Assembly (NCBI GenBank): GCA_016868535.1 | Contig: VGGQ01000004.1 | Location: 1-44,958 of the forward strand | Source: Bacteroidota bacterium | GTDB lineage: Bacteria; Bacteroidota; Bacteroidia; NS11-12g; UBA955 | Direction: 5' to 3' | Length of the DNA: 44,958 bases | In this document: positions 1-44,958 of the stretch, in pieces | How the letters are laid out: every line of letters starts with the position of its first letter | Position numbering within the stretch: the stretch's first letter is position 1 | Translations under genes and position numbers: made by a program | The notes under the pieces: model-generated | Seen by the model: only the letters and a program-made list of their open reading frames with translations | Databases searched by the model: none | Told to the model about the DNA's origin: nothing

Positions 1-9
1 TTTACACTT

Positions 10-86
10 GCCACTAACTTGCCTATACCCGCTACTTTATATCGCCAATAACACCTTTTTGGGTGTATTGGCGCTACTCAGTAGCG
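10..86 (-). mobile_element. attI-like recombination site A (core GTTAGTGGC on - strand, preceded by hairpin CGCCAATA..TATTGGCG)
   Basis: - strand reads ATAGGCAAGTTAGTGGC (core 18-10), matching ATAAGYAAGTTA at 7005 and 9901; inverted repeat 43-73 with outer CGCTAC/GTAGCG (30-35/81-86). Confidence 0.45.
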
Positions 87-120
87 TATTATTTTCAAAC
101 ATACTGAACAAATTAAGTTT

Positions 121-297
121 TCACAAATTGTCGAACGGACTGTGGATGTTGCGCAAACCTTCGGTGCTTACATTAAGATTCTTTGTCATCCATACTTGGT
201 TGCCAATGGTTATTTCTGTTGATGCACCGCCACCACAAGAACTTACCATCATTGCAGTCAACACAACTGCACTTAAAATTAAGCTTACATGTTTCAT
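121..297 (-). pseudogene. Truncated FISUMP-domain (Fibrobacter major paralogous family) lipoprotein
   Basis: Lipobox VSSC, then TIGNQVWMTKNLNVST, the typical FISUMP N-terminal motif; similarity is lost at ~165 and the frame stops at 121. Confidence 0.7.
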
Positions 298-308
298 TTT
301 TATATGTT

Positions 309-404
309 TCAAATTGTCAAATAAATTAACTTGGGTTTGCCGCAGCTTACTATTAAAGCAGAAAGCAATAAAGTGGTAGCTAATATGGAGAATAGTTTTT
401 TCAT
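309..404 (-). pseudogene. Orphan lipoprotein signal-peptide remnant (31 aa)
   Basis: MKKLFSILATTLLLSALIVSC followed by only 10 residues. Confidence 0.45.
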
Positions 405-469
405 ACAACAAACATAGCAATTACCAGTTGTTTTAAAAGTACTTACGTGTAATAGAATAAAAACTCCCA

Positions 470-550
470 CCCGACCATCCATTAAGTCAGGATCGTTGTT
501 TCCAAACAAAACGATTTCATTGAATTCGCCTGGTTGTTTGGAAACAGGCG
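470..550. other. Structured non-coding element with a perfect 13-bp inverted repeat and alternative hairpins
   Basis: TGTTTCCAAACAA (497-509) / TTGTTTGGAAACA (534-546); each arm also lies inside its own stem (ATCGTT/AACGAT, CGCCTG/CAGGCG). Confidence 0.5.
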
Positions 551-773
551 GTGGCTGTTTTGCAATTCAACATCGGATAGATCTTTAATTTTTTTACATG
601 ATAGACATAAACATGCCTAGACAAAAATAACTTTACAGGGATGCACAGCATCGGCTATATATATTGTTTCCATGAACAGAATTTATCAACATCCATACAA
701 ACCAAAAATAATGTTTCACTTAATATTTGACGGATATTCTAATTAGTAGTATATCAGCAATATGTAATAGACA

Positions 774-794
774 GTTCGATTCCTGGCGGGACCA
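774..794 (+). mobile_element. tRNA 3'-end fragment (probable att site of an integrative element)
   Basis: GTTCGATTCCTGGCGGGACCA = T-loop, 3' T-stem, 3' acceptor strand and discriminator; no 5' half upstream; integrase remnant 110 bp downstream. Confidence 0.75.
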
Positions 795-904
795 CAAAGT
801 AACTTTCGTTTAATTTCGGATTTTTTCTAAATCCTTATTTATCAACATTTTCCATTTCAGAGGTTTTTACAATCTGCCGGGAACTTTCGAAATTTGTTTC
901 ACCT

Positions 905-1072
905 GAGACAAAATCTATCAGTGTTACCTGCTTCCTGAAGCTGCTGAAAACCGACCTAAATCATTAGGTAACTATGGGCAGAATTGTCTATGATCAAAAG
1001 AAAGTACAATTCACCACCGGTATCAGGGTGACAGCAGATACTTGGGACCCTAAAAACCAGCACCTTGAATAA
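905..1072 (+). pseudogene. Tyrosine integrase remnant (Bacteroidota arm-DNA-binding N-terminal domain only)
   Basis: Frame reads ETKSISVTCFLKLLKTDLNH*VTMGRIVYDQKKVQFTTGIRVTADTWDPKNQHLE*; the RI..K...FxTGI.V....WD.K.Q pattern fits Arm-DNA-bind_5; internal stop, no catalytic domain. Confidence 0.7.
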
Positions 1073-1346
1073 CATTCAAGTCGAAAGAATAATCCGTTAC
1101 CGTATAAAACACGGTATGACTATGCAAGAAGTATCAAGAAGAGCCGTTGATGCGTTTTTTAAAATTGAGTATAAAAAAGCTTTATAAAATGCATATTATT
1201 TTAACGCTCTAATAATCTTTTGAATATTTTGGCATCCAGCAACAATATTTGATGTATTCTGTATAGATTTGCCAGTATTAGAAAATTTCAGCGGTCAAAT
1301 TTTATGTGGTTGCTCATAAATCGGGAGACTAATAAATTACGGAACC

Positions 1347-1832
1347 ATGGACCAAGTCAGAAATATAACATTCCAACCTAATACAAACGATTGTATTGTT
1401 TGTGGTTCAAAGTTTGTTTACAAGAGACAATCAATGAAGTATTGCTCTAATGCTTGTAAATGCCAAGCATATCAAGCAAGGCAAAACAATAAACAATCAA
1501 TAAAAGGATTGGACAAAACCCTGGCATTTATGGTTGGTTCCAGGAGTGTCTCAAAGCAAAACATTGTTCCGAAACAAACAACAAAAAGTGGCACATCTTC
1601 AATCGTTCAAGAACAAAGGCAAACAATCAATCAGCAAAAGGCACACATAGAGCACCTTCATAAACAAGCCGAGCAGTTTGTTCAAATGGTTACCTATGAA
1701 ACTAACAAACAGATTAAAGACGCATTAGAACAAGCAAAAAAAGCAATCGCCATGTGCAAGGCATGTATGAAGGAAAATGACAGGCTAAAAGCTGAAAACA
1801 TTAAACTCAAAACGAAGGTTCCTACTAACTAA
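1347..1832 (+). CDS. Hypothetical protein, N-terminal Cys zinc-finger-like motif and C-terminal coiled coil
   Basis: CIVCGSKF..KYCSNACKC; Q/K/E-rich helical tail; TAGATTTG -7 box at 1264-1271. Confidence 0.7.
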   Translation: MDQVRNITFQPNTNDCIVCGSKFVYKRQSMKYCSNACKCQAYQARQNNKQSIKGLDKTLAFMVGSRSVSKQNIVPKQTTKSGTSSIVQEQRQTINQQKAHIEHLHKQAEQFVQMVTYETNKQIKDALEQAKKAIAMCKACMKENDRLKAENIKLKTKVPTN

Positions 1833-2029
1833 AAGAGGTCAAGCTTTTTTATTACTGCGTAATAATGTAATAAAAAATTGATAAAAGTTGACTTTTTTAT
1901 TGACAACGTTAGCGTTAACGCATAACTATTTTTTTAGATGTATTGATTGAAAAAGCAGATGGAAAGAAGAGCCGTTTTTTGTGCATAAAAAGTAGCTTTT
2001 TTTTGTTATGAATATAAAATAAAAAACAT

Positions 2030-2037
2030 TATTTTTG
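2030..2037 (+). promoter_or_regulatory. Bacteroidota -7 promoter box for the kor operon
   Basis: TATTTTTG matches TAnnTTTG, 30 nt before the TTG start. Confidence 0.5.
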
Positions 2038-2067
2038 GAACTATTGAAATTTTAAAAAAAGAAGAAT

Positions 2068-3855
2068 TTGAAACCAACAGATATCAACAATCCGGAGTAT
2101 TTTCATAAAGTAGTCGATTGTCAACACGCTTGTCCGGCACACACTCCTGTTCCCGAATACATAAGGCTTATAGCAGCAGAAAAATATACGGAAGCGTATA
2201 TGATCAATTGGGATTCCAATGTGTTTCCCGGTGTATTGGGTCGTACCTGCGACCGCCCTTGTGAACCTGCCTGCCGCAGAGGGAGGGTAGAGGAGGAGCC
2301 GGTTGCGATTTGCCGTTTAAAACGTGTTGCCGCAGATAATAAAGGCGATGTAAAAAAATATATGCCACAAGGCCCTTTTACATCCAATGGGAAAAAAGTG
2401 GCATTGGTTGGTGCAGGACCTGCTTCCCTTACTGTTGCGCGTGATCTGGCCCCATTAGGTTATGAATTACATTTATATGATGAGCAAAAATCAGGTGGTG
2501 GATTCATGCGTAGTCAGATCCCATCCTTCCGTTTGCCGGAAACTGTTTTAAATGAAGAAGTAAACTTTATTCTTGATCTGGGAATTCACACACATTTCAA
2601 TCAATATGTATCCAGCTTAAAAGAATTATTAAATAAAGATTATGATGCAGTATTTGTGGGGTCGGGTGCTCCAAAGGGTCGTGATCTGGATATTTCTGGT
2701 CGTAAAGAAGCTGCAGCTAATATTCACATCGGTATCACTTGGCTCGCAAATGTAGCGTTTGAGCATACTAAATCCATCGGTAAAAAGGTAATTGTATTAG
2801 GCGGAGGAAATACCGCAATGGATTGTTGCAGAACCTCCCGCAGGTTAGGTGGTGAGCAAGTAAAAGTGATTGTTCGTAGTCCTTTTGCGGAAATGAAAGC
2901 ATCACCTTGGGAAAAGGAAGATGCGATCCATGAGGATATTCCAATTATAGATAACCATGTACCCAAATCATTTGTGGTGGAAAATGGAAAATTAAAAGGA
3001 ATGACTTTCGAAAAAGTACAAGCTGTTTATGAAAATGGAAAACGTAAACTAGTTCCTGTTGGTGGTGAAGATGTATTTTTTGAAGCAGATGATGTATTGG
3101 TGGCTATCGGACAAGAAAATAGTTTTCCCTGGATAGAGCGTGATCTAGGAATTGAATTCGATAAATGGGATATGCCCTTAGTGAATGAAACTACGTTTGT
3201 TTCAACCAATAAAAAAGTATTTTTTGGTGGTGATGCTGCATTCGGACCAAAGAATGTAATCACTGCTGTGGCTCAAGGTCATCAAGCTGCAATTTCTATT
3301 GATTTAATGTGTAGAAATGAAGATCTGCATAAACGCCCTGCCCCGTATGTGAATTTAGTGACCCAAAAAATGGGAATTCATGAATGGGCTTACGATAGTG
3401 CTGTAGTAACAGATAAACGATATGCTGTTCCACAAGCAGATAAAAAAGTTACTTTATCTAACAGAAAAAAAGAAGTTGAATTAGGATTTGACGGTTTAAC
3501 CGGATTTAAAGAAGCTGAACGTTGCTTGAATTGTGATGTTCAAACTGTTTTTTCAACCAGCAAATGCATAGAGTGTGATGCTTGTGTGGATGTTTGTCCT
3601 ACTTCCTGTATCACCTTTACAGTAAATGCGGAAGAAGCAGATCTTCGTGCTAAGCTGAAAGTGCCGGCAAAAAATTTAAATCAAGATTTATATGTGTCGG
3701 ATGTGTTACCAACTGCACGTGTAATGATAAAAGATGAAAATGTTTGTTTGCATTGCGGATTGTGTGCAGAACGCTGTCCTACATCTGCATGGGATATGCA
3801 AAAGTTTTTTTACAATACAACAAAGGCACATACAGGTTGTGTTTCGCATACTTAA
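2068..3855 (+). CDS. GltD-like FAD/NAD(P)-dependent oxidoreductase with N-terminal Fe-S clusters and C-terminal 2x[4Fe-4S] ferredoxin (KorC-like)
   Basis: CQHACPAH, GRTCDRPCEPAC, GAGPAS, GGGNTAMD, CIECDACVDVCP, CLHCGLCAERCP. Confidence 0.93.
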   Translation: MKPTDINNPEYFHKVVDCQHACPAHTPVPEYIRLIAAEKYTEAYMINWDSNVFPGVLGRTCDRPCEPACRRGRVEEEPVAICRLKRVAADNKGDVKKYMPQGPFTSNGKKVALVGAGPASLTVARDLAPLGYELHLYDEQKSGGGFMRSQIPSFRLPETVLNEEVNFILDLGIHTHFNQYVSSLKELLNKDYDAVFVGSGAPKGRDLDISGRKEAAANIHIGITWLANVAFEHTKSIGKKVIVLGGGNTAMDCCRTSRRLGGEQVKVIVRSPFAEMKASPWEKEDAIHEDIPIIDNHVPKSFVVENGKLKGMTFEKVQAVYENGKRKLVPVGGEDVFFEADDVLVAIGQENSFPWIERDLGIEFDKWDMPLVNETTFVSTNKKVFFGGDAAFGPKNVITAVAQGHQAAISIDLMCRNEDLHKRPAPYVNLVTQKMGIHEWAYDSAVVTDKRYAVPQADKKVTLSNRKKEVELGFDGLTGFKEAERCLNCDVQTVFSTSKCIECDACVDVCPTSCITFTVNAEEADLRAKLKVPAKNLNQDLYVSDVLPTARVMIKDENVCLHCGLCAERCPTSAWDMQKFFYNTTKAHTGCVSHT

Positions 3856-3861
3856 AATAAT

Positions 3862-3950
3862 TCCGTGAAACTATGTGTTCACTCTGGTTAACTCCGTAAC
3901 GATAAAATATTACACAGAGATCACTGAGGAGGCCCAGAGAACCACAAGGA
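3862..3950. repeat. Degenerate REP-like intergenic palindrome (CACAGAG-type units)
   Basis: TCCGTGAAACTATGTGTTCACTCTGG ... TTACACAGAGATCACTGAGGAGGCCCAGAGAACCACAAGGA; ~9-nt periodic imperfect inverted units. Confidence 0.45.
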
Positions 3951-3971
3951 AAAAATATTAAAAGAAAAATT

Positions 3972-5813
3972 ATGTCATTAAAAACAGATAAGGTAAACGA
4001 TTTCGTGGTACGATTTGCAAATGTGAATGGAACGGGTTCTGCCAGTGCAAACTTTCTTTTTACAAAATCAATTTTCAGGATGGGAATTCCTGTAACACCC
4101 AAAAATATTTTTCCTTCTAACATACAAGGTTTACCAACTTGGTATGAAGTTCGTGTAAATGAACAAGGATACCTTGGCCGCAGAGAAGGTATTGATCTGA
4201 TGGTGGCGGTGAATCCTCAGAGTATGTTGAAAGATGTGCAAGATGTTAAGATAGGAGGGTACTTTTTATACGATAGCTCAAAACCTTTACATAGTGAGTA
4301 CATCCGTAGAGACATCAATTACCTCCCTATTCCTTTGATGCAAATGTGCAATGAAGCATATACGGATGCTCGCCAACGACAATTATTTAAAAACATTATT
4401 TACGTTGGTGTGCTTTCCGCTTTGTTAGACATTGAGTTTAAAATACTGGAAGATCTGTTGGCGGAACAATTTAAAGGAAAAGAAAAATTAATTCCGGCCA
4501 ACGTAAAAGCATTGCAATTGGGGGTTGATTATGTTCACAAAAATTTTAAATATCCATTAGAAATTCGTGTTGAAAGAAGAAATTTGGTGGGTGATTGTAT
4601 AATGATGGAAGGTAATGCTGCCTGTGGTTTAGGAGCTGTTTATGCCGGAGCTACAGTAGCTGCATGGTATCCTATCACCCCATCTACATCAGTTGTTGAA
4701 GCATTTAGTGACTATGCTGCCGAACTTCGTGTGGACAAAATTACCGGTAAAAATAATGTAGCAATTATTCAGGCTGAAGATGAGTTAGCAGCCATAGGAA
4801 TCGTAATTGGCGCCAACTGGAATGGCGCACGTTCATTTACTGCAACCAGCGGACCCGGTGTTTCATTGATGAATGAATTTTTAGGCCTGGCTTATTTTGC
4901 AGAAATACCAACAGTATTAATTGATGTACAACGAACAGGCCCATCAACCGGAATGCCTACACGTACACAACAATCAGATATATTGGAGGCAGCTTATGCA
5001 TCACATGGTGATACAAAACACGTTTTACTTTTCCCATCAACACCAACCGAATGTTTTGAAATGACTGCTGATTCATTTGATCTTGCAGAACAATTGCAAA
5101 CACCGGTTATTTTAATGACTGATTTGGATCTTGGAATGAATGATCACGTTACAAAAGCATTGAGCTGGGATGATAAACGTGGTTACAAAAGAGGCAAAGT
5201 ATTGGATGCTGCCGCTCTTGAAAAATTAGAAAAATTCGGGCGCTATTTGGATGTAGATAAAGATGGAATTCCTTATCGTACCATTCCCGGAACACATCCT
5301 ACAAGAGGTTCATATTTTACACGAGGAACTTCACGTGATGAATATGCAGTTTATACTGAGGATAGTGCCGCATATAAACGTAATATGGATCGTTTGATCC
5401 GTAAATGGAACACAGCCAAAGATATGGTGCCTGCACCTCAGCTATATCAGAAAAAAAATAAATCCAAATATGGTATTTTATTTTTTGGAACTTCTACCTA
5501 TTCTGCACAGGAAGCAATGGATATTTTAGAAGAAGAAGATGTAATTGTTGATGCTATTCGTTTAAAAGCATTTCCATTTAATCAAACAGTTGAGGACTTT
5601 ATAAATTCACATGATAAGGTATTTGTAATAGAACAAAATCGCGATGCACAATTAAAAAGTTTAATGATGATTGAATTACACGCTGATCCTAATAAATTGA
5701 TCTCTGTGTTGAATTATGATGGTATGCCGATAACAGCTGATAACATTTTGAAACAGATTACATCGAATTTATCAGAAAATAATATTAACCGCAAAGTCGC
5801 AGAGGTGCGATGA
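3972..5813 (+). CDS. korA: 2-oxoacid:acceptor oxidoreductase alpha subunit
   Basis: Fused gamma domain (NGTGSAS), YPITPS, QAEDELAA, TSGPG, QRTGPSTGMPT. Confidence 0.95.
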   Translation: MSLKTDKVNDFVVRFANVNGTGSASANFLFTKSIFRMGIPVTPKNIFPSNIQGLPTWYEVRVNEQGYLGRREGIDLMVAVNPQSMLKDVQDVKIGGYFLYDSSKPLHSEYIRRDINYLPIPLMQMCNEAYTDARQRQLFKNIIYVGVLSALLDIEFKILEDLLAEQFKGKEKLIPANVKALQLGVDYVHKNFKYPLEIRVERRNLVGDCIMMEGNAACGLGAVYAGATVAAWYPITPSTSVVEAFSDYAAELRVDKITGKNNVAIIQAEDELAAIGIVIGANWNGARSFTATSGPGVSLMNEFLGLAYFAEIPTVLIDVQRTGPSTGMPTRTQQSDILEAAYASHGDTKHVLLFPSTPTECFEMTADSFDLAEQLQTPVILMTDLDLGMNDHVTKALSWDDKRGYKRGKVLDAAALEKLEKFGRYLDVDKDGIPYRTIPGTHPTRGSYFTRGTSRDEYAVYTEDSAAYKRNMDRLIRKWNTAKDMVPAPQLYQKKNKSKYGILFFGTSTYSAQEAMDILEEEDVIVDAIRLKAFPFNQTVEDFINSHDKVFVIEQNRDAQLKSLMMIELHADPNKLISVLNYDGMPITADNILKQITSNLSENNINRKVAEVR

Positions 5814-5848
5814 AAATAATCTCTGCGCCTTAGCGTATACGGGGTAAA
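5788..5848. repeat. REP-like hairpin overlapping the korA stop
   Basis: ACCGCAAAGTCGCAGAG ... CTCTGCGCCTTAGCG imperfect inverted repeat. Confidence 0.45.
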
Positions 5849-5869
5849 AAAATAAACAAAAAAAAGACT

Positions 5870-6922
5870 ATGAGTTACATTAGACCCAAATTCCGCCACC
5901 CTGAGTTACCTAAAAATAAATTAGGTTATACCATTGATTATTATGAGGGTTCTCTTTCTACACTATGTGCTGGTTGCGGACACGATTCAATTACTGCCGG
6001 TATTATACAGGCGGCATTCGAATTAAATATTGAACCTCACAAGCTTGCAAAACTTTCAGGGATCGGTTGTTCGTCTAAAACACCCGCTTATTTATTAAGC
6101 AACTCTCATGGATTTAATTCTGTTCATGGACGTATGCCTTCTGTTGCTACCGGAGCCAATTTAGCGAATCGTGATTTGATTTATTTTGGTGTTTCCGGTG
6201 ATGGTGATTCTGCAAGTATTGGAATGGGACAATTTGTTCACGTGATCAGAAGAAGTTTAAACATGACCTACATTGTAATGAACAATGGTTGTTATGGATT
6301 AACAAAAGGTCAAGACTCTGCAACTGCTGATCAGGGTTCAAAAAATAAAACCGGACACATAAATTTTTTTGAATCCATCGATCTGGCGAGTTTAGCAATT
6401 GAACTGGGTGCAACATTTGTGGCTCAAAGTTTTTCAGGCGATAAAGCTCAATTAGTGCCGCTAGTGAAAGCTGCGATGAAACATCCTGGCTTTGCATTCA
6501 TCAATGTAATTTCACCTTGTGTAACATTCAATAATAATGTGGGTTCCACCAAATCATACGATTATGTTCGTCATCATACAGAAGCAACTGCTACCCTTGA
6601 TTTTGTTCCGGAAATGGCTGAGATCACAACTAGTTATGATGAAGGAACTGTAAAGCATGTAAAGATGCATGATGGTACTACAATCAAATTGAATAAACTT
6701 GCACAAGAGTGGGATCCATTGGATAGACAATCTGCAGTTAATGCAGTGATTAATGCAAAAGCGAAAAATGAAATTCTTACCGGACTATTGTATATGAATC
6801 CTGATGCAAATGATTTACATCATTTGATTAAAACTAGCGATACTCCTTTAAATTCACTAACCAAAGATGTTCTTTGTCCCGGCTCATCAGTATTGAAAGA
6901 AATTAATGCAGGGTTGAGGTAA
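5870..6922 (+). CDS. korB: 2-oxoacid:ferredoxin oxidoreductase beta subunit (TPP-binding)
   Basis: LCAGCGH, SGIGCS, HGR, GDGD...NNGCYGLTKGQ, SPCVTFN. Confidence 0.95.
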   Translation: MSYIRPKFRHPELPKNKLGYTIDYYEGSLSTLCAGCGHDSITAGIIQAAFELNIEPHKLAKLSGIGCSSKTPAYLLSNSHGFNSVHGRMPSVATGANLANRDLIYFGVSGDGDSASIGMGQFVHVIRRSLNMTYIVMNNGCYGLTKGQDSATADQGSKNKTGHINFFESIDLASLAIELGATFVAQSFSGDKAQLVPLVKAAMKHPGFAFINVISPCVTFNNNVGSTKSYDYVRHHTEATATLDFVPEMAEITTSYDEGTVKHVKMHDGTTIKLNKLAQEWDPLDRQSAVNAVINAKAKNEILTGLLYMNPDANDLHHLIKTSDTPLNSLTKDVLCPGSSVLKEINAGLR

Positions 6923-7004
6923 TATAATCAATCGTTATTTTTTATAAGTTTGTCACGAATTGGTCCCGCAATATTAGGATTCGCACCTACTGGGGGATTA
7001 TAGG

Positions 7005-7076
7005 TAACTTGCTTATTGGCGAACAAATTTGCACATATAATCCTCCTAATCAAATATTTTGTGCAACAAAATTGCC
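7005..7076 (-). mobile_element. attI-like recombination site B (near copy of site C)
   Basis: TAACTTGCTTATTGGCG-AACAAATTTGCACATAT-N15-ATATTTTGTGCAA..ATTGCC aligns with 9901-9974. Confidence 0.55.
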
Positions 7077-7129
7077 CCTCTGCAGAGCAAATATACTTGG
7101 ATTTATTACAAAGTCAAAGCCCCCTTAGC

Positions 7130-7420
7130 GTCCCTTAATTGCCGTTCAACCCGTTATAGAATCGCCCACAAAGGCCCCATTTACATGTTTGATTCGCTGG
7201 GCGACCACAACGCATTCAACACTTGTATATCGCCTTTAAACATGTCTTCAGACCAGCATACAGTCTGTCGTTGGCTTCTCAAATGCCTTGTTCAGCCGCA
7301 GGACGCAATGAATCGGCGTTTCCAATGTCAGTAATCTGCGCTTTTTCGGTGCTCACTGAGTTGCAGGTTGCCAGTGCTATGGCCAGGCCTAAGGTGAGGG
7401 TCAAAATGGGAATTGTTTTT
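7130..7420 (-). pseudogene. Decayed SnoaL/NTF2-like lipoprotein
   Basis: Signal LAIALATC, then EANDRLYAGL / MFKGDIQVLNALWS / MGP / ITG*TAIK across several stops and frameshifts. Confidence 0.6.
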
Positions 7421-7451
7421 TAATCATTCCGAGTATTTATTTTGGTTAAGG

Positions 7452-7994
7452 TTATTGCACCTTTACGTCGGTGGTGGCCACAGCCACTATTTCGTTGTTC
7501 ATGATCACCGGAACTGCGCGTGTTCTCATCCACACTTCGCCACCTCCGGCATCAAAATAAGGCTTGGTCCAAATGGCATATCCACTGTCTACAGGCATGC
7601 GCAGCCAGGCTTGTTCGTCTATTTTATAGGCCGAGTCGGCCAAGTTTTTCATAGCCAGGGTATCGTTTAGGCGGTACCAATACGGGCTGTAGTAAACCTT
7701 TCCAGCGCTATCCAATAGCGCCACGGTTGCCCCAAAGAAACTCGGCGATTGGGCCGCCAGATAATCCCTTACCCGATTGGAAAGGCCGGTAGAATCAAGG
7801 GGATGGGCCTGCAAATCCACCACAAAGGCGTCCAAAGCAACTTCGTAAGCCAACAACGGATTTCGGTCATTCTCCTTTTTGCATGCCACCAATAGCAGCA
7901 GCGCCAACACAGCTTGGGACATGGTCCGCAGCAATCCTTTTGTTCGGTGGATGGCGGAGCATACTCCGTTCGCAGTCGTTTTCAGTGTTTTCAT
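7452..7994 (-). CDS. Stand-alone Cache/PDC-domain lipoprotein
   Basis: Lipobox LLVAC; WTKPYFDAGGG..MRTRAVPV....IVAVATTDV Cache motif; true start may be the second Met (MSQAV). Confidence 0.8.
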   Translation of the reverse strand: MKTLKTTANGVCSAIHRTKGLLRTMSQAVLALLLLVACKKENDRNPLLAYEVALDAFVVDLQAHPLDSTGLSNRVRDYLAAQSPSFFGATVALLDSAGKVYYSPYWYRLNDTLAMKNLADSAYKIDEQAWLRMPVDSGYAIWTKPYFDAGGGEVWMRTRAVPVIMNNEIVAVATTDVKVQ

Positions 7995-8058
7995 AGCGTT
8001 TAGGAGTTTTGTTCTCGAATATTTCGTGTCAATACATTTTTTTAATTTCTTCTCATAA

Positions 8059-8102
8059 GGCTTTTCGGAATACCCCTCATTTTCTGGAGTGGGTTCTGGA
8101 CT
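8059..8102 (-). repeat. 44-bp intergenic hairpin motif, copy 1
   Basis: 36/44 identical to 9062-9105. Confidence 0.7.
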
Positions 8103-8118
8103 GCGTTTGTTTGCTAAA

Positions 8119-8412
8119 TTATTTGCAATTGCCCATTTCTTTCAATAAGGCTTCAGCAAATTTTTCCTTATCAGAGTCAGAAGTGTATTTCCCTTCCAAT
8201 TCTTTTGATAAACTTTCCGCTTCAGAAGTCAACTTTGTGCTTTCTTCCATTACGGACATATCACCAGATGTTACTCTCTGCATTAGTTTTTGAGCTTTGC
8301 ATTGAAGTTCTGCAACTCTTTTAGCATCTCTTTCAATAGATCCACCTCCGCAGCTTGTTAAAATTGTTGAAGCAAATAAGATTGCTCCGAAAATTGTCAT
8401 TACTTTTCTCAT
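8119..8412 (-). CDS. Small helical lipoprotein, hypothetical
   Basis: Lipobox LTSC; two further Cys (LQC, GNC) could form a disulfide. Confidence 0.8.
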   Translation of the reverse strand: MRKVMTIFGAILFASTILTSCGGGSIERDAKRVAELQCKAQKLMQRVTSGDMSVMEESTKLTSEAESLSKELEGKYTSDSDKEKFAEALLKEMGNCK

Positions 8413-8517
8413 TTTTATATTTTATTAAGAAATATCCATTAAAATTTATCTTCTCTAACCAACTTTGCTGATAGAGGGTCTAAAGATTTGTATTTTGATT
8501 TTTATTATTTCAATTGC

Positions 8518-9033
8518 CTATTTGGATGTAAAACTAAAATCACCCTTTGCAACAATTGAATTGTTCTTTTTGACATTGAAAGTTCCAACAATTTCACCTG
8601 GTACTGAATACTTTGTGAAGGTTATTTCAGCATAGTCGTATGATAAGTCATTACCATTTATCGTTGCCAAAAATTCAAAATCATCTTGGTAGGCCATATA
8701 GTCCCCTCTTGACGTGTATTTCTTATTGATTTTTACGTTTCTGCCTATATGATCTGATGGCCAAATATCAAGATATGCATCATTGCTCACGTCAAAATAA
8801 ACAAAGAGCATTGCTCTATTAGTTGACTGAAACGAAAATGTATTAATAGAGTTTGCGATAGGACTTGTTGTAAAAGTTGCTTTCAGTTTTGCACCGTTTG
8901 TAATCTCTAAATTGAAAGTTCCATTATTTGGGGTTTCCTCCTTTTTACAGCCCGTAAAAATCAATAGTAAAAGTGAAACTAGAAGTAGTTGATTTTTCAA
9001 GATTTTAATCCCATAGTTAAATTTAAATTTCAT
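8518..9033 (-). CDS. Hypothetical lipoprotein
   Basis: Lipobox FTGC followed by KKEE (Bacteroidota surface-export-like signal); beta-rich. Confidence 0.8.
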   Translation of the reverse strand: MKFKFNYGIKILKNQLLLVSLLLLIFTGCKKEETPNNGTFNLEITNGAKLKATFTTSPIANSINTFSFQSTNRAMLFVYFDVSNDAYLDIWPSDHIGRNVKINKKYTSRGDYMAYQDDFEFLATINGNDLSYDYAEITFTKYSVPGEIVGTFNVKKNNSIVAKGDFSFTSK

Positions 9034-9061
9034 TTTGTGTGGTATAATATCCTACTCGTAT

Positions 9062-9105
9062 GGCTTTTCAGAATACGCCCCGTTTTTTAGAGTGGATTCT
9101 GGGCT
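9062..9105 (-). repeat. 44-bp intergenic hairpin motif, copy 2
   Basis: 36/44 identical to 8059-8102; CAGAAT/ATTCTG stem. Confidence 0.7.
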
Positions 9106-9202
9106 CCACTATTAAAGTGCAATAATACTATTTTTTTGTAACATTGAGTGGTCAGCTCTTTGGCTCTCGCAGACCGTCTCGGTTTTTATTTTTTAAACTT
9201 GC

Positions 9203-9341
9203 ACATAACGGTTTCGGGCTTTGCGTTCGGGCGGGCTTTTTAAAACCGTAAACTGTCTGCTTGCACCAACGTTTATTAATTGCTCAAATGTTCATATTCA
9301 CACTGTCCGCCCACTAACGCAAAACCCGTGTTTTAGGGCGT
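9203..9341 (-). mobile_element. attC-like cassette recombination site (long bulged palindrome)
   Basis: Pairs AAC/GTT (9207-9209/9330-9332), CGGG/CCCG, TTTGCGTT/AACGCAAA, GGGCGG/CCGCCC with asymmetric bulges; begins ~17 nt after the GNAT stop and ends in GTTATGT. Confidence 0.7.
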
Positions 9342-9358
9342 TTTTCTTTCATTCATTG

Positions 9359-9844
9359 TTAAGCTAGTTTATAAATAAATTCTTCAATTTCGGTTTGTCG
9401 GGCATTTGCAAAACCTTTGTCTGAACCGATTCTTGTAAAACCACATTTTTCTAAAACGTTTTGCGAACCAAAATTGTCAAACGCAACTCGTCCATAAATT
9501 GGTCTATTCGTAACAACGTCAAGAAAGTTTTTTAGTGCATTTGTCGCAATACCTTGTCCCCAATATTTTCTACCAATCCAATATGTGATTTCTGTGTCTC
9601 CTTCCATTACAAATTTTGCAATACTTCCTACGATAACATTGTCAATCAAAATTGTTTGGTTATTTACGGTTGGATCGCTTAATAATTCCGTAAACTTATT
9701 TAGATATGCTGTTTTGTCTGTCGGGTCTTTGGGCATAAATGCCGCCAAATATCCGCCTTCTTTGTCAAGTTGAAATTGAAACAAAGTGTCCAAGTCCGAA
9801 ATTTCAGTTGGTCTAAGTTTTATGTTAAGGTTATTGATTGTCAT
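9359..9844 (-). CDS. GNAT N-acetyltransferase (RimJ/RimL family), cassette-like gene
   Basis: EITYWIGRKYWGQGIAT motif A; DNFGSQNVLEKCGF motif B. Confidence 0.92.
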   Translation of the reverse strand: MTINNLNIKLRPTEISDLDTLFQFQLDKEGGYLAAFMPKDPTDKTAYLNKFTELLSDPTVNNQTILIDNVIVGSIAKFVMEGDTEITYWIGRKYWGQGIATNALKNFLDVVTNRPIYGRVAFDNFGSQNVLEKCGFTRIGSDKGFANARQTEIEEFIYKLA

Positions 9845-9892
9845 TGTTGTCTAATCACTATGAAATTATTTTTTATTTACGGTCGTCCCAAA

Positions 9893-9974
9893 ATGCCCCA
9901 TAACTTACTTATTGGCGCAACAAAGTTGCACATATTTTCTTACTAGGTGGATATATTGTGCAATTGGTATTGCC
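9893..9974 (-). mobile_element. attI-like recombination site C at the start of the GNAT cassette
   Basis: - strand TTGCACAATATAT-N15-ATATGTGCAA..CGCCAATAAGTAA|GTTATGGGGCAT; near copy at 7005-7076. Confidence 0.6.
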
Positions 9975-10051
9975 TATTTTATCCTTTTTCGGGGTTGTTT
10001 TTTGTTTATAAATCATCGAAAGGACTTTTGATTCTTTGTAAGAAAGAACCT

Positions 10052-10136
10052 TATATTTGTACATGCGCAATAAACTGAATACATCCAAATCTGAGGTATA
10101 GAGGAAGGTTTATAGCGTGTACAAGCTAGTTATGGG
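10052..10136 (+). mobile_element. Promoter box, inverted repeat and GTTATGGG core (attI-like site D) before the LamG gene
   Basis: TATATTTG (10052-10059); TTGTACA..CGCAATAAAC / GTTTATAGCG.TGTACAA; core at 10129-10136. Confidence 0.45.
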
Positions 10137-10189
10137 TAAGCTTGATGAAAATTGAAAGAAATATTAAACAATAAAAACAAAGAGACAAA

Positions 10190-11221
10190 ATGAAAAAAAT
10201 AAGTTTCCTTTTACACGGGGTGTTTGCGTTCGGTTTTGTAACTGCAAGTTTGGCACAAGTGCCAAAATATGTACCGACCAATGGGCTTGTTGGGTGGTGG
10301 CCGTTTAATGGGAATGCAAATGACCAGAGTGTGAATAGACATAACGGAACTGTGACAGGGGCAACATTGGTTTCAGACCGCTTTGGAAATAACTCAAGTG
10401 CCTATTTTTTTAATTACAAACATTGGGTTCCGGGTTCAGGTGGTGACGAAATTTATATTCCTTACACTTCTATTCTTGCTCCAAAAAACATCACTGTCTC
10501 CGTTTGGGCCTATAGAACTTCGGCGGGATACCCAAATCAAAACCTCAATATTATTAATCGCTTTGAGGAAGGCTTTAGCACTCCGAACGGACAAACTTGG
10601 GCATTAGGTGTGGGCGCAGATCCTGAGACAACAATATACTGTGTTGTATATCAAGCAGCACTGAATAATAATCAGGCTAATTTAGAGAGCAACGGTCCAT
10701 ATCTAAGCTTAAATACCTGGAACAATATTGTTATGACCTTTGATGGTTTGGCACTGAAACAATTCATCAATGGTGTCATGATCGACTCTGTTTCTGCAAA
10801 TGGATTAACGCTGAATACAACAGGTACCTCAGGAATTTCTATTGGTGTTTCCGATCAAGCGAGTGGCATTTGGTCACCATTTGACGGAAAAATCGACGAC
10901 ATTGGCATTTGGAACCGTGCCTTATCCCAAAAGGAAATAACAGATTTGTATAATGCAAATAATGTGGGTATAAATGAAAACACACAAGATAATTTATTAT
11001 CATTATATCCAAATCCTGCTCAAAGCCAAATCAACATAAATGCAGACATCAAACTTATCGGTGAGATTTACTCCATCTATGATAATAACGGAAAACTTGC
11101 ATTAACAGGAAAGCTTAACTCTCAAAACACAACAATTGACTTGGGCAATTTATCAGGTGGGTTGTATATGTTCAGTGTTGGAGAAAATATGAAGCAGTCA
11201 TTTAAAGTGATTAAAGAATAA
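10190..11221 (+). CDS. LamG-like jellyroll protein with T9SS type A C-terminal sorting domain
   Basis: Signal peptide; VPTNGLVGWWPFNGNAND; FDGKIDDIGIWNRALS; LYPNPA...GLYM..KVIKE. Confidence 0.92.
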   Translation: MKKISFLLHGVFAFGFVTASLAQVPKYVPTNGLVGWWPFNGNANDQSVNRHNGTVTGATLVSDRFGNNSSAYFFNYKHWVPGSGGDEIYIPYTSILAPKNITVSVWAYRTSAGYPNQNLNIINRFEEGFSTPNGQTWALGVGADPETTIYCVVYQAALNNNQANLESNGPYLSLNTWNNIVMTFDGLALKQFINGVMIDSVSANGLTLNTTGTSGISIGVSDQASGIWSPFDGKIDDIGIWNRALSQKEITDLYNANNVGINENTQDNLLSLYPNPAQSQININADIKLIGEIYSIYDNNGKLALTGKLNSQNTTIDLGNLSGGLYMFSVGENMKQSFKVIKE

Positions 11222-11257
11222 ACCAGCCCCTTATAGCGTTTAAGCGCAACCCTTCGG

Positions 11258-11301
11258 GTGTGGGCGCTGTTGTAGCAAACGGTGATGATGGAAACCTTCA
11301 C
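11258..11301 (-). pseudogene. N-terminal stub of a GT2 glycosyltransferase (WcaE-like) cut by the island edge
   Basis: GTG overlapping the wcaF stop reads VKVSIITVCYNSAHT, then similarity ends. Confidence 0.75.
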
Positions 11302-11852
11302 GCTTCTATAATTCTTTCTCTGACAGCAACCGCAGGGTTTCCGCTGTAAATTTTGTAGGCATCCAGATTGGCTGTGGCTATGCTGCCGGCGCTGAGTACC
11401 GCGTGAGAATTGCAGGTCACGCCCGGACAAACCACGGCTTTTGCGCCAATCCACACGCCGTTTTCGAGGGTAATATCGCCCACCATCAGATCAGATGAGG
11501 GTTTATGGTAGTTGTGGTTGCCGCACAAAAGAAGTGCCCCCTGCGAAATGCAGCAGTTGCTGCCGATACTTACCTTTCCCAGATTGTCAATCCATACTCC
11601 TTCCCCCAGCCATGGGTGTTCCCCGATACTCAGTTTCCATGGGTATTTTACATTCACCAGGGGTTTGATGACGACACCTTGGCCAATTTTAGCGCCAAAC
11701 AAGCGCAAAAGTCCTCTCCTCCATGCATTGCCGGGAAAGAAGGACATGAGTAAAAAAGAATTGCAGACATGCCACAGGGCCCTTAACACCCCGTTCCTTC
11801 CGGGTTGGTACCAGCGGTTGTTAAAAAGAGCGTGTTGGGTTTGGCCTTGCAT
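11298..11852 (-). CDS. wcaF: WcaF-family polysaccharide acetyltransferase (hexapeptide repeats)
   Basis: LRLFGAKIG, NVKYPWKLSIG, LCGNHNY, YSGNPA. Confidence 0.9.
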   Translation of the reverse strand: MQGQTQHALFNNRWYQPGRNGVLRALWHVCNSFLLMSFFPGNAWRRGLLRLFGAKIGQGVVIKPLVNVKYPWKLSIGEHPWLGEGVWIDNLGKVSIGSNCCISQGALLLCGNHNYHKPSSDLMVGDITLENGVWIGAKAVVCPGVTCNSHAVLSAGSIATANLDAYKIYSGNPAVAVRERIIEA

Positions 11853-11867
11853 GCTGCAAATTTGGGT

Positions 11868-13070
11868 TTAGTTTGCCAATCTGCCAACTTGATTTTTTAT
11901 AGAGTTGTATGTGAGCCATCCCATGAGGGCGGTGGCTGCTACAGCACAGCACACAGACCAGGGCCAACCTGTAACCGAAAGGTTAAATCCACTTTGGCTG
12001 AAGAGTCTTGAGATGCCCGATACCAACGCGGCAAACATTGCCGATGCCAGCACCATAGCAATAATCAGGTTTCGCAAAGCAAAACGAAAATAGGACATAA
12101 CCATCTTCTTTTGTGTGTAGCCCAATTGGTGCAGGGTTTGTATCTCATATGCCGAGCGGTAGGCAAGTAGCTGGTTGTATTGCAAAAAGCCCATCATGGA
12201 CAATGCCACAATAAAGGCACCCAGCATGGCCAGCAGCAACATTACAACCTCTAGCAACAGACGTGTTTTACCCTCCTTCACTTTTTCTTCGGCGGTTTCA
12301 AAATCTTTTTCTTTCAGGTGATTGAGCAACTCGGGCGCAGCCGGGTTATCGGCATGCAATATAAGGCGGGTTGGTGCGGCTTCACCCCCGGGTGCATAGC
12401 GGGTGTTGGCATACTCCATAAATTTTTCAGGAACCAGTATAGCCTGAATGCGGTTGGAAAATCCTGCAATAATGCCTTTGTAACGATCGGTTTTTTGGTT
12501 GCCCGATATTTCCATTTCAAACACAATGGACTTGAGCATGTTTTCCGGAATTACGGGCATGTTCTGGCCAGACGCGAATGCATGGTTATATTGTTTGATA
12601 AATTCAGCAGGTACAATAATAGGAATGATTCTGTCTCCGGGTTTCCATTTCCATGATGAATTTTCAATATCTACGAAACGGTCGGGAACGGCTTCAAAAA
12701 ACAGGTCCGATTTGAACAATTGCCCGCCAAAGCCACCAAGCTGTGCATTCATGCTCATAGACGCTTTAAACCTTGACGGTTTGAATTCTCCCATATCATC
12801 CACGGATTTCAGTTTTATCAATTCCTTCATTTCAGTTTCGGAAAACCTCGGCGCTCCTGCCATGGTGTGCAGCAGGGTTATTTTTTTGCTGATGACCACA
12901 AAATCCCGTCCCAGCATTTCTTTTTCATTCAATAATGCCCTCACATCCACCCACAGTTGCACCCCAAGCATCATAATACATAGTCCGATTGCCGAACCGA
13001 TTAACGAAAGCCGCAGTTGTCCGGGACAGGTTTTGCTGAGCAGCAATTTATTGAACAACGCTTTTTTCAT
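11868..13070 (-). CDS. ABC transporter permease (FtsX/MacB-like)
   Basis: 1 TM, large periplasmic loop, 3 TM; EIQTLHQLGY motif; overlaps the ATPase stop. Confidence 0.85.
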   Translation of the reverse strand: MKKALFNKLLLSKTCPGQLRLSLIGSAIGLCIMMLGVQLWVDVRALLNEKEMLGRDFVVISKKITLLHTMAGAPRFSETEMKELIKLKSVDDMGEFKPSRFKASMSMNAQLGGFGGQLFKSDLFFEAVPDRFVDIENSSWKWKPGDRIIPIIVPAEFIKQYNHAFASGQNMPVIPENMLKSIVFEMEISGNQKTDRYKGIIAGFSNRIQAILVPEKFMEYANTRYAPGGEAAPTRLILHADNPAAPELLNHLKEKDFETAEEKVKEGKTRLLLEVVMLLLAMLGAFIVALSMMGFLQYNQLLAYRSAYEIQTLHQLGYTQKKMVMSYFRFALRNLIIAMVLASAMFAALVSGISRLFSQSGFNLSVTGWPWSVCCAVAATALMGWLTYNSIKNQVGRLAN

Positions 13071-13705
13071 AACTCCAGGATTTCAAAATCATTGAACATG
13101 TCGTTATTCCATAGTGAAGTGGCAATAATGCCTGCACCGCGCTCAGTTGCGATTTCTGCAACACATTCCATGGCAATTTTTGCATTTATTGCGTCCATGT
13201 GACTGAAGGGTTCATCCAGCAGCAGCCATTCGAATGGCCTTACCAGGGTTCGAATCAGGGCTACACGTTGTTGTTGGCCCAAACTCATGCGGAAACAGGG
13301 ATTATCGAACTGGGGCAGAATGCCCAGGCGTGCTGCCAGTTTTTCAATAAACACTGCATCCCTGTCGTTTTGCGGATTCATTTCAATATTTTGCCTTGCG
13401 GTCAATTCTGGAAACAAACGCAGATCTTGGTGCATTATCGAAATTTGAGCGGCCCTTATTTGGGCAAAATTATCGGAAGTGATATCCCTAATGTTAGTTT
13501 CGTCAAAGAAGGCATCGCCCCGGTAATCAAGCCTGCTACCTCCGATTATGTTTATTAGGGTGGTTTTGCCCTTGCCGGAACCCGCCATTATGGCATAGTT
13601 TTTACCCTTAAAAAAGACGCGGTTCTGTCGCCAGATATGTCCCCCTCCGGGACTATCAACGAGCGGCTCAGGCAGGATATTGAAAAAGTGGAGGAGTTGC
13701 AACAA
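13067..13705 (-). CDS. ABC transporter ATP-binding protein
   Basis: Walker A AGSGKGKTT, signature MSLGQQQR, Walker B LLLDEP; start moved to TTG ~13705 to avoid overlapping the upstream gene. Confidence 0.9.
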   Translation of the reverse strand: MLQLLHFFNILPEPLVDSPGGGHIWRQNRVFFKGKNYAIMAGSGKGKTTLINIIGGSRLDYRGDAFFDETNIRDITSDNFAQIRAAQISIMHQDLRLFPELTARQNIEMNPQNDRDAVFIEKLAARLGILPQFDNPCFRMSLGQQQRVALIRTLVRPFEWLLLDEPFSHMDAINAKIAMECVAEIATERGAGIIATSLWNNDMFNDFEILEL

Positions 13706-13713
13706 TCGGCGGT

Positions 13714-15003
13714 TTATAGTTTGTTTTCGTTGGGTGTGAGATTGCCCAGTGCATCCAGTAATAAAATCAGCACACTCCCTTTGGCAGATAAGGATTGCAG
13801 ATGCAGTTGCATCTTTCGGCTGTTCCCTGTCAGGCTGATCATTCTTTCCGGGTTGCACAGGTGAATTTCCAAAGGGTATTTTGGTTGTTGGTAAACGGAT
13901 ACCTGCGGAGCCTGTCCCGCAGGGCTTAGCAGGAGGCAGTTGCCGGAAGGCTCTATTTGTAGGCCCGACATAGAAGTAACAGAAGCTCCCTTTGGCAGTT
14001 GTTTAAGCATTATCTTTTCATTTTCTGAAAATTCCGAACCCAGCCATAGCTGCCATGGTTGCTCTTCAGTATCTTTCTTTTTCTCAGGAAGCCACAGGCA
14101 TGCATTTCCATTAAGCTTGGAAAGAAGGGGATTGCCAGCTTGTCCGGTAAGTTCCGCAATACTGCCAACCATGGGTTTCTGCAGTGCCAGTTGAATGAGG
14201 CTGCCGCCGGCATTTCCGCGGGGTTCATCGGAGCACATCTCACCGCCCGCACTGGATTTCAGAAATGCCTCCAGTTCATTAGCACCTGCGGTAACATCCA
14301 TGGGCATGGTCAATGACCCATTTTGCAGATGCAGTGTTCCGCATAGTGTTGTTTTTTCGGGTATAATCCCTGCGATGCCTATCAACACCTGCGAAGGCTT
14401 TTCATGATTTAACATCTGCATCAAAGACACAGGTTTAATCATGCACTGAACAGAATCGTAATTTACATTTTCTGCGAATTCGGATTTTTCCTTGTTTGGA
14501 TGAATGATGCTCATTGTATAGGCATCTCCCGAAGTGAGCTGATAACTTAAAAGGGCTATTTCGTCGTCCCAGGCGAGGTAAAGGCCAGTATTTAATTCCA
14601 GAAAACGGATATCATTTTTTTCGTCGATAGGGGAACCGGTATACCGCGTCTCCGATACAATATTGCTGAATACTGAAACATCTTCCGGTGCAAACAACAA
14701 TCCCAGTGCCGGGCCCGCAGGTGTTTGCTCGCCAAAAAGCACCATTTTGCAGTGGAGAAGAGGACCGGGTTTCTGTGGGTTGCCCAGTAGCTGTTTCAGC
14801 ATTTTTGGGGGTATGCCAAAACGGGAAAGGGTTTCTGTTTCTTCATCTGAGAGGAAATTTGTGTTGAATGAAATGATAAACGCCGCGTTTTGGGGGACGT
14901 AGCCTGTAAGAGCAGAAGATTTTTTTTGTTTCAGAATCAGATAGCCGGCTAGGCCGAATATCAAGACCAGTGACAGTGCTATCCATACTGTGTGTTTTTT
15001 CAT
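13714..15003 (-). CDS. Membrane-anchored hypothetical protein (DUF4836-like), first gene of the ABC trio
   Basis: N-terminal TM then YVPQNAAFIISFN; position before ATPase and permease. Confidence 0.7.
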   Translation of the reverse strand: MKKHTVWIALSLVLIFGLAGYLILKQKKSSALTGYVPQNAAFIISFNTNFLSDEETETLSRFGIPPKMLKQLLGNPQKPGPLLHCKMVLFGEQTPAGPALGLLFAPEDVSVFSNIVSETRYTGSPIDEKNDIRFLELNTGLYLAWDDEIALLSYQLTSGDAYTMSIIHPNKEKSEFAENVNYDSVQCMIKPVSLMQMLNHEKPSQVLIGIAGIIPEKTTLCGTLHLQNGSLTMPMDVTAGANELEAFLKSSAGGEMCSDEPRGNAGGSLIQLALQKPMVGSIAELTGQAGNPLLSKLNGNACLWLPEKKKDTEEQPWQLWLGSEFSENEKIMLKQLPKGASVTSMSGLQIEPSGNCLLLSPAGQAPQVSVYQQPKYPLEIHLCNPERMISLTGNSRKMQLHLQSLSAKGSVLILLLDALGNLTPNENKL

Positions 15004-15046
15004 GCCCTTTGATTTATACTAACTGAATTTTTTGGAAACCTAAATT

Positions 15047-16099
15047 TTATATGTTGGAGGTGATGCGGGTATCAAGTGCATCTCTAAGTCCCATCGACAT
15101 GAGGTTGAAAGCCATTACCAGGGCCATAATGGCCATACCCGGAACCAGCGCCAGATAGGCGTTGTCCAGCACAAGATTACCCAGATGCTCTTTTACCATC
15201 ATGCCCCAGCTGGGTGTGGGCGGAGCAAGCCCCAGACCTAAAAAGCTAAGTCCGCTCTCCAGCAAAATGGCTGCAGCAAAATTGGTGGTAGCCATCACTG
15301 TCAGCGTGCCTTTCAGGTTGGGTAATATGTGTTTTCGCATAATGTAAAAGGGCTTGAAACCTGTAATGATGGACGCCAGAATGAATTCTTTTTGACGCAG
15401 CTGAAGGGTTTGTCCGCGCACCACACGGGCCACTTCCACCCAGGTGCTCAATCCGGTGGCAAGCAATACCTGCCACAGGCCTTTGCCGAAGGCAAAACTC
15501 AGTCCCAGTGCGATGAGCAGGGTAGGTATGGACCAGAAAACAGCAATGAACCACGACAAAACACTATCGGTTCTGCCGCCGTAATATCCGGCCATCATGC
15601 CAATGAGGGTGCCGATAAGCAATGAAATGATTACGCTCACAAGTCCAACCACCAGTGACACACGCGCCCCGATGACAAGTCTGCTCAGCATATCGCGTCC
15701 AAAACGATCGGTGCCCAGCAAAGCGGTTTGGCTGCGTTCAAAGCGTCCTTCTTCATTTACAATCAGGCTGTTTTTATGAACAGCTTGGGTCAAAGTTTCG
15801 GCGTAGGCTATATAATAAACACTGTCCTTAGTTTGTTTGGTTACCTTGCAGGGAATCACCGAACCTTCTGACTGCGCTCCTGTAAAATAGTCTGAGAATG
15901 ATGTTTGTAGGGGCTTTCCGGCTAGTATGTATGTAAAATAAAATCCAGGAGGTTTGTTGGCCAGTTCCGGTATAATTCTGTTGCATTCGCGGGTATTATC
16001 GGGTGTAATGATGTAACCGAGCAGCGCTGGCACTGCAAATATCCCGGTGGTAATAATACCGATTTTAAACGCGGTTTTTTGCCATAGCCTGCGCAGCAT
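15047..16099 (-). CDS. Peptide ABC transporter permease (DppC/OppC family)
   Basis: LLGTDRFGRDMLSRLVIGARVSL; KHILPN; ESGLSFLGLG..PTPSWG. Confidence 0.92.
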   Translation of the reverse strand: MLRRLWQKTAFKIGIITTGIFAVPALLGYIITPDNTRECNRIIPELANKPPGFYFTYILAGKPLQTSFSDYFTGAQSEGSVIPCKVTKQTKDSVYYIAYAETLTQAVHKNSLIVNEEGRFERSQTALLGTDRFGRDMLSRLVIGARVSLVVGLVSVIISLLIGTLIGMMAGYYGGRTDSVLSWFIAVFWSIPTLLIALGLSFAFGKGLWQVLLATGLSTWVEVARVVRGQTLQLRQKEFILASIITGFKPFYIMRKHILPNLKGTLTVMATTNFAAAILLESGLSFLGLGLAPPTPSWGMMVKEHLGNLVLDNAYLALVPGMAIMALVMAFNLMSMGLRDALDTRITSNI

Positions 16100-16187
16100 C
16101 TTACAAATGTAGGGTTATTGAATTTATCTAAATTATGGTCGGCATAGAAAGAAGTTTGAAGCCATTTCTAATTTAGTGCATGCTACT

Positions 16188-19100
16188 TCAATACCCACCC
16201 AGATTTTTAAACAATAGAGGTTTTGCTTCTTCGGCCGTTAAGCGAAATGCTATCCACTGTTTGGCAAAAAATGTATTTACCCTTGCAGTAATTCTTGCTG
16301 TTTCCCGTTCCGCAGTTTGCAGGGCTGTTTCTGCATTAACGCCGGGTATTCTGGCGCTGCTAATGCCGCTGGCGGCTGCCCCAAGTTGGTCGTTTAACCT
16401 CACTGATACATCTTCATAACCCCTGAAATCTGCGCGCAGCATAAACAAATCTTTCAAAATCGCAATGCTATCTTTGATGGGTTCCACGAGTTTCTTTAGC
16501 CGAACGATGGTACTGTCATCTTCATAGCGTGTCTTCAGCACAATATCAAGGGTTTTTTCCGCCTCTTTTAGCCCTTCGTATGCCTTGTAGGCCTTTTCAG
16601 AAGAGGTTTTCAGTCTTTCCATCATCGCCTTGCGAACTTGCTCTGCACCGGCATCGTATTTTTCCTGCCACGTTTCTTTCACTTCCACCCAGGTGCTGTC
16701 GGCTCCTTTGGCATGGCTGAGTACCAGTTTATACCTGCCGGGTGCCACACGCATGCCTTCCGGCAAGGTTGCATCTTCTTCGGGTGTTCTATGGCTTGGA
16801 AAGTGGAATCCGTCGGCAATGAGGCGCCAGGTAATTCGGTAAATGCCCGCACTGTCTAAGCTGAACTTGTGGGTTCTGATAAGTTTGCCTGTAGTGTCAT
16901 AAACTTTACCCGTAATTTTGGTTTTCTCCCACTTTCCGGTTTTGCTGTTTTTGGTGCCGCTGCAATGGTAGGTAATGTAACTGCCAAAAGGTTTATTTTC
17001 GGCTTCATAGACAGCATCTGCGCCAAATCTTACACCGGCAGGCTGCAGGTAATTGGCCAGATAGCCGTGTGTGGCATTGATAATGCTTAGGTTTTTTGAG
17101 TTGATGTTGTTTTTGGTAAGGTTACCCAAAGCTTTTACATCGTCCAGAATCCATATTCCGCGGCCAAAGGTGCCCACCACCAAGTCGCCTTCGGTTTTTT
17201 GATATTTCATATCTTGGGCAGGTGTTGCCGGAAATCCGGGATACCGGCGCCAGTCTTTGCCTTCATTGAAGCTGATCCACAATCCGTGGTCGGTTCCAAG
17301 GAAAACAGTTTGTTCAAAGCCCGGCAAAGGCAATATGCTGAGGCAATGACCGCTTACCTTGCTGTTGACTAGCATTCGTGACCAGGTTTTCCCAAAATCT
17401 TTGGTTACAAACAGGTAAGGTGTGAAATCGTTGTTGCGGTAATTGTTTGCTACAACCCATGCCTCTCCTGCATTCTGCAGACCTACGTGTATATAGGGTA
17501 TACAGCAGGCTTTGGGCAAGCCGGGTATTTTGGGAGAAAGATTATTCCACGTTTTTCCGGCATCGCGCGTCAACTGAATATTTCCATCGTCCGTGCCCAC
17601 CCAAATCACGGCAGTATCGCTTTCTGCGGGTGCAATGGCAATAATGGTGCAGTGGTTTTCGGCATTGGTAGCGTCTATGGTTAAACCGCCGCTTTGCGCC
17701 TGGTGCATTTTGGATGTGTCGTTGGTGGTCAAATCGCGAGAGATGATGTTCCAAGAACGACCCCTGTCAAGGCTTTTATGCAAATACTGGCTGCCGTAAT
17801 AAACCCCGTTTGCATTTTTTGGATGAATGGCAATGCCCGCGTTCCAGTTGTAGCGCAGATACTGTCCATTGGGGTGTTCCGGCTTGATAAACTGAGTTCT
17901 GCCGCTTTTTAGATCGTACAGAGCTACATTTCCGCCCTGCCACATGGCATATCCGGTGGTGCTTTCGCCCGGAATGGGCACTACATCAAAACCATCACCG
18001 AAAAGCAGTTCCTGCCAGTCGCTGTTGCGAATGCCACCCTGTATCCAGTTGTATCCCGGGCCGCGCCAGCTTCCGTTGTCCTGAAGGCCGCCGTATACAT
18101 GATAGGGAATATCTTCATCCACGTTCACATGGTAGAATTGCCCAACAGGAATGTTCTCGGCAAAACGCCAGTGTTCTCCACCGTCATAGCTGATGTTTAG
18201 TCCGCCATCGTTACCATTGATGAGCATGTTGGGGTTGTCAGGGTGAATGTAAAAAGCATGGTGATCGGGGTGAATACGTCCCCAGTCAGCCAGAATCTGC
18301 CAGGTGCGGCCACCATCCTCGCTGCGTGCCACTTGACTCCAAAGGCTGTAGATGCGGTTCTCATTTTTGGGATCCACATAAATTTCGTTGTAATAGAAAG
18401 GCCTGTTGCCCATATTTTCCTGACTGCTCACCTTGTTCCAGGTGTATCCTCCATCTTGACTGCCGTAAAAATCCAGGGTTTTACTTTCAACGATGGCATA
18501 AACGCGGTTGGTTTTGCTTGCCGAAATGCCAATGCCGATGCGGCCCAGCGTTCCTTCGGGTAAACCGTCTTTGCTGCCCAGTTTCTGCCAGGTTTTGCCC
18601 CCGTCTATGGTCATAAACAATCCACTTCCGGGACCTCCGCTGTTGAAGTGGTAGGGTTTGCGGCGGTATTCCCACATGGCGGCAAATAGTTTGTTGGGGT
18701 TGGACGGATCCATTACCAGTTCGGCACATCCGCTTAGGTTGTTGGTAAACAGCATTCGATTCCAGGTTTTACCACCATCTGTGGTTTTGTAAACACCCCT
18801 TTCTTCGTTAGGACCCCATATGCTGCCCATGGCTGCCACGTATAAGATATCAGGGTTTGATGGGTCAATAATTATGCGGTGAATTGTCCGGGTGGCGGCA
18901 AGACCCATAAAGGTCCATGTTTTGCCGGCATCCAGGCTTTTATAAATGCCTTTTCCGCTATTGTGGCTGTTGCGGGGATTTCCTTCGCCGGTGCCGGCCC
19001 AAACCACGGCCGGGTTACTTTGCTGTATGGCTAGAGATCCAATGCTTCCTACATCGGCTTTGTCAAAAACCGGTTGCCAGGCTGTACCACCATTGTCGCT

Positions 19101-19310
19101 TTTCCAGATGCCGCCGCTGGCTGCCCCGGCATACATAATATTGGTTTGTTTGTTTACCACCGCAATCGATGTAATACGTCCGCTCATGCCGGCCGGGCCG
19201 ATATTGCGAAAGCGAAAAACAGACAACTGGGTTGAGTCAGGGGTGTTTTGCGCTACTATATTCATGGCTGCGGTGCCCGCGCAAACAAGCAAAAATCGGA
19301 TGATTGACAT
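16188..19310 (-). CDS. VPS10/BNR-repeat (Asp-box) beta-propeller protein, glycosyl-hydrolase-like
   Basis: RNIGPAGMSGRI; many S/TxDxGxTW repeats; GGLQDNG; GTFGRGIWILDD. Confidence 0.9.
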   Translation of the reverse strand: MSIIRFLLVCAGTAAMNIVAQNTPDSTQLSVFRFRNIGPAGMSGRITSIAVVNKQTNIMYAGAASGGIWKSDNGGTAWQPVFDKADVGSIGSLAIQQSNPAVVWAGTGEGNPRNSHNSGKGIYKSLDAGKTWTFMGLAATRTIHRIIIDPSNPDILYVAAMGSIWGPNEERGVYKTTDGGKTWNRMLFTNNLSGCAELVMDPSNPNKLFAAMWEYRRKPYHFNSGGPGSGLFMTIDGGKTWQKLGSKDGLPEGTLGRIGIGISASKTNRVYAIVESKTLDFYGSQDGGYTWNKVSSQENMGNRPFYYNEIYVDPKNENRIYSLWSQVARSEDGGRTWQILADWGRIHPDHHAFYIHPDNPNMLINGNDGGLNISYDGGEHWRFAENIPVGQFYHVNVDEDIPYHVYGGLQDNGSWRGPGYNWIQGGIRNSDWQELLFGDGFDVVPIPGESTTGYAMWQGGNVALYDLKSGRTQFIKPEHPNGQYLRYNWNAGIAIHPKNANGVYYGSQYLHKSLDRGRSWNIISRDLTTNDTSKMHQAQSGGLTIDATNAENHCTIIAIAPAESDTAVIWVGTDDGNIQLTRDAGKTWNNLSPKIPGLPKACCIPYIHVGLQNAGEAWVVANNYRNNDFTPYLFVTKDFGKTWSRMLVNSKVSGHCLSILPLPGFEQTVFLGTDHGLWISFNEGKDWRRYPGFPATPAQDMKYQKTEGDLVVGTFGRGIWILDDVKALGNLTKNNINSKNLSIINATHGYLANYLQPAGVRFGADAVYEAENKPFGSYITYHCSGTKNSKTGKWEKTKITGKVYDTTGKLIRTHKFSLDSAGIYRITWRLIADGFHFPSHRTPEEDATLPEGMRVAPGRYKLVLSHAKGADSTWVEVKETWQEKYDAGAEQVRKAMMERLKTSSEKAYKAYEGLKEAEKTLDIVLKTRYEDDSTIVRLKKLVEPIKDSIAILKDLFMLRADFRGYEDVSVRLNDQLGAAASGISSARIPGVNAETALQTAERETARITARVNTFFAKQWIAFRLTAEEAKPLLFKNLGGY

Positions 19311-19428
19311 AAGGCGTAAAATTACGTGTTTTTATTTTACGAAGAAAAGTGGGTCAGTCTGTATTTTTTGATGTTTCAACGAACATAAGCACAGGCGGTT
19401 TGTTATTATTGTTATTTTGCATACCTAA

Positions 19429-20730
19429 ATGTTCAAGAGTGCTCTCATCGGTTTCTTTATTGTTGCTTCTATTATCATTTTTATTGATATTTATGCTTGG
19501 CAGGGGGTTAAACTGCTCACAGCAGGCTGGTCTACAAAGGCAAAAAATGTTTTAAAGTGGAGTTATTGGGGCTGGACTGCTGCAGGGTTTTTCTTTTTCA
19601 TGTTTCTGCGGATGGGACTTTTTGAGGTGTCGCAAACCACAATGCGCATTATCAGCAGTGTGATGTTTGCGGTATTTTTTGCCAAAATATTCTGGTGCGT
19701 ATTTCTGCTGATTGATGATATTGCGCGGTTGTTTCGCTGGATATATGGTCGTTTTGAAGCCAAAACTGAGGCTGTTTCAAAGGAAGGCGGAATTACCCGT
19801 GTTAAATTTCTCAGCTGGATGGGTCTCGGGCTCGGTTCAGCTTTAATAGGCGGCAGCATCTGGGGCATTGCCAAAGGGGCGCACAATTACGTAGTGAGAA
19901 GAAAAACCCTGCAGATTAAGGGTTTACCGGTGGCTTTCGACAGGGTAAAGATTGTTCAGCTCAGCGATATTCACAGCGGCAGTTTCTGGAGTTATGATGC
20001 CATTAAGCGCGGTGTGGATATGGTTTTGGCCGAAAAGCCTGATGTGTTCTTCTTTACCGGTGATCTGGTGAATGACAAAGCGGAAGAAATAGAACCCTGG
20101 CTGGATTTGTTTGGGCAAATTGAGGCTCCGATGGGAAAATTCAGTATTCTAGGCAACCATGACTATGGCGATTACGTGCCATGGCCGGATTACGACCCCC
20201 TGCAGGCAAAATTTGATCAGAAAGAGAAAGGGTATTACCGCACACCCATGCAGCAGCGCAATCTGGATAAATTGTTCAGGTACCACAAAAAGATGGGCTG
20301 GGATTTATTGCTCAATGAACACAGAATGATTGAGAAAGACGGACAAAAACTGAGTGTTTTAGGTGTGGAAAACTGGAGTAACAAAGGCCGTTTTCCAAAA
20401 TATGGCAATCTGGATAAAGCGCTGAAAGGGACGGAAGGCACTATAAAATTATTACTTAGCCACGATCCCAGCCACTGGCGTGAACAGGTGGTGGGGCATC
20501 AGCCGGATATAGTAGTAACTTTTAGCGGACACACCCACGGTATGCAGTTTGGCGTTGATACGCGCTTTTACCGCTGGAGCCCTGTGAAGCTTATATACAA
20601 GGAATGGCTGGATTTATACTCGGAAGGCAATCAGCAATTGTATGTGAACCGTGGTTTCGGCTATCTTGGCTACCCCGGCAGGATTGGTGTGTTTCCGGAA
20701 ATTTCGGTATTTACCTTACTGTCTGCATAA
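19429..20730 (+). CDS. Membrane-bound metallophosphoesterase (YkuE-like)
   Basis: SDIH, TGDLVN, LGNHD, SHDP, GHTHG motifs; N-terminal TMs. Confidence 0.93.
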   Translation: MFKSALIGFFIVASIIIFIDIYAWQGVKLLTAGWSTKAKNVLKWSYWGWTAAGFFFFMFLRMGLFEVSQTTMRIISSVMFAVFFAKIFWCVFLLIDDIARLFRWIYGRFEAKTEAVSKEGGITRVKFLSWMGLGLGSALIGGSIWGIAKGAHNYVVRRKTLQIKGLPVAFDRVKIVQLSDIHSGSFWSYDAIKRGVDMVLAEKPDVFFFTGDLVNDKAEEIEPWLDLFGQIEAPMGKFSILGNHDYGDYVPWPDYDPLQAKFDQKEKGYYRTPMQQRNLDKLFRYHKKMGWDLLLNEHRMIEKDGQKLSVLGVENWSNKGRFPKYGNLDKALKGTEGTIKLLLSHDPSHWREQVVGHQPDIVVTFSGHTHGMQFGVDTRFYRWSPVKLIYKEWLDLYSEGNQQLYVNRGFGYLGYPGRIGVFPEISVFTLLSA

Positions 20731-20736
20731 GCTTTT

Positions 20737-21255
20737 ATGCAGTTGTTGTATTTTGCTGCCGTGCAATCCCGTTCAGGTAAACCCAAAACCCGTCCCACAC
20801 TGCAGCAGGCCAGGCTAAAAGCCGAAAAATACTGTGCCTATCAGGAGCGCAGCCAACTAGAGGTAAAAAACAAGCTGCTGAGAATGGGTTTGACGGTTAC
20901 TGAAACCAATGACACATTGGTTGAATTGGTTAGGGATAATTTTATTAACGAAGAAAGATTTGCATTTGCTTTTGCCAAGGGAAAATTAAAAGTTAAAAAA
21001 TGGGGTAGTCGTAAAATTGCGATGGCTTTGAAAAATAAGGGTATAACAGAAAGCCTTATAAAAAAGGTTTTAAAAGATTTAGACCCCCATCAATATATCA
21101 GTGAATTACGATTTAGTATTCAAAAAAAAGCAAAAACAATTAAAGAAAATGATCCATGGAAGCGGGCCGGTAAATTAAAGCAATATTTAATTGGGAGAGG
21201 ATTTGAGCCGGAACTGGTTTTTAGGGAAGTGGATGCGTATATGGAAGAGAATTAA
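20737..21255 (+). CDS. recX: Regulatory protein RecX
   Basis: YCAYQERS, FINEERFA, WGSRKI, YLIGRGF; start may be GTG at 20761. Confidence 0.9.
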   Translation: MQLLYFAAVQSRSGKPKTRPTLQQARLKAEKYCAYQERSQLEVKNKLLRMGLTVTETNDTLVELVRDNFINEERFAFAFAKGKLKVKKWGSRKIAMALKNKGITESLIKKVLKDLDPHQYISELRFSIQKKAKTIKENDPWKRAGKLKQYLIGRGFEPELVFREVDAYMEEN

Positions 21256-21387
21256 ATCAGCACCCACAAAACAGCCACTGCCCAAGCATATTGCTGAACG
21301 ATTTATCTAGCAACCATAAAACACCGGGTACAAACACAACGAAGAAACAAGTGAGTATTACGCCTAGTAAAACCCAGTGCCGAAGCA

Positions 21388-22419
21388 TTACAGAAACAGC
21401 TTTTTATCAAGCCCCAGCCATTCCATGGCGCTCTCGCCCAGCATAATTTGCTTGGTGACATCGGTAATACTGAGCGAACGGATGAGCTCTCCGGGGATAT
21501 CTTCACCAAGCGGGTAGGGGTAATCGGTTCCCATGCAGATGCGGTTTGGTCCCATCAGTTCCATCAGGTATTCCAGCATGTGTGCATCGTGGGTAAGGCT
21601 GTCTACCCAAAATTGCCCCAGGTATTTAGCAGGGTCGTGAGGATTGTCAACAGCCACCAGATCCGGTCTGCAGCGCCAGCCATGCTGAATTCGCCCGAAG
21701 GTTCCAGGAAATGCACCACCACCATGTGCAAATGCAACCCTCAATTTTGGCAGTCTTTCAAAAATTCCTCCAAAAATCATACAACTCATGGCCAGTGCGG
21801 TTTCGGCTGGCATGCCCACTAGCCAGGGAAGCCAGTATCTTGGCATTTTGGTTTTGGCCATCCACCACCAGGGGTGCACAAACAAAGCCATATTCATATC
21901 CTGCATAGCCTCAAATATGGGAAAAAGTTCCGGCTGATTGAGGTTCCAGTCATTGATATGCGAGCCAATCTGTATGCCTTTCAGTCCGATGGCTTTGCAT
22001 CTCTCCAGTTCCTGAATAGCCAAACTCGCATGTTGCATGGGCAGTGTGCCAAGCCCCACAAAACGTTTTGGGTAGCTTTCAACAATTCCGGCAATATGGT
22101 CATTGAGGAATTTGGTAATTTCCAGAGTGTCTTTGGGTTCTGCCCAGTAGCTGAACATTACAGGGATGGTACTTAGCACTTGCACATCTACAGGGTATGC
22201 GTGTGCATCACATTCATGTATGCGTTGCGCGGGATCCCAGTTGTTGCTCTCAATTTCCCTGAACAATTCCCCGTCCATCATCATGCGGGCACAGCAGGGC
22301 TTGTGGTGCTGCAGGCTGATGAATTCACCATATCCAAATTTTGATTTCCAGTCGGGCAGATGCTCCGGGATGATATGGGTATGAATATCAACCGTAAAAA
22401 ATAGCGACGGGTTGTCCAT
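21388..22419 (-). CDS. nbaD: 2-amino-3-carboxymuconate-6-semialdehyde decarboxylase (ACMSD, amidohydrolase_2)
   Basis: [53 protein letters not shown]. Confidence 0.9.
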
Positions 22420-22590
22420 GGGTCTTGCAAAAATAGGCGATTGATTAAACTTCCCGTAATTTGATTTTTACCGTCATGATCCCAACTATTTGATGAAATG
22501 CCTATATTTTATTTGCGCTAAAATCTTATTTTTGCACGCTATACTGAGTCAGATAGTCTCTGAAAAAGAGGTCAGGCACACAGGGTATAC

Positions 22591-23925
22591 ATGAAGCACC
22601 GAAGAATAGATTTTTCAGCCGCCGTAAGCCTGGTGGTGGCAAATATGGTAGGTACAGGTGTGTTTACGGGCCTCGGTTTTCAGCTCCTCGACCATTCCCA
22701 AGCATTTACCATCATGGCCTTGTGGTTCATCGGTGGCATTATGGCTTTGCTGGGGGCAGTGTGTTATGCCGAGCTGGCAACCCGCTTACCCCAGGATGGT
22801 GGAGAATATCATTTTCTTTCCAAAGTATACCATCCCGCCTTGGGATTTATGGCCGGTTTTGTGAGTGCTACCGTAGGCTTTAGCGCGCCCATCGCTTTGG
22901 CCGCCGCATCACTTGGTACCTATGCACATGGTGTTTTTGATTCGCTGGAACCGGCCTCGGTGGGCACTGTTGTTATCCTCGGAATCGCCGCCATACACGC
23001 CACCAACCTGAGTGCAGGTATGCAGTTTCAGAAAATTTTTACATTGATTAAAATATTGCTGATTGCCGTGTTCGTAATAGCCGGTATTTTTCATGGCAAT
23101 ACACAAGGCATATCATTTGCATTTGGCGAGAACAGCTCCGCCGAAATTATGACGGCCGGTTTTGCCCTTAATCTGGTTTATGTCAGCTATGCCTACAGTG
23201 GCTGGAACGCCAGTACATACCTGGCCGGAGAAATTCAGCAGCCCGAAAAAAATATAAACCGTTCCATTATCTGGGGAACCCTGCTGGTGATGCTGTTATA
23301 TGTGTCGCTCAATGCCGTATTTATAGCTTCTGCACCTATGCCCGAAATGATGGTGGAAACGGAGGGACCACTGAAATTTCAACCCAAAGATGTAGGAATT
23401 GTTAGCGCAGGCTACATTTTCGGTACCTGGGGCGGTAAGGTAATGGGCGGTGTAATTTGCCTTTTGCTGGTTAGCACCATCAGTGCCATGATAATTGCAG
23501 GACCCCGCGTAATTCAACCCATGTTTGGTAAAATATCTGCCCTCAAACCTTTGTCAGTCACAACCGAAAAAGGCAATCCTGTAGCGGCTATAGTGTTTCA
23601 AACCCTGCTGGCATTGATTATTTTGTGGACTGCCTCATTTGAAGATATCATGCAGTATATTGGTTTTACCCTTACGCTTTTTACAACCCTTACCGTGGCA
23701 GGCGTAATTGTTTATCGCATCAAATATGGGAAACCCGAGGGTTACAGAGCACTCGGCTACCCGTTCTCTCCCATAATTTTTATTGCCGCCAACCTCTGGG
23801 TTTGTTATTCTCAGGTTACCGATAAGACTACTCAGTCCATTATCGGTCTTGCCACCGCACTGGCAGGCGTGATGCTGTATTTTATCAGCACGGATAAAAA
23901 TAATGCACAAGTCAGTTACGAATAA
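22591..23925 (+). CDS. APC-family amino acid permease
   Basis: NMVGTGVF, YAELATRLPQDGGEY, YAYSGWN; ~12 TM. Confidence 0.92.
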   Translation: MKHRRIDFSAAVSLVVANMVGTGVFTGLGFQLLDHSQAFTIMALWFIGGIMALLGAVCYAELATRLPQDGGEYHFLSKVYHPALGFMAGFVSATVGFSAPIALAAASLGTYAHGVFDSLEPASVGTVVILGIAAIHATNLSAGMQFQKIFTLIKILLIAVFVIAGIFHGNTQGISFAFGENSSAEIMTAGFALNLVYVSYAYSGWNASTYLAGEIQQPEKNINRSIIWGTLLVMLLYVSLNAVFIASAPMPEMMVETEGPLKFQPKDVGIVSAGYIFGTWGGKVMGGVICLLLVSTISAMIIAGPRVIQPMFGKISALKPLSVTTEKGNPVAAIVFQTLLALIILWTASFEDIMQYIGFTLTLFTTLTVAGVIVYRIKYGKPEGYRALGYPFSPIIFIAANLWVCYSQVTDKTTQSIIGLATALAGVMLYFISTDKNNAQVSYE

Positions 23926-23927
23926 AA

Positions 23928-25115
23928 ATGAAAATATTCCTGATACTTTCTCTGTCCCTAACCACCCTGACATTTCTGTCCTGCGGAAGCTCTACTGAAA
24001 AAGCTGGACTGCAGAAAGACACTGCAAATTCCGATACAGTGCGGGCAAAAGTTCAGACACCGCAATTTGACCACAAATTCAATGATTATGCCCGCTTTAT
24101 TGCAGGTCTCGCCTCAAATGCAGGCAGCAGCATGTCGAAATATGACAGTGTCAGACAGGTGAAAGAGCATGCCATTCAGTTTGGTAAACGCTGGGATGAG
24201 ATGGACAAAAACCGTCTGAGTCCGATGCGCAAATGGGCAAAAGAAGAGCTGCATCCCAAAGTGGATGAAAATCTGAATACATTTTATCCTTTCTCCGGCC
24301 CCGATTTTCTGCATGTGGTGCAGTTTTACCCGAATAGCAAGAAATACCTTTTCCTGGCCAATGAGATGGTGGGTAATGTTCCGGAGTTTGAAAAAATGAA
24401 CCAGGCTCAGGTATTAAACTACCTTAATAGTATCGAAAAAGCCCTCGGCGATATTTTCCGCAGGAGCTATTTTATTACCAGCTATATGGGCAGCCAGATT
24501 CCGGCAGTGAAAGGGGTTATTCCCGTATTTATGGTTTTCTTTGCCCGCACCGGACACGAGATTATGAACGTGGAACCCATTACCATAGATACTGCTGGCA
24601 ATACGGTGCCACGCAGTCAAAACCCGAAAGGGGTCAGTGGAGTGCGCTTTACTTTTTGTCCCGAAGGCAAATACGATGATGTGAGGACTATGGAATATTT
24701 CAACACAGATTTAAGCAATGTCGGTACCAGCGGCAAAGGAGGCCTCAAGGCACGCCCTGAAATGGTGAAATACGCAGAGGCTTTTGGCAAAGCCAATACC
24801 TTCGTAAAAGCCGCCAGCTATTTGTTGCACTACAAAACTTTCAGCACCATAAAAGACCTTACACAGGCCAAATCAGTTAGTTTGCTGCAGGATGATACCG
24901 GTATTCCCTATCGTTTTCTGGCGAAGGATTTTAGCTATTCCCTTTACGGAAAATATACCATACCTGTTAAGAATTTCAGTGCCACAGGACATTATCAGAA
25001 AGATCTGGCCAAGTTGTATGCAGACAGTACCAAGGTTAAATCAATGCCTTTCAGTCTTGGCTACCACTGGCAGGATCAAAACCAGAATTACATGCTCTTT
25101 GTTAGAAAACCCTGA
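23928..25115 (+). CDS. Hypothetical lipoprotein
   Basis: Lipobox FLSC; motifs FYPFSGPDF, KAASYLLH, LQDDTGIP; 2 nt after the permease. Confidence 0.8.
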   Translation: MKIFLILSLSLTTLTFLSCGSSTEKAGLQKDTANSDTVRAKVQTPQFDHKFNDYARFIAGLASNAGSSMSKYDSVRQVKEHAIQFGKRWDEMDKNRLSPMRKWAKEELHPKVDENLNTFYPFSGPDFLHVVQFYPNSKKYLFLANEMVGNVPEFEKMNQAQVLNYLNSIEKALGDIFRRSYFITSYMGSQIPAVKGVIPVFMVFFARTGHEIMNVEPITIDTAGNTVPRSQNPKGVSGVRFTFCPEGKYDDVRTMEYFNTDLSNVGTSGKGGLKARPEMVKYAEAFGKANTFVKAASYLLHYKTFSTIKDLTQAKSVSLLQDDTGIPYRFLAKDFSYSLYGKYTIPVKNFSATGHYQKDLAKLYADSTKVKSMPFSLGYHWQDQNQNYMLFVRKP

Positions 25116-25127
25116 TTTTTTTGTAAA

Positions 25128-26405
25128 TTGGTTGGCAAATTGAGGCGATTGAAAGCGGTTGTATGTGCCATAGTTTCTGTAGTATGTTCTCTTTTGGGGG
25201 CTCAGTCCGAATTTGCCCCCGCCGATTCAAAGAGGCTTGATAATTTATTCAAAACCAAAGGCAGTGCACTTTTCAAACAAGTAATTCAACAACCGGAAAA
25301 ATACCGGTATCAAATCATTTACTCGCAAATAGACAGAGACCGCAAGGGACTGCCTCTGATCAAAACCCATTATTACCATTTTGATAAAAGCCGTTATTTC
25401 TATCCTGCAAGTTTGGTAAAGTTTCCCGCATCGCTGCTGGCTTTGCAAAAGCTTACTACGCTGAAATCGTTGGGTGTTGAACCTGAAACTCCTGTTGTAT
25501 TTGACAGTGCCTGGCATTGCCAGACCCGCAGCGGCAGAGATGAATCACAAATTTCGGGCTGGCCCAGTTTGGATGCTTTTGTAAAAAAAATGATGCTGGT
25601 GAGTGATAATGAATCCTACAACAGAACCTATGAATTTCTGGGGTATGATTATATCGCCGATAACCTGACTTTAAAAGGCTATAACGACACCCGCATTATA
25701 CAGCGGTTCGAATTTTCCTGTGATACATTAAGTGCTTACATAACCAATCCCGTGAGTTTCTTTCAGGGGGCTGATACCCTTTATCATCAGGCGTCGCTAA
25801 CCGCCCTTAAGCGGCTAAAAAATCCCTACGGAGATGTATATATGGGTAGTCGGTATTTCGATGCTTTGGGCAACTTATACCCCTTTCCGCGTTCTTTTTT
25901 GTTTAATAATTACCTTCCGGCAGATGAACTGCACCGCATGTTGTTGTCGTTTTATTTGCCTGAGGCTGTGCCTGAAAAAATGCGCTGGGATATGGATGCA
26001 GGCTATGCCGGTCTGCTGAAAAAGTATATGGGAATGTGGCCTCGCGAATCTCGCAACCCGTCTTACGACTATGCCGATAATTATAAGAAATACTTATTGA
26101 TAGGGAGCGGCAATAAACTGCCCGACTCCTCAGATATTCGCATTTTCAATGTGGTGGGAAGGGCGTTCGGGTTGCTGGCAGATTGTGCCTACATTGTCGA
26201 TTTCAAAAACAATGTGGAGTTTTGCGTTACGGCAGTTGTTTATTGTAATGAAGAAGATGTGCTGAACAGCGACCGCTATCAGTACGTCTCCGTTGGTTTG
26301 CCTTTTCTCACAGAACTGGGGCAGCTTTTGTACAGGGAAGAGCTGCAAAGAGAAAAACGATATCCTTATTCCAATTCCGGTTTAAAGGAATTGTACGCTA
26401 AATAG
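25128..26405 (+). CDS. Serine hydrolase, class A beta-lactamase-like fold
   Basis: FYPASLVK (SxxK), VSDN (SDN). Confidence 0.8.
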   Translation: MVGKLRRLKAVVCAIVSVVCSLLGAQSEFAPADSKRLDNLFKTKGSALFKQVIQQPEKYRYQIIYSQIDRDRKGLPLIKTHYYHFDKSRYFYPASLVKFPASLLALQKLTTLKSLGVEPETPVVFDSAWHCQTRSGRDESQISGWPSLDAFVKKMMLVSDNESYNRTYEFLGYDYIADNLTLKGYNDTRIIQRFEFSCDTLSAYITNPVSFFQGADTLYHQASLTALKRLKNPYGDVYMGSRYFDALGNLYPFPRSFLFNNYLPADELHRMLLSFYLPEAVPEKMRWDMDAGYAGLLKKYMGMWPRESRNPSYDYADNYKKYLLIGSGNKLPDSSDIRIFNVVGRAFGLLADCAYIVDFKNNVEFCVTAVVYCNEEDVLNSDRYQYVSVGLPFLTELGQLLYREELQREKRYPYSNSGLKELYAK

Positions 26406-26438
26406 GCGATTCCGGGCCCATGGTATTACCTTTGTAAT

Positions 26439-26906
26439 ATGTTGTTGCACGATCTTTATCAGGCTGTGGAAAAAGCCATTCACGATATGGGTATTCATCC
26501 AGAAGAAACCCGGGGTGAAGAAGCCGGTCAGTGGACGTTGCTAAGGGAAGAAATGCACGTATATCTTGATGCATGGGAAAATTCTGAATCCAACCCCTGG
26601 AATTACTTTGTTTTTGAAAAAGATAAGACTGTGTTTCAAATATCAGTTCCTTTTTGCTATGCGCCAACATTGAAGCGCGATGAGTTCCTTCAGGAAATGT
26701 TGGTTGTAAATCTTAACCTGATGTATGGGAAATTTACGTTCAACGAAAAAGATAATGTTACGGCATTGGTTTATCGGGTTCCCGGAATATCATTTCAAAC
26801 CTCTGATTTAAAGACAGTGGTAGACAGCCTTTGCTATTATGCAGAAATGGCTTATCACGTTTTAAAAGATGAATTCAATCTGAAACGGGTACTGGCAGAA
26901 TCCTGA
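26439..26906 (+). CDS. YbjN-domain protein
   Basis: Size and pattern (EMLVVNLNLMYGKF); TACCTTTG box at 26427-26434. Confidence 0.7.
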   Translation: MLLHDLYQAVEKAIHDMGIHPEETRGEEAGQWTLLREEMHVYLDAWENSESNPWNYFVFEKDKTVFQISVPFCYAPTLKRDEFLQEMLVVNLNLMYGKFTFNEKDNVTALVYRVPGISFQTSDLKTVVDSLCYYAEMAYHVLKDEFNLKRVLAES

Positions 26907-27770
26907 TTAACGGATGGCTCCTTGGCTAGCCTGACGAAGCTCCTGAAGAGTTTTCGCAGCAAGGTAAAAATTCGGATCGGCTTTTAAGGCATCTTTCAAG
27001 GTATTGGCCATTGGCTGATATTGCTGTTTGACCTGCTGTACCATGGCTTTCAAATACAAAAAGGATGATTTAATTGCCAGATTCTCCTGTATTTGCTCTT
27101 GTAGATGGTGTAAGCGGACTTTTCTGGTAGCCGGAATATCAGCTTTGAGCGTTTGCTGTATAGCCGCTTCGGCACCTTTGACATTTCCGCGGGCTATCTC
27201 AATGTAAAGTTCATACCAGCGATAGGTGTAATCGCCGGTTTCTTTATACAATTGCCTAAAAGCCTCAACTGCACCGGTGTCATCCTGCTCTATGAGTAAA
27301 ATACGGGCTTTCATTTCGCGCAGGTAGAGGTTGTCTTTGTTGATGGCAAGGCCTTTGTTAATCATGTAGTTTACCAGCGAAGTGCTGCGGACCAGATCCA
27401 TTGGGTTGCCATAGAAGTAATAATAAAAAGCCAGTGAATCATAGGCCCATGGATATGCGGTTGGTTCTTCCGTAATCAGCAGTTGCAGACTTTGGGTAGC
27501 AGTTTTCATTTCGCGGAGCAATACCGCTTTCTCATATCCGTCTATCAGGTGTGAAACATATTGTATTTTCCATTGCGCTTGCATTCTGAGAGAGTCTTTC
27601 AGAATGCCGATTTCCCGTGTTTGCTTCTGCAGGGTTTCGTTAATTTTAGCCACCTCGGTATCCCGGCTAATTCTTTCGGTTCTGAGAACCTCATCCAGTT
27701 GCTTTTTGGAAATGCAACCGCCCATCAACAATACAGAGCAAAAGATTGGAAACAGACGCAACTTCATCAT
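26907..27770 (-). CDS. TPR-like lipoprotein with N-terminal coiled coil (paralog of the next gene)
   Basis: Lipobox MGGC; ALKADPNFYLA; YPWAYDSLAFY. Confidence 0.8.
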   Translation of the reverse strand: MMKLRLFPIFCSVLLMGGCISKKQLDEVLRTERISRDTEVAKINETLQKQTREIGILKDSLRMQAQWKIQYVSHLIDGYEKAVLLREMKTATQSLQLLITEEPTAYPWAYDSLAFYYYFYGNPMDLVRSTSLVNYMINKGLAINKDNLYLREMKARILLIEQDDTGAVEAFRQLYKETGDYTYRWYELYIEIARGNVKGAEAAIQQTLKADIPATRKVRLHHLQEQIQENLAIKSSFLYLKAMVQQVKQQYQPMANTLKDALKADPNFYLAAKTLQELRQASQGAIR

Positions 27771-28492
27771 TTGGGAGTGCCTTTACCAGCAGCGTTCTGC
27801 TGCATTTCATAAATGCCTTTCTTGGCCAGATAAAAGTTGGGAGAATAATCAAGGCATTTGCCCAGCATTTCAGCTGCACCGATAAAATTCCCCTGATTGT
27901 TTTTCATCAAGGCATCAAAGAATAGAAACGCCGCTCTGGCGTCTACAGATTCCTGCATTGCAACCTCAGGATGCGTAAATCTTACCTTTTTGGCTGCTGC
28001 ATCAGGCTGGCTTAAAACCAATTTGATTGCGGAATCGCATTTATCGAACCTGCCTGTGGCAAGATTAAGAAAAGTGATTTCCCAAAGATATGTGTAGTCT
28101 TTGTTCTTGCTCCATAGGGCGGTGAAAATTTCCATTGCCAGACTGTCTTTGCCCTGGCTTAGCAAAAGCTTGCCTTTCAATTCCTGTAAAAATTCATTTT
28201 CCGGATTGGACGCAAGGCCCTTTTCGCAATAATGTAAGGCGGTTGTCGGGTTTTTAACCAGCCCCGGAATATTCATGTAGAAAAAGTGATAAAAAGCCAG
28301 CGAATCGATAGCCCATGGATACCGGGCAGAGTCTTCCGTGGCAATGAGAGACAACGCTGTAATGGCCGTCTGATAATCCTGTGCTTCCCTTGCACCGGTA
28401 AATAAGCGGTAATTTCGGGTTTCTTTGCTTCCCGGATTGTTACAGGCAAGAAGCAGCGAAATGCTTGCCAGAATTGTCATGATATAGCGCAT
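27767..28492 (-). CDS. TPR-like lipoprotein
   Basis: Lipobox LLAC; YPWAIDSLAFY; CLDYSPNFYLA. Confidence 0.8.
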   Translation of the reverse strand: MRYIMTILASISLLLACNNPGSKETRNYRLFTGAREAQDYQTAITALSLIATEDSARYPWAIDSLAFYHFFYMNIPGLVKNPTTALHYCEKGLASNPENEFLQELKGKLLLSQGKDSLAMEIFTALWSKNKDYTYLWEITFLNLATGRFDKCDSAIKLVLSQPDAAAKKVRFTHPEVAMQESVDARAAFLFFDALMKNNQGNFIGAAEMLGKCLDYSPNFYLAKKGIYEMQQNAAGKGTPK

Positions 28493-28558
28493 AATTTAGA
28501 TACTGTTCTAAAGAAGGCAAATGTACTATTTCTGTAGTGTAGCTCCATACATTCGGGT

Positions 28559-29255
28559 GTGAAAAATTTTATCGGGTTTTGCTTTGTTGTTTTCGTCCTC
28601 TTGTTTCCTGTAATAGGGTTTGCCCAGACGCTTCTCATTGAAGTACTTATTCCCAATGTATGCATTACTCAGACGTAAAGCTGCGCGTTAAAAACTGTAC
28701 AGGTTTCACCAATTAAGAATGCCAAACAGGCAGTGGATTGTATCAATTGTTAGCTGCCGGGTTCCATCACCGACAGCCTTTTTGGCAGGGCTCCACTGGT
28801 TACCAAAGCCGGCTGCAAGTATTTTTGTGAAAACAAAGATGCAATCAACTACGGTGATACCGCTGTCAAGAGTATTTCTTTCAGCCCCAGTATGCTTTTT
28901 ACAACCGATTTCACGCTAGACTTTTCCATTTCTAATTCGGTGTGTTTTGTGCCCTCATCCTATGTGTGGGTTCCTTCCGGTTTTTCACCCAACCAAAATG
29001 GATTTAACTATGTTTTTAAACCTACAACGGGTTACATTTTCGGCAACCACCCCAATCCGGCCCTGCGTTGCGAATATTAGAATTTTTAACCGCTTGGAAC
29101 AGATGATTTTTAATACCGGTAAACCGGCTCAGGGATGGGATGGTACTTTTATAAACAACCAATGCCCCGCAAGTTTATACATCCATGAGGTAAAAGCGAT
29201 TGGTTACGATGGTATTCCTCATCAAAAAAGAGGCACTGTGTATCTTATACGTTAA
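28559..29255 (+). pseudogene. Frameshifted T9SS type B (gliding-motility-associated CTD) protein
   Basis: Signal peptide from GTG 28559 stops early; VWVPSGFSPNQNGFNYVFKP and IFNR..GWDGTF..KRGTVYLIR lie in different frames. Confidence 0.75.
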
Positions 29256-29297
29256 CGAAAACTCTAACAATAAAATTAAACTGACCCAAAGTGTTGG

Positions 29298-29305
29298 TAA
29301 ATTTG
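29298..29305 (+). promoter_or_regulatory. -7 promoter box of ffh
   Basis: TAAATTTG 10 nt before the ATG. Confidence 0.55.
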
Positions 29306-29315
29306 CAACGCGCTT

Positions 29316-30638
29316 ATGTTTGATAACTTGCAACGGAAACTGGAAAAAGCCTTTAAGACCCTGAAGGGGCAAGGCAAAATCAATGATTTAAACGTGGCAG
29401 AAACGGTAAAGGAAATTCGCCGTGCGCTTATTTCTGCTGACGTTAACTTCAAGGTAGCCAAAGAATTTACCGACAAAGTGTTGGAAGAAGCCCGTGGGAA
29501 AAATGTGCTCACAGCGGTTTCGCCGGGTCAGCTGCTCACAAAAATAGTCTATGATGAGCTGGTAGAATTGCTGGGGGGCCAGCAATCAGAACTCAAATTG
29601 TCGGGCAGCCCTGCAGTGATTCTCATTGCCGGCTTGCAGGGTTCAGGTAAAACCACGTTCACTGGAAAACTGGGTCGGTTTCTTAAATCGCAGGGTAAAA
29701 ATCCGCTGCTGGTTGCCTGTGATGTTTACCGACCCGCCGCCCGCGAACAGCTGAAGGTGCTGGGATCAGCCACGGAAGTTAAGGTTTTTAGCGAGGACCA
29801 AAGCACAGATCCGTTGAGTATTGCCAGAAACGCCATTGCATTCGCAAAATTGAATAACCATAATGTAGTGGTGGTTGATACCGCCGGTCGAACTTCGGTA
29901 GATCAGCAGATGATGGACGAAATAGCGGCCCTTAAAAAGTCGCTGAATCCGGCAGAAATACTGTTTGTTGTGGATTCTATGACCGGTCAGGATGCAGTAA
30001 ATACTGCGCGCACATTCAATCAGGTACTGGATTTTACGGGTGTGGCGCTGACCAAGCTCGATGGTGACACCCGCGGTGGTGCGGCCTTGTCCATTAAATC
30101 TGTGGTAAACAAACCCATCAAATTTGTTAGTAATGGCGAAAAACCCGAAGCCCTGGATGTTTTCTATCCCGACAGGATGGCCGGCCGTATTCTAGGTAAG
30201 GGTGATGTGGTAACCTTGGTGGAAAAAGCCCAGGCGGCTTTTGATGAAGAGGAAGCAGCACGCCTTTCCAAAAAAATAGCCAAAAACAATTTTGATTTTG
30301 ATGACTTTTTGATTCAGCTCCAGCAAATCAAGAAAATGGGAAATATGAAAGACCTGATGGCGATGATTCCCGGTTTGGGCAGCAAAATCAAGGATATGGA
30401 TATTGATGAAAATGCTTTCAAGGGCATTGAAGCTATGATTCAGTCTATGACTCCGGCCGAAAGGGCTAAGCCTGAAATCCTCAATGGATCGCGCAAACAA
30501 CGTATTGTAAATGGCAGTGGCAGGTCTATTCAGGAGCTCAATAAACTTCTTATCCAGTTCAACCAGATGCGGCAGATGATGAAATCCATGCAAAACCGGA
30601 AAATGCCTGCAATGGGTTTCTCTGGAATGCGCCTCTGA
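29316..30638 (+). CDS. ffh: Signal recognition particle protein
   Basis: GLQGSGKTT, DTAGR, TKLDGDTRGGAALS, M domain. Confidence 0.98.
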   Translation: MFDNLQRKLEKAFKTLKGQGKINDLNVAETVKEIRRALISADVNFKVAKEFTDKVLEEARGKNVLTAVSPGQLLTKIVYDELVELLGGQQSELKLSGSPAVILIAGLQGSGKTTFTGKLGRFLKSQGKNPLLVACDVYRPAAREQLKVLGSATEVKVFSEDQSTDPLSIARNAIAFAKLNNHNVVVVDTAGRTSVDQQMMDEIAALKKSLNPAEILFVVDSMTGQDAVNTARTFNQVLDFTGVALTKLDGDTRGGAALSIKSVVNKPIKFVSNGEKPEALDVFYPDRMAGRILGKGDVVTLVEKAQAAFDEEEAARLSKKIAKNNFDFDDFLIQLQQIKKMGNMKDLMAMIPGLGSKIKDMDIDENAFKGIEAMIQSMTPAERAKPEILNGSRKQRIVNGSGRSIQELNKLLIQFNQMRQMMKSMQNRKMPAMGFSGMRL

Positions 30639-31012
30639 TTGAAATGGCATTTCTTTACAATTTTATGACAATTATGCCTTAAGGTCACCACCAATCGTCC
30701 AAGATAATGATCTGATTTATAGCATTTTGGAGAGAAACGCAGTTTTCTTCGGTAAAAAACAGATGACCGAAATCTATTGTTTAATCTCCCCTATTGTCAC
30801 ATTGTATTAGTGTTTAATGGATATGTGCAGATTGATGATATTGATATTTAAATATCTGATATACAAATGTTTGTGTTGAATTTATTTTTGATTGCTTCAT
30901 GGATTTGAGTAAAAGTAACATTGGTCTTCTTTTGTTGTGTGAACCAATTATAGATTACAATGTTGGCATTGAAAATGACAGTCAGGTATGTTGATTTGGA
31001 TTTTTCCGATTA

Positions 31013-34000
31013 ATGAATTTAATTTGGAAACTAAACCACATTATAATGAAAGCACAAATACGCAATTTTCTAATCAGTTCTCTAGTCCTAGCATTGCAGT
31101 TCACCGGGCTCAAAGCTCAGGGTTATCTGTATCGTGATACATTCATTCAGAACGCACAATATTGTCCAACCGGAACCTACGCCTACAAGTGGAGTAATTA
31201 CAAAAAATTCCGCGGTAATCTTGACACAATAAACAGCTACTTCACTCAAGTTAGATTTTGGGGTGAAGTTGCTCAGAATAATAGCGTTTCAGCAAGAACC
31301 TGTAATGACAGGTTTGTAATTAATGGCCTTGCAAATGCCTTAAAAAATGGAACGGCATATGTCGGCACGTGCAATGGATACAAGTGGGAAGTTAGTGCGG
31401 CAGGTACATGTAACAACGGTGGTTGCGGCGCACCAACTTCTGAAGTTGTACATTTCGCTTCTTATCCATCTTCCGCATCTACAGGAGTTTGCGCCTGTGC
31501 TGCACAAGATTATTGGGTAATCAGAACAACCATACAAAACTTCAATAAAGGTGGTATCATGGTAGGAACCGCCGGAACTACCTGTAACCCCAGCACCCAA
31601 TGGGTGGAACTGGAATTTAAAGCCAAACCCCCTATTGGACTGGATGTGCAAACACTTAACATCAATGCTCCCGACAAATGTGTTTACAAACAAGATATCA
31701 AAGCCCGTTTCAAAAACGTCGGTAAAAACCAGTTTGACAGTTTTCAGTACTACCTGAAAATCAATACAACTACTACCGGTCCTTTCAAGGCCAAGGTTAA
31801 ACTGGCTCCTGGCAAGGATACGCTGTGGACTGTTTCTGCGGGTTATACTTATACAGCCAATACCAACTATACAATATCGGTTTGGGCTAAAAACCCAAAT
31901 AATAAACTGGATAGTTTTGCAGCCAACGATACGTCCACTACTGCTTTCCGCTTCAGTGGATATAAGCCTACACCCAATGGAATTGATACCACAGTATGTG
32001 GTAGCCAGAGCCTGTTACTCCGAGCTGTGCCTGTTAATGCTTCGGATTCTATAATCTGGTATTCTGACAGGGCCTTGACCAAAGGCGTGGGTCGTGGAAG
32101 AACCTATAAAACTCCTTATTTGGCCTCAGGGTTCACTTATAAATATTATGTATCAACCTACTCCGATTTGGAAAAGGCCATGCTTTCTACCGGCTTGAAT
32201 GCACCGGCTTATGGCTGGCCGTCCAGTATGTTCGATATCCGAACTAAGGGTAGCGATATAACGGTAGACAGTTTAGCTTTGAATATTTATGACTGGAACT
32301 TTGGAGTCGGAACTTCACTTGATGTAGAAGTTTGGCTTCGCAAAGGTAGTTGGAGTGATCCCGGAGCCACTACAAATTCAAGCATGTGGACCAAAATTTA
32401 TACAGGCCCGGTAATTTCAAGAGGCAGTGCGAAACCCAGTATTTTGAAAGCCTCATTTAACATGTCAGGTGGTCAGCAGTATGCAGTGTATGTTAATCCT
32501 ACTGTAACGGCCTCAAATACCATTTTAGCCAAATATGCTTCAGTTACCTACCAGAATTCCGACTTAGTGTTGTCGGGTGGTACACTTAACCAGATTAATT
32601 TTGGTACTGCGTTGAGCGGCTATACAATAGAGACAGAAGTATATTACAGAAAATACTTGTGTATTAGCGCGCCCGATAGCGTTACTTTAAAAATTAACCC
32701 TGCTCCTTTTGGGGCTAAACTCTCTTCAGGAACTCCTTTCCAAACTTCTCCCAAGAAATCCGGTACCGGAAATCTGGGTTCTCCGCATGTTGTTGCGCTG
32801 GGAGATACCCTTGCATACGACCTGATGGAACCAACCGGATATAAAAACAGCAGTCATAATACATCCTGGAAGGTTAAGAATGTGACCATGAAGTCAGAAA
32901 CAGGTCGTGTTCTTAAAACATTTACCTGGTCTGATCCTGTGGCTTCTTCAGGTGCCGCCGGCCGGTTGGTATATACACCCGACAAAATTGACATAGACTC
33001 ACAATATACCGCAGAAGTTAGCATTCAGGACTTGGGCCCTTACAATTGCGATACTTTACTCAAGCATTACATTTACGTAGCCCCCCTTCCTGAGCCTGAC
33101 TTTACACGCACCAAGGTAACCTGCGAAGGCGATGCGGTAGAGTTTGTTAATAAAAGCAAAATTGCAAGTGGATTCCTGGACCACATGTGGTACTTTGGCG
33201 ATGGTGACAGCAGCGAAGCGGTTGACCCCATTCACTTCTACCCCAAGGGTGGTATTTACTATGTAAAATATAAGGCTATCTCCAGCATTTATGGTTATGA
33301 GCGCATCAAGCGCGACACCATTACGGTGAGCCCTCTTCCCAATGTAAACTTCCGCATACTGAACGTTTGCGAAGGCAAGACCCACCAGTTCATTAATACA
33401 TCTACCGGTCTGGGTTCGCTCACCTACAAATGGAATTTTGGTGTGACCCCCGGCACCAATGCCACCAGCAAGGATGCGACATTTAAATATAGCAAGCCGG
33501 GTCAGTATAATGTAACACTTACTGTTGAAGATAATGGTTGTCCTGCATCACGCACCAAAACAGCCTATCTGTTCAATACCCCGAAAGCAGATTTCTCATA
33601 CCCCAGCGATCCGGGTCTGAAATTCTGCAGTAATGTACCGGTTCAGTTAACCAACAAGAGTACATTGGTAAGTGGTATTCTGGGTCAGATTTGGAGTTTT
33701 GGCGACGGTGAAGTAGGAACTGTTAAAAATCCATTGCACCGGTTCAAGTCGGGCGGAACTTACACAATCAGGCTGATAGCCAACACTGAATTTGGATGCG
33801 CTGACACAACAACTAAAATGATCGATATCGGCAGCGCGCCTGTAGTTACCTGGACCAACGGTCAGGTATGTGACCAGACGCCAACCCAGTTCACCAATGG
33901 CACAGCGGCCATCAGCGGCTTTGCCTCAGCACCCAAGTGGAACTTTGGTGATGGCGGCACATCAACAGCAGACAATCCCTCGCATCAGTTCACGACCCTG

Positions 34001-34840
34001 GGTCCCAAGACCGTGAAGCTGGTAGTGAGCGTAAACAATGGCTGCAGCGACAGCATGACCAAAACCCTGAGTGTAGGAACACAGGCAATCGCTGACTTCA
34101 GCGTGCAGAATACCTGCTCAGGCAAACCTGTACAGTTCGACAACAAATCGAGCGTGAGACAGGGCAATATGGTATACGAGTGGGATTTCGGAGACGGCTC
34201 ACCACTTTCAAATATGAGTGACCCTGTTCACACCTACAACACCAGCAACTCATTCAGCCCTAATGTGAAGTTGAAGGTGGTAGTGGATGGCCTATGCGAA
34301 ACAATCATAACCAAGCCCTTGCAGGTGTTTGAATTGCCAAACTGTACGTTCACGGTAACCGACGACTGGACTCCCGGTGACGGCCACAGAACTATTAGAT
34401 TACAAGCTGCTAATACCACGTATCCATTCTATCGCTATAAGTTCTCGGACGGAGGATCAATGAATACCCCGAGCGGCGTGTATCAGTTCCCTTATGAGGG
34501 CGACTTCGACATCACGCTGTATGCAAGGAACCAGGCAGATTGTGAGTGCAGCAAGATGGTTGTGAAATCAATCCGCAACAGCATGGGCACTACTGGCGTG
34601 GGCGAGGGCAGCATCAAGTTGTATCCTAACCCCAGCAACGGAGTGGTGAATGTGGAATCCAACAGCCGCATACAGAAGATAGCCGTGTACAATGTACTGG
34701 GTGAATCTGTAGAAGCCGGTATTAACTTAAAAGGCAATACTGCAGAGCTTCGCATGCAGAGTTTGTCGGAGGGCGTTTACCTGGTGAAAATCACCACCGA
34801 AAACGGTGTGGTTACCCGCAGCGTGAGCATAAATCGCTAA
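31013..34840 (+). CDS. Large secreted PKD/Ig-repeat protein with T9SS type A CTD
   Basis: Signal peptide (start likely MKAQ); repeated WxFGDG PKD domains; LYPNPSNG..GVYLVKI. Confidence 0.92.
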   Translation: MNLIWKLNHIIMKAQIRNFLISSLVLALQFTGLKAQGYLYRDTFIQNAQYCPTGTYAYKWSNYKKFRGNLDTINSYFTQVRFWGEVAQNNSVSARTCNDRFVINGLANALKNGTAYVGTCNGYKWEVSAAGTCNNGGCGAPTSEVVHFASYPSSASTGVCACAAQDYWVIRTTIQNFNKGGIMVGTAGTTCNPSTQWVELEFKAKPPIGLDVQTLNINAPDKCVYKQDIKARFKNVGKNQFDSFQYYLKINTTTTGPFKAKVKLAPGKDTLWTVSAGYTYTANTNYTISVWAKNPNNKLDSFAANDTSTTAFRFSGYKPTPNGIDTTVCGSQSLLLRAVPVNASDSIIWYSDRALTKGVGRGRTYKTPYLASGFTYKYYVSTYSDLEKAMLSTGLNAPAYGWPSSMFDIRTKGSDITVDSLALNIYDWNFGVGTSLDVEVWLRKGSWSDPGATTNSSMWTKIYTGPVISRGSAKPSILKASFNMSGGQQYAVYVNPTVTASNTILAKYASVTYQNSDLVLSGGTLNQINFGTALSGYTIETEVYYRKYLCISAPDSVTLKINPAPFGAKLSSGTPFQTSPKKSGTGNLGSPHVVALGDTLAYDLMEPTGYKNSSHNTSWKVKNVTMKSETGRVLKTFTWSDPVASSGAAGRLVYTPDKIDIDSQYTAEVSIQDLGPYNCDTLLKHYIYVAPLPEPDFTRTKVTCEGDAVEFVNKSKIASGFLDHMWYFGDGDSSEAVDPIHFYPKGGIYYVKYKAISSIYGYERIKRDTITVSPLPNVNFRILNVCEGKTHQFINTSTGLGSLTYKWNFGVTPGTNATSKDATFKYSKPGQYNVTLTVEDNGCPASRTKTAYLFNTPKADFSYPSDPGLKFCSNVPVQLTNKSTLVSGILGQIWSFGDGEVGTVKNPLHRFKSGGTYTIRLIANTEFGCADTTTKMIDIGSAPVVTWTNGQVCDQTPTQFTNGTAAISGFASAPKWNFGDGGTSTADNPSHQFTTLGPKTVKLVVSVNNGCSDSMTKTLSVGTQAIADFSVQNTCSGKPVQFDNKSSVRQGNMVYEWDFGDGSPLSNMSDPVHTYNTSNSFSPNVKLKVVVDGLCETIITKPLQVFELPNCTFTVTDDWTPGDGHRTIRLQAANTTYPFYRYKFSDGGSMNTPSGVYQFPYEGDFDITLYARNQADCECSKMVVKSIRNSMGTTGVGEGSIKLYPNPSNGVVNVESNSRIQKIAVYNVLGESVEAGINLKGNTAELRMQSLSEGVYLVKITTENGVVTRSVSINR

Positions 34841-34865
34841 GAGAATTTAACAAATTTCATATTAG

Positions 34866-34899
34866 GAAAGCCCTGCCTTGCCGCAGGGCTTTCTTTTTT
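34866..34899 (+). terminator. Rho-independent terminator
   Basis: GAAAGCCCTGC-N6-GCAGGGCTTTC followed by a T run. Confidence 0.85.
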
Positions 34900-34905
34900 G
34901 TTACT

Positions 34906-35562
34906 TTGAAAACCATTATGAACCGATCTGATATAGCTGATTTACGCAAAGAATATACCCGGGCGTTCCTGAATCCAGAAGATCTGCCCGATAATCCGCT
35001 GCAGGCATTTGCCAACTGGTTTGATTTTGCCATACATGAAAGTTTACATGAACCCAATGCCATGGTGCTATCTACCGCTGTGAATAACCGCCCTTCTTCA
35101 AGGGTGGTGCTGCTTAAGGGTATTTCAGAAGGTGGCTTTGTTTTTTATACCAATTATAATAGCAAAAAGGGTCGGGAATTGATTGAAAATCCTGTTGCAA
35201 GTCTCAATTTTCACTGGGCGCAGCAGGAAAGACAGGTTAGAATAGAAGGTAAAGTTGAAAAGGTATCGGCACAGGAGAGCGATGCATACTTTGATAGCCG
35301 TCCGCGTTTGAGTCAGGCTGGAGCCATTGTTTCCGGACAAAGCAGTGTGGTAAACTCCCGTCAGGAGTTGGATTCCAGCATGAAGGAACTCATGGAAAGC
35401 AACCCTGATAAGCCACTGGTGCGTCCAGCCCACTGGGGAGGTTTTAGGTTAATGCCGGATTACCTGGAATTCTGGCAGGGAAGGCCCGGTAGGGTTCATG
35501 ACCGCATAGCGTATTCACTATCAGCGGATGGAAGCTGGTCTAAAAGCAGGTTAAGTCCATAG
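34906..35562 (+). CDS. pdxH: Pyridoxamine 5'-phosphate oxidase
   Basis: RVVLLK, FYTNYNSKKG, RQVRIEG, EFWQGRPGRVHDR. Confidence 0.97.
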   Translation: MKTIMNRSDIADLRKEYTRAFLNPEDLPDNPLQAFANWFDFAIHESLHEPNAMVLSTAVNNRPSSRVVLLKGISEGGFVFYTNYNSKKGRELIENPVASLNFHWAQQERQVRIEGKVEKVSAQESDAYFDSRPRLSQAGAIVSGQSSVVNSRQELDSSMKELMESNPDKPLVRPAHWGGFRLMPDYLEFWQGRPGRVHDRIAYSLSADGSWSKSRLSP

Positions 35563-35574
35563 AAAAGGCCTTTA

Positions 35575-35709
35575 TCAAGCCTTCTTGGTTTTTTTCTTAG
35601 GTGCGGCGGCTGTTGGAGCTGCTGCGGCCTTTACCCTGTAGGGTCTGTGTTTGCCGTAAGATCCGTTGTGAATTTTACCGCGCTTGGTTTTCAAGTCTCC
35701 TTTACCCAT
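35575..35709 (-). CDS. thx: 30S ribosomal protein THX (bS31), 44 aa, absent from the ORF track
   Basis: MGKGDLKTKRGKIHNGSYGKHRP. Confidence 0.92.
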   Translation of the reverse strand: MGKGDLKTKRGKIHNGSYGKHRPYRVKAAAAPTAAAPKKKTKKA

Positions 35710-35749
35710 AATGAGGGCGAAATTAAAAAACTTGATAAAACTTTAAAAA

Positions 35750-36571
35750 TCATTTATCCGGGTCTTTAAAATTTTCCATCAGGTCTGCCGCAATACCGGT
35801 ATAGCTGAATCCTCCGTCGTGAAAGAGGTTTTGCATGGTTACCATACGGGTATATTCGCTGAACATAGATACACAATAGTCTGCGCAGCTTTTGGCGTCT
35901 GCATTCCCAAGGGGGCTCATGGTATCTGCATAATTGAAAAAGGCATCAAAACCGGTAACACCGCTGCCAGCCGTAGTTTTTGTAGGGCTCTGGGAAATAG
36001 TGTTTACGCGCACTTTTTTGTGTTTGCCAAAGTGATATCCAAAACTGCGGGCAATACTTTCCAGCAGGGATTTGGCCTCGGCCATTTCGCTGTAGTCCGG
36101 AAATACGCGCTGCGCGGCAATGTAGGTTAATCCCACAATGCTTCCCCATTCTGCCATAGCATCTTGCTTCCACAAAGTTTGCATGAGGCGGTGAAACGAC
36201 ATGGCTGAAATATCCAGTGTCTGGTGCATATATTCATAATTGAGTTCCGTGTACGGAATTTTCTTGCGCACATTCAGGCTCATGCCCACACTATGTAATA
36301 CGAAATCAAGCTTACCACCCAGTTTTTCCATGCTTTGGCTTACCAGGGTTTCCAGGTCCTCCATTTTGGTAATATCGGCGTAGATGAGAGGGGCATTCAG
36401 TTTTGTTGCCAGCTCCTCGGTTTGTCCTACGCGTGCTGCAACGGGTGCATTGGTTAATACAATTTGTGCTCCTTCGGCATGGCAGCGTTCTGCCACATGC
36501 CAGGCGATCGAATTTTCATTGAGTGCGCCGAAAATGATACCGCGCTTGCCTTTCAAAATTTGATTTCCCAT
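35750..36571 (-). CDS. fabI: Enoyl-ACP reductase
   Basis: GALNENSIAW, RVNTISQSP, QNLFHDGG; TACCTTTG box at 36582-36589 favours the start at 36571. Confidence 0.95.
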   Translation of the reverse strand: MGNQILKGKRGIIFGALNENSIAWHVAERCHAEGAQIVLTNAPVAARVGQTEELATKLNAPLIYADITKMEDLETLVSQSMEKLGGKLDFVLHSVGMSLNVRKKIPYTELNYEYMHQTLDISAMSFHRLMQTLWKQDAMAEWGSIVGLTYIAAQRVFPDYSEMAEAKSLLESIARSFGYHFGKHKKVRVNTISQSPTKTTAGSGVTGFDAFFNYADTMSPLGNADAKSCADYCVSMFSEYTRMVTMQNLFHDGGFSYTGIAADLMENFKDPDK

Positions 36572-36728
36572 AACGATGGGCCAAAGGTAAAACATTTATC
36601 CGAATTAAAAGGGATACCCATTTTCCATGATTTTGCAAGTGGCTGGATACAATTAGTATCTAACTGTAATGAGCAACTATCCTATAGTTTGATTTGTTTT
36701 TTTAATATTCATGGTATAGTTTTACCTT

Positions 36729-39443
36729 ATGAAGCAGAAATATGCCCTTTTGCTGTTTTTTATGGCCGCCTTCAACTTAAATGCACAGTTTCAGGAGGTC
36801 AAGACCTCCAAAGTTTTATTTAAAAAGATTGAGTATAAGCCATCAGATATGGATCGCAGAGGGGTTTCCAATCCTACTGCATGTAAAACAGATACATCAT
36901 ATTTCGTTCAATATTGCAAGGGCCTTAGGTTTGTTACCATTAGATCAGGCAGTAGTTTAGGTCAGTTTTATGGAGCCCCTCAAGACCTAACCATTTCGGG
37001 TTTCAGATTGTATGCCTTTGCCAATGCAGTGAACCCTGCAAGGCCGGTTTTCATCAAGCTACGCTGTCATTTATACAAAGCCGGTTCTGATTCTCTTCCA
37101 ACAGGTTCTCCCTTGGCCAGTGATACAGTAACGGTAGATACCATCTTGCGGACAGGTTCATTTAGCATAAACGTTGTTCAGTTTGATGCCAAATTCAAAA
37201 ATCCCGTAACGCTTAATTACAGTTACATTCTGGTGGTGGACTGTGATAGCACCACTGTGAGTGCTGCACTGATGACCAGCGACTGGACACAGGGGGACGG
37301 CAGAAAAAGAAATTTAGGATGCGGAAGTGTGAGCGGCAAATGGTATAGAAACCTACAACTGAATATTGGAGGGGTTACATTTGATGCCGATGCTCAGCTG
37401 CTGCCTTTCGTAAAATATAATTTTGGCGCAGATTTCAGCATTACCAATAACTGTTATTCCAACCTGGATACGGTAAGGTTTCAGAATCAGCAGAAATTTA
37501 ATGTGAGTGGGCACCCATACTACAATTACTACAACTTCGCCAACTTCCCTCAATTTTCGCATCGCTGGTCTTATGACGGAAGTTTTGGGAGTAACTACAG
37601 TGTGGAAGGAAAATACAAGCCCACGACCAAAAAAAACTTTAAGGTACAGCTAATTTCAATGGTCTATCAATACAGGTCCGGAACCTGCTATGATACGGCG
37701 GTAAAGACTGTATACTTCAAGCCCTCCAGCCCTGCACTGAAGAGGGCTGCAAACTTGTGCCGGGGTGATACAACAACCATAGATGTATCTTCAGATGCGG
37801 GTGTTACCATTAAGTGGTATCGAAAACTTGGTGATACTGCCTTTTATACCGGCAGCAGTTACCCCATCATCAATGCACAGAAAAATGATTCATTCTGGGT
37901 TAGGGCTGAAAACGGGCCTTGTAATTCAGGTTACGTAAAAATTTATTTGAATGTCAATGATTATCCGGATAAACCTACTGTAAAGGATGCCTACGTTTGT
38001 CAGGGCGCTGCGGCCAATCTGCAGGCTTCAACCAATATCGGGCTGATAAACTGGTACACTGCATCAACAGGAGGTAGAAGCCTGTTAACAGGTACAGTAT
38101 ACCAGACGGCTCCACTTTTCAATGATACTGTACTTTTCGCTGAAGCCAACAACAATGGATGCCTTAATAAAGGTGGCCGTATTAAGGTAACGGCTTTTGT
38201 GAGCAACAATTATGCACCCCAGAAACCAACAGTGGTGGCGGATACCTTTACGTGTTTCAGTGCGGGTAAATCATTCACCCTGGGTGCTTCCGGAAACGAC
38301 ACCATTCGTTGGTACAGCCAGCCCACAGGTGGCACACCCATTGCTTTTGGGAAGAATTATACTTTTGTTCCCTCGGGACGGGGAACCTACGATTATTTTG
38401 TGGAGGTATGGAATGGAACCTGCGCTAGCAGCCGCGAATCTACCACATTACACGTATATCAGCCACCTGCTGTTTCGGGCAAGACCAATCCTACTGTCTG
38501 CGCCGGTGATTCAGTATTATTTAACATTAGCATTCCCTGGGGAAGTTTGAATTGGTATGGGAAAACAGATTTACTTAATCCTATCTACGTTGGCACAAAA
38601 CCTGTTTTTCAAAACCTGCAATCAAATACCACTTACTACCTGAAATCAGCTGAGGAACAATGCATTGCATCCAACTTCGATAGTGTGAAGGTTACTGTAA
38701 ATGTGCCACCAGTTCCTTCATTGGTAAAGTCAGATCCGGTATGTTCAAAAGGAGCAGGCCTGTTTCAGGTAAATGTGACCGGTGGCAATGTTTGGTGGTA
38801 TTATGAAGATACCTCCTCCACCTCCTTTTTCAAGGGTAGCCAAATTACAACAGGACCGCTCTTGTCCCCCATGACCTACTACTACGCAACCGAGAAAAAC
38901 GGATGTTATAGTGTACGCAAACCTCTTACCATTGCCATTAAACCTCGTCCTACTGCTGGCTTTACCTGGCAGCTTCGCTGGCAGAGAACATTGGTTTGTA
39001 CACCCATAACCACAGCAGGACTAACATTTGAGTGGAACTGGGGTGATGGTAGTAAAACCAATGGTTTACCCGGAACGCATCAGTACGCGAATGAAGGCAA
39101 TTACACCGTAAAACTGGTGGTAACCGGCAACAGCAACGGCTGTAAGGATACTGCCGATATTCCCGTATTGATCAGTCATGTAGGTACTTCCAAATTGGCA
39201 AAGACAAATGTTAATGCCTATCCGGTTCCTGTAAAAGCTGGCTCAGACTGGTTTGTAAGCGTGCCTTCAGGTAAGACTTACAACTATATGATCTTTTCAG
39301 TATCAGGAAACGTCTGCTCTGGCGGACAAACTGCTGACGGGCGTATCCGCATTCCGGCAGGAGTGACTGCGGGAATGTATTTTGTGAAGCTTTACAATGG
39401 CGGAGAGTCGCTCTCGGCCAAAATGCTGGTCACCGAACCCTGA
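36729..39443 (+). CDS. Secreted Ig-like (CHU-type)/PKD repeat protein with T9SS CTD
   Basis: Signal peptide; repeated WY....GG / YY.E modules; WNWGDG PKD; AYPVP..GMYFVK. Confidence 0.9.
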   Translation: MKQKYALLLFFMAAFNLNAQFQEVKTSKVLFKKIEYKPSDMDRRGVSNPTACKTDTSYFVQYCKGLRFVTIRSGSSLGQFYGAPQDLTISGFRLYAFANAVNPARPVFIKLRCHLYKAGSDSLPTGSPLASDTVTVDTILRTGSFSINVVQFDAKFKNPVTLNYSYILVVDCDSTTVSAALMTSDWTQGDGRKRNLGCGSVSGKWYRNLQLNIGGVTFDADAQLLPFVKYNFGADFSITNNCYSNLDTVRFQNQQKFNVSGHPYYNYYNFANFPQFSHRWSYDGSFGSNYSVEGKYKPTTKKNFKVQLISMVYQYRSGTCYDTAVKTVYFKPSSPALKRAANLCRGDTTTIDVSSDAGVTIKWYRKLGDTAFYTGSSYPIINAQKNDSFWVRAENGPCNSGYVKIYLNVNDYPDKPTVKDAYVCQGAAANLQASTNIGLINWYTASTGGRSLLTGTVYQTAPLFNDTVLFAEANNNGCLNKGGRIKVTAFVSNNYAPQKPTVVADTFTCFSAGKSFTLGASGNDTIRWYSQPTGGTPIAFGKNYTFVPSGRGTYDYFVEVWNGTCASSRESTTLHVYQPPAVSGKTNPTVCAGDSVLFNISIPWGSLNWYGKTDLLNPIYVGTKPVFQNLQSNTTYYLKSAEEQCIASNFDSVKVTVNVPPVPSLVKSDPVCSKGAGLFQVNVTGGNVWWYYEDTSSTSFFKGSQITTGPLLSPMTYYYATEKNGCYSVRKPLTIAIKPRPTAGFTWQLRWQRTLVCTPITTAGLTFEWNWGDGSKTNGLPGTHQYANEGNYTVKLVVTGNSNGCKDTADIPVLISHVGTSKLAKTNVNAYPVPVKAGSDWFVSVPSGKTYNYMIFSVSGNVCSGGQTADGRIRIPAGVTAGMYFVKLYNGGESLSAKMLVTEP

Positions 39444-39458
39444 TATTAAATAGGGAAG

Positions 39459-40889
39459 ATGGAGCTCAAAGGTAAAGATGCAGGGCACTTAGCTGAGCAG
39501 ATTTATTCCCTTTTATTGTTGTTATTGTCTTTTTGGGTACTATGTTACCGGTTGGATGCGCTTCCTATGTATCTGTGGGACGAAAGCAGGCAGGCCAACA
39601 ATGCTTTGGAAATGCTGGAATCAGGCAATCTTCGGTATACTACATTCGATGGAGCACCTGATTTTTGGAATACCAAACCGCATTTGCTTATTTTATTTCA
39701 ATGGATCTGCATGAAGCTGCTGGGCCCAGGATTACTGGCTATTCGCCTGCCATCTGCTATTGCAGGTTGTATGATTCTCTGGGCGGGTTTTGCATACCTA
39801 AAAAAACGATTTGGTTTTATCCCTGCCGCTGCCTGGATTGCCGTTATGCTTGGCTGTGGCGGATTTAATACCTATCATGTGGTAAGAACGGGTGATTATG
39901 ATGCCTTGCTAACATTATTTATATTTTTGACCTCGCTTTCCTGGCTGAATTATCTTGAAAACCCTAAGGCTGAAAAATTTTTAAAATATACAGCCATATG
40001 GTTTTCGGCAGCCCTTCTAACCAAAGGTGTTGCGGCGGCTATGTGGCTTCCTTGCTGGCTTGCCATGGGATTTGTAATAAAACCCCGTGCAGAGTTAACA
40101 ATGAGAAGCATTGCATTGGTTTCGCTCATTCCCGTGTCATCCGTTATTATGTATTATGGGCTGCACGAATGGCATACCCCCGGTTATTTACAAGCTGTTT
40201 TGGATAATGAATTTTCAGGCCGTTATCTGAAGCCTAACGAAGGGCACGATTCTAAATGGTATTATTACACAGAGATATTGTGGAGTCAATACTCTACAGG
40301 TTTTTTTGTACTGTTGTTTATGACCGGATTTATCCTCAAAAAAGAGAGATTTAAAACAGTTCATAACCGGTTATTGATTGGCATTCTTCTCTTTCTAATC
40401 ATTGTCAGTTTGTCGGCTACCCGTATTTACTGGTATTTGGCGCCTGCTATACCGCTTATGGCCATGTGTGTTGTTATGCCATTATGCGAAAATTCCCATA
40501 TTCGTTTTCGGATTGTGGGCTTGCTTCTAATTGGAGCCATGGTAGCATTTGGATATTTCGAGAATTTTCATCACAATACAACCAATACTGGTGTTAGCCC
40601 CGCAGCAGTTTTACAGAAAGCTGAAAAAAATGCCAAACTTCCTTTTGAGGCAATCTGGCATGTTGGGCAATATCATCCAATAGAAAAGTATTACAAGACA
40701 GTAATGTCGGAAAAGGGTATTGAATTAAAGACGAGTACTTTCTATAGGTACAACAGCGGAGATACACTGGTCGTGAGCAATATGGCTCATTTAGATACGT
40801 TAAACAGTCGTTTTTTTATGCATCAGCACCACTACCCAACTGACGAAATGCCAGTTTGGGTAATGGTGGTAGACAGCAGCCGTCACTAA
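39459..40889 (+). CDS. ArnT/PMT-family (GT39/GT83-like) glycosyltransferase
   Basis: WDESRQA, TKPHL, RLPSA, LTKG; multi-TM. Confidence 0.88.
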   Translation: MELKGKDAGHLAEQIYSLLLLLLSFWVLCYRLDALPMYLWDESRQANNALEMLESGNLRYTTFDGAPDFWNTKPHLLILFQWICMKLLGPGLLAIRLPSAIAGCMILWAGFAYLKKRFGFIPAAAWIAVMLGCGGFNTYHVVRTGDYDALLTLFIFLTSLSWLNYLENPKAEKFLKYTAIWFSAALLTKGVAAAMWLPCWLAMGFVIKPRAELTMRSIALVSLIPVSSVIMYYGLHEWHTPGYLQAVLDNEFSGRYLKPNEGHDSKWYYYTEILWSQYSTGFFVLLFMTGFILKKERFKTVHNRLLIGILLFLIIVSLSATRIYWYLAPAIPLMAMCVVMPLCENSHIRFRIVGLLLIGAMVAFGYFENFHHNTTNTGVSPAAVLQKAEKNAKLPFEAIWHVGQYHPIEKYYKTVMSEKGIELKTSTFYRYNSGDTLVVSNMAHLDTLNSRFFMHQHHYPTDEMPVWVMVVDSSRH

Positions 40890-41728
40890 AGTTCAAATTC
40901 TCGGCTATGGATGAGGTTCGTATTATCATCTAATACTAAAATTTGGTATTTCCCCTTGCTTAAACCTGCCACGGGAAAAGATATGGGTACATTCTGTTTG
41001 CCGGGTTGCTGAGGTTTGTTTTCCAGCAGGGTTCTTATCAGCATGCCATTAGTATTTTTCACAATAATTGTCACGGAAGTATTGGTGCTTAGTTTGTAGT
41101 CAATTTTTCCGGAAAGGGCCGAAGCTTTATCGGAGAAAACCATCCCCGGTATGCTTTTGTAGCTGATGTAATACCAAGGCATTTCTATGCCGGCCAGATC
41201 GGCTGTCATCCTTCTCAAATCTGTATTTTCCATTTGATTGCCTTCGTGAACACTGCTAAGGTTGTGTTTGTCAGATAATACCCAAATTGAATTCTGCACA
41301 GCATCACTCGTGAAGTTGTTTGTACTGATAAACTGGGCCAGCTTTACCAACGCAGCCGATGCCATGGCCCCCACCCTAAAAGCGTGGTCTTTCGCAGGTG
41401 AACGGTCTTTTTTCTGACAGCAAAAAGCGAATATTTTCCCCAAAAAAGTTTCACCTGCGGCAAGTCTGATGGACTGGTTTTTCACAATAAGCAGATCCTG
41501 GTCTGCCGAGTCTGTGACGGCTTCCAGGCGTCTGCCCGGCTCTACGTCAACAACAATTGCACTAGAGGTCATATTTTTCAATTTAATTTCAATGCAATTC
41601 TCCTGATGTCCGCCCGTCGACCTCAGCAATGCTTTTACCTTACCTGTTTCAATAAGTTTTTTGATAGACTCTGCCGGCAAAGGCAAAGCGGGGATAAGCA
41701 GAAAGGTTAAATAAAGTATATTTTTCAT
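40886..41728 (-). CDS. Secreted hypothetical protein with C-terminal Ig/FlgD-like (CTD-like) module
   Basis: Signal peptide; FAFCC; IVKNTNGMLIRTL..LSKGKY. Confidence 0.75.
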   Translation of the reverse strand: MKNILYLTFLLIPALPLPAESIKKLIETGKVKALLRSTGGHQENCIEIKLKNMTSSAIVVDVEPGRRLEAVTDSADQDLLIVKNQSIRLAAGETFLGKIFAFCCQKKDRSPAKDHAFRVGAMASAALVKLAQFISTNNFTSDAVQNSIWVLSDKHNLSSVHEGNQMENTDLRRMTADLAGIEMPWYYISYKSIPGMVFSDKASALSGKIDYKLSTNTSVTIIVKNTNGMLIRTLLENKPQQPGKQNVPISFPVAGLSKGKYQILVLDDNTNLIHSREFEL

Positions 41729-41836
41729 AATTTTATTTTTGGGTAACGCCTGTTTAGATTGATTTATTGTGCAGCAACTTTGGCGGCGGGGTGGTGTATG
41801 CTGTAAATTTGCCAGCCAAATAATTCTTTCCCGACC

Positions 41837-42853
41837 ATGTTATTGCACAACAGAGTGAACCGGGAGGAGCTTAAGGCGCGTTTGCTGGCTGATAAAAGGC
41901 CATATACCACCATCTCCTTCTACCGCTATTATCCCATTGAAAATCCTGCCCTTTTCAGAAATGAATTCTATATTTTATTGTATAAACTTGGGGTGGTAGG
42001 GCGGATTTATGTGGCTGAAGAAGGCATAAACGCACAGATTGCACTGCCCACTGAAAATGTTCCGGCATTTGAAGCCGCAATCAGCCAAATTGATTTTCTG
42101 CACAACATCCTCTTAAACACTGCCATAGAAGAGTTGCAGATAGGTTTTTACAAACTCGACATAAAGGTAAGGCCCAAGATAGTGGCTGATGGTATTGATG
42201 ACCCGGGTTTTAATCCTGCTGCTACAGGCAATTATCTGGAAGCTGAGCAATGGAACAACATGATTTCAGATCCACAGACGGTTGTAATTGACATGCGCAA
42301 CCATTACGAAAGTGAAGTGGGGCGGTTTGAGAATGCGCGCTGTCCGCAGTCAGATACATTCAGAGATGAGCTGCAGGGTGTAATTGATGAGTTTGCAGAG
42401 GAAAAGGACAAACGTATTCTGATGTATTGCACAGGGGGCATACGTTGCGAAAAAGCAAGTGCCTGGATGAAACACAACGGCTTCAGTGAAGTTTATCACC
42501 TCAAAGGCGGTATTATTCATTATGTAGATCAGGTAAAAGAAAAAGGGCTGGACAATAAGTTTCACGGGGTCAACTTTGTATTCGACCAGCGTCTTCGTGA
42601 ACGGGTAAGTGATGAAGTGATTGCAAACTGCCACCAGTGTGGCAACCCTGCCGACACGCATATAAATTGCGCCAATACAGGATGTCATATTTTGTTTATC
42701 CAATGCAGTGAATGTGCCATCAAGTGGGAGGCCTGCTGTAGTGAGACATGCCGGGATGTGATTAAAATGCCTGGTACGGAGCAAATTGCCTGGAGAAAAA
42801 ACCGACCAAAACCGGCCATTTTTTCGAAAGGCAGGTTACAGTCTCCGCAATAA
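41837..42853 (+). CDS. trhO: Rhodanese-related tRNA uridine(34) hydroxylase (YceA/TrhO)
   Basis: GRIYVAEEGINAQ, DMRNHYE, MYCTGGIRCEKAS, HLKGGI, FVFDQR. Confidence 0.93.
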   Translation: MLLHNRVNREELKARLLADKRPYTTISFYRYYPIENPALFRNEFYILLYKLGVVGRIYVAEEGINAQIALPTENVPAFEAAISQIDFLHNILLNTAIEELQIGFYKLDIKVRPKIVADGIDDPGFNPAATGNYLEAEQWNNMISDPQTVVIDMRNHYESEVGRFENARCPQSDTFRDELQGVIDEFAEEKDKRILMYCTGGIRCEKASAWMKHNGFSEVYHLKGGIIHYVDQVKEKGLDNKFHGVNFVFDQRLRERVSDEVIANCHQCGNPADTHINCANTGCHILFIQCSECAIKWEACCSETCRDVIKMPGTEQIAWRKNRPKPAIFSKGRLQSPQ

Positions 42854-42894
42854 AAATTATAATTGAACGTTTACTTTATTGCACAATACAGACA

Positions 42895-43710
42895 ATGCGG
42901 ATAAAGACACCCTGCGTCCACAATTTATATTCGCGGCCAATTTTAATACATCTTTTGAAATCAAGAAAGAGACACATGATAGAAATGAGTACTTTTAAAA
43001 AGACATTACTTCCGGCAGTCATTCTGTTGGCTGGCTGTTTTCAGACAATATCGGCACAGGGATGGGGCTCCGATTGGGGAAGTACGGGAGTCGCAGATAG
43101 CACTTCCCGCGACACCGCTGCATCATCCGGCGGTGGCTGGGGTGAGGAGCAGGGTTCGCAGGATGCTGCGGTTAAGCCGCGTGTAGTCTACAAACGGTTT
43201 GTGCCTCCTTATGATTCGTTGAGAGAAATTATATATTACTCCGGCGTGGTAGACGATGAAAATTGTGAAACTTGCAGTGCGGATAGTCTTTACTGGCGAG
43301 CAATGCGTTACCTCACAAGACGTTTTGGCAAAGAAAAGATTAAAGACAAAACATGGGTACTTGAGAATGTGGTTGGAAACAAGATTGTAATGAAAATTAC
43401 CACCCCCATGATGATTCAGACCAATAATTTTAATAAAAAACAATCCGGAATGATGGAGTACCGCATGGCTATTCGCTTTCAGGAAAGTCGATACAAATAT
43501 CAGTTTGGAAATTTTGTGCATGTGGAAGTTGAGCGCGGGGCTGAGGCCAGGATGATACGAACCTACCATGAATATTATATGCGGGTGAAAAAAGGCTACC
43601 AGAATACAGATATTTACCTGCTGGCTGCCGACCGGGACGTGAAAGCATTTGTTGATGGGCTCGGAAGAGCTCTGCGCGGTCCTTACCAACCCGACGAGGA
43701 AGACTGGTAG
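42895..43710 (+). CDS. Exported hypothetical protein (DUF4468-like fold possible)
   Basis: Signal peptide after MIEMSTF (true start probably downstream of 42895); IYYSGVVD, IRFQESRYKYQF. Confidence 0.7.
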   Translation: MRIKTPCVHNLYSRPILIHLLKSRKRHMIEMSTFKKTLLPAVILLAGCFQTISAQGWGSDWGSTGVADSTSRDTAASSGGGWGEEQGSQDAAVKPRVVYKRFVPPYDSLREIIYYSGVVDDENCETCSADSLYWRAMRYLTRRFGKEKIKDKTWVLENVVGNKIVMKITTPMMIQTNNFNKKQSGMMEYRMAIRFQESRYKYQFGNFVHVEVERGAEARMIRTYHEYYMRVKKGYQNTDIYLLAADRDVKAFVDGLGRALRGPYQPDEEDW

Positions 43711-43812
43711 GATTTGCTGCCTCCAGAACTTATTTAGCTGCTGAATTGGCCGTTGAATTTTCCCTTTGCTAAAAAAAGTTCGGTTTAACTTGTTTTAGCA
43801 AATGTTCTTGGC

Positions 43813-43820
43813 TATTTTTG
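43813..43820 (+). promoter_or_regulatory. -7 promoter box of the rplM operon
   Basis: TATTTTTG 33 nt before the GTG start. Confidence 0.6.
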
Positions 43821-43853
43821 CAACCCCAAAAATAATAAAAGGAAACGCACAAC

Positions 43854-44297
43854 GTGAATCCGTTAAGTACTTATAAAACTGTTTCGGCCAATAAGGCAAC
43901 TGTCAACAAACACTGGTTTGTTGTGGACGCTGAGGGTCAGAATCTGGGTCGCATGGCATCGAGAATAGCCTTCGTATTGCGCGGCAAGAACAAACCCGAT
44001 TTTACCCCGCACGTAGATTGCGGAGATAACGTAATCGTTATTAATGCCGAGAAGATTCAGCTCTCGGGCAACAAGATGGGTACCAAAGAATACCTGCGCC
44101 ACACCGGTTACCCCGGCGGTCAGCACTCCACTTTGGCCAAGAATGTGAAGCCTGCAAAACTGATTGAAATGGCTGTAAAAGGTATGCTTCCAAAGAACCG
44201 CCTGGCCAGCAGGTTGTTTACAAACCTGTACGTGTATGAAGGAACTGAGCATCCTCACGAAGCGCAAAAACCTAAAAATCTGAAATTCGATATCTGA
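43854..44297 (+). CDS. rplM: 50S ribosomal protein L13
   Basis: WFVVDA..LGRMAS, TPHVDCGD, VKGMLPKN. Confidence 0.98.
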   Translation: MNPLSTYKTVSANKATVNKHWFVVDAEGQNLGRMASRIAFVLRGKNKPDFTPHVDCGDNVIVINAEKIQLSGNKMGTKEYLRHTGYPGGQHSTLAKNVKPAKLIEMAVKGMLPKNRLASRLFTNLYVYEGTEHPHEAQKPKNLKFDI

Positions 44298-44305
44298 GCC
44301 AAACT

Positions 44306-44686
44306 ATGCAAAATACCTCAGGAAGAAGAAAAGCGGCAGTAGCCCGCGTTTATCTCAAAGAAGGAAACGGCACCATTACCATTAACCACCGCAGTTTTGA
44401 AACGTATTTCCCTTTGCCTTGGCACAGGACTGCGATTTCCAGCCCACTAACGGTAATCGATAATGAAGGCAAATTTGATGTGAATGTGAATGTTCGCGGT
44501 GGCGGTATCAGCGGTCAGGCTGAAGCTATCCGTTTGGGTATAGCCAAAGCACTCACCGATTTGAATGCTGAATTTAAACCTGCCCTAAGGGCCGCCGGCT
44601 TCATGACCCGCGACTCTCGTGTGGTAGAACGTAAGAAAAGCGGTCAGAAAAAAGCCCGTAAACGTTTCCAATTCTCTAAGCGTTAA
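44306..44686 (+). CDS. rpsI: 30S ribosomal protein S9
   Basis: [23 protein letters not shown]. Confidence 0.98.
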
Positions 44687-44694
44687 GAAAAATT

Positions 44695-44958
44695 ATGGCA
44701 TATACCCAACAAGATCTTCTGGATGCCGGTGTTCACTTCGGTCATCTTACCCGCAAGTGGAATCCCAGAATGGCTCCCTATATTTTCATGGAGCAGAATG
44801 GTATCCATATCATCGATTTGAAAAAAACCGAAGCCAAACTGGAGGAAGCTAAAGCCGCTATACGCAATGTTGCCAAGTCAGGCCGCAGAATTCTTTTTGT
44901 TGCTACCAAGAAACAAGCCCAGGAAATCGTGGCTGAGCACGCCAAGCGTGCCAATATG
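44695..44958 (+). CDS. rpsB: 30S ribosomal protein S2 (partial, runs off the window)
   Basis: [24 protein letters not shown]. Confidence 0.97.

Follow-up and report, generated by a model that had tools for sequence, protein, structure and literature searches.

Two attI-like sites on a Bacteroidota contig: probable primary sites for the capture of cassettes by an integron-like system

What kind of site is kept nearly unchanged up to one point and followed beyond that point by unrelated DNA? The question is raised by two short sequences 2.9 kb apart in a stretch of 44,958 nt from a Bacteroidota bacterium (contig VGGQ01000004.1), the whole of which is called the window here. An earlier note, made from the letters alone, had described them as two near-identical sites, A (7005-7076) and B (9901-9974), with inverted arms kept around a diverged spacer and with a likeness that stops at a TAAC core, and had taken them for protein-bound primary recombination sites of attI type. 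The described anatomy is borne out throughout. An IUPAC pattern of that note's consensus matches the window exactly twice, at 7005-7066 and 9901-9963, both on the plus strand, and has no match in 100 dinucleotide-preserving shuffles (0 expected versus 2 in the window). Global alignment of the two sites gives 56 identical positions in 74 columns, with a 1-nt indel after TTATTGGCG and another after GTGCAA; the majority of the mismatches fall inside the 15-nt spacer, and the arms TTGCACATAT and ATATnTTGTGCAA are kept. Leftward of TAAC (GTTA on the other strand) the flanks of A and B are unrelated.

The conserved unit is longer than the sites first described, about 105 nt, and is best read on the minus strand, which is also the strand of the cassettes discussed below. 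Three such modules lie in the window:

7005 to 7102, minus strand: attI-type module A (60 bits), of which 7005-7076 is site A
9901 to 10005, minus strand: attI-type module B (model score 80.6 bits), of which the outer 74 nt (9901-9974) are site B
15 to 120, minus strand: third attI-type module, of another subtype, with arms CGCTAC/GTAGCG (hairpin z -5.2)

Module B starts just past a decayed integrase stop codon (10006-10008) and ends, 105 nt from that stop, at the junction ...AAGTTA (9901-9904). Within module A the cassette strand shows a TATATTTG box (7083-7090), and the GTTA side of the module is occupied by the 3' end of a convergent, housekeeping-type gene for a 2-oxoacid:ferredoxin oxidoreductase beta subunit, with no cassette. 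A search for this gene in 11 other genomes of the genus gave nothing at E <= 1e-50, so that no orthologous empty site can be compared with A. The third module has ...GCAAGTTA as its end (15-18), and 14 nt past its junction lies the start of the contig. Further copies of the element occur in the same genome on contigs C10, C133 and C30, and a module on C133 is near-identical to the third one. A hairpin formed by A or B alone was considered and rejected: single-strand folding of the two is no better than that of shuffles (z -0.4 and -1.6), though the inverted arms are real. Rfam gave no match to A or B at gathering score, nor any at E up to 10 over 6900-10200.

A site model built from 14 copies was searched in 125 genomes of the host family and found 16 strong sites (above 40 bits) in eight of them; these and two weak ones make up the 18 sites mapped for context. 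The two sides of the sites differ consistently. The side 3' of the site is conserved, and the GTTA side consists of variable, co-oriented small genes with attC-like palindromes between them. On that side a minus-strand ORF begins within 150 nt of the junction at 14 of the 18 sites (one ORF is just 64 aa); the remainder face a convergent housekeeping gene (two), an integrase fragment (one) or no flank at all (one). Four genomes each carry a site upstream of the same sucB gene, yet no two of these sites share the first gene on their GTTA side; three further sites lie upstream of trxB. The genes on the GTTA side (GNAT, glyoxalase/bleomycin-resistance-like, RibD_C, DinB_2, ParE/RelB, DoxX and pirin) are typical cassette cargo. 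In lake-water run X19, four contigs match B and then diverge exactly at 9900/9902. The variable genes and the break at GTTA that the earlier note expected of related genomes are thus found there.

Its second expectation, a recombinase gene beside the site, held only in part: intact genes stand beside the same module in other Bacteroidota, and here there are only decayed 3' remnants.

10006 to 10074, minus strand: decayed 3' end of a Xer/IntI-like integrase gene beside B; the rest of the gene is missing
7103 to 7125, minus strand: possible last trace of an integrase 3' end, weak, with GFDFV in place of SPFDDL
121 to 174, minus strand: decayed integrase 3' end beside the third site, VSTEGLRNIHSPFDNL and then a stop

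In translation the remnant at B reads ...FIAHVQI, stop, GSFLQRIKSPFDDL, stop, with one stop internal, and its C-terminal motif SPFDDL recurs in intact integrases. A tblastn search with five integrases recovered the tail at 124-174 and the one on C133; the tails beside B and A escaped it, and the trace near A is doubtful as an integrase remnant. A site of the A/B type on C133 runs at AAG|TTG straight into what is left of an integrase gene, its last 44 codons, which are 82% identical to an intact gene of genome G004. None of the 16 strong sites adjoins an intact integrase. For 16 of the 18 mapped sites the ORFs up to 4.6 kb away, 119 in number, were scanned, as were 20 ORFs of the window, and Phage_integrase matches none of them. 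The genome itself holds only two Xer-like genes (C17, C18), one 416-aa integrase and one fragment; no integron integrase over the cut-off and no cognate integrase gene were found in the assembly. Among five other genomes with such sites, a full-length relative was found only in G019, and the site downstream of that relative differs in kind, a negative that is weakened because metagenome-assembled genomes are incomplete for repeats. In this genome A and B probably do nothing without an integrase that acts in trans.

The block between A and B was said to hold four genes and one pseudogene, and it does: four intact minus-strand ORFs and an interrupted one at about 7100-7404.

9359 to 9844, minus strand: GNAT acetyltransferase gene, 161 aa, first cassette gene at B, start 57 nt from the junction
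9203 to 9336, minus strand: attC-like imperfect palindrome closing the first cassette of B (duplex -36.7 kcal/mol)
8518 to 9033, minus strand: lipoprotein-like gene, 171 aa, no Pfam family, with a DUF805 RNA motif ahead of the gene
8119 to 8412, minus strand: lipoprotein-like gene, 97 aa, no Pfam family
7452 to 7994, minus strand: gene for a 180-aa protein that has a PDC sensor domain of MCP-like type; local G+C is raised (0.48)
7100 to 7404, minus strand: interrupted lipoprotein-like reading frame, the pseudogene

The make-up of the block is mixed, namely one cassette with its attC, then genes with no recognisable attC, then the remnant module of A. Its only strong attC is the palindrome at 9203-9336, which is the strongest of 39 candidates in the window, pairs a 5' end ...AAAAC with a 3' end GTTAT... 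and has a near-identical counterpart in G019. With one palindrome over the strict threshold, the window does not qualify as a CALIN, as other arrays in relatives would. The DUF805 RNA was considered as an attC and rejected; it sits directly 5' of two genes, and the discussion of a possible attC that PMC5737381 offers concerns DUF1874, not DUF805. Excision of the whole block by recombination between the two attI-type sites, which the earlier note had envisaged, is only a possibility, and no result here lends it support. Among the contigs listed from four lake-water metagenome runs there is no 7005-9901 joint, contigs being unable to reveal rare forms; among the same contigs B is unbridged, and they end at 9928-9938.

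Palindromes with the ends ...AAC and GTT... are present in seven relatives as well, and they place the crossover point. Five sites have their nearest palindrome less than 1 kb away, and there the 14 nt past the junction match the reverse complement of the palindrome's 5' end at 13, 13, 11, 10 and 8 positions; where the nearest palindrome is more than 3 kb away (four sites), the corresponding matches are 8, 7, 4 and 4 of 14. The crossover is placed at G|TTA because the start of the first cassette mirrors the 5' end of its own attC. A pair of genomes agrees with this: G006 carries a 161-aa cassette and its attC between the site and glnA, G000 has none there, and the attC of G006 terminates at G|TTAGCGG, where the stop region of glnA is joined on. 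Judged from these junction comparisons, the break appears to act like the crossover point of an attI x attC reaction, as had been proposed for the core, and the footprints are consistent with integrase-catalysed recombination of this kind.

The palindromes also bear on whether the GTTA side is captured DNA at all. On the one hand, the site might be the att end of a mobile element that carries the integrase, in which case the variable side would be chromosomal target rather than captured cassettes. Integrase plus module is indeed multi-copy, with two nearly identical copies in G022, and tail-plus-site units occur in unrelated contexts; in addition, 12 of 80 loci from named Bacteroidota have less than 150 nt downstream of the integrase, and many contigs stop shortly past the module. 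On the other hand, at the orthologous sucB and trxB loci it is the side with the integrase remnant that is conserved and the GTTA side that varies. At the same 80 loci our own duplex-energy scan, which is not the published attC covariance model, found 69 palindromes in 164,428 bp downstream of the integrases versus 10 in 248,000 bp upstream (0.42 versus 0.04 per kb), so that the co-oriented genes come with a roughly tenfold enrichment of palindromes on the downstream side only. No second element end was noticed upstream of integrases in an unsystematic look. We consider the mobile-element reading quite improbable. IS200/IS605-type ends and large-serine-recombinase att sites, considered for the hairpin and the inverted arms, were dropped upon the finding of attC palindromes and integrase tails.

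The attI-type reading is also supported by loci in which the integrase is intact. These integrases are oriented the same way as the cassettes; at all ten loci in the host family the integrase is followed by a co-directional gene, counting the first downstream ORF that reaches 150 aa, and eight of the ten have at least one strong palindrome. Across named Bacteroidota, the motif TAYA..RGTTR occurs at a median of 106 nt past the integrase stop in 53 of the 68 loci that have at least 150 nt downstream, as against 4 of 68 in a control stretch, although about six of the 53 matches look, by eye, like chance hits in the wrong spot. Module B could be aligned with 43 sites linked to integrases. All 46 sites in the alignment have an unchanged AGTT, and many loci have an inverse core, a short spacer and then the core at the crossover (TAAAC-AA-GTTA). 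The half-site sequences differ completely between loci and are palindromic throughout: 68% of the arm cells in the 46 aligned sites pair, and the covariation score of the arms is 0.51, compared with 0.12-0.16 in slid controls, a value reached by none of 500 shuffles. The accessory repeats claimed for A and B are therefore real, and they may well be bound by protein.

A transcription-factor operator of a regulon (sucB, trxB and a T9SS-secreted LamG protein), with no role in recombination, could also have inverted arms, and at eight of the 18 mapped sites a co-directional gene does lie 160-1600 nt past the site on the conserved side. However, half-sites that change entirely from locus to locus while staying palindromic are unlike those of a regulon operator; the conserved unit spans about 105 nt with a sharp edge on one side only, and integrase tails flank a module that follows integrase stops across the phylum. 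The operator is accordingly disfavoured, to the point of being very improbable.

The covariation admits another reading. Folded DNA or RNA cannot be distinguished by it from four co-evolving protein half-sites, and hence the arms could serve expression and not recombination. The module would then be chiefly a promoter with a structured leader or terminator between the integrase and the downstream genes, its sharp edge being the end of the leader. The arms covary as a hairpin would, the module would be transcribed into the cassettes, and TAnnTTTG, which in Bacteroidota promoters is the -7 element, lies past the stop codon, within 60 nt of it, in 30 of the 53 motif-bearing loci and also in site A. 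In an integron platform such a box would be a candidate for the cassette promoter (Pc). The box is missing from B, and a promoter as the main reading of B was rejected, since the -33/-7 spacing typical of Bacteroidota promoters does not fit by eye on either strand. Moreover, an expression element leaves unexplained why the first cassette's attC has a 5' end mirrored by the sequence past GTTA, why G|TT is fused to glnA and to an integrase gene, and why it is the AGTT core whose columns never vary. The two roles can coexist, and we think it unlikely that expression is the chief one.

The enzyme of the intact loci is not a canonical IntI, and the family differs from classical integron integrases. 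Five of five proteins score only 203-209 bits against TIGR02249 (cut-off 265), with the match split in two stretches, and no protein in the 125 genomes of the host family exceeds that cut-off. Against IntI4 (2a3v), query residues 79-251 correspond to chain residues 8-180 and 271-348 to 242-319, with about 42 residues missing; the Bacteroidota integrase lacks the IntI-specific additional domain around patch III, an insertion that canonical IntI proteins need for activity according to PMC9668308. Four of the five proteins pass the XerA-like model NF040815 (cut-off 220 bits) with 224.7, 232.9, 228.1 and 223.5, and one stays under it with 213.0; these scores concern integrases of relatives and not any window gene. 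XerA (5hxy) is the best match in sequence and fold, and an AF2 model (pLDDT 81.9) resembles XerA and IntI4 most. The family, of which the species genomes of Bacteroidota contain 580 relatives or more, has an extra N-terminal domain of 70-115 aa that belongs to no Pfam family. Full-length lambda integrase aligns with the AF2 model over about 350 columns (TM 0.5), a faint hint that this domain may be an arm-binding domain.

Taken together, A and B are likely to be attI-type primary sites of an integron-like Bacteroidota cassette system, orphaned because the neighbouring recombinase genes decayed. In an intact system, all on a single strand, the gene of a 330-390 aa Xer/IntI-like tyrosine recombinase comes first, followed by the attI module of about 105 nt, with two covarying palindromic arms flanking a central palindrome and then the conserved TATAAnnAAGTTA core; past the core stand co-oriented cassettes with attC-like palindromes between them. 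Circular cassettes would enter by recombination of their attC with the core, and strand exchange at G|TTA would leave the arm side constant and let the sequence beyond GTTA vary among genomes. The present data show the anatomy, which side is constant and which variable, the match of junctions to attC ends, the integrase remnants and the tie between the module and intact integrases in other Bacteroidota. From these we infer that the integrase binds the arms, perhaps via its extra N-terminal domain, that G|TT is where the strands are exchanged, and that both A and B were formerly active. For this genome, positions 1-11,200 of the window can be read in practical terms as pieces of captured DNA assembled about three platforms that are no longer alive.

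On a broader scale, we tentatively suggest that Bacteroidota may own a widespread integron class largely missed by the integron finders now in use, with a Xer/IntI-like enzyme that lacks the IntI-specific domain and has the additional N-terminal one, and with a structured primary site, an attC-like palindrome that adjoins a TATAAnnAAGTTA core shortly past the integrase stop; tail-plus-attI modules captured at GTT secondary sites might seed several orphan insertion hot spots by housekeeping genes within a single genome. In the open-access literature we found no description of this system. The IntegronFinder paper states that attI sites are unknown for most integrons (PMC4889954), and PMC9024848 describes complete integrons as nearly absent from Bacteroidetes, where first only In0 elements and then one complete integron, in Salinibacter ruber, were reported. 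The present comparison links a defined attI architecture with attC arrays and with a recombinase family. Should the enzyme prove active, integron-type gene capture would be common in a major environmental and host-associated phylum and would operate without a domain thought essential for attC handling, and arrays at present classed as lacking an integrase could be reinterpreted as components of systems of this kind.

Like the attI of canonical integrons (class 1 attI1, Vibrio attIA), the Bacteroidota module is a unique primary site beside the integrase gene, with cassettes inserted at the GTT core, one side constant and the other variable, extra repeats within the constant side, and an inverse core and short spacer before the core at the crossover; attI1 has a comparable arrangement of inverse core and core. 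Unlike the canonical site, it lies downstream of the integrase stop, on the cassette strand, its accessory part is an imperfect palindrome of about 70 nt with covarying halves instead of two direct repeats, a genome has several orphan copies, and the partner enzyme has no IntI insertion. With XerA as its best match, the integrase family comes close to the Xer recombinases that act at dif, but these integrases are multi-copy and tied to attC arrays and the 105-nt module, in contrast to a single chromosomal dif system, and the genome studied here has Xer-like genes of its own elsewhere, on C17 and C18. Arrays of attC cassettes with no integron integrase nearby, some beside intI pseudogenes, were reported in 2016 (PMC4889954); the block of the window differs from them in having one strong attC and in keeping the attI module and an integrase tail. 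A parallel in layout (integrase, attI immediately downstream, then cassettes) is offered by the 'reverse integron' reported in Treponema denticola and by archaeal integrons, whose putative attIs lie directly downstream of intI (PMC9668308). The integrases of such same-orientation integrons are reported to have the IntI-specific additional domain (PMC9668308), whereas the Bacteroidota enzyme lacks it and bears the additional 70-115 aa at its N-terminus.

The two sites are as the earlier note had described them: its consensus pattern matches the window at 7005-7066 and 9901-9963 and nowhere else, and found no match in 100 shuffled sequences. As observed repeats, site A (7005-7076) and site B (9901-9974) are confirmed, with 56 of 74 aligned columns identical and the mismatches concentrated, as had been claimed, within the spacer of 15 nt that separates the inverted arms; the similarity indeed ends at the TAAC core, to the left of which A and B are unrelated. 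The reading of both as attI-like, that is, as primary insertion sites of an integron, is right in substance, judged by their constant and variable sides, by junctions that mirror attC, the cassette recombination site, and by adjoining integrase tails. A third window site folds well (z -5.2), unlike A and B, neither of which did so in the folding test.

Features of the window, and a fused site on contig C133 of the same genome
15-174, minus strand: third attI-type module (15-120), of another subtype, with decayed integrase tail; the contig begins 14 nt past its junction
121-174, minus strand: the tail adjoining this module, a decayed integrase C-terminus with the SPFD.L motif
about 7103, minus strand: possible decayed integrase C-terminus beside A
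8042-8111, minus strand: Rfam DUF805 RNA motif, 38.4 bits, under the gathering score
9045-9114, minus strand: Rfam DUF805 RNA motif, 78.7 bits, over the gathering score
9203-9336: only strong attC-like palindrome of the window, directly after the GNAT gene
10006-10074, minus strand: decayed integrase C-terminus (motif SPFD.L, then stop), 105 nt from the B junction
C133, 2981-3290 (locus L066): A/B-type site and integrase 3' end, followed by the type-1 site belonging to that gene and by the start of a cassette

Since a near-identical counterpart of the third module lies on C133, the assembly was probably broken at this shared repeat, which would have caused the contig start. Of the lake-water runs, 20 contained the stretch and five of these are possible sources; the contigs of four runs were examined. 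Site A is bridged by contigs in all four and is therefore not an assembly artefact. Summed contig depth rises many-fold over the attC, the first DUF805 motif (9045-9114) and site B, as expected of sequences common to many loci or organisms, and four contigs of run X19 agree with site B and part from the window sequence precisely at 9900/9902. Depth is likewise up 5- to 10-fold over 11128-11328 (the 3'-terminal part of the LamG gene and the following spacer), which suggests another sequence common to many loci.

The source assembly (1.9 Mb, 163 contigs, the window being C4) holds further copies of the site on C10, C30 and C133. When 125 genomes of the family were searched with a sequence model built from 14 copies, eight of them yielded a total of 16 sites scoring above 40 bits; matches below this score are doubtful. 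We oriented 18 sites (16 strong, two weak) with TAAC to the left, mapped their ORFs and annotated 119 of these. The right side is conserved across species, the same sucB gene following four sites and trxB three, whereas the GTTA (left) side differs among those same loci: the four sucB sites have four first genes, encoding a cNMP-binding protein, a KAS III-like protein, a DndB-like protein and a 107-aa ORF. A minus-strand ORF starts less than 150 nt from the junction at 14 of the 18 sites, and the GTTA-side cargo includes GNAT, glyoxalase/bleomycin-resistance-like, RibD_C, DinB_2, ParE/RelB, DoxX and pirin proteins, types that are common in integron cassettes. Of the neighbours that the earlier note had proposed to look for, variable genes on the GTTA side were found, but an adjoining recombinase only as decayed 3' tails in the window. 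A tRNA-Arg gene stands at the distal end of a cassette array (L049, G019:C40, 7071-7143) and another 55 nt from the inner side of a site (L056, G020:C5, 2020-2094).

Because decayed C-terminal motifs adjoin them, A and B represent the outer part of a module that starts at the integrase stop codon. C133 carries an A/B-type site fused, at AAG|TTG, with what remains of a tyrosine recombinase gene, its last 44 codons; this fragment shares 82% identity with an intact gene (372 aa) in the genus-mate G004. We read this fusion as the trace of recombination that used a secondary GTT site within the integrase gene.

The spacers between GTTA-side genes hold long imperfect palindromes that begin with ...AAC and end with GTT..., and that at 9203-9336 has a nearly identical counterpart in the relative G019. 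When attI recombines with attC, the inserted cassette begins with bases from the 3' terminus of the attC that it carries, so that the expected start is the reverse complement of that attC's 5' end. We took the 5' end of the nearest palindrome, reverse-complemented it and compared it with the first 14 nt past the junction: identity was 13, 13, 11 (site B), 10 and 8 out of 14 at the five sites with a palindrome within 1 kb, and 8, 7, 4 and 4 at the four where it lay more than 3 kb away. At the glnA-trxB locus, a 161-aa cassette with its attC is present in the relative G006 and absent from the source genome, and in G006 the attC ends at G|TTAGCGG, where it runs directly into the glnA stop region. 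By these footprints the strands are exchanged at G|TTA, in agreement with the predicted crossover at the core. The minus-strand start of the second cassette (GTTATGTGCAAGTTT, 9198-9209) resembles the inner arm of A and B (ATATGTGCAAnTTT; 7027-7037, 9925-9935), and the attC is common to other metagenome contigs up to about 9199; one protein surface may bind both the half-sites of the arms and the ends of attC, or the resemblance may be chance.

Integrase relatives occur in 20 of the 125 family genomes and are encoded by at least 580 stretches in the species-genome collection, among them stretches from Flavobacterium, Chitinophaga, Pedobacter, Algoriphagus and Bacteroidales. At all ten family loci, the first downstream ORF to reach 150 aa has the same direction as the integrase, and eight of these loci have at least one strong palindrome downstream; at 80 wider loci, strong palindromes numbered 69 in 164,428 bp downstream and 10 in 248,000 bp upstream. 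Among loci with at least 150 nt downstream (n=68), the motif TAYA..RGTTR was present within 230 nt past the integrase stop in 53 (median distance 106 nt; control stretch 4/68), about six of these matches resembling, by eye, chance matches elsewhere in the stretch. In a subgroup without the motif (L112, L121, L142, L146, L147, L161, L186), a gene starting MSNIKLFESK... begins within some 30-50 nt of the integrase stop.

We aligned 43 of the 53 motif sites with the three window sites, leaving out L119, L120, L122, L149, L151, L152, L161, L168, L178 and L185 as duplicate, misplaced or off the usual distance. A and B can be aligned with the others over their whole length. The columns that never vary, A.A....AGTT, mark the junction. 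A central palindrome and two arms, each some 15 nt long, precede the core, and the arm sequences are wholly different between loci (CGCTAC, CGAAAC, GTATGA and TGCAAC among them) while keeping their inverted-repeat character. Modelled as one long hairpin, 68% of cells are paired and covariation is 0.51 (slid controls 0.12-0.16); as three local hairpins, the values are 64% and 0.42 (0.12-0.15), with 0 of 500 shuffles reaching the score in either case. RNAalifold alone finds six covarying pairs. Such covariation would be expected of DNA or RNA that folds, and also of four half-sites co-evolving with their protein.

The 2.9-kb block between A and B contains, as earlier stated, four genes and one interrupted frame; the genes lie on the minus strand and encode a GNAT acetyltransferase, two small lipoprotein-like proteins and a PDC sensor-domain protein. 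To its left lies a 2-oxoacid:ferredoxin oxidoreductase operon and to its right a T9SS-secreted LamG-domain gene; the annotated window surroundings of A and B hold no recombinase gene.

Order of elements on the cassette strand
1: tail B, then site B
2: GNAT cassette and its attC
3: three genes and the broken one, with no recognisable attC
4: site A, preceded by what may be a remnant of tail A
5: a low-G+C stretch of about 6.8 kb that includes the oxidoreductase beta-subunit gene
6: tail 1, then site 1 (the third module), then the contig end

This arrangement looks like nested platforms, and C133 illustrates the capture of a tail-plus-site unit at a GTT within an integrase gene. Excision of the block through A x B recombination is conceivable and drew no support from the results. 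The cognate integrase gene was not found in the source assembly, and of five other genomes with such sites, just one encodes a full-length integrase relative, whose downstream site differs; as MAGs often lose repeats, these absences are weak evidence. G+C is 0.34-0.40 over window positions 1-7000 and 0.43-0.51 past 11 kb. Searched for in 11 further genomes of the genus, the oxidoreductase beta gene (5870-6922) gave no match at E <= 1e-50, and the operon may be acquired DNA between two dead platforms. Each DUF805 motif lies directly 5' of a small lipoprotein-like gene within the cassette region, and these two are the only matches in the whole genome. The LamG/T9SS-tail protein (10190-11221) has a homologue as first gene downstream of an integrase in the relative G043 (L099, G043:C1, 1788-2945); next to site B, the LamG gene may be mobile cargo too.

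The finding points to a widespread, putative Bacteroidota integron variant that would combine a non-canonical recombinase with a structured primary site. Bacteroidota are listed among integron carriers (PMC8618304), complete integrons are reported as rare in them (PMC9024848), and for most integrons the attI is described as unknown (PMC4889954); we found no account of this system in the open-access literature. The integrases carry the Pfam domains Phage_int_SAM_4 and Phage_integrase, with no Pfam family in their first 70-115 residues, four of five intact proteins pass NF040815 ('site-specific tyrosine recombinase/integron integrase'), and XerA and IntI4 rank at the top in the fold search. Compared with canonical IntI, the five Bacteroidota proteins score 203-209 bits, in two stretches, against TIGR02249 (cut-off 265), and the enzyme is shorter at residues 181-241 of the IntI4 chain, which the alignment skips and where the query has just 19 residues; the putative system is thus integron-like, with a recombinase that fails the IntI-defining test. 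With XerA the enzyme aligns without a break. In archaeal integrons (PMC9668308), putative attIs likewise are reported to lie immediately downstream of intI, but the integrases keep the additional domain.

Follow-up and report, generated by a model that had tools for sequence, protein, structure and literature searches.

A GNAT gene cassette beside an attI-like site in a Bacteroidota genome and the Xer-like recombinase linked to related cassette arrays

No bacterial machinery for gene capture is understood better than the integron, which current surveys recognize by two criteria, the IntI insertion and a single attC model. In the 44,958-nt stretch of the genome of a lake-dwelling Bacteroidota bacterium analyzed here (hereafter the window), a GNAT gene lies between two G/TT boundaries (the slash marks the putative crossover point) and is followed by a long imperfect palindrome, raising the question of whether this unit is a captured cassette and, if so, which recombinase serves it. 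The first-pass annotation had proposed a cassette-capture system in a phylum where canonical integrons are considered rare. That rarity stands, with the correction that reports of integrons in Bacteroidota do exist (PMC8618304 and PMC9024848, as far as their accessible portions go); the accessible part of a 2024 preprint (10.1101/2024.07.02.601686) counts this phylum among clades "previously found without any integrons". Our analysis indicates that the cassette is real and forms part of a capture system widespread in Bacteroidota, the recombinase of which lacks the part held to define integron integrases.

The GNAT unit and its hairpin

The positions that the first-pass annotation assigned to the GNAT ORF, the 695-bp unit, and the bulged palindrome all proved correct, with the palindrome measuring 134 nt (Table 1). 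Since GTTATGGGGCAT occupies 9904 to 9893, the unit runs from its TT at 9903 to its closing G at 9209. The ORF matched Pfam Acetyltransf_3 (PF13302; 66.7 bits, cut-off 25.4) and Acetyltransf_1 (PF00583; 33.5 bits, cut-off 20.7) over the curated cut-offs. An NCBIfam search gave no family over its cut-off (best score 18.5 bits, cut-off 170), and no sequence match was found in the PDB. The predicted product is, by its profile matches, an acetyltransferase with an unassigned substrate. The first ~25 bases of the cassette leader were similar to cassette starts in general. The region from 8000 to 10500 has a GC content of 32–37% compared with 45% for the genome, which is not decisive because 5500–7000 is also low in GC.

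Table 1. Positions of features in and around the GNAT cassette
Feature	Position	Strand	Basis or remark
Integrase 3'-end remnant, 10 codons (QRIKSPFDDL) and stop	10006..10038	-	Translation; likeness to intact integrase ends
attI-like site	9904..9963	-	Inverted repeat, third half-site, conserved A/T-rich end; stops at the G of G/TTA
Gene cassette (opens with the TT that follows the attI G, closes with the G of the attC R' box)	9209..9903	-	695 bp; homology limits of GNAT cassettes in other taxa and strain variants
Cassette 5' leader	9845..9903	-	Kept in GNAT cassettes elsewhere
GNAT N-acetyltransferase gene, 161 aa	9359..9844	-	Pfam PF13302 and PF00583
attC-type recombination site, 134-nt imperfect palindrome	9203..9336	-	Covariance model R1, 132.9 bits, E 4.6e-37, minus strand only
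R''-like box (7-mer)	9336-9330	-	5' end of attC; then 2 unpaired bases
attC 12-bp stem	9327-9316 with 9227-9216	-	Predicted fold; then internal loop
attC second stem	9313-9307 with 9235-9229	-	Predicted fold; ~70-nt centre
attC unpaired 6 bases	9215-9210	-	Just before the R' box
R' box GTTATGT	9209-9203	-	3' end of attC
Start of next unit	9180..9208	-	Like typical cassette 5' ends
DUF805 RNA motif (RF03081), leader of next gene	9045..9114	-	Rfam, 78.7 bits against gathering score 51.1
Predicted lipoprotein gene, 171 aa, no known family	8518..9033	-	No Pfam/NCBIfam match
Second, orphan attI-like copy	7005..7066	-	79% identical to 9901-9963

Taken as a single sequence, the hairpin is a weak signal: its fold is unremarkable (DNA minimum free energy −23.2 kcal/mol, z = −1.88), and 11 of 200 shuffled sequences folded as well. 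The first-pass annotation had relied on a footprint in which the gene-proximal end of the hairpin (GTTTTAGGGCGT, 9330–9341 on the plus strand) matches the 5' end of its own unit at 9/12 positions but its present distal arm at only 5/12. Both counts are accurate, but this footprint is not significant alone; over the six bases next to GTT it amounts to 4/6, and at least four matches arose in 1061 of 4048 re-paired controls (26%). It is comparison with other sequences, and not the window alone, that demonstrates the non-random nature of the feature. For this comparison we used R1, a covariance model of the ~132-nt hairpin family built in this analysis, which scored 132.9 bits on the minus strand of the hairpin against 21.8 bits on the plus strand.

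When the window and seven array loci were compared with Rfam, including Flavo-1 and DUF1874, the hairpin matched no model at the gathering score, and an identity with Flavo-1 or DUF1874 was rejected on this ground. At E ≤ 10, the sole overlap with the hairpin was with a fragment of a group II intron that scored at chance level (16.2 bits, E 0.81); the cmscan comparison suggested earlier thus leaves the hairpin unexplained by any family. BLAST detected no second clear copy in the same genome, and the six R1 matches there were detected by the covariance model only. Metagenome depth peaks over 8993–9300 and 9840–9993 reflect no more than the repetition of these elements within the community.

The hairpin family, its arrays, and cassette movement

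R1 matches were present in 103 of 151 genomes of the order and, in the phylum sample, in 72 of 151 genomes representing 46 of 89 genera; a cultured carrier is Pedobacter chinensis, in which one record (L102) holds three sites. An alignment of 15 copies revealed common arms, homology that stops 5' at TAAC and 3' at GTTA, and compensatory changes at 10 of 15 predicted stem pairs. Among 65 sites, the length ranged from 129 to 148 nt (median 132), with the core AAC conserved in 58 and GTT in 60. The family therefore has the imperfect palindrome and the R'' and R' boxes, with an AAC end and a GTT start, that are expected of attC. The box consensus of the family is TAAC (51/65) and GTTA (50/65). In canonical integrons the full box consensus is RYYYAAC and GTTRRRY, which was met by R'' in 3 and by R' in 4 of the 65 sites.

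According to the first-pass annotation, absence of the hairpin family between variable single genes would have refuted the cassette interpretation. In arrays, the family was indeed found between variable, mostly single, co-oriented genes, as in integrons: R1 matches lay on the same strand, the spacers had a median of 939 nt (47 spacers), and the longest ORF was co-oriented with attC in 44 of the 45 spacers, among the 47 examined, that hold an ORF of at least 60 aa.

If a recombinase cuts the R' box between G and TT, and the cassette exits as a circle and enters at attI, R'' would stay complementary to the first bases of its own cassette and not to whatever follows it at present. Consistent with this expectation, in 34 of 48 pairs of consecutive sites the six bases after GTT were the inverse of the six that precede AAC in the following site, compared with 50 perfect 6/6 matches in 4048 re-paired controls, and the R'' of a site was a perfect match to its own present R' in just 1 of 64 cases. 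The footprint of a G/TT crossover is thus present in the family, the window by itself reaching the 4/6 noted above.

Homologues of the GNAT gene are relatives of 68–84% identity across Bacteroidota. Within the order, they occur in 2 of 150 other genomes; neither adjoins an attC, and they are uninformative on the boundaries there. In records from other orders (titled Aequorivita, Parapedobacter, Chitinophagaceae, Bacteroidaceae, and Daejeonella), homology starts at G/TTAT and ends at G/TTA and the neighbours are unrelated, so that GNAT homologues with the same boundaries beside different neighbours, a check proposed from the window alone, do exist in other taxa. Of 80 GNAT loci, 7 have an R1 site beginning 10–25 nt beyond the GNAT match, 4 have one that abuts it upstream, and 60 have no R1 site within 3 kb.

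Strain variation was seen in metagenomes. Contig L177, which is 99.1% and 99.97% identical to the window on the two sides of its insert, carries an additional 1233-nt amine-oxidase cassette directly after the GNAT attC. A form without the GNAT unit was found in contigs from two lake metagenome runs (X10 and X14), in which 9179 is connected to 9897 through 15 letters of other sequence; this form rests on contigs matched at 90% likeness, which may derive from a related species. As far as sequence comparison can establish it, the GNAT cassette has moved between orders, and cassettes have been gained or lost among near-identical strains, where the differences could also come from homologous exchange of flanks. 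Present mobility of the cassette in this genome is unproven because the 99.8%-complete assembly holds no intact integrase.

The attI-like site and the array-linked recombinase

The designation of the sequence upstream of the cassette as attI-like was right and now stands on better ground, since these 60 bases correspond to a conserved site that follows the integrase stop codon in relatives and ends at G/TTA. Homology to other copies (contigs C10 and C133 of the same genome and 7005–7066 of the window, as well as genomes G003, G001, and G020) ends at 9901–9904. G9904 lies 102 nt after the stop codon of the remnant QRIKSPFDDL, and the frame upstream of this remnant is closed by another stop 5 codons away. 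Intact array-linked integrases end in IKSPFDDL followed by the stop codon, and the remnant DNA matched the integrase 3' end of G015 and G024 (88% of 33 nt, E 6e-6, and 89% of 28 nt, E 2.7e-4, in the order listed). Co-oriented loci have the same attI layout 81–112 nt after the integrase stop (5 measured). The array head of G134 has a similar layout, and its first cassette starts with G/TTAT, to which its own R'' matches at 12 of 13 positions as read by eye. An attI beside an integrase, with the first cassette joined at G/TT, is thus found in relatives and, with the remnant in place of the gene, in the window. A plain promoter module or transposon end was rejected as an account of the attI element, as no conserved sequence lies upstream except the integrase remnant. 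The element includes a TTTG box that we read by eye as −7-like; a promoter inside the element remains possible.

In relatives, intact Xer/IntI-like tyrosine recombinases head the arrays. The recombinase adjoined the array in a consistent orientation at 15 of 15 loci, which had been selected for both matches on one contig; the same adjacency was found in 4 of 5 (near-)complete genomes, and of 30 unselected integrase loci (~1.5 kb on each side) only 8 hold an R1 site. The integrase occurs in 58 of 151 genomes, 50 of which have R1 matches, and R1 sites are also present in 53 of the 93 genomes without it. Two fixed geometries were observed, the recombinase being either co-oriented and ~100 nt before attI or divergently upstream of attI. 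A co-occurring tyrosine recombinase other than IntI, as surmised from the window, is therefore present beside the arrays of relatives.

The best matches of the array-head enzyme in sequence and fold are XerA and other Xer proteins, including XerC/D (PDB 4a8e, 5hxy, and 1a0p), and it keeps the catalytic residues R, K, HxxR, H, and Y. Nevertheless, this family is distinct from the housekeeping Xer recombinases, which are near-universal and occupy one conserved locus: it scored 151–202 bits with the XerC and XerD profiles against cut-offs of 330–335, is patchily distributed (58/151 genomes), sits at array heads, is associated with long hairpin sites, and has an added N-terminal domain of its own (~75–100 aa). 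The genome under study has two Xer-like genes, on contigs C17 and C18, and no intact copy of the array-linked integrase.

The relation of this enzyme to IntI bears on whether the window merely contains an ordinary integron remnant, that is, a plain attC served by a canonical IntI elsewhere, with the Xer-like neighbour being incidental. The GTT/AAC core, the hairpin form, the length of 129–148 nt, and the footprint are as in integrons, integrons have been reported from Bacteroidota (accessible portions of PMC8618304 and PMC9668308), and attC sites without a nearby integrase are common, as the 53 integrase-negative genomes with R1 sites illustrate. With a single attC and no intact integrase, the window would be classed as CALIN/SALIN (Cury 2016, Neron 2022), although unlike such elements it still has an attI and an integrase remnant. 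Profile evidence speaks against this explanation. All 11 array-head recombinases examined scored 166–209 bits with the IntI profile TIGR02249, below its cut-off of 265, and their alignment to the profile is interrupted from position ~178 to ~240; a gap at 181–238 was also seen in the five (near-)complete genomes. Alignment to IntI4 (2a3v) skips IntI4 residues ~214–246, and the predicted structure has no extra helix at the position of the IntI insertion. The catalytic-domain insertion that characterizes IntI is thus missing from the enzymes of relatives, and the window has only the remnant. No TIGR02249 match over the cut-off was found in the genome under study or in the five (near-)complete genomes with arrays; none of 191 genomes of the order matched at E ≤ 1e-40, which is weak evidence as the positive control gave no signal. 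Together with the two fixed geometries of recombinase and attI, these results make an ordinary remnant improbable. The accessible part of PMC8138268 calls the IntI-specific insertion essential for integron function.

A decayed cassette platform and its relation to known systems

We consider, with strong though incomplete confidence, that the unit is an integron-type cassette, composed of a promoterless GNAT gene and its own attC, at an attI-type site belonging to a decayed platform. The cassette-capture interpretation draws its support from the array context, the GNAT boundaries, and the recombinase adjoining the arrays. The intact platform in relatives comprises the recombinase, attI, and then cassettes each ending in a ~132-nt attC, and in the window the integrase gene has been deleted except for its last 10 codons. 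With no intact recombinase in the genome, the cassette is now fixed unless an enzyme comes from elsewhere. The boundaries, footprint, arrays, cassette movement, strain gain and loss, and recombinase–array linkage were all demonstrated, while catalysis by the array-linked recombinase is inferred without a recombination experiment; the idea that the site works as single-stranded, folded DNA, the choice of strand, and a promoter in attI driving the cassette are likewise inferences.

The hairpin could instead be an RNA-level element (a terminator, stabilizer, or REP-like sequence) or a miniature transposable element, in which case the GNAT unit would not be a discrete mobile unit. Its location just after the stop codon would suit such an element, as would the T–G pairs of the attC elements, which would pair as U–G in RNA of the gene's strand, a fold energy only modestly better than that of shuffles, and the presence of many copies per genome, as with REP elements. 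However, this explanation does not predict that the 5' flank of a copy is the inverse of the 3' flank of the previous one (34/48 against 50/4048 in controls), that gene and element travel together with sharp G/TT ends, or that a dedicated tyrosine recombinase and an attI lie at array heads, and no Rfam family matches. The footprint and the shared cassette boundaries already largely refute it, leaving it very improbable. That a host housekeeping Xer moves the units, as in dif-like modules and other Xer-exploiting elements, with the array-head gene a mere paralogue, deserves even less credence: the array-head enzyme is closest to Xer proteins, and the genome retains its Xer-like genes while strains differ in cassette content, but the sites are 132-nt hairpins and not 28-bp dif-like sites, and the enzyme has its own N-terminal domain, a patchy distribution, and a fixed place beside attI. 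The dif-like (pdif) modules are flanked on each side by a short duplex dif-like site and use host Xer enzymes; they resemble the present system in that modular gene units are moved by Xer-type tyrosine recombinases, whereas here each unit has one long hairpin, and there is a dedicated enzyme with an attI.

The integron-type cassette system favoured here has much in common with canonical integrons, especially the sedentary chromosomal type exemplified by the Vibrio cholerae repeats: a tyrosine recombinase beside attI in divergent and co-oriented layouts, genes that are mostly single and co-oriented, imperfect palindromes of ~130 nt that keep a uniform length and sequence within each clade, a G/TT crossover, and an R'' complementary to the first bases of its own cassette. 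It differs from them in its recombinase, which lacks the IntI insertion, falls below the IntI cut-off, and has an extra N-terminal domain; in the 7-base box consensus, which is not kept beyond TAAC and GTTA; in the unpaired spacer by the R box (2 against 6 bases); and in its host phylum, where integron surveys found almost nothing, judging from the accessible portions of PMC9024848 and 10.1101/2024.07.02.601686. The DUF1874 motif (Weinberg et al. 2017) is, in the accessible part of its description, a structured element in consecutive intergenic regions and a suspected non-standard attC for which no integrase was seen (PMC5737381). It is similar in being a conserved structured element found ORF after ORF, but it is a separate family by Rfam, and an integrase, an attI, and a footprint have been identified here. 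We found no description of the present system in the literature searched, which did not extend to subscription journals or the supplementary tables of PMC9024848 and PMC5737381.

A broader proposal, about which we remain slightly more doubtful than confident, is that Bacteroidota have their own widespread integron class, with a uniform ~132-nt attC, an attI composed of an inverted repeat and a third half-site, and a Xer-like integrase without the IntI insertion, which is held to be essential for recognizing attC, but with an extra N-terminal beta/alpha domain, and that standard detection may miss it. If the enzyme recombines the folded sites, the IntI insertion would be no requirement for cassette recombination, and cassette capture would have arisen, or been kept, in a second lineage of recombinases, within a phylum that integron surveys treat as nearly integron-free. 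With all architectural hallmarks of integrons, and present in roughly half of the Bacteroidota genomes sampled, the system gives access to a large and unexplored reservoir of accessory genes and offers a natural test of what an integrase needs to read folded attC, as well as a possible new pair of recombinase and site for Bacteroidota genetics.

Downstream of the GNAT cassette, the sequence at 9180–9208 is that joined to attI in the form without GNAT. No R1 match follows the 171-aa ORF even with filters off, that is, no second attC was detected, and this gene is probably a terminal cassette with a missing or decayed attC. At G015:C64, a DUF805 RNA together with a signal-peptide gene forms the first cassette after attI.

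The GNAT unit and its hairpin family

The first-pass annotation had read a 695-bp unit, filled by an acetyltransferase (GNAT) gene and followed by a bulged palindrome, as an integron-like gene cassette. Its coordinates and sequence description proved correct when the window was re-read, as did its counts of 9/12 matching positions between the hairpin's gene-proximal end and the unit's own 5′ end and 5/12 against the distal arm. Taken alone, the window's own signals are weak: the hairpin fold has a z-score of −1.88, with 11 of 200 shuffles folding equally well, and the unit's own-end match covers 4/6 variable bases, a level reached by 26% of re-paired controls. The GC content over window positions 8000–11250, which span the cassette, the 171-aa predicted lipoprotein gene ORF171 and a divergent T9SS Laminin_G_3 gene, is 32–37% versus 45% for the genome.

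Features of the GNAT unit and its downstream neighbour
Feature	Position	Strand	Basis
GNAT ORF	9359–9844	minus	Pfam Acetyltransf_3, 66.7 bits
attI/unit junction GTTATGGGGCAT	9904→9893	minus	sequence
Palindrome	R″-like box 9336→9330 to GTTATGT 9209→9203	minus	sequence
Unit TT...G	9903→9209	minus	695 bp
DUF805 RNA motif (RF03081)	9045–9114	minus	78.7 bits; just after the GNAT attC, leader of the lipoprotein gene

BLAST searches with window 7400–11300 against 40 relatives detected up to 91% identity to the hairpin region in other genera and in the order's second family. Fifteen hairpin copies align along 141–144 nt with conserved arms and a variable or subfamily-specific centre, their homology ending at TAAC (5′) and GTTA (3′), and RNAalifold gave a 15-pair stem with compensatory changes in 10 of the 15 pairs. 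A covariance model built from this family (R1) matched 103 of 151 genomes of the order (E ≤ 0.001) and, in a phylum-wide sample, 72 of 151 genomes from 46 of 89 genera (E ≤ 1e-6); the window copy scored 132.9 bits on the gene's strand versus 21.8 on the opposite strand. Six R1 matches were present in the window's own genome (contigs C4, C19 (two), C106 (two) and C5). The Rfam search proposed for the hairpin was run and returned no family matching either the hairpin or seven array loci. On C106 (1035–1291, plus strand), two R1 sites overlap or abut (1035–1176 and 1145–1291) immediately past a T9SS-type gene, without an intervening gene; the pair may represent tandem sites or an empty cassette.

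Arrays, cassette footprint and the linked recombinase

Hairpin copies form same-strand arrays, with 15 copies in 34 kb on one contig of a relative (G134:C50) and others at G124:C42, G130:C1 and G014:C222. The array spacers had a median length of 939 nt (n = 47), and of the 45 spacers having an ORF of at least 60 aa, 44 had their longest ORF in the same orientation as the site. The annotated hairpin belongs to a large family standing between mostly single, co-oriented genes. The six bases after GTT were the inverse complement of the six before the next site's AAC in 34 of 48 consecutive pairs, the pattern expected if crossover falls at G|TT and cassettes are circular; among controls, the match was seen in 50 of 4048 re-paired pairs and in 1 of 64 comparisons of an R″ box with the present R′ box of the same site. 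The cassette footprint claimed for the window was thus borne out for the family but not for the window alone. The hairpin behaves as an attC site, and the diagnostic footprint is present. AAC was kept in 58 and GTT in 60 of 65 sites. The full attC box consensus is RYYYAAC/GTTRRRY; only 3 (RYYYAAC) and 4 (GTTRRRY) of these sites met it, in line with the earlier remark that the cores deviate. Some spacers in L045 2750–12501 (G134:C50) and other arrays reach 5–10 kb and nevertheless keep a perfect end footprint; such spacers are very large multi-gene cassettes. One array cassette encodes a BRCT-domain protein.

The search for a co-occurring tyrosine recombinase, suggested by the annotation, located one beside the arrays. 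A divergent 376-aa tyrosine recombinase heads the G134 array. At E ≤ 1e-50, relatives of this enzyme were detected in 58 of 151 genomes from the order, frequently at the ends of contigs, and at E ≤ 1e-30 its family comprises at least 7999 proteins. Among 15 loci selected because the recombinase gene and R1 matches share a contig, six were divergent (G134, G135, G183, G150, G022:C6 and G017) and nine were co-oriented, with the array past the gene's 3′ end (G024, G019, G096, G036, G022:C4, G111, G005, G122 and G023). An R1 site was found in 8 of 30 unselected recombinase loci (flanks of ~1.5 kb), and the gene lay beside an array in four of five complete or near-complete genomes of other families. 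Eleven enzymes scanned against TIGR02249, the canonical integron integrase (IntI) profile, scored 166–209 bits, below its cut-off of 265, and with NF040815 (site-specific tyrosine recombinase/integron integrase) scores were 188–234 bits, 5 of 11 enzymes exceeding the cut-off of 220. The TIGR02249 match breaks near profile position 178 and picks up again near 240, also in the (near-)complete genomes, and the alignment to IntI4 (2a3v) omits chain residues ~214–246. An AlphaFold model (pLDDT 81.6) lacked an additional helix in the stretch from residue 253 to 271 and had a small beta/alpha N-terminal domain (residues 1–56); Foldseek ranked XerA (5hxy) first and IntI4 next. No intact copy of the array recombinase was found in the window's own genome, which retains a 10-codon integrase remnant in the window and a 44-aa C-terminal fragment on contig C133.

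attI-like sites and movement of the GNAT cassette

Past the integrase stop codon, co-oriented loci carry an inverted repeat, then a third half-site and finally an A/T-rich conserved end stopping at G|TTA; this putative insertion site (attI) lies 81–112 nt from the stop in the five loci measured. The repeat sequences vary by lineage, and the layout is kept. The divergent G134 head carries three similar repeats, with G|TTAT at the same distance. Window 9904–9963, 102 nt past the remnant's stop codon, matches this layout, which upholds the earlier attI-like call. Its homologues (own-genome C10 and C133, window 7005–7066, and relatives G003, G001 and G020) end at the same GTTA and continue into unrelated DNA. 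On C133 (2984–3290), a 63-nt attI-like copy is fused at GTT to the last 44 integrase codons, and past the integrase stop there is another attI, of a different lineage type, which likewise ends in G|TTA. The arrangement looks as if most of the integrase gene had been lost through recombination at attI. Orphan copies without integrase remnant or cassette lie at window 7005–7066 (minus), C10:4289–4351 (plus; a terminator-like hairpin follows ~70 nt further on) and C30:16469–16497; they may be relics, promoters or landing pads.

The GNAT gene is rare within the order (2 of 150 other genomes), and its relatives, at 68–84% identity, are scattered across Bacteroidota and a few other phyla. When loci of the best 80 of 165 relatives were scanned with R1, 20 had any match and 60 had none; a site lay 10–25 nt past the GNAT match in seven (L097, L136, L132, L117, L113, L140 and, weakly, L098) and abutted upstream in four (L136, L137, L120 and L122). 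The attC sites of L097, L136, L132 and L117 are of the same subfamily as the window's. At L101, L105, L120 and L122 the attC is absent and only an R″-like box is left after the GNAT stop codon, which we read as putative attC decay. In the aligned GNAT cassettes, homology begins exactly at G|TTAT and ends at G|TTA, so that the proposed comparison of GNAT homologues yielded the same G|TT boundaries between unrelated flanks in other taxa. These alignments demonstrate, at the level of sequence, that the GNAT cassette itself moves as a unit.

The anatomy, footprint, unit movement and linkage to a recombinase have been shown, and to this extent the claim of a cassette-capture system with integron architecture stands, whereas catalysis by the linked enzyme is inferred only. 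The array-linked enzyme would cut at G|TT, and cassettes would circularise and then enter at attI; by analogy, attC may act as a folded single strand, and cassette expression would come from the attI side. The system is an integron by architecture but differs from canonical ones in the defining integrase feature. According to published sources, integrons are "detected" in Bacteroidota (PMC8618304, PMC9668308), Bacteroidota are among the clades previously found without integrons (bioRxiv 10.1101/2024.07.02.601686), and the integrase insertion is essential, yet "not fully conserved" in the integron-like subgroup (PMC8138268); one comparison source treats the DUF1874 motif (PMC5737381). A literature search that did not cover subscription journals and supplements found no description of this cassette or attC family. 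We rate the Bacteroidota cassette system as a known integron kind by architecture and new as a variant, of which the window's GNAT unit is a new member. The window platform is a fossil, consisting of attI, one cassette and then a unit of DUF805 RNA and lipoprotein gene.

Strain polymorphism and the downstream unit

The stretch was found in twenty lake-water metagenome runs. Contig L177, from a metagenome, matches window 10286–9199 at 99.1% identity and 9214–6021 at 99.97%, and between these stretches, directly after the GNAT attC, it has 1233 nt comprising a 368-aa amine-oxidase gene and its own weak attC. In two of four runs examined (X10 and X14), a contig connects position 9179 with 9897 through 15 other bases; on the minus strand these start like window 9201–9192, which places the downstream unit next to attI, without the 695-bp cassette. 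Contigs without GNAT had depths of 19.3 (X10) and 13 (X14) versus 15.4 and 7.5 for contigs with it; they were matched at 90% likeness, and their source organism is uncertain. Together, L177 and the X10/X14 contigs indicate that forms with zero, one and two cassettes coexist. Over its final ~28 bases (9210–9236), the window's GNAT attC departs at several positions from L177 (1050–1076), which is otherwise 99% identical, as well as from the GNAT attC of other taxa; this segment resembles a different subfamily's 3′ arm. The R′ box following GNAT in L177 begins GCC, not GTT. These differences point to exchange inside attC arms in addition to that at G|TT.

No attC was detectable in the unit of DUF805 RNA and lipoprotein gene. 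By BLAST, the DUF805 motif was located inside the first cassette after attI at G015:C64 (L079, ~989–1046) and, at G024:C12 (2136–2202), in the interval of only 410 nt that separates two attC sites. These cassettes may often carry the motif, which in lake metagenomes is covered many-fold more deeply than its flanks.
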